DNA of 64,000 nt from Eledone cirrhosa (taxonomy: Eukaryota), in NCBI GenBank assembly GCA_964016885.1, contig OZ024743.1, positions 345,650,001 through 345,714,000 of the forward strand. Reading direction: 5' to 3'. The notes under the pieces are model-generated. The model ran no database searches. It saw only the letters and a list, made by a program, of their open reading frames with translations, and had not been told where the DNA came from. The translations under genes and the position numbers were made by a program. Within the stretch, counting starts at the first letter, position 1; each line of letters starts with the position of its first letter. Below are positions 1 to 64,000 of this stretch, piece by piece.

Positions 1-62
<62 letters not shown>

Positions 63-202
63 CGTATTCGCCTCATTCGGGAAACCTCTGGTAATGAGGT
101 AATAATATTGTATTGATTTTATACATTAAATTTTGCTCTGATACTGACATAGAGCACTCTTTATTTCTATGACCTTTTCTGTTTCTAACTGAAATTTCAA
201 TA

Positions 203-241
<39 letters not shown>

Positions 242-281
242 CATACACACACACATATATGCAGAAATAGAGAGAGAGAGA

Positions 282-371
<90 letters not shown>

Positions 372-495
372 GTAGAAGAGTGAGATATGTATATTTAAAT
401 TTATGCTTGTATATGGTCAACTGCACACGCATTTATGTATATTCAACCATTGCTAACGGTATGTTTGTAAGCATTTGTTTGTATGTATACATATA

Positions 496-607
<112 letters not shown>

Positions 608-1156
608 CACATATATACACACATACGAATACATATGTATGTGAGTGTTTGTGCGTGTTCTTACCAAAAGCACTTAGGGATAATGCCAGATAATGTGTGA
701 GGATGGATCCAAACTCTTTGATCTCGGTTTATCCATAATGCGAAAGAAGATTGTTTTAGGGTAAGCTAAGTGGGCTAGTAATGAGACTACCAATGTTGTT
801 ACTGTACATGTGTATAAGTTTCTCTGTGTCTGTGGGTGGGCGCCTCTGTCTATGGCTGTGTGTATGCATTCGTTTATCATAAGGCTGTAAACTTATATGT
901 ATATATGCGTGTATATATATATATGTACATATATGTGTGTATGTGTGTGTTTTGCATGTTTAGGCATTTATATGTGTGTGTGTATGTGTTGGAGCAAGTA
1001 TAAATCTCTCGATCAAATAAGAGGTGAAAAAATCTGCGTAATAAATAATAAATAAATTGTATTGGATAAAATAGATATATTATATTTACTGTCTTGTTTG
1101 TTTAAATACATATAGAACATCAGCGTGTGCCGGTGTGCGTTTTTATATGCATATAT

Positions 1157-1240
<84 letters not shown>

Positions 1241-1246
1241 CTATGT

Positions 1247-1286
<40 letters not shown>

Positions 1287-2169
1287 TATGTCTGTGTGTG
1301 TGTATAAACCACTACAATCTGCTGTAATTATGAATTCATTGATGTTTACTGCATAATATAACCACGTTGAAAGGTGGTGTGTGGGATTTACTATAGTAAA
1401 TGTTATGTGTGGCATTTGTTCAATTTTCTGTGAAGATTATGCCATTTAAAGTGCCAGTGCGCTTAGAGACATAAAATATGCTAGCGGACAAGCTTCCGCT
1501 TGGTCGCTCTATCTACTAGAAATAGCAGATCAATCTACCTATCTATTTTATTAAAAAGAGAAAAGACAGATCATATTACCATTTCCAGTGTCTCCAAGAT
1601 TGGGATGAGCAATATAATTAGTTAGTCAATGACTCGAGACAACGAAAACCGATGTTAAGGAACCCTAAGACACAGTTAATAGTTTAAAAAACGGTTGACA
1701 GATTAAAAGTACCGCCTAAAGAGAAGAACGGTCTCTGTCTACCAAATCTTCCATACAATTCGACCCGAAGCAATGATGTAATATATTTTCACACGAAGTC
1801 GAACAAAGGGATCGAAACACAAACCAGGTAACGGTGAATCGAACATTTCAATAACGCAGCCACGACTGCGTCCATAAACCTTAAGAAAGAAGAGGCCCAG
1901 TTCATGTTGGGCCTCTTCTTTCTTAAAGAAGAGGCTAAACAATAACAAAAGTTTGTAAACAAGCCAACATTTCCTATCCTACTTCATTTTAAATTTCTTC
2001 CACCAACATTAGGCACATTTGATTGTTCACAAGGAACTGAATCTCTCACATTGTTCGACTTTTTATCGTAAGTGGATATAGTGCCCTTAGTAACTGAATA
2101 ATTAATTATCACCCACTCTGTAGCACTTCAATGTATGAAACTGGTGCCTGAAAAAATGTCCGGATGTGT

Positions 2170-2346
2170 CTACATTTGGTACAAGGCCAGCAATTACTCA
2201 GTGCATTACTGGTGCTTTGTTTTACCGAAAGCGTAAGGATGAAAGGCCAAATTAACCTCGGCGCGATTTTAATTCAGAACGTAAAGGGCCATGACTCTAT
2301 GCTGCAAAGCATGGTGTGTGATGCACTACATATACTGCTAATCCAT
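2170..2346 (-). mobile_element. tRNA-derived SINE (family 1), diverged copy
   Basis: Reverse-complement match to the family best seen at 21110-21299, sharing ggatgaaaggc(c)aaa..aacctcggcg and cagtgcattactgg. Confidence 0.8.
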
Positions 2347-2869
2347 TAAAATCCAATCTTTATTAAAATTCCTTCTGTATTTAAAATTATTCTATTATAT
2401 TTTTCTGAGATTAATGTAAGGAAAGTCGTTCCAATGAAACACCGTTTTCATACAGCATCGTTTCGTTGAAATGTCGATTGAAGAAAAGTCGTGAGACTTA
2501 TAAATCTGAATGTAGAAAACAGTAAATGGGTTAAAAAAGTTTTTTGTGAGAGAATATTTATATAGTTAAACACATAAACACGTCAACGAGTATCACTTTG
2601 AGAAATGGAATGGTGATATAATAAAACTTTTTAATCTGTAATAGCAATACAACACACAGAATGCCAATTATTTGTTAGATTATTAAACAAAAGAGTCAAA
2701 ACTAATGTGAATTTGAATAATGTTGAAGAATAAAAAGTAATATATTCAACACACAATGTCTCGCAAAAAGTAAAGTCGAAATGTATATAAACCAAAGTAT
2801 ATATATGTGTTTGCATGTGTATGTGTGTGTGTGTGGAGAGAGAGAGAGGGGGGGAGGGGGGTTCTGTAA

Positions 2870-3700
2870 AAAAAAATATATTACGGGAAAGTAAAATTTG
2901 CTAGTGGGTGCCTTGCTGCCTATCCACTGTTCGAAGCCTGACTGAAATGCTTCTTCCAGAATGTCTCTTTACTCTTCAATCTCATTCCACATGATGCTCT
3001 CTGCTCTCAAATTGGGAGCATTTCTGTAGCGTTAGAAGGATTCAACATTAGCCTGGTAGATTTACGAAATGTCTCATCTTGGAAAGAATGCTAGGATCTG
3101 CGACGAAATGAGCCAGAGTGTTGTCCCAATGCAGATGCCACTATTGCGAAACCCGCAGATCCGAATTGCATCACGAACAAGTCTGAGAATATATGAGTCA
3201 TCGTTGTAACTGTTTGACTTTCTGGTGAGTAACCCTGATGTACAATACTTCAGTAGTCAACAGAAACAATCAGTATCACTTTCAATTTGCACCGCACATG
3301 ATGTTCTGTTTTAGAACTTGGTTACGTTGTATGCTTCCATTGTAATGACTGAGCTATAGTTACCGGATCGTGCCTGTACATCTACATCGCAATTCCAGTT
3401 TCCAGGCACCCTATCGAAATTATCAGGTGAAATAGTTATGCGAGGAGTAAGATATATAACATCTCACACACTGTCCGACTGACAGTGATTGACATAACCA
3501 TTCTGCACACCTTTATCTCCCGAACGACATTACTTCCTACCGGATTAAGCATTAATTTGGATACTTTTTGGAAAGACCTTATATATATTTTTTCGGCTCA
3601 CTGTCTAGCATCCAAACTCTGCATTTCATTCATTTGAGATATTTAGATAAAATCCTAGGAAATGGGTTTGTAGAATTCTTAATTCTTCCGACGTGATGTC
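2870..3700 (-). mobile_element. Decayed mariner (Tc1/mariner) transposase remnant
   Basis: Minus-strand translation at about 3110-3300 gives HVRCKLKVILIVSVDY*SIVHQGYSPESQTVT...ILRLVRDAIR...WHLHWDNTLAH. This matches the mariner motifs KVMLxVFFDxxGIVH, PxGQTVN and LHHDNAxxH. Stops and frameshifts are present and the ends are approximate. Confidence 0.8.
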
Positions 3701-4879
3701 TTAAGATATATCTTACGGTCTGAAATGTAACAGGTGCCAGTAAACTATTACCCTGAACAACAGATATGGCACGGGGAGAGAGAGGTTTACCGCATTGGTG
3801 ATTCCTAGACTTCTAAAAAAATAAATTAAAAACGCAGATCCATGATCTCAAGAGAATTGTGGAACCCCGAATCGGTAAACACGCAGTCTGGAGTGACATA
3901 CTATGAATCATACAAACACACAACTGTATGTATTAGTAATCATTATGTCTATAGTTCGATACCACTGCGTGGAATGTTAGGAAAGTGATGGTTATCACAA
4001 TCTTAGCTTGATCTATTCCTTCTGAGTGCACTTGTGTAGACGGAAACAGTATGGAAGCCCATCGGAGGGACTGTATCTCCAATTCAAAAGACAGCGTCTT
4101 CACGCTCCCAACACGATCAATATCCCTGTAAGTTGCGTAACGGTACTTATCTGTTCAAAATAGTAAGTCATGTATATATAGTTTGAAAAAAAAATCCAAA
4201 AATCATATTTCTTTTAAAAGCAAAATATTTACGGAGACGCAAGCTACATTATTTCTTTCAGTATTCTTAAATAATCAAACATTTTGAAGGAAATAACCTT
4301 TACATTTTCTTGGTCAGGTTCCAAAAGTGTTTCGAGTGTCTCCTTCACCTATAGCTCACATTTTCCTATTTATACACACACACACACATATATATATACA
4401 TATATATATATATTAAATGATGTTTAAATATATATGGATGTGAGTATGTGTGTGTGTGTGCGCTTATAAAAGAATGTGGTTTATGTTTATATGTATATGT
4501 ATGTATATATACACACATATATGCACAAAATTCTTTATACACACAAACATACACACACATATATAAATATATGTATGTATATATGTATGTATGTATGCAT
4601 GCATGTTTGTAAGTTTGCGGGTATGTATACATATATGGATGGATGGATAGATGAATGGATGTTCATGGCATTTACAGATGCCCTAAGATTATGTTAAAGT
4701 GAACACCGCTAGAGATGATATAAACCATTGCCATGAGTTATTGGTGCTGAAGTCTTGGGGAAAACTCTAGCATTGTTTATAAATGTTACCCTCAAGAGCA
4801 TTGCTCCCGAAATAAGGTTTATATGAGTGCGTGAATACTGTCTGCCTCTATGCATTAGTCAAATGTATATATTATAAAT

Positions 4880-6643
<1,764 letters not shown>

Positions 6644-7324
6644 AATCACGTTCATAAATACCTAGTGTGTATACATACACAAAATAGAAAATATTCCGAA
6701 TTGCCAACCGGTTCGTGAGAACAATTCTAAACTGAAAAGAATCGAGCTAGATTGTAGTAATGGCTACCTACTTTATCAAGAAGTGAAATTAATAGATATA
6801 TCAGCGTTGATTTTGCTACGGATTTTGAAATTGGGTAAGGATTAAATGAAAGTTATTGCTAACGATTTCACATTCTGAAATAATTCCCGTGAGCAACTCT
6901 TGTGAATTTAATGTGAGGTCTCGGAAAATAAAGCATTTCCTTGTATAACCACTTTGGTTAATAGTTCATTCATTATTCCTGTGGCGATAATACCATATGA
7001 AAATAATTTTTGTGTAATTTCCTTTCTACCACAGGAAAAAAGAACGAGCCAATAACTAAACTACTCATATAAAGAAATATGTCAGCTTATATAATGAGGG
7101 TTCTTCCTTTGCATGATAACTGTTATTGTATGATATATTCACAGATCCTGGTCCATTCAGAACTTGAATTAATGGCATATACATGTCGTATTATTGATAC
7201 TAAAAAGAAGAGGTTATTTACGGAAACTATAAATAAGTGATAAACTGTTAGTCGGTCCATATTGTTAGTTATTGCTATTTCATAACCTCGAATCAGTTAA
7301 GATTGGAGAAAACAATATTCATGT

Positions 7325-7527
7325 ATAACAAACACGCGGCTCCAAAGTTGGGTGGGGGAATATAATAGATTACACTGATTTAGTACATAACTGCTATTTT
7401 CATTTAATCGACCTCGAAAACGAGTAAGGTAAATTTAGCCCCAGTAGGATTTGAAATCACATTAAAACAAGCCGGAACGAATGAGCATTTTACCAACGCA
7501 TTAAAGATTCTGCCAATTCATCGGCAT
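7325..7527 (-). mobile_element. Highly diverged tRNA-derived SINE
   Basis: Residual motifs aatcgacctcgaaa..ggatttgaa..gattctgccaattc resemble family 1 in reverse. Confidence 0.55.
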
Positions 7528-7672
7528 TCAAAGATATTTGTAATAAAACGTAGCCCAATAATGACGAGCCTGATCTTTCAGAACTTACATCTAATGGTTG
7601 CTTTGTCTACCTCTTGTTCACTACCTTTTTTTGCTTTCGTTTTTCACAAAAGTACAAACTTCTACGCTTAAT

Positions 7673-7750
7673 TAAAATATGTGTCTGGTGTAAAATATGC
7701 GTCGGGTGTAAAATATGCGTCTGGTGTAAAATATGCGTCTGGTGTAAAAT
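7673..7750. repeat. Minisatellite, 18-bp unit TAAAATATGCGTCTGGTG, about 4.3 copies
   Basis: Units start at 7673, 7691, 7709, 7727 and 7745. Confidence 0.95.
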
Positions 7751-7880
7751 TAATAAAGGTCTGATGCCTCATTGAAACATAATCAAATTTCTGTTTGACT
7801 GTTTTATATAATCAGAACGGATATATTTCTATATTGATTACATATATTTTTCGTATTTAAAGACAATGTTAGATGGGACA

Positions 7881-8185
7881 TGGGGGTTGGTTGACAGTAT
7901 CGGTAGAGCGTCAGACATCTTGCTTTGCAGCTTAGAGTTATTGCCCTTTACGTTATGAGTTCAACTACCACCGAGGTTAATTTTGCCTTTCATCTTTACG
8001 GGATCGATAAAATAAAGCACCAGTAATGCACTGGGTAATTGCTGGCCTTGTGCCAAAAATAGAAACTATTATCTAAAATCCCGCTGAGGTTAACTTTGCC
8101 TTTCATCCTTACGGGATCGATAAAATAAAATACCAGTAATGCACTGGGATAATTGCTGGCGTTGTGCCAAAAGAAGAAACAATTA
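7881..8185 (+). mobile_element. SINE family 1: full copy plus tandem 3' half, inside one 12-bp TSD
   Basis: A-box-like TGACAGTATCGG and B-box-like GAGTTCAACTACC. The 3' half is repeated from about 8076. TTAGATGGGACA occurs at 7869-7880 and 8186-8197. Confidence 0.88.
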
Positions 8186-9052
8186 TTAGATGGGACAAAC
8201 GGCATCAAGCTAGGTTTACGCTGGCTGCACAAGGTTGAAAATTAGTTTGTTTTGCTAAACATGTTTATTCCAGAAAGGAATATATGGATCATGGTGGTGA
8301 CTAATCGATTATAAAATTGTCTGGAGCAACCATATAGAAGACAACCTTCCTTCATCCCTGTAGTGTGTGCAGTCTCGATCATTCAAACCTAATGAACCAC
8401 ATACCACTTTAAGTACGATCACCACCATTATCTTCCAGAGAGAGAGATATATATATATATAGAGGGAGAGAGAGAGAGAAAGAGAGAGGGGGCGGGCGAG
8501 AGAGAATGTGAGGGAGAGAGTGAGAGATATAAAACAAAAGAGTAGACTTTAATACTGGACTGGGGAATTATTATTGATAGAAAGAATGAAAGGCAAAGTT
8601 GACCTCAGCTGGATTTGAACTCAGAGTACAGGATACTACAAAAAGTACCTTAAAGAATTTTAGCTGATTTTCTAAGGAGACCTATCAATTTCCCTCTTGT
8701 TGATAATATAGCTTCATTGAAAGTCATGAGATGTTGATCCATTATTGCTGCAAGAGAGAACAGTGTAATAGAGATTAGAGTCAAACTCTGCTATGGAGAT
8801 GCTTGCAACAGAATGGATACAACCAAAGATTGAGGTAGCTATGATAAGCCGGATTGCAATTAAGTCTACCACCTAAGAAAAGTTACAATTGATCTAACGA
8901 GATTCCAGTGTAGCTATCTAACAAAATTCGTTCATAAAGCTTTGATAAACCGTGTATTAGTATGAATGAACAAACTCTCTTCTTACTACATGCACTGAGT
9001 CATTTTACTCTTGTTTGTAAACCCAAGCGTGTATGTGTATATGTATATATAT

Positions 9053-9110
9053 ATTTGGACTGAATGCTCCTCTTACTACAGATATAACTTCCCGCTTTTT
9101 TACCATTATA
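9053..9110 (+). mobile_element. Inverted copy of the Penelope-like 3' terminus
   Basis: Reverse complement of about 9400-9453 (tttggactgaatgctcctcttactacagatataacttcccgcttttttaccatta), ending in (TA)n. Confidence 0.85.
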
Positions 9111-9334
9111 TATATATATATGTATATATGACTAAATATGGTGTCTTGTTACACTGCAATTTCCCCTGGTATAAATTTGGGTGTTAGGGAATTTCAAGAA
9201 TTTTGATACATTTTAACAAATGTCGGGGCCAATACAATACTAATAATAGAAATAACTTCGAAATCTTATCTTCCAAATCTGTTCCTGTTTATATGTAATT
9301 ATACCTGAATATAGAGTATATATGTATATATACA

Positions 9335-9399
<65 letters not shown>

Positions 9400-9402
<3 letters not shown>

Positions 9403-10310
9403 GGTAAAAAAGCGGGAAGTTATATCTGTAGTAAGAGGAGCATTCAGTCCAAAGGACGTGTTCGGTATAGAATTAGTTCAACTAGAAAAATAGCAAACCA
9501 TACTTGAGGACGCGCGTTTCACCGAACGGAATTAAGCACATATGTTTTGACCTCCTGCTGTTGATTCGATCGAGTGGTTGTAACTTCAGCCTTATAGACG
9601 ACTGTTACACTTTTATTAAAGAGTGTATGCTTCCGGCCTTCTGCCAGAGCATCCAGGTGGAGGAGAGTTCTCGGGGTTGGTGGTGATGTGGACTTTCATA
9701 TGTTTAGCACAGGAACATTCATGTTTCACCCAGAGTTTATTGAAGATAGGTATGTATTTATGGGGAAGTGTTTGTCTGGGAATGCCATGAATTTACTACT
9801 TACATTGGTTCTAACTCTGAGCAAGAATCGTGGGCAGAATGCAAATTATTTTTTTATTTCTCTTTCTCTTTCTACTACTTTCTACTAGTAGCGTGATTAG
9901 GAGGGGGTGTAAGAAATTAATCGCAGAAGAAACTGTTGGCTAACGCGGTGTTATAGTAAGGTGCCGCTCTATCAAAGGTGGCCATATTAAAGAAAGATTA
10001 GAAATCCAAGTACTTTAACGAAGTTTTTAAAGACCGTAGGTGGGTGGCATGAATCCTTGTTTATATAAGATAACTTTTCATTAATTTTGCGGAAAGTTCT
10101 GAATGTGCGTGCGCGTAGGTCTGGGTTGATGTCTAAATAATTTAGTCAGGTTTGTGGCTACGATGACCTTAAGTCCTAACCCATTGATAAAAGCTATTAG
10201 GTTTTTTTCAAAAACGGTCAAAGTCGTTTTTATTGCTCGATACGGTCAAACCATCGTCGCAGTATAAACCCGTCGAAATCGACGAAGATCATTTTTCATT
10301 TGTAAGTGAT
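9400..10310 (-). mobile_element. 5'-truncated, decayed Penelope-like retroelement (RT C-terminal half plus start of GIY-YIG)
   Basis: Minus-strand peptides with frameshifts: GLYCDDGL (10247-10270, equivalent to catalytic GLYRDDGL), GLGLKVIVATNL, LDINPDL, LSYINKDSCHPP, FDRAAPYYNTAL, VRTNVSSKFMAFPDKHFP, SCAKHMK, VVYKAEV...KTYV. A hammerhead helix III remnant GAAACGCGCGTC lies near 9508-9519. Both ends abut microsatellites. Confidence 0.9.
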
Positions 10311-10314
10311 GTAC

Positions 10315-10529
<215 letters not shown>

Positions 10530-13195
10530 CCAGTCGTTTGATCAACGGAACAGCCTGCTCGAGACGTTAACGTGTAAGAGCTTGAGAATTTCAGAGACCT
10601 GTACGCTTAACTAATTCTCATGGAGATGCATCACAATGATGAGTTTATGAAGGATGGCTTTTTCAACTACAGGCACAATCCATACGGCGGCTTTCCAAAC
10701 AAATTGCATAAATCTTTTTATTCACAAGATATGGATCGGTCCGTGCCTGAGTAAATAACACCTGCCGAATATGCCACTCGGTGGAATCAAACTCTGGGAC
10801 AAATGATTGCGAATCGAATTTCATAACCAATCGGCCATGCTACAACTACACACAGCTTACAAAATAAATAACAAAATACAAATGAAATTCAAAGCAATCA
10901 GAGTGTTTCAAAATTATTTCTCTGCAATATGTATATTTCCAAGTGTCCCAGTGGAGAAAAGCGTCTTAACCAAGATAAACAAAATGGTAATTAAAGTGGC
11001 TAAATCTTTGACTGACAAACATTTGGCGAAGATGAAATCTACATAAAAGTGATTAATTAAATACTATTTCCATTGTTTATTTATAATTTCATTTATCTAA
11101 ATATATAGATTTCTAAGACCGTCAGTTATTGTTGTCCAAATATCTATGCAATTCTTTGCATTGATCTGTTTGTTTATAATTATAATTTTTGTATACTTAA
11201 TTCCATTTACGTGACATGTTGTTGTTGTTGTTGTTGCTACTGTTGTTTTTCTTTTTCTTTTTTCTACTAATCTAGTAGACGTATATTATGAGTGCTGTAG
11301 TGCAACAAATCAGTTCCGTATGGCAGAATAAGTGCAAGCTTTGTGGAAAGGTGGTAAACTCTAGATATAACAAATGTGTATAGAGCGTTCGATTACTGAC
11401 TGAATTATTTCACTTTATTTCCTTCCTTTTACCAATCTAATTCAAACATGAAAACCTCCTCACTGACCTAGAAATAGTTGCTAAATCCCATTCAAATCAA
11501 GCCTACCATCTAAAATAAGAAAAAAAGGAGTGGGACATGGTGAATTATGCAGAGCTAGATGATGCACTATGTATGAAAGAAAGATGGATGATTCCGCTTA
11601 TATTGCATTTGGTTACCTATGCATGTTTGATTATGGATCATCTTGGGTTAAAGCATGGCCTATAGCTGAGGCAATGTAAGGTCAAATTGAAAATAATAGT
11701 GGAATTAGTAGCCTCATAATTTTGGTCAGCAGAATCGTTAGATCATCTTACAATTTTCAATCTATGGTCAAATCTCATAGATGTTTATTTTTTTCCTTTT
11801 GTTTTTTTTCCGGTGTCTGTAAAATAATGTATTAGTCGAGCAGCTACTTTCGTTTTTATTGCTTTGATAGATTGTAAATTAGGGAGGAATTACAATAAAA
11901 GAAACGCAACATAGTTGTTAACAGAGTACTCTTACCTTTATAATACACGTAAGATACTAGACGCAACATGGACAAATGGTTAAATTGTTTACATTACAAT
12001 ATTGAGGCTCCATGTTTCGTCTCACAGCATAGTTGCATGATATCTTGAGCAAGTATATTTATTTTAACCTCCGATAAACCCATACTTTGTGACTGAATGT
12101 GGGTAGAGTGAAAGTCCGTCAGATGGTTTGTACATTTAATTGAAATATCCAACCTTGCCAAGCACTATGTTTCCATGAGAATTAGGTTAAGTGTCACAGC
12201 GATTGCAATACTTGAAAATACATCGTCGAAGCCAGTCATTCACAGGGTTAAACCTTAGCTACCACTTAGCTACCATTTTCAGCTGAATGAACTGGAAAAA
12301 ACGTGGAATGAAGTCACTTGCTCAAAGACAACACCACAATTAGTCTTAGAATCTTGCTGATGACCTTATTACTGTAATTCCAACGATATAACCCCTAGGC
12401 AACGTGGTCTCTACATTGTTAATTGTTTATGTTAATATATTGTTTGTATTATTTTACTTCTATTTCTTGAGTATAATACTACATTGAAGCGTTATATTGA
12501 CAAAATCATTAAAGTGTCGGGAAAAATACCATAAGGTATTTATTATGGTGCTTTACGTTTTGAGTTCAAATCCCTCCATGGTTGACTTTTAATTTCACAT
12601 TTCCTGCGTCGATAAAATAAAATACCTCTCAAGTAATGGGGTTAAATTTATCGAATTTTACCTCCACAAAATCTGTTCGCATTGTGCTTAAAATGGGAAT
12701 CATTAATATTTAATTTACGTGTAATTCTCTCTTATCACACGAATTTCCATTTCATTAGATTCATAATTATATTTGTAATACAACACATACTTTATACTTT
12801 ATACCATATATGCCTCTTTAACGCACAAATTCATTATGAATTTCGCTTTTTTATTATTTTATTAACGCTTTAGTTGTGTTTATCTAAATCACCATTCGTT
12901 TCATTCGCCTGGTGGTAATATATAATTTTATTGATATATTCATACATTTAATAATTACACTCGTTCGTTTTATTATATTTATTTATCTAATTATTATGTA
13001 AATAATTATATTTAATTGACTTCCTACTGATTTCATTTTCCCAATTATCATATTTATTTATTTATTTATTTATCAGTTTATAATCTCTAAAATTCTTTAT
13101 TATTTTCATAATTCTTATTCCATCTATTTTATACACATTTTTCTCTTTTGAGAATAACTTTATCTATTTATTCAATCTTTACTTAACGCATTGCT

Positions 13196-13296
<101 letters not shown>

Positions 13297-14761
13297 TTAT
13301 TCATTTTTATATAAATTTGTTTATTTGTTGTTACCAAAAGTTATTTATATATGTTTGTCTACATTTCTACGTATCCTCCTCAAATTCTATATTTCGTATA
13401 TTATAATTTCTTATATGATATTATATTTCTACTTGATACGAATTTTCCTTTATCTCTTTATCTATTTATAACGCTGATGTGTCAGTTTATTGTTTTAATT
13501 TTCCTTTTATAGTTCTTATTTTATATTTTCCTCCATAATATCATTACCTCCATTTTTATCTGATATATTTTATTTTTTATATACATTTTATGAATATATA
13601 TATATTATAATTTAATCTAATCTATATCATTAGATTTTTTATGTTTCACATTTATTTGTTTATATGTATTATTGATACAATCTTCCCCAACGACAACAAT
13701 AGAAAAACGATCAACTCTTTGTTTAATAATGATTAAAGGAAAGATATTGTTATTGCAATGAATCCAAGCACTGTATGTTGTACACAAAAACCCTATATTA
13801 CACAATTTGGTAAAGTAAAGGGTCTAACATCGGTTTCGATGATGAGTATTCCATTTTCTAACCAAAGGAAAGGCATACACATAAATTAACATGAAAGTGG
13901 CTGAATACTCCAGAGGCATGTGTACACTTTACTCTCTTGTTAGTAAGATTCAATGTAACACAATGGTTGATAAAGCAATCTTTGAAGGCGCGTGGCTTAT
14001 TGGTTAGAGTGCGGCTCACAATACTTGAGTTAGACAGCCTATTTCACGTTTCTTCAGTCCACTGAGCTAAAGAAAATGAGTTGTACTATTAATTCAATGA
14101 TTCAGTCATATCACAATCTGAGAACTACATTAAGAATACATGTGTCTATTGAGTGCTCAGTCACCTGTAAGTTAATTTTGCTAGGAGCTTGTTTCATTGC
14201 TTGAATAATGGAACACTTATGTTTGGAACTGATGGAGATCAAACACACACATATACACAGAGAAGCACCCACACATACATATACACATTCACACACACAC
14301 AATATAAGTCACTTGAAGTTCGGCCCCAGCTCGTCCAAGCAATTTCCTCCAGAATTGCGTGTCCGAGAGTACATTATGTCAAAAGACATTTGCCAAATAT
14401 TCTATATAGTAGAAACGAACTCAAAGCGTCCTTGCTGCGAAGGTGATTGTTTAACCGTTCAACCACACTGCATCCAGCTAAATATAATAGTTTATAAATA
14501 ACAGTTAATTCTTCTACTCATATCCAGCTGCCTATAAAGTAGAACATCATATTGGATAATTTTGTTTTTTGTTACACTGTCTTAAGTAATCTGGATGGTT
14601 ATGGTTGGAGCAGTTTTAATCGGAGGTCGCCTTTATCAGAGCTGACCTACTGTTCAACAATAAGAACATCATCAATAACAATACCAAAGATGATGAAGCA
14701 TGACATAACATTTGTTCAACGCGCTAACGATTCTACTAATTGATCAGACCCAATATATGTG

Positions 14762-14945
14762 TCTGTTCGCATGCCAACACAACAGCAAGAATGAAATGTT
14801 TAATCTACTGACATGGCTATAAAATTGAGGCTTGTTTACATAATTGCAAACGAATCGAATGTTATTATTAATATTCGCAAAACTCAGATTACATTTATTG
14901 TATTCAGCCATGTAGAGCGAAATTTTCTTTTTTCTTTTTATATAT
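14762..14945 (+). mobile_element. 3' fragment of the hammerhead element at 16172-16395
   Basis: About 175-bp reverse-complement match to 16172-16347; ends in a short (TA)n. Confidence 0.8.
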
Positions 14946-16020
14946 ATACGTAAATATATGTATTTTAAAACACCCCGGAGCCGCACTTACTTAGCGGTTA
15001 AGCCATGACTTACATCGCAATGGTTCATCCTTCTTTCTCACTTCTTTAGTTCTAACCCAAGTGACCAACCACTAGCTCTTTAGCGAGATAATATACGTTG
15101 GCAGGATCCTAACCTGAGTATCTCCATGTACCCAACATTTTCGATCACCGGGCTTCATCATCCACCCCGGGTCTGCAATCCGGTTTTCCGAAGGAGCCGC
15201 TACCGCCAACCTAATCTATTTCGCACATAAAAGTCAGTACTAACTATGATAAGTAAATAAGACGTACTTATTATTTCTTTTTCCACCCATCTAAAGGGTA
15301 CATATGTGTCTATGTATATGTGTACGTATAGACGTATGTGTGGGGTATGTGTTTATATGTGTGTGTGCGTGTATATATATGTGTACATAGATATGTTTAT
15401 GTGTGTATGTCTGTGTATATATAGATATATGTGTGTGGGCATGTGTATAAATATATTTGTGTGATGTGTGTAGGTACGTAGATATGTGTGCGGGTGTGTA
15501 CTAAATGTTTACAATATGTACTATAATTTTTTACACCTACAGTTATAATTCTAACATCTCTTACTATCAGGTCTCTTAATATTGATAAGCATTCGCATTC
15601 CCAAATGAACCCATATCTGGTTACATACATGAATTCTCCACTAGCATCCACAATACTACCGCACAATGAGTGTGTAGTAGTGACCTGTTTATACTACTGC
15701 CACTAAGGGCAATCAGGTCAGCTAGACCAGTTTTTCTAGGTATATACAGTTATTATAGTTGGTTGTTAAAAGCAACCCTAACAGTCAGACCTGTTTCAAG
15801 GACAACTTACCTGAGCAATTCAATAGACATGGTACTGGTGTGTTAAGATAGTATCTGACCAATAGGTGGATGCGTAAATTCGTTCATTCTAAATCATGTC
15901 ACCAGCTCTTTGAGAAAACAAAACCACACTTCGAAACAGGGCATATCAAAGGACCGAAATAACGGAGGTAAACTTTGTTCCACCATTAAGTTTTTCTGGT
16001 ATTTTTCTGTACAAGTTCTA

Positions 16021-16079
16021 GCTGTCTGATGAGGTCATAGCTGTTGAATAATGGTTATCACCGAAATATATATTACAGC
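16021..16079 (+). ncRNA. Type I hammerhead ribozyme
   Basis: GCTGT-CTGATGA-[GGT c ATAGCTGTT gaat AATGGTTAT c ACC]-GAAA-TATATA-TT-ACAGC. Helix I is 5 bp, helix II is long, helix III is palindromic, and the triplet is AUU. AATAAA and (TA)n follow. Confidence 0.85.
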
Positions 16080-16132
16080 GAATAAGAATAAATGAAGTTG
16101 ATTTTAACCTGTTGACTTACACTTCTGGTTTA

Positions 16133-16181
<49 letters not shown>

Positions 16182-16348
16182 GAAAATTTCGCTCTACATG
16201 GCTGAATACAATAAATGTAATCTGAGTTTTTCGAATATTAATAATAACATTCGATTCGTTCGCAATTATGCAAACAAGCCTCAATTGTATAGCCATGTCA
16301 GTAGAAGGAACACTTCATTCTTGCTCTTGTGCTGGCATTCGAACAGAA

Positions 16349-16392
16349 CTGCATACATTAATGTTTCTGGGTATTACCCTTCATCAGTACAG
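16349..16392 (-). ncRNA. Type I hammerhead ribozyme
   Basis: Minus strand: CTGTA-CTGATGA-a GGGT aat ACCC a-GAAA-CATTAATG-TA-TGCAG. Palindromic helix III, GUA triplet. Confidence 0.85.
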
Positions 16393-16464
16393 CCTGGGTA
16401 TCTTGCCGGTTGGTTTTGCTTGTAAAATATGTCCACCGATTTTTCCTGAGACATTCTAACCACA

Positions 16465-17220
16465 TGGCCGCCTCACGTGGAAAGAAGTGATGGGAAAGAA
16501 AGGCGACCCCGATCTAAATACGAATAGAGAAGCCTTACTAGACTTTCCTCTAGCAATGGACGATATCTTATGAATACCTTCTTCCAGCGCAGACATCCAT
16601 AAATATACATGGCATAAGGGGAATCAGGGACAGAGAACAATTATAGATTTTGTTATTGTCTCTGAACTCTTTGATTTTGTACCGGCTCTTCCTGTTATGA
16701 GATGGGCAGAGCTCTCAACTGATCACCATGTAGCTGTCTGCAAATTGAGCCTACTTAAAACCAAAGAAGCCCACAAGATTATCAGGTCCAGGTCGAACTA
16801 CAGGACAAATTGGGAAGTATTGGTGGACAAGGATGTCAACACCAGGTATGCAGATACGATTGCATCCAAATTTAGAATACTCTCTGAGCAAACTGAGGAC
16901 GTTGAGGCAGAGTGGAGATTGTTCAGCTCAGCAATTTCTGCTTCAACTGTTAAATGCTGCGGATGAAAGAGGATTCGGATGGCAGGAGAAACCCTTGGTT
17001 CAATCAAGAGAGGAAAGATGCCATCCGAGGAAAGAAGGAGGCTTACAAATCTTAGTTTGGAAATAAGACCTCCTTATAGCACTTGCGGTACAACCAGGTA
17101 CGAAGAATGGCAGCAAAGACAATAAAGGCGTCCAATGTTAAGACACGGGAGGATTTAGGGTTAAGCTGGAATCCGATTTCAGATCATCAAATAAAGTGTT
17201 CTGGCAGAGCACCTGATGAC
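16465..17220 (+). mobile_element. RTE-like LINE fragment, C-terminal part of APE endonuclease and linker (pseudogenic)
   Basis: Translation across frameshifts: TWKEVMGKKGDPDLNTNREALLDF..LMNTFFQ..HKYTW..QRTIIDFVIVS..AELSTDHHVAVCKL. Confidence 0.85.
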
Positions 17221-17266
17221 TTCTTTATATATATAGCACTTGCTATATATATATATATATATAATA

Positions 17267-17340
<74 letters not shown>

Positions 17341-17343
<3 letters not shown>

Positions 17344-17446
17344 CAAAGGAATTGTGGTAAGGAACCAGATGGACCATAATGCACCAGAGTCCAGAAATAG
17401 CCGTCGAAACGGCTTGAGCTCTGCCGTCGGGGTCATACTTTTTCCT
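17341..17446. mobile_element. Inverted mini-insertion of hammerhead family C within (TA)n
   Basis: 17341-17390 is the reverse complement of the 3' end at about 30274-30323. 17388-17446 matches about 30186-30245 directly. Confidence 0.85.
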
Positions 17447-17452
17447 ATATAT

Positions 17453-17580
<128 letters not shown>

Positions 17581-17625
17581 CGTAAAATAAGAAAATTATA
17601 AAATTAACTTACTTACTAAAATATC

Positions 17626-17707
17626 ACTTCCAACTAATTAGTTTCTGGAATGGAGTAAATATATTTTCCGAAGAAGATATGGAGAAACATTCCGTCCTCA
17701 GGGAAGT
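17626..17707 (-). ncRNA. Type I hammerhead ribozyme (family A)
   Basis: Minus strand: ACTTCC-CTGAGGA-c GGAATG...CATTCC a-GAAA-CTAATTAG-TT-GGAAGT. Confidence 0.85.
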
Positions 17708-17861
17708 CTATTCTCAGCTAAGTTTCCAGGCAAAGCGAGGACTCTGGAAACTTATTAAAAAATAATAATTCAGTCCACGCTTTGCTATTTCCTATCCACT
17801 GAATTATTTTTTAATAAGTTTCCAGAGTCCTCGCTTTGCCTGGAAACTTAGCTGAGAATAG

Positions 17862-17943
17862 ACTTCCCTGACGACGGAATGTTTCTCCATATCTTCTTCG
17901 GAAAATATATTTACTCCATTCCAGAAACTAATTAGTTGGAAGT
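17862..17943 (+). ncRNA. Type I hammerhead ribozyme (family A)
   Basis: ACTTCC-CTGACGA-c GGAATG..ATATCTTC ttcg GAAAATAT..CATTCC a-GAAA-CTAATTAG-TT-GGAAGT. Helix I is 6 bp, the helix II extension is capped by cUUCGg, and the triplet is GUU. Confidence 0.88.
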
Positions 17944-18109
17944 GATATTTTAGTAAGTAAGTTAATTTTATAATTTTCTTATTTTACGTCTCTCATATTA
18001 TTGTTCTGCAACCCCATGCATTGAACCACAATGTTACTAAGACAAAACCTATATATTTGCTAGCATTGATATGCATCTGTATGTATATATATGTTACTAG
18101 ATATTAATT

Positions 18110-18159
<50 letters not shown>

Positions 18160-18215
18160 GACGTAAAATAAGAAAATTTAAAAATTTAAAAATCAACTTA
18201 CTTACTAAAATGTTC

Positions 18216-18297
18216 ACTCCAACTAATTAGTTTCTGTAAGGGGATAAATATAGTTACGTAATATAACGATAGAGAAATCCTTACGACATCAGGGAGT
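18216..18297 (-). ncRNA. Hammerhead (family B), core mutated to CUGAUGU
   Basis: ACTCC-CTGATGT-c GTAAGG...CCTTAC a-GAAA-CTAATTAG-TT-GGAGT. Confidence 0.75.
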
Positions 18298-18746
18298 CTA
18301 TTCTCAGCTAAGTTCCCAGGCGATGCGCGGACATTAGGAACCCATATAAAAATAATAATTCAGTGGATGGAATAAAGCTAACGAGGACTAAATTCCAGAG
18401 CACTGAAAAAATTCACTTCCTCTGGTCAGTGGCAGATTCTAAAGAATCAATCACGTGACATTGAGGTTAATCAGTTAGGAGCGGAGTGGTAATATGACAA
18501 GAGCCTACTACTACCATGAATCAGCAGTAAATTTTGGCAAGTTTTGCTCAACAAATAATTTGGAGATAAATAAAGAGAATTAGTACATCTACCAACATAT
18601 GTGTACAGATGCACACCCATGCTAGCAAATATATATGTTATGTCTTAGTACCTTTGTGGTTCTATGCAGGGGGATGCAGAACAATTATATGAAAGACGTA
18701 AAATAAGAAAATTTTAAGAATTAAAAATCAACTTACTAAAATTTTC

Positions 18747-18828
18747 ACTCCAACTAATTAGTTTCTGTAAGGGGATAAATATAGTTACGTAATATAACTA
18801 TAGAGAATTCCTCACGTCATCAGGTAGT
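18747..18828 (-). ncRNA. Hammerhead (family B), intact core
   Basis: ACTAC-CTGATGA-c GTGAGG...CCTTAC a-GAAA-CTAATTAG-TT-GGAGT, with one helix I mismatch. Confidence 0.8.
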
Positions 18829-19264
18829 CTATTCTCAGCTAAGTTCCCAGGCGATGCGCGGACACTAGGAACCCATATACAAATAATAATTCAGTTCTGC
18901 ATCCCTCTGCATAGAACCACAAATGTACTAAGACATAACATATATATTGGTAGATGTACACATATGTTGGTAGATGTACTAATTCTCTATATTTATCTCC
19001 AAATTATTTGTTAAGCAAAACTTGCCAAAATTTACTGCTGATTCATGGTAGTACTAGGCTCTTGTCATAATACCACCCCGCTCCTAACTGATTAACCTCA
19101 GTGTCACGTGATTGATTCTTTAGAATCTGCCACTGACCAGGGACAGTGAATTTTTTCAGTGCTCTGGAATTTAGTCCTCGCTAGCTTTATTCCATCCACT
19201 GAATTATTATTTTTATATGGGTTCCTAGTGTCCGCGCATCGCCTGGGAACTTAGCTGAGAATAG

Positions 19265-19345
19265 ACTCCCTGATGACGTAAGGAATTCTCTATAGTTATA
19301 TTACGTAACTATATTTATCCCTTACAGAAACTAATTAGTTGAAGT
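19265..19345 (+). ncRNA. Hammerhead (family B), intact core
   Basis: ACTCC-CTGATGA-c GTAAGG..TATAGTTA tattacg TAACTATA..CCTTAC a-GAAA-CTAATTAG-TT-GAAGT, with one helix I mismatch. Confidence 0.82.
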
Positions 19346-19798
19346 GAAAATTTTAGTAAGTAAGTTGATTTTTAATTTTTAAAATTTTCTTATTTTACGT
19401 CTTTCATATAATTGTTCTGCATCCCCCTGCATAGAACCACAAAGCTACTAAGACATAACATATATATTTGCTAGCATGGGTGTGCATCTGTACACATATG
19501 TTGGTAGATGTACTAATTCTCTATATTTATCTCCAAATTATTTGTTGAGCAAAACTTGCCAAAATTTACTGCTGATTCATGGTAGTAGTAGGCTCTTGTC
19601 ATAATACCACCCCGCTCCTAACTGATTAACCTCAGTGTCACGTGATTGATTCTTTAGAATCTGCCACTGACCAGAGGCAGTGAATTTTTTCAGTGCACTG
19701 GAATTTAGTCCTCGCTAGCTTTATTCCATCCACTGAATTATTATTTTTATATGGGTTCCTAATGTCCGCGTATCGCCTGGAAACTTAGCTGAGAATAG

Positions 19799-19879
19799 AC
19801 TTCCGACGACCTAAGGAATTCTCTATAGTTATATTACGTAACTATATTTATCCCCTTACAGAAACTAATTAGTTGGAGT
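19799..19879 (+). ncRNA. Hammerhead (family B), degenerate core
   Basis: Same position in the monomer; core reads CCGACGA; GAAACTAATTAGTTGGAGT is intact. Confidence 0.65.
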
Positions 19880-20058
19880 AAGTAAGTTGACTTTTAATTT
19901 TTAAAATTTTCTGATTTTACGTCTTTCATATAATTGTTCTGCATCCCCCTGCATAGAACCACAAAGGTACTAAGACATAACATATATATTTGCTAACATG
20001 GGTGTGCATCTGTACACATATGTTGGTAGATGTACTAATTCTCTCTCTCTCTCTCTCT

Positions 20059-20095
<37 letters not shown>

Positions 20096-20189
20096 GAACG
20101 ATCGACTTTCGTCAAATCGGACCGAGCGAACAATGTTTCCGTTGGTCTTTCCAATTGCTAGTACTATCTATCGGTCGCAACTCCAGGTA

Positions 20190-20308
20190 GAAGGAGCAAC
20201 GTGAAATAAAGTGTCTTGCTCAAGGACATAGCGCATCGCCTGGTCCAGGAATCGAACTCACAACCTTACGTTTGCGAATCCAATTCTCTAACCACTCCGC
20301 CACATGCC
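20190..20308 (-). mobile_element. tRNA-derived CORE-type SINE head (family 2)
   Basis: Minus strand: A-box TGGCGGAGTGG, B-box GAGTTCGATTCC, then CORE-like GTCCTTGAGCAAGACACTT. Confidence 0.85.
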
Positions 20309-20333
20309 TTTATATATATTCATACGCACATAA

Positions 20334-20373
<40 letters not shown>

Positions 20374-20406
20374 TATATAATATATAATATATATATATAA
20401 TATATA

Positions 20407-20447
<41 letters not shown>

Positions 20448-20452
20448 TTATA

Positions 20453-20594
<142 letters not shown>

Positions 20595-20914
20595 TTATAA
20601 TATAGTTTGATATACGGTAATGATTGATCTCTAAATGATTGATTTTCTTGTATTGAATGTTTGATGTTCGTTTTACAATCAGTATTTTACACCATAGTAA
20701 ATTCGCAAGCACTACTGAACTGTTTTAGTAAATTGCATCGTAATCAGAAAATATATATCTGAAGGGTTTACTCCATCATGACCTTATCTTCGATGGGTAA
20801 AAGAGACGGAAAAAAATATATTCCGTCTCACATTCTGATGTACAATATTAGTTTTCGAGTAATCCATGCAAGCGAAGAAAAACGAACGTAATATTCATGA
20901 TGATGATGATGATA

Positions 20915-20995
<81 letters not shown>

Positions 20996-21062
20996 ATACT
21001 TTGGGAGGATCATGTTGCCAATAAGAAACACACGCACCAGTTGTGAAACAAATTCAGAAACG

Positions 21063-21108
<46 letters not shown>

Positions 21109-21109
21109 T

Positions 21110-21299
21110 AATAATTGTTTCTACTTTAGGCACCAGGCCAGCAAATACCCAGTGCATTACTGGTACTTATTTTATCGACCCCATAAGGATGAAAGGCAAA
21201 GTCAACCTCGGCGGGATTTGAACTCAGACCGTAAAGGGACGTAACTATGGTGGAAAGCATGGCGTCCGACCCTCTACCGATACTGCCAATCCACCGCCC
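21110..21299 (-). mobile_element. SINE family 1, near full length
   Basis: Minus strand: GGCGGTGGATTGGCAGTATCGGTAG (A-box), GAGTTCAAATCC (B-box), AATTATT tail. A 3' fragment is adjacent at 21314-21420. Confidence 0.9.
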
Positions 21300-21452
21300 T
21301 AATATATATATATAATAATTGTTTCTATTTTAGGCACAAGGCCAGCAATTACCCATTGCATTACTGGTACTTTATTTTATCGAGCCCGTAAGAATTAAAG
21401 GCAAAGTCAACCTCGGCAGGAAACAAAAGATAGTTATTTTAGATCATCTCTA

Positions 21453-21530
<78 letters not shown>

Positions 21531-21580
21531 AGTATGTATGTATACGTACATACATATATGTATACAGACGTACAGTAGCA

Positions 21581-21670
<90 letters not shown>

Positions 21671-21819
21671 CAGGTACACATACATATATGCACGCATCGG
21701 TTTAGCGGACGCTTATTATAACGCCGCTTTGTTCGTTTGTCAACAAACTGAACAGCCTGAATTTATGCCATACGGTGTTAAGGCAACCACGTCACCTTTT
21801 TGTTCAACACTGACACAGG

Positions 21820-21864
21820 AACGATGTACTAGTTTCAAGCTTGTTAGCTATCATCAGCACCGTT
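21820..21864 (-). ncRNA. Minimal type I hammerhead (family D)
   Basis: AACGGTG-CTGATGA-t AGCT aaca AGCT t-GAAA-CTAG-TA-CATCGTT. Confidence 0.88.
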
Positions 21865-22098
21865 TACCCATCTGCCAGATAGTTGAACGTTCGAAAGTAT
21901 ATACTTTCCTTATGAAAATTAACGGCTGAGCAGCCTAATTTGCATATTGAGTGAGTTAAATCGGTCAGGCATACCGAAAACGATAAGTTGAAAAAAATGA
22001 AAACGAAATTTCATTTCTCACTCTTAGTATGGCACTTACCTAAATGTAAGTATGTATGTATACGTACATACATATATGTATACAGACGTACAGTAGCA

Positions 22099-22172
<74 letters not shown>

Positions 22173-22352
22173 CAGGCACACATATATATATTCACGTATC
22201 AGTTTATCTAACATTTATTATAACGTTCGCTTTGTTCGTTCGGTGCGCCTGGCTGACTGAACTCACTCGATATGCAAATTAGGCTGCTCAGCCGTTAATT
22301 TTCATAAGGAAAGTATATACTTTCGAACGTTCAACCATTTGGCAGATGGGTA

Positions 22353-22397
22353 AACGGTGCTGATGATAGCTAACAAGCTTGAAACTAGTACATCGTT
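22353..22397 (+). ncRNA. Minimal type I hammerhead (family D)
   Basis: Identical to 21820-21864: 7-bp helix I, ACUAGU palindrome in place of helix III, GUA triplet. Confidence 0.88.
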
Positions 22398-22689
22398 CCT
22401 GTGTCAGTGTTGAACAAAAAGGTGACGTGGTTGCCTTAACACCGTATGGCATAAATTCAGGCTGTTCAGTTTGTTGACAAACGAACAAAGCGGCGTTATA
22501 ATAAGCGTCCGCTAAACTGATGCGTGCATATATGTATGTGTACCTGTATGTATATATATATATATATATATATGCATGCTACTGTACGTCTGTATACATA
22601 TATGTATGTACGTATACATACATACTTACATTTAAGTAAGTGCCATACTAAGAGTGAGAAATGAAATTTCGTTTTCATTTTTTTCAACT

Positions 22690-22723
<34 letters not shown>

Positions 22724-22749
22724 TATATATATATATATACACATATATT

Positions 22750-22832
<83 letters not shown>

Positions 22833-22838
<6 letters not shown>

Positions 22839-23051
22839 TGTCAATATGAATGGACCTGTTATTTTTATCTAAAGATATTTTTTTTCCGACTCCACCCCGT
22901 CTGTTCCTCCAATCTATCTTATTTCTCATTCTTTCTTCTGATGAAGGTCTAGCGTCTAAAATGTTAGGACACTCTTCCTGCTATTTCAAGCGTTAACCTA
23001 ATATATTTCTTCCATATACTCTACCGACTGTGTTATTTCTGTTTACCTTTT
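22833..23051 (+). mobile_element. Penelope-like terminal repeat fragment (family E) with decayed hammerhead at 22934-22969
   Basis: Reverse-complement homology to 45120-45345. TCTT-CTGATGA-AGGTCTAGCGTCT-AAAATGTT shows a mutated GAAA. Ends in (CA)n. Confidence 0.75.
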
Positions 23052-23084
23052 ACACACATACACAGACACACACAGACACACACA

Positions 23085-23135
<51 letters not shown>

Positions 23136-23142
23136 ACACACA

Positions 23143-23204
<62 letters not shown>

Positions 23205-23539
23205 TACACACATATATATATATATATTGGATCATGTTAGAGCATTGCTTTCAACGGATCTTTGTTAATCATATAGATCGTGGTACTCATTTCGTTAAGT
23301 CTGCTACTAATTTCATCGATCTCTATTTGTTAAACCACGTTTTTCGGTGGCAACAACAAACAACAAATATAAACAAAATACACACACATACGCATATACA
23401 TTTAACAGAGCTGGATAGTTAACTCTCTAAAGTACAGTATACACGTACTATCTGAATTCCAACAATGTTTGGCGCTTGCTTAAATAAGCAATATTCGTTT
23501 CGCAATATAATGTTTCGAAAAATTCATAACCTCCAAAAT

Positions 23540-23714
23540 AATTGTTTCTAGTTTAGGCCCAAGGCCAGCAATTACCCAGTGCATTACTGGTATTTATTTT
23601 ATCGACCCCGTAAGGCAAAGTCAACCTCGGCGGGATTTGAACTCAGATCGTAAAGGGACGTAACTATGCTGGAAACATGGCGTTCGACTCTCTACCAATA
23701 CTGCCAATCCACCT
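23540..23714 (-). mobile_element. SINE family 1 with TSD
   Basis: A and B boxes as at 21110. ACCTCCAAAATAAT at 23529-23542 and 23711-23724. Confidence 0.9.
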
Positions 23715-26599
23715 CCAAAATAATGTTAATAACACAGATAGCATACATATGCCACTGTATGGACTTATGACATGTAAATCTAGCGGTCAAGCTTCAAACA
23801 TTGTAATATGAAAATGTTTCCCGCCAACTAAAGCTCCACATTGGTCAACTCGAGATTATTGCAAGTACTTGTTGAAGGTGCCACTCATTTGGACCAAACC
23901 AGACCCCACGTGATTCCGAAGTGAATTACTGAACCCCCTCTTTGAGATTTGAATAACTGCAAATATTTTGCCCAAATCACAACTGGTTGTTCATTTTTTA
24001 TATATTTCTACTTAAGTACGTTCATTTGGAATATCGAAGCTTGGATATGTATATATAATTAACACGGTAGTATCCATCATGGAATTTGTCTAATGAGAAT
24101 GTCAGATGTTTTATTTTTCAGCATCTTAAATTAAGAATTGAATAGAATAGGTTTCAAAGGTTAATTAAATGTTATCAGTTTTCAGCCAATGATTAGAGAA
24201 ATAGAAATGATTTTAGTCTAGGAATTGTATGTTTGTAATAGTGTTAATGAAACTAATTGTGATTTTACGTTCTTTACAATTTTAACCACAATGGAAATTA
24301 TAATATCGGATCTATTTCAAATGTATGTATATTTTACTATATATGTTAGATGTCAAACGATTATAGCTATGTTAATCTATCAACGAATAATTACGCAAAC
24401 ACCTACATGTTGACATATTTGGTGAGCATGTCTGTTGAGGATAGTAAGCTGGACAGAGAGATATAGACAAATCAGAATATAAATTCTGTCACGTATCAAT
24501 TAGTACCTCTCCTGAAACTCTAAGCAAATAAATAGTTGTCTTCGCTCTCTCCTATAGGTGATAGACATAATCTCATTAAATCTTCTAGTGAAGACTGTGA
24601 GGTGAGTTGTCATCGGCGGGTAGCTTGCAATATCAGAAGAGATATTAGAGTAGATTTTTGGTGGTATACCTATTAACCGGTTTATAGCTCCATAAAGGGA
24701 AAAATGGTTTAGACACCTGATAAGAAAGCCAATTGATCAATCAGTCCCATAAACTTATAACACCAAGCGCACGTTTCATGACTGGATATTCACGACGCAG
24801 TGGATTGACAGTGCTACACACATACTCTGCGCATGCAAGATGACACTAGCACTACTTAAGTCGCTACAGTTTCCTTTAGATCACAACCTTCTACACCTTC
24901 TGGATAGAAGAGATTGTGTTCTCTCAAAAAAAAAAAGAGTAACTAAATTAGCATTTAAACAGATGCAAAGTATTGCCATTTGATAACATAGAAAACAGCA
25001 TCACATTTCTGACGACAGAAAAGACAGATTTTATTGCATAGGTAAAATCCTTTGGGTTTCCATTGAACAGTCAACATAATTAGCACTTGTATTATAATGA
25101 AGAATCGCACAATTTTACCAAGTGTCCCTGTCATAAAAAACGAAAAACGAAAGAAATAAAATATTTTATAATATTTTATAGCTTGTTTCTTATGCTATCA
25201 CAAACATACATACATGTGCTCACATACACACATGATATTAGCTTCGTTTCACATAATTATATTTGGGTTGCCTGCAGAGAAAATGGACTTTAAATCAAAC
25301 AGTAATTTAACGCAGCCAAAACTTTAAATTAACTAAATATATACTCGGAGACATTCAATATTTGGCGTAAAATTTAATTTTCTGAAGTTGAGAATTATCT
25401 AATTAGAGCTGCAATTCTGTTGCTTAGAGTCATCTGTTTGTACAAGGTAAGTTTTATCTCCCGCACCATGCTCTGCGTGATTACACCAAAATAAACCCTA
25501 TTACTACGCAATAAACCATACAGTAATACTACAAGCTTCAGTAACACTACATTCTATATTACTGTAAACAACCATAAGATTATATCTCTAACTAGAACAT
25601 TAAATATACCAATGTTTATGAGCCATTGACAGAGATTCTACGTAGTAACACGATTTGTTAAAACTAGTTGCTAAATCACCTTTAAATTATAGCCTACCAC
25701 GATAAAAATTAAAGAACACATTGGACAAACGAAATATCTAAAAGAGGGATAGGAAGTCATGGCTGGAATGCCTTTAATAATAGGCTTCAATAGGAATAGT
25801 TAACTGTGGGATAGACAACATCAAGAGTAAGGAGACGATAAGTAAAATGGAAGGAATTTAATGGACATTCACTGATTTCAATGTTATGAATGAATGCTAC
25901 TTGTTCTATCACTAGAATAACTTACATGTGAAATTACCGTGTAGAAACTAGTATACACTTAAGGCGATACTCAAAGAGGGGATCAGTGTGACATTGTATT
26001 TGATAAGGTTGACATTTTGAATCACAGGTACAGTCCAATCAGAGGGTTTTCATAATTTCCGTCTATCCAAATTTCACTCACAAAGATAGGATCGAACCGA
26101 AGATATGTAAATAACATTTCTCTAAAATGCCAAGAGTGGAATCAAAACCAGGAAGTTATGACTGAAATTCAAACTTCTTATGCTTTCAACAATGATGCGT
26201 CTTTAATTAATGTAATACAATAAAGTACTCCATAATATACTGCAATACAATTTAATAAGAACAACAAAATGAAATACTCACTATAATTAATATCACTATA
26301 ATTTACTACAATTACTATAATTAATATCACTATAATTTACTACAAAACAAAACGATTTGTAGAGAAAACGAAGAAAATCTCTATATGGTGACTGCAAATT
26401 TTTATGTTTATTTCGTGAACACATCAATATGCATAAAGCGTATGCATATTGCTGCGTATCTCGACCGGAATAGTGTAAAGTGTGTGTTTGTGTTCGTTTG
26501 TATGTGCGTATGTGCAGAAAGTAGGTAGAACGAGTTATATGTCTTCACGTGTGTGGGTGAGTGTGTGTGTATGTGTGATAGAGAGAGAGAGAGAGATAG

Positions 26600-26630
<31 letters not shown>

Positions 26631-26647
26631 CGGGGAGAGAGAGAGAG

Positions 26648-26722
<75 letters not shown>

Positions 26723-28079
26723 TAGTGACTTGAATCCTATACTCACAATAAGTGATGTACAGATCAGAAGAAATTTCATGCGACCTGAAGTATCTTGAGC
26801 AAAGCACACGGTTTAATTAGTTCCTTGATCTTTGGTAGTATGCTTGAACGTTGTTTAAGAAATGAAACATTATCAAAGCTTCAGGAACACCGACATATTT
26901 GAAGTTAAGAAAACAAGGGACAAGATCACTATATTCCAAACATTGTGGGTCCTCATATGGTTAAAAGCAGTTTACCGACCACACTTATATTATACTTTAT
27001 CTTATTTCAATCCACCACAGTTTTCCATCTCCGTTCAATTACCCTCCTCCTGCCATTCATCTACGTTCTCCACTTCTAAATCGTCTTTCATATCTCTCCA
27101 TATAGAAAGGCATTCCTACTTATTTCATATTAATTAATGCAATCTTATGATATAGACTTGTATATGACCGGGGTAGTGTCTGTAAGATTTTTCAATTGCA
27201 TTTCTCGAACCATCAAATACCAAACTTTCTCACATTTCTTCTTATTTTCTGTTTCATCAGAAGTCTCCTCGATTCTTCAAGTCTATTTGTTTCACACACT
27301 TTATTTTAGTTTCTTTTTTCGTTTAGTTTCCTGGCGCAATGCGCTAGAGAAGTGAAATCTATTTTATATGAACAGAGTTTGCTCTGAAAGGCTGTGTTTT
27401 CTATTTGCCTTATTATATAATATCCCAAAGAATATTTATTTCAATATCTGTACATATGCAGTATGTTACTTCCGGCATATTTAAACCTTTAACTGCACAC
27501 ACAAACACAAACACAAACATACATACACACTGGCAATACAGATACACCAATGATTTCTAGCATATTTAGTTATGCCGGACTGAAAACGTAATACAAATTC
27601 ACTAGCATTCTTCGTACGGTGCAAATTTTCAAAATTGAATTTAATGGCCTCGCGGTAGTCTCACAATGTGAGTTAACAACTTTGGTGAGTCACAGGAACT
27701 TCAAGTGCTCACCTGTAAACAAATGATGTGTTAGAAAACTGCTGTTGCATTTGTTTGAACCTTAGTGCAAATTGAACCCATTAATACTGCAGAAGCAACA
27801 CATTGCTACAATCCTATACTAAACCATCACTGGCATTTGGCCACCATGCTCCTCCGAAATAATTTATAAATATCGAATGTCATTCCTACCACTGAATCTA
27901 ATTCAATTATCACGTACTCTCTCGATCTTCTCATAGTTCTCCATAACTCTTGTGTATACTATTCTCTTCGTTTTCCTCTCAAATGATTGCTCCTCTTCAC
28001 ATTCCATCTATAAACCCTTATCTACCTTTTCCAGCGTTCATCTCATTATTCTCTATGATTATTCCCCTCCTCTCTCTTT

Positions 28080-28080
28080 G

Positions 28081-28168
<88 letters not shown>

Positions 28169-28178
28169 CCTACCTATC
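28080..28178. repeat. (TATC)n microsatellite
   Basis: Direct inspection. Confidence 0.97.
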
Positions 28179-29371
28179 TGTTTGTCTGTCTGTTTCTCTG
28201 ACTGTCTGTCTATTAAAGCATGCATTAAGTCGAACACTCCCAGGTTTTTAGTTACTGGTATCGCTTGACATCTATGACAAAAAATTGTAACACTACCAAT
28301 GAATTGAGTCAATTTCTCCCGTTTGCACAGCCAAAATTACTCAGATTCCCTTACTAGATTCTCTAGTTCTTCTTATTAATTCTCTTATCATTTTTTTTTA
28401 CTTCATTCTTATTGTGTGTTGGATCTCCGTCGTACTCGACGAGAAATGTTTCAGTTGTTAGTACAAAAAAATAATCCTGGTCATGGAATTAACGTTCAAG
28501 TAGCTGAGCACTCCAGAACCCTCAGGGAGATTTGATCACAGGAATAACTTATTTTGTCATGTGAGTAGGCTTATATAATGTGAAATTAAGGGTCTTGCTC
28601 GTGGACACAACGTTTCGCAGGGAACCGAAATCCTGACATTAATATCGTTAGCTGAAGAGCCCAAACAGTAAATCTTCAGGATATTTTTATTTCAGTAAAT
28701 CACTTCTCATACCAACTCCTATTAAGACCCCATCCCATATGTTCACTCACATCTCCTCCGCTCTTAAAACTGCTATCCTTTCTTCCTGTAGGTTAGCGGT
28801 TCCAAACCTTCAGTCTGCAGAACCTGGTGTTACGTAAACCTGAAGCCTGGGGCCTTAAGCTAAGTCCAATATTCTAAGTAGTTTATTGAAAACATAATAT
28901 ACAAAAATACACATTGTTGGCTTTCTATTTTTCTCAAAGTATAAAAATTCTTCTTTTGGTTATTATGATAGCGGGCATAAGAGTTAACAGTTACAGCCCT
29001 ATATATTCAAATTGCACCGTGGTCGTCCTTGACATTCCTCCTTCCGAGGTCAATAAAATACAGAAACAGTCATATACTGGTCTCGATATAATCGACGACT
29101 TACATCTCATCCCAAATTACCGAACTGGTATAACAATCTAGAAGGGAAAACAATCATTTAAATAAAACGTTCCTTGTTAATGAAATGCTTGGGAACCACT
29201 GCTATAATTGTGTCTTCTTTCCACATATTTACCACACCCTCACGTTTTGTTAGGTCTGTCTTGATTTCTTCTTCTATATACTTCCTCTACTCTTTCTACT
29301 CTTTCTACTCTTTCTACTCTTTCTACAGCTTTCTAAACCTATCCCACTTTCTCTTTGTATGATTCTCTAAC

Positions 29372-29372
<1 letters not shown>

Positions 29373-29402
<30 letters not shown>

Positions 29403-29578
29403 CTTCTTCTTCTTCTTCTTCTTCTTCTTCTTCTTCTTCTTCTTCTTCTTCTTCTTCTTCTTTATTGTTGTTCTTCCCTCTTCCTTGACTACTACTGCTG
29501 CCTTTGTTGCAACCCCCCTCCTACCACCACCACCGCCACCACCACCAATATCACCACCACCACCACCACTACAACTAA

Positions 29579-29651
<73 letters not shown>
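29373..29651. repeat. Compound triplet repeats (CTT)n, (CCA)n, (CTA)n
   Basis: Direct inspection. Confidence 0.95.
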
Positions 29652-29705
29652 TACACTTCTCTCTCTCGCTTTCTTCCACTATATAGAGTTCCGTCTCAAC
29701 TTCTT

Positions 29706-29884
29706 CGACGCAGAGCTCAAGCCGTTTCGACTGCTATTTCTGAAAATAGTCCATAAATAGCGGTCCAAACGGCTTGAGCTCTGCCGTCGGGGTCATACTT
29801 TTTTCCTATTACCCATCTACAACCCTAAGTATTGAGTACTCTGGTGCGTTATGGTCCATCTGGTTCCTTACCACAACTCCTTCG

Positions 29885-29886
<2 letters not shown>
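29706..29886. mobile_element. Family C 3' fragment with short 5' inversion
   Basis: About 29706-29742 is the reverse complement of the helix III region. 29748-29886 matches 30186-30323. Confidence 0.85.
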
Positions 29887-29944
<58 letters not shown>

Positions 29945-30134
29945 TAAAACATGTCTATAGATAGAATCACCAGATAAAATATATACCGTTTCCTCTCCCA
30001 ATTAGCATAATTAACCATATACTGGCAGGTTCAGCTACCCCTTCCTTCCACAAATTGCCATGATAGAATTATGTGTCTCAACAACAGACTTTTGACCAAT
30101 CCTTGTGACAATCACTTTTACCATATATGGAATT

Positions 30135-30230
30135 ACCCCCTGAGGAGCTCGGCTATTCATATACCGGGATACAAATTTTCATTTAGTCCAGAATTAGCCG
30201 TCGAAACGGCTTGAGCTCAGCCGTCGGGGT
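30135..30230 (+). ncRNA. Type I hammerhead ribozyme (family C)
   Basis: ACCCC-CTGAGGA-G ct CGGCTA...TAGCCG t C-GAAA-CGGC ttgagctca GCCG-TC-GGGGT. GUC triplet and palindromic loop 3 TGAGCTCA. The element spans about 29945-30323 between (TA)n runs. Confidence 0.88.
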
Positions 30231-30321
30231 CCTACTCGTTCCTATTACCCACTCTACTACCCTAAGTATTGAGTACTTTGGTGCGTTATGGTCCACCTGG
30301 TTCCTTACCACATTTCCTTTG

Positions 30322-30365
<44 letters not shown>

Positions 30366-30485
30366 TGAGTCGTCAAGTAGGATTGTAAAAATTTGCTTTT
30401 TTTCTAGAAATTTATACAAATCTCATACTTGACGACCCTGGCATTGTTAAATACGCCGGGTCCGTCAACTTCTCATTATATGCGG

Positions 30486-30862
30486 GCAGTGGATTGGCAG
30501 TATCGGTAGAGGGTCGGGCGCCATGCATTGAAGCATAGAGTTACCTAACTTTATGATCTGAGTTCAAATCCCGCCGAGATTAACTTTGCCTTCCATCATT
30601 ACGAGGTCGATGAAATAAAGTACCAGTAATGCACTGGAATAATTGCTGGCCTGGTGCCAAAAGTAGAAACAATTATATGCGATGGATTGGCAGTATCGGA
30701 AGAGGGTTGGACGCCATGCTTTGATGCATAGAGTTACGGCCCTTGCCATTCTGAGTTCAAATCCCGCCGAGGTTAACTTTGTCTTTCATCCTTACGAGGT
30801 CGATATAATAAAGTACCAGTAATGCACTGGGTATTTGCTGGCCTTGTGCCAAAAGTAGAAAC

Positions 30863-30866
<4 letters not shown>
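30486..30866 (+). mobile_element. Two tandem SINE family 1 copies
   Basis: TGGATTGGCAGTATCGG and GAGTTCAAATCC occur twice. TTATATGCG at 30477 and 30673 looks like a TSD of the first copy. Confidence 0.88.
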
Positions 30867-30923
<57 letters not shown>

Positions 30924-30959
30924 GAAAAATTGAACGGGAACAAAACAGAGAGGCAGTAC

Positions 30960-31800
30960 AAACAAATGTTTATTAATTTTACTTCGGCTGATAGCACACT
31001 TCGAAATATCGTTATAGCTCTGGTTCATCCAAACTTTTGAGCCCTCTGCCACACATGTCGAAGATTGTTTATCGTCATTTCGTTGGCCGAGATTCTGATT
31101 CTCGATTATTTACTTGTATTAATCTCCAGGCTTTAGCTATTGACCAGTTAATTTTATTGATTTTTTAGCTGATCTTATTGACTGATGAATAGCTCTTGTT
31201 TATTTTAACACGTCTGTTGAGAACTCTTATTCGATATCTGATTTTTTGTATTCTTACAAAATTTACACTTACTGAATTCTTTCGCCAAATCAGGGTCCCC
31301 CCCCTTGTTGGACTACACGTGCGTTCAGTAACGGGTCCCCCTGTATTTTTGAACGAAACATCCGCTGAGAAAGCAGTTTCCACGTTCATCTCTTTACTAG
31401 AAGTCAGAGATATTTTTTTATGTGGGCTGACAGTAATTGATTAAGGAACTGCAGAAACCCCAAAAGCTAGAATTTAACATCCTTCTAGCGGGTCCGGGTG
31501 AGTTTTTACATTCATTTAATTTATTAATTTATTAATTTTTATTTGAATGACCCGAATTTTCCTGGTCGTTTTTTTCGGCTGTGCGAATGATTCTAGGCAT
31601 CGTCTCTATGTGTTGGTATTTTAACGATAGTTATAGCTCTGGTTCATCCAAACTATTGAGCCCTCTGCCACACATGTCGAAGATTGTTTATCGTTATTTC
31701 GTGGGCCGAGATTCTGATTCTCGATTATTTACTTGTATATATATATATATATACATATTTAGAAGTGTGCTATCAGCCGAAGTGTATGATAAAGTTTTAT
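30960..31800. repeat. Unclassified element with ~110-bp direct repeat and 27-bp inverted repeat
   Basis: 31010-31119 matches 31630-31737. 30981-31007 is approximately the reverse complement of 31757-31783. Confidence 0.7.
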
Positions 31801-31893
31801 CTGTATTTATTGACATAACTTTTTTACTTGTTTCAGTCTATCTCCTCTTTGTCTTCTGAAGTCTCTCTCTCTCTTCTCCCCCTCTCTCTCTCG

Positions 31894-31932
<39 letters not shown>

Positions 31933-31971
31933 GATTCGGAATTCAACTAAACAAACCCATCTCTATTACAT

Positions 31972-32087
31972 TAAGTTCAAATCCCGCCGTGGTTAACTTT
32001 GCCTTTCATCCTTACGGGGTCGATAAAATAAAGTACCAGTAATGCACTAGTTTATTTGCTGTCCTTGTGCCAAAAGTAGAAACAATT
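31972..32087 (+). mobile_element. SINE family 1, 5'-truncated
   Basis: GTTCAAATCCCGCCG..GCCTTTCATCC..GTGCCAAAAGTAGAAACAATT. Confidence 0.85.
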
Positions 32088-32149
32088 AAAATCTTCATCT
32101 CAACTTTCCCCCACTATCTCTTTAACGTTTACTCCATTTCTATTTATCA

Positions 32150-33560
32150 ATCTCTCAATTTGTGTTCTTCTCGTATCTTTCTTTCTCTCGGTCTCTTTCC
32201 TTCTCTCTATCTCTCATTTTGTCTCCCTCCCTCTCCCCACTTTATCTCCCTCTCTCTTTTTTACTCTCTCTTATCTCCTATACAAACAACTCTCATCTCA
32301 AATCTGTCACTTTCTCTCTTACTGCTACTCTCACTATCTCTCATATACTGCCACTGTATAATTCCCACTCTCTATTTCTCTCTTATTACTGCTCTATCTC
32401 TTCTATATTGCTGCTTTACTCGTCTCTCTCTCTCTCTCTCTCTCTCCCTCTCTCTGCATCTCTCGCTCCTCTTCTCTCTTTCTCTCTCTTTCCCTCTCTC
32501 TCTCTCAGCCTTCTTTTATTTAACACTCTCTTTCTCTCTATTTTTCTCTGTCCCCTTCTCTTTTTCTCTCTTCCCCCCTCTCTCTTTCTCTCTGTCCCCT
32601 TCTCTCTTTCTCTCTCTCAGCCTTCTTTTATTTAACACATACACACACACACTCTCTCTTTCTTTCTTTCTCTCTGTCCCCTTCTCTTTTTCTTTCTTTC
32701 CCCCTCTCTCTCTCTCGGCATTCTTTTATTTAACACTCTTTCTCTCTCTGATCCCTCCGCTTTTCCTCTGTTACTTTCTTAACTCTCACCTCATACTGAA
32801 ACCCATCATTGTACACTACCTGCCACCACAACTCTGCTTAACACTTTCACATTATCATCAATTCTCTCTCTCTCTCTCTCTCTCACACACTCTCTCTCTC
32901 TCTCTCCCTCTTGCTCTATCTTACTTTGCCTTTTTGCCACTTTCTTCTCTCTCTCTCCCTCTCTCTTTCTCTCTCTCTCTCTCTATCTTACTTTGCCTTT
33001 TTTCCACTTTCCTCTCGCCCCCCCCTCTCTCTCTATCTATCTATCTTACTTTGTCTTTTTTCCACTTTCCTCTCGCCCCCTCTCTCTCTCTATCTATCTT
33101 TGCCTTTTTCCACTTTCCTCTCCCCCACCCCTCCCCCCTCTCTCTCTATCTGTCTATCTATCTATCTATCTAACTTACTTTGCCTCTTTTCCACTTTCCT
33201 CTCATTCAGTCCTCTCTCTCTCACTAACTCACTAACTCACTAACTCTTACTGTATATCACCACCTTTTCTTCTCTCATTCTATCTTCCTCTCAGTTATTC
33301 TCTCTCTCTCTCTCTCCTCCCCGCCATTACCATATTCATCCCACTCCTACCTCTCTCTTTCATTCCATATTTCTCCATTTACCCCTGTCACACACACAAC
33401 CTTACCGTTACGATATTTCAGCAGCTTCCTCTCACCACTTCTTTCTTTCCATCTTCCTCTATTTCAGGCCCACTCTGTATATATATCTCTCTCTCTCTCT
33501 TCCTCTCACTTTCTCACTTTCTCACTCCTTTCTCTATCTAGTTAGTGCCCCCCCCCATCT
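32150..33560. repeat. Long CT-rich polypyrimidine tract with diverged ~55-65 bp repeats
   Basis: (CT)n blocks. An ACTTTGCCTTTTTCCACTTTCCTCTC-like unit recurs about 5 times in 32915-33200. Confidence 0.85.
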
Positions 33561-35124
33561 TTATACTACTCATCACTCACATCGTGGTAGGAGGAAGGGG
33601 AGGGTGATCAACTCCCCCGTTGTTTCATATTGACAGATGACAGATTCCTTGTTAGCTTTGTTACTGATAGTGAGGGGAAGTGGGAGAAAGGTCAATTGCT
33701 TATTGATATAAGCGACTGAACCCTTCACCACCCAATTTCACACACATACACAAACACACACCCGCGCGCGCGCACAGACACACACACACACACATCACTA
33801 TTGACTACAATAGTCACTACTTCTAACATAGTGGATGGGTAGTGTTCGTCTTAGAGAGTATTAATGGTGATACAGTAGTGGCGGCTGGGTACTAGTAGTT
33901 AACAGTGGTAGCGTGTTGGTGGGTGGCGTGTTGGCTGTGGCGTGGTAGTGGTGAGGTAGATGGGTAGACGTGGACAGTGTTGTGGGGATGGTGAGTATTT
34001 GTGGTGTGTACTAGTTGTGGCGGTAGTACTGGTGTTGGTGCGTACGAAAAGTGAGGTGGTGATGCTGGTGGGTATGTGTGATAAAGGTGATGGTAGTGGC
34101 GGTAGAAGTTACTAGTGTTAGAATTGGTTGTTGTCGTGGTTGATAGTGGTGAACTGATAGCGGTGTTGTTTACTATTGGTGAAAGTGGTGGTGGTTATTT
34201 AGTTCGGTGTTGATCCAGCGGAAATCTGACCAAACACATGATGACATGACCATTATACCCTTTCCCCAGACAACTAGATCTGTATTTTTCAATGTCGTGG
34301 CTGCATTCATGATGTGAAATATGAAATTTCACTGCTATTTCTACCAGGTCAAGCTCCCACATTAAGCCTCTCTGGTTGACGATGGTGGACCTGGTGGAAT
34401 AGAGTTATTGTTTTGGTTGTAGTAATAATACTTATAAGGTATTTGTTCTGGATCCCCGCGCTCTGAATACAAATGCCACCGAGGTAACCTTTGCCTTTTA
34501 TCCTTCGATCTAATCGTCTTTCTCCCCCGCCCTAAAATGTCCATCCTTATGGGGTTCATAAAACGCTTTTCGTTCGGTTTAATCAATGTTCCCCTTCCCT
34601 TTAAATTGCTGGCCTTGAGCCAAATGTAGAAATAATTTCTTATGGAGGTGATAGAACGCAGGAAATTTGTTCTGTGGAATTTGTTCTGTATCTCTGCACT
34701 CTGATTTGAAAACTCATCAAGGTCATATTTGCCTTTTATCCTTCGATCTAATCGTCTTTCCCCGCCGTCCTAAAATTTCTGTCCTTGTGCTTAAATTACA
34801 CAGCTCCTGTTTTACCCTCGCACCGAAGGTAGGTCACTATTTACCGGTTTAAAGCCATTTTGGAGTTCTTTATTTTTATGACTTAAGAACCATATAGAGA
34901 AATAGATAAGTCTAGTATAAGTTGTCCACAATTCAAAGTAGTCTACACAGACCATAAATTTGTGACGTATATAGTCGACATAAATAGGCTTTACAGATAT
35001 AGACTCGGTTACTGGAAGCTGGACTTGTATTTTTCGGTGTGCGAAGATTACAGCTACCGGATTAGCGAATTAGTTAAGCAAGCTTTAACGATAGCAATAA
35101 TTAACAATACATGGTGGTTCGCCC

Positions 35125-35488
35125 TGAAAATGGACATCCAGCTTCTGAACACGTGACAGAAGTCAGCTACCTTGCAGGCAGCCTCCAGGTATCGATGGTC
35201 GACATTATCGAAAGTTTCGATTGATCTAAATTGGTCAGAGTCCCACCGAAGCCAGGTTTACATCCTACACACTCCATGATATACCGCATGAGGTGGAGGT
35301 TGTCGTGTATGGACCTAGTCGGGATTGCGCCTCCCTACCAAAAACTCGACGACAAGCACCAACATATCGCTAACACCTTGGCCAAAATCTTAAACACTGT
35401 GTTTAGCGGTGTTATGGGCCTGAAGTTGTCTAATGTATCCCTCTTGTTCTCGTCTTACCTCATCAGCGTTACTACACCCCGGCTCACA
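35125..35488 (-). mobile_element. Tx1/L1-type LINE RT N-terminal fragment
   Basis: Minus strand: VVTLMR*DENKRDTLDNFRPITPLNTVFKILAKVLA..GAIPTRSIHDNLHLMRYI..NLDQSKTFDNVDHRYL. Confidence 0.88.
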
Positions 35489-35489
35489 T

Positions 35490-36170
35490 AACTGGGAATA
35501 CTCCCGTTCTGCTGCCAGTTACAGTTGAGCGCTTCGAGCAAATCACAGAACATGTCTGGCATATCTACGTAAAGTTCGAGATGCGCGCAAAGCGACGAAA
35601 TCGTTCTGCACGCACTCGTCTAGTGTCTGCATTACTGAATTGTGGAGTTATGTCGAACAGCTGTTCTTGCGTGTAGAACAGATGCGGATATTGACCGAGT
35701 CCATAGTGAAGATCGCCCCGCCGCCCTATTTTGGCCGGGAAGAGCAGTCAGTTTTCCTCTTTCTGGTGGCGGTAATGAAAGAGAGTTGGTGGTGGACCAG
35801 GTTGAAAGGACTGAAGCCAGACACTTTTATATTCGGCCAATCTCTCATCAACATTATTCAAGTTTCACTTGGAAAGGGATGTAAGGGTGAAGAGATAAGT
35901 GCTACCCCCAAGAACCTTTTCTAAAAGGTGGGTGAACGTGGCGAGAATGGCCTGTGTGAATGGGTTTACTCTGAGCATGCGCCTATAGGGTGGTTAATTC
36001 AAGAGGAAGATGGGTGCCCTTCCAGGTTGCCCTCGAATCGTCGGGTGGTTCAGGATTGGTGGGGTAGCAGAGTCGTCCCTGGTTTGTTTTCCCCCACCCC
36101 TAAATTTGGTTATATTTTATATATTCTTATATTTTATATATTTTTATTGTTAATTGTTTTTGTTATTTTG
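35490..36170 (+). mobile_element. Tx1/L1-type LINE ORF2 C-terminus (zinc-binding region) and 3' UTR
   Basis: SRCAQSDEIVLHALV*C (CxxC..E..H...C pattern), then LWSYVEQL..VAVMKESWWWTRLKG..KRWVNVARM. Confidence 0.78.
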
Positions 36171-36203
36171 CATTTTAGACTCGGTTTAATGGTAAAACAC
36201 CAG

Positions 36204-36390
<187 letters not shown>

Positions 36391-36879
36391 GAGAAGCAGA
36401 AATATTGTTAGAAGTGATATTGGTGGTAGTTATGCTAGGAATTAGTAGTACTGGTAGTGGCAATATTCATGGTGGTTATGGTGGTAGTAGCGATATTAGC
36501 GGTCGTGGTGATGCTAGTTATAGGTCGTAAAGTACGTTTATGGGGCAAAGTAAACATGGTAAATACAAAAAGATAGGAATCTAGAAACATTTAGAGATGT
36601 CATATTTTACTGATTAGATTCAATGGTTCTGCTGTTGCTGTTTTTGTTGTTGGTGACGTTGATGTTGGAGTTTGTGATGGTTGATTGATGGGCTGAATGT
36701 TGATGTTTCAACCCGAAATTATTGTGGAACTTAAGTATACAATGAGGAAAGTATTAAAAAAGAAAAGTATTAAGATAATATAAGGAAAAGAGAAATATGT
36801 GAAAAGGAGGAGAGGGGAGAAAAATTGAATACTGAAAAACGAAAGGAAAAGGAGAGGAAATACTTTGCACCCTTGGTTG

Positions 36880-37730
36880 GGTGGTATATCTCATTTGGGA
36901 GAAATATGGCGAAAAAATTGTCACGAAGAACAGCCAAAACACCCACTACGTCACACACTTCACGCAGAACGTATTTTCAAGATTTTGTGGACGGAGGTCT
37001 CGACGAAAAACCTCACAAAACGGATGCCTCGATCAGATGCGTTTGAAGCAGGCTTATGAGGAAAAGCGTTGTGTCCATGACCAAACCGTCTTTTTGTATA
37101 TTTTGGACACAAATACGCAAAGTAGGAGCTGCCATCCCCATTCTTTGGGGTTACTGGAAAGCAAAGATTCTGAGTGAGGAAAGAAGCAAAGAATACAAAT
37201 TAGTATTTGGTTGTAAACCACGAATTAATTGCCGAACCGTATACAATGATGAATGTGCTAAAATCAAAGAAAATTTACATGAAGAGAGAAAATGAGAAAA
37301 GGGGTTAAATAATGAAAACAGTGTAAGAATGAGGGAGGTGACAAATTCTACACACTTGGCTGGACGGTACATCTTAACTGCGCCCCGCGGTCTTGATGGG
37401 AAAGACATTGCCACGGAGAGCAGCCTGCGACAACCACTGCATCAGCCATCCCATCACACAGCATAACTTCCTCATGTGGAAAACAGCAGTCCGGGGATCG
37501 AGACCAACGTTCATTTCTCGATATTTGGATATCTTCCGCCTGACGAGCCGTGGTCTCCGGGTTTGGAGCAAAAGCAGTCCATCATCTAGTTATACAATAA
37601 ATGCTGAAATTAAATCATTTTCGTGCCAATCACCGCGGAGACCTTCTCAGTCCTTGTTTCTTGAACTGCTCTTTTCCTCCATAAAATCGAAAAGACAGCA
37701 GCCCGCCATCGCGAAGAGCTTCGGGGCGTG
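36880..37730. mobile_element. Probable decayed non-LTR retrotransposon fragments
   Basis: The minus strand at 37565-37728 reads PKLFAM...IV*LDDGLLL, resembling RT motifs. The plus strand at 36880-37300 has broken coding-like frames. Family unclear. Confidence 0.4.
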
Positions 37731-37744
37731 AGGTGGCTTTTACA

Positions 37745-37943
37745 GCGGGTGGATTGACAGTATCGGAAAAGCGTCGGGTGTCGACCCTTTACGTTCTAAA
37801 TTAAATGCCACCGAGTTTAGTTTTGCCTTTCATCATTACGTTGTCGATAAGATAAAACACCAGTAATGCACTAGGGGTGATTTAATCGACTTTTCCTTCC
37901 TCCCAAAATTGTTGGCCTAGTGCCTAAATCAGAAACCATTAAT
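37745..37943 (+). mobile_element. SINE family 1 variant
   Basis: GGGTGGATTGACAGTATCGG head, GCCTTTCATC, CCAGTAATGCACT, GTGCCTAAATCAGAAAC tail. Confidence 0.8.
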
Positions 37944-38363
37944 ACTCGTTGTAGCGGTAGAAGTAGGGTTTGAAGAAGTATTGGTAGTATTATTAGTGGT
38001 ACTGGATATTTTATCCGTGATAATTTTGGAGGTAGCATTAATTTTAGTAGACATGGTTGTACAGGTTGCAGTAGTGTCGGTAGTAGTAGTGGTATTGTAT
38101 GTGGCACTAGTAGCGTTAATGATGGAGGTAGAAAATGTGATTGTGATGGAAGTAGCTGTGGTACTAGTTGCTGATTAGTAGGGGCAATAGAAGAAGCAAT
38201 GGTAGTAGGGTTGGTAGTATATATGGTACGCAATGACATAATAATGGAGGTTTTAGTAATGGTAGTATTGGAGATAGTATTGATGGTACAATTTGTGGAA
38301 CTAATAGTTGTTGTAGTGGTGGCAATGGTAATACTGGTGAAGGTAGTAGTAGTCATAGTCAAG

Positions 38364-38403
<40 letters not shown>

Positions 38404-39335
38404 AAGAGCGGAAAAAGTAGCAGCAGTATCATTAGTAGTAGTAGTAGTGGTGGTGGTGGTTGTGGTGGTACGAGGTGTTATAGTAAATGATCATAGCAGT
38501 TTTGTTAGTAGTGGTGATAGTGTTAGTGGTGGTAGTGACAGAATTATTAGAGTTGGTAGGTGTTGTATTAGTTGCGGTGTTGGAATGGAATGGTATGTGG
38601 TGGAGCTTCTATTAGAATTATTGATGGATATGAGTCAAGCAGACTTACAATCAAAGGCTTTTCAAGCGTGACTATCATATATTTTTCAGAAACAATGTAT
38701 CTAGACAACCTATTTCAATATGTACATTACAATTGGTGGTGGTGGTGGTGGTGGTGGTTATCCGCGGTTCAGCCCCGATTCAAGAGAATTGTCATCAACA
38801 TTTTACCATCCGTGAAAAAATCAAATCGTTTTTTCTTCTTTTTAAACAAAGTTTATCAAAAACCGCATTATCCAGTTGGCGTTTCATTTTTTTTTCTTTT
38901 ATCAAAGGACGGTGTATATATATATAAGATAATTGGGCTCCTATTTCTAGTACTTAAAACAAATACGTCATAAACCACACTTTACTCGTCTATTAGTTAT
39001 CTTGACAGTGTTGTGAATTTGGTGAGTGTACTTGTAATGTCTGTTGCATCAATAGTAATAAGGTGTTATTTAACCTGGTATAGAGAGCATAAGATCAAAT
39101 GCGTTCCAGCTGTGACCATCTTGTGACGATCTTGTTATTTTTACAATTAGTTTTTCCCATCAACTTGAATATTTAATAATTGAAAGGGTTAATATATGTT
39201 ATTATATATTAAAATGGTCTAGTAACGATTAAGCTACCATATATATTAATCAGCATATAGGGAGAAGTACACAGAGATAAGCGTGTTTTCTTAGTTATCA
39301 TATAAATGTTTAGAAGTGTTGATTGTATTGAAGGG

Positions 39336-39417
39336 CATCCGCTGATGAGCCACATCTACAATATGTATTCTTTACTTTTTAGAGCGAAACATACTCTAAT
39401 TTGAGCATGTCCGCGTG
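39336..39417 (+). ncRNA. Type I hammerhead ribozyme with full helix III
   Basis: CATCCG-CTGATGA-GC..TCTA...TAGA GC-GAAA-CATACTC taattt GAGCATG-TC-CGCGTG. Intact core, GUC triplet, one mismatch each in helices I and III. Confidence 0.78.
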
Positions 39418-40435
39418 TTATACTTATAATTGGATGGTTAATACACTTTAATATATTCTCTTAATTGATTTATATTCGTCACTCTGGTGGTTTTCGATCT
39501 CCTTGATTGAACACATATCTCTATGAGTACTTCTCTCTATATGGTAATTTATAAAGAGCCAGGAATCTATCCTTGAGCTCATTAAATTATAAGGGATCAA
39601 TGTGAGTCTTTAACTTTGATATATAGATATATGTGTGGGGGTGTCTCTATGTGTGAGTGTGTGTGTATATGTGTATGTGTGTGTGTATGTGTTTCTGCGT
39701 GTGCGTGTGCGTGTGTGTATGTGTGTGTGCGTATGTGTGTGTGTATGTGTGTGTGTGTGCGCGTGCGTGTGCGTGTGTGTATGTGTGTGTGCATATGCGC
39801 GCGCGCGCGCGTGTGTGTATGTGAGTGTGTTTGTGAGTGTGTGTTTCCGTGCGTGTGAGGGCATTTATGTGTGCTTTATCACTGACTGAAGAGTCTTTCT
39901 TCGTGACCCATCCAACGTTTATGAAACTGCAGAACCCCCAAATTGAAAAAGATTTTAAGGCTGAAATCTGTATAGATCCACGATTTGATGTCAATAGAAT
40001 ATTTTTTTTTGTGTGTAATGTCTGTTAGTCTACATCAATATTTTGAGGCTCGGGCTATTATATATTTTTCAGACAATATGGTTTTCTGATTTATTGAATG
40101 CCACCGGAAATTATTTTCGTATAATTTTCTTACTAATGCACGTTTTAATGAAACTTCGCAGTAATACGCTTTCGAATGTGTTAATTAATTCAGAAAGATA
40201 AGATAACATTTTGCATAATTCAGGAAATAGTAATTTCAAGTAATTTAAGAAAAATCTATATTCAAGGATAGATGTTACTTCGGCAAATTCATTAGAAGAT
40301 ACATCATAAGATTTTTAGATTAATAAATTATTTTGGTGTTCATATTGAGGGATATATTTTCTGCGTTATATTAACCGTAGTGTTTCTTTGATTTCATAGT
40401 CTTCAAATTAACAGATAGCTGTTGAATATAGCTAA

Positions 40436-40488
<53 letters not shown>

Positions 40489-40553
40489 AATATATTGATA
40501 TATATATATTGATATATATATGAATATATATCTATATATATTATATATATACA

Positions 40554-63206: not shown

Positions 63207-63969
63207 ATAATAATAAATTTGAAGACTAAAATCCAAAGAGGGCTCGATAAGGATAAATATATATCAAATATATAAGAACCGTAGAGCAAACAAAGTGCTC
63301 AACTAAACAAGCATTGGTGAAATTCTAAGTTTGAATTGTGTGCATCGCAAATGCAAATCTATATTATAAAAAGCACGCTTTCTCCGTCTGTCTGTCCGTC
63401 GCATTTACTGTAGAAGGAGTGAAAAGGGGAGGAAACCTCTTCTTGAAATTTGAGAGAAAAGTGAGATAACTTACGTCTTGCTTATAGTTTCTCGCAAGCT
63501 TAAGAATCTATAATGGTAAGAGTTTATAAGGAAGTGTTTTTTGCATTAGAAGCACAATTAAGCAGAATCTACAATGCCGCCATCTGCGCCATCTGGGAGT
63601 TACCGTGGTCTCTTACATTGCACTGCGTGCAACTTTTGGTGCATCTTCTCTGTAACAACTCAATATTTGTGTGTACAAAGAGGGCCGAATATTTCTCTAA
63701 CAAGGTTTACTTACTAGATTATTTCAGAACTATTATTTTAACTAAAAAAATAATAGTTCTGAAAATCGAGTAACAATGGAGACGAAAAATAAGTAGACAG
63801 GAACCCCAGTTAGGGGTTGTTAGCCACGAAGCTATAGAGCCCCTGGCAAGGAATTTCGTCTTTTTAGAAAATATATACCTTGTAGCTAGAAGTGAAAATA
63901 AAGTAGTAGACTTATGGAATGAAGCAGAATTTTTTAATTGAAATGTGTGCGTACCAACGCAATTGACCA

Positions 63970-64000
63970 TAATAATTGTTATTACTTTTAGGCACAAGGC
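63970..64000 (-). mobile_element. 3' tail of SINE family 1, cut by window end
   Basis: ATAATTGTT..TTTAGGCACAAGGC matches 21314-21342. Confidence 0.7.

Follow-up and report, generated by a model that had tools for sequence, protein, structure and literature searches.

The window, that is the whole 64,000-nt stretch of DNA from Eledone cirrhosa analysed here, contains at 18154-20060 one head-to-head insertion into (TA)n, composed of 1.4 + 2.2 units of about 530 nt (Table 1). The first-pass annotation of this DNA had described a tandem, non-coding array with a minus and a plus arm, microsatellite flanks and different end points for the two arms. This description is borne out: the units are 92-97% identical, no frame of at least 100 amino acids overlaps the array, its flanks are (TA)21 on one side (left) and a (CT) run and then (AT)15 on the other (right), and the left arm stops at a short (S) site and the right arm at a long (L) site. 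The adjoining insertion of subfamily B at 17571-18121 had been missed.

Table 1. Features of the two adjoining insertions (window positions; cleavage sites are predicted)
Feature	Position	Strand	Details
Subfamily B insertion, head-to-head, separate	17571-18121		523-nt unit, 78% identical to A
Subfamily B minus arm	17571-17766	-	ends at S
Subfamily B plus arm	17767-18121	+	ends at L
Subfamily B hammerhead site	17632	-	U7->G
Subfamily B hammerhead site	17937	+	intact
(TA)21 left flank	18113..18155	.	common to the adjoining subfamily B insertion
Left arm, subfamily A	18895->18154	-	1.4 units (143 + 531 + 68 nt)
Left arm 3' end	18154	-	S site, unit position ~68-70, runs into (TA)n
Left arm 5' end	18895	-	unit position ~392
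Hammerhead	18216..18297	-	core change A9->U; predicted site 18221
Hammerhead	18747..18828	-	intact core, single stem I mismatch; predicted site 18752
Head-to-head inversion junction	18886..18895	.	arms overlap briefly
Right arm	18894->~20045	+	2.2 units (447 + 534 + ~170 nt)
Right arm ends		+	unit position ~70-74 (5' end) and L site at unit position ~182 (3' end)
Type I hammerhead	19265..19345	+	intact core, single mismatch in stem I; GUU cleavage predicted after 19340
Full unit between two successive cleavage sites	19341..19874	+	534 nt, reference A
Internal 'tail' copy, S site to L site	19410..19525	+	~115-122 nt across subfamilies; contains covarying hairpin
Degraded hammerhead	19799..19879	+	2-nt deletion at stem I/core and stem II mismatch; predicted site after 19874
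(CT)n run at L end, then (AT)15	20041..20091	+	(AT)15 at 20061-20091; internal template has CTCT only

Copies of the motif GAAACTAATTAGTT end at +19340, +19874, -18752 and -18221. A type I hammerhead had been assigned to every unit, at 18216, 18747, 19265 and 19799. Four hammerheads are indeed present, the GUU site after 19340 is correct and the four positions match as the left edges of stem I, but every copy carries a defect relative to the family. The architecture comprises a long stem II with a C.A opposition instead of a pair at its foot (position 10.1-11.1), a palindromic stem III of 3 bp and cleavage at GUU as predicted. The core CUGANGA...GAAA...UH and the three helices of a type I hammerhead are found, with 98% of the cells paired in an alignment of 28 family copies. 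In stem II of these 28 hammerheads one position occurs as four pair types and another as two, and 29 cells show two-sided changes. None of 500 shuffles reached this level, in a test that is inflated by the relatedness of the sequences, and slid controls dropped to 27-55% paired. Stem III and its flank are uninformative, because the search pattern fixed them in 24 of the 28 rows.

An Rfam search at gathering thresholds gave no match. When folded locally, the copies reach z-scores of no more than -0.2 to -1.1, which is weak, and only two of six have the three-way junction as their minimum free energy structure; the ribozyme assignment therefore rests on the core motif and on covariation. From these, the element is predicted to be a self-cleaving type I hammerhead. 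The short palindromic stem III suggests weak, dimer-dependent cleavage (PMC4209133). Nine predicted Xenopus retrozyme dimers have been tried in vitro, of which one is reported to have cleaved (bioRxiv 10.64898/2026.07.22.740005).

Several other repeats were seen. At 21717-22500 (on to about 22690) another hammerhead repeat, with cores at -21857 and +22360, is arranged head-to-head around a TA run; it matches 22 of the 266 genomic sequences compared and is probably another passenger family of the Penelope-like element (PLE) type. Hammerhead-like motifs of type I lie in unrelated sequences, each near a TA run, at 16026 (+), 16387 (-) and 43567 (+), matching 2, 6 and 7 of the 266 sequences, respectively, and an element of about 100 nt between TA runs (17343-17445) occurs in 64 of them. 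The repeats adjoining TA runs at 20092-20300, 21108-21420 and 30490-30870 are presumably SINE-like. L107 (5700 and 6159) and L263 contain further hammerhead tandems, whose periods are about 460 nt and whose sequence is unrelated to the ~530-nt family.

Searching the genome (3.0 Gb), we found 12,359 exact copies of a hammerhead 17-mer that spans stem III and the cleavage site, and none of its reversed control; hence the motif is not due to chance. The 534-nt unit itself gave at least 179 matches on many contigs (40 scored of 3,105 candidates). The array thus belongs to a family dispersed throughout the genome, and not to a single local duplication, the alternative that the first-pass annotation had kept in view when it proposed a count of the copies. 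We used a position-ordered sample, comprising the first 100 listed places of the 17-mer in the first 45 Mb of contig 1; these fall into 61 stretches, or 59 after removal of two duplicates. Scaling up from this sample, we infer about 7,000 loci genome-wide. Before counting, L133 (the same locus as L132) and L139 (a duplicate of L138) were removed; L138 and L207 have common flanks, so that their independence is uncertain. A further set, the A set, had been selected for containing a full unit and was left out of the test on 5' ends.

Among 21 full units of the position-ordered sample the length is 522-571 nt and the identity to A or B 69-96%, and the GC content of the unit is 34-38%. Several subfamilies that are only 70-80% alike keep both unit length and hammerhead. 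Forty copies of subfamily B are 99-100% identical over 349 nt. In three sequencing runs of unspecified kind from one study, about half of the words of the unit are present, which speaks neither for nor against its expression. A young subfamily B array of 11 units, 99-100% identical, was observed at L086 (G000:C5:11372000-11381500, at 1383-7654); it is bounded by S and L ends and has an exact fold-back junction at unit position 121.

Tandem hammerhead units that lack an ORF, have a low GC content and form a dispersed multi-copy family are the marks of a non-LTR retrozyme, and the annotation of the array as a repeat of this kind is upheld. As in the metazoan non-LTR retrozymes of PMC7229834, we find ORF-less tandems with one type I hammerhead per unit in thousands of copies, and a GC content below 45%. 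In contrast to these, the Eledone unit is longer (522-571 nt versus about 170-400 nt), and most of its loci are short, scattered insertions that show inversions and have fixed ends; moreover, cleavage and circles were demonstrated there, whereas they are hypothetical in the Eledone repeat. The unit had been called longer than known retrozymes, yet consensus lengths of 51-972 bp are given in bioRxiv 10.64898/2026.07.22.740005, by which its length would be unexceptional.

Rolling copying had been expected to leave permuted ends. Instead, each arm has its 3' end at one of two fixed sites: among the arms of the position-ordered sample, 47 stop at S, 46 at L and 7 elsewhere, i.e. 93 of 100 at fixed sites. 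S lies about +60 to +90 after the cleavage position and L about +170 to +210. Both are homologous across subfamilies and coincide with short TA-like words; the distance between them is about 115-122 nt, and they enclose a covarying hairpin. A TA run follows 87 of the 93 ends, compared with 702 of 4,770 background positions (15%). Of the exact S sites in the whole genome, 3,971 are directly followed by TA and 7,428 are read through.

Head-to-head arms were found in 34 of the 59 position-ordered loci, the other 25 having no such pair. Over all 139 loci there are 99 head-to-head pairs, both ends being canonical in 81; 75 of these combine S with L and six are S+S, a few of which represent internal switch pieces, whereas L+L pairs were never seen (p 1.5e-16 against 50%, all sets). 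The position-ordered set alone gives 27 S+L pairs among 29 canonical ones. The 5' ends are scattered, and at the inner junction the arms overlap by 0-10 nt in 75 of the 99 pairs. A candidate target-site duplication of about 15 nt was seen at L056 only, duplications being unreadable within TA. Taken together, 5' truncation, head-to-head inversion and a microsatellite target, the hallmarks of PLE-type insertion, are all present, and the fixed S and L ends, as read from the junctions, are the known PLE 'tail' signature.

For PLE insertions, 5' truncation, a frequent inverted copy and a tail of 30-40 bp, as a rule on one end, have been reported (Craig 2021; Arkhipova 2013, PMC3846280); the tail of the Eledone unit is about three times as long. 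Like EN+ PLEs (the local Neptune-type elements; Poseidon PAc, PMC11167929; Naiad, Craig 2021), the unit has two 3' ends with a one-sided tail, head-to-head inverted arms, 5' truncation and TA targets. Unlike them, it has no ORF, and its tail measures about 115-122 nt instead of 30-50 nt; Naiads, as described by Craig 2021, have no hammerheads. Another comparable case is Chlamys-N4 of Chlamydomonas (PMC9977147), likewise a non-autonomous PLE with microsatellite insertion and 5' truncation, which belongs to another clade, uses another target and has a known autonomous partner; most Chlamys elements are described as lacking hammerheads (Craig 2021).

The same genome harbours at least five autonomous PLE families. 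All four that were compared with Pfam have a reverse transcriptase (RT) and three also a GIY-YIG domain, and the cysteine linker that precedes the endonuclease in the local families fits a Neptune/Nematis type as described in Craig 2021. Three of the families visibly have two end sites that run into TA, spaced by 35-50 nt; L121 represents a head-to-head S+L pair of an autonomous family. The hammerhead of the L109/L121 family also resembles that of the unit in its palindromic stem III and in the unpaired base pair where stem II begins at its foot. Since its ends match this local two-end pattern, the repeat behaves as a PLE passenger with an unusually long tail. Long open frames of Neptune type were noted at L106 (2809-5622, -), L108 (775-4062, +) and L109 (3222-5129, -); the L106 family has been active recently, as its copies are about 97% identical. 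The U3-A8 variant of the hammerhead core, described in PMC4209133, apparently occurs, as judged by eye, in two autonomous families (the repeat upstream of L106; L256 and related loci).

We consider it likely that the locus represents an insertion of an abundant ORF-less tandem hammerhead repeat, a retrozyme that was copied into TA-rich DNA by the borrowed RT and endonuclease of a PLE, probably of Neptune type. Arrays would be transcribed into multimers, whose hammerheads, with their 3-bp palindromic stem III and GUU site, would cleave weakly and probably as dimers, yielding part-cleaved multimers and perhaps circles. A PLE protein would then bind the tail region and nick both strands of a TA target, one cDNA being primed at L and the other at S on RNA from one source. 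The two truncated cDNAs would be joined by short microhomology, the enzyme often stuttering at initiation, and arms of more than one unit may later be extended by local unequal exchange. It has been shown that a Poseidon protein, once purified, can cut AT-rich DNA on both strands and extend them, that its RT starts at two internal RNA sites bounding the tail, and that hammerhead cleavage is dispensable for its insertion in vitro (PMC11167929).

Which template the enzyme copies can be discussed separately. The units might be excised and circularise, with rolling reverse transcription of the monomeric circle as the main route to multimers; this route can be reconciled with priming by a PLE at S and L, differs in the template only, and is one that we regard as a real possibility without favouring it. 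At least two cleavage sites are crossed by 21 of 93 arms, and arrays reach about 9 (L021) and 11 (L086) units, which calls for templates of more than one unit, for circles or for duplication at a later stage. For the circle speak these long arms, the 99-100% identical units of L086 between S and L ends, 34 rare variants present in every covering copy of their locus, and the conservation of unit length and hammerhead across the diverged subfamilies. Units also fold well as circles (z -4.2 to -6.3, 12 shuffles each), and related coral, mussel and axolotl repeats are reported to yield circles (PMC7229834). On the other hand, 36 of 70 rare shared variants are absent from some covering copies of their locus, L002 fits a single unequal exchange, and L021 and L086 show periods of 3 and 4, respectively; these patterns point to later duplication or mixed templates. 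Moreover, 5' ends are mildly enriched at +1 to +25 past the cleavage site, where a circle has no end (11 of 93 versus 4.3 expected, p 0.004, in a window chosen post hoc; 7 of 50 in subfamily B, p 0.008), a hint that linear templates were cleaved there or that the RT stalls at the ribozyme.

Two further measures were set aside as tests of circularity. Sharing of variants, per 100 nt, is 0.66 within loci versus 0.13 between loci in subfamily A and 0.30-0.55 versus 0.06 in B, i.e. about fivefold higher within loci and across both arms. Because these variants are common to both arms, both stem from one source lineage; the measure failed to separate a circle from a linear multimer. The circular-folding z-scores reflect hairpins rather than circularity. 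By analogy with the repeats of PMC7229834 a circular template is plausible, and the genomic data do not require one.

The units might also be orphan, 5'-truncated debris of the pseudo-LTRs (pLTRs) of an ORF-bearing PLE, with tandems arising only from local duplication. PLE insertions are indeed heavily 5'-truncated and give tandem and inverted pLTRs (Craig 2021), and Xenopus retrozymes are reported to be homologous to pLTRs (bioRxiv 10.64898/2026.07.22.740005). However, in 141 loci the sequence upstream of a unit proved to be a further unit, an inverted arm or flank. PLE-like protein matches occur in 12 of these loci, and the two of the 12 that are co-oriented without an intervening opposite arm have their own UTR and end. 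Several subfamilies each retain the ORF-less period. A GIY-YIG scan gave 10,596 candidates, of which 150 were scored and 85 loci examined, and at none of these 85 endonuclease loci does the unit form the terminal repeat of an ORF-bearing PLE, as the first-pass annotation had thought worth checking; because they are a small share of the total, a rare parent element could be missed. Nor does the unit itself have an RT and GIY-YIG ORF between pLTRs, as an autonomous PLE has. We therefore judge this origin improbable.

Unit copies near a PLE ORF were found at L078, L114 and L218, and each was rejected as a partner. The copies at L078 and L218 are separate insertions: at L078 the copy is inverted and lies within the TA run past that family's own end, and at L218 it is joined near the family's end at unit position 424. 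Other members of the L114 family lack it (by alignment only). The unit has no detectable sequence homology to the pLTRs of the local PLEs; its local alignment to two pLTRs was not above shuffles, and the similarity of its S end to four PLE families (best p 0.02-0.05, 20 uncorrected tests) is not significant after correction for 20. A foldback or MITE-like DNA element, or a satellite, in which the hammerhead is incidental would account for inverted arms, TA targets, the missing Rfam match and weak local folding, but is very improbable given that the hammerhead covaries, the position of the inner junction varies, a head-to-head pair is missing from 25 of 59 loci, and the arm ends, because S and L differ, are not terminal inverted repeats.

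The long ends of the repeat show a further peculiarity. The A-like subfamilies have CTCT at their internal L site; in these, 3-30 CT units stand at 32 of 57 terminal L sites versus none of 57 internal sites. In other subfamilies CT runs were found at 3 of 39 terminal L sites, where the search pattern caught only part of the B ends. This gain of (CT)n in sequence suggests stuttering reverse transcription. Paralogous empty sites were found for four of 132 loci compared. At L052, L205 and L056 the empty site has little TA and the filled site long TA on both sides, while at L135 TA is present already in the empty site. The first three loci suggest repeat addition at insertion, though the TA could also have expanded later and the numbers are small. 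On a bolder reading, the insertions would be junction-level proof that PLE enzymes paste animal retrozymes by paired priming of both strands at two fixed RNA sites, and the RT, a relative of telomerase, would in addition stutter at initiation and thereby create (CT)n and (TA)n tracts anew, making the elements a source, and not just users, of the very dense microsatellites of this genome. As a whole, we think this reading rather unlikely.

The retrozyme class and its proposed PLE origin are already in print (PMC7229834; bioRxiv 10.64898/2026.07.22.740005). PLEs were proposed as the mobiliser of metazoan retrozymes in PMC7229834, and Li, Clavereau and Pollet (bioRxiv 10.64898/2026.07.22.740005) conclude, as we do, that retrozymes are non-autonomous PLE derivatives. 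They argue from co-occurrence and from homology to pLTRs, for the most part in vertebrates, whereas our evidence is junctional, with no homologous pLTR found; insertion-junction analysis is absent from the available part of their preprint. Our literature search, which covered titles, the beginnings of abstracts and selected passages, found no description of this repeat family, of a cephalopod retrozyme or of a retrozyme junction analysis; an entry for the family may exist in supplements or in Repbase/Dfam.

Since the class is known and the locus a decayed copy, the value of the finding lies in the family. The mobility of animal retrozymes has so far been a hypothesis backed by co-occurrence and pLTR homology; this family offers thousands of readable junctions that bear the PLE tail signature, so that the mechanism of mobilisation becomes directly testable. 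For work with PLE proteins in vitro, the unit provides a natural template that is short and has its two priming sites mapped, and its family gives a route to ask whether a circle or a part-cleaved multimer serves as the template. If the stutter is real, it would link a telomerase-related RT to the birth of microsatellites.
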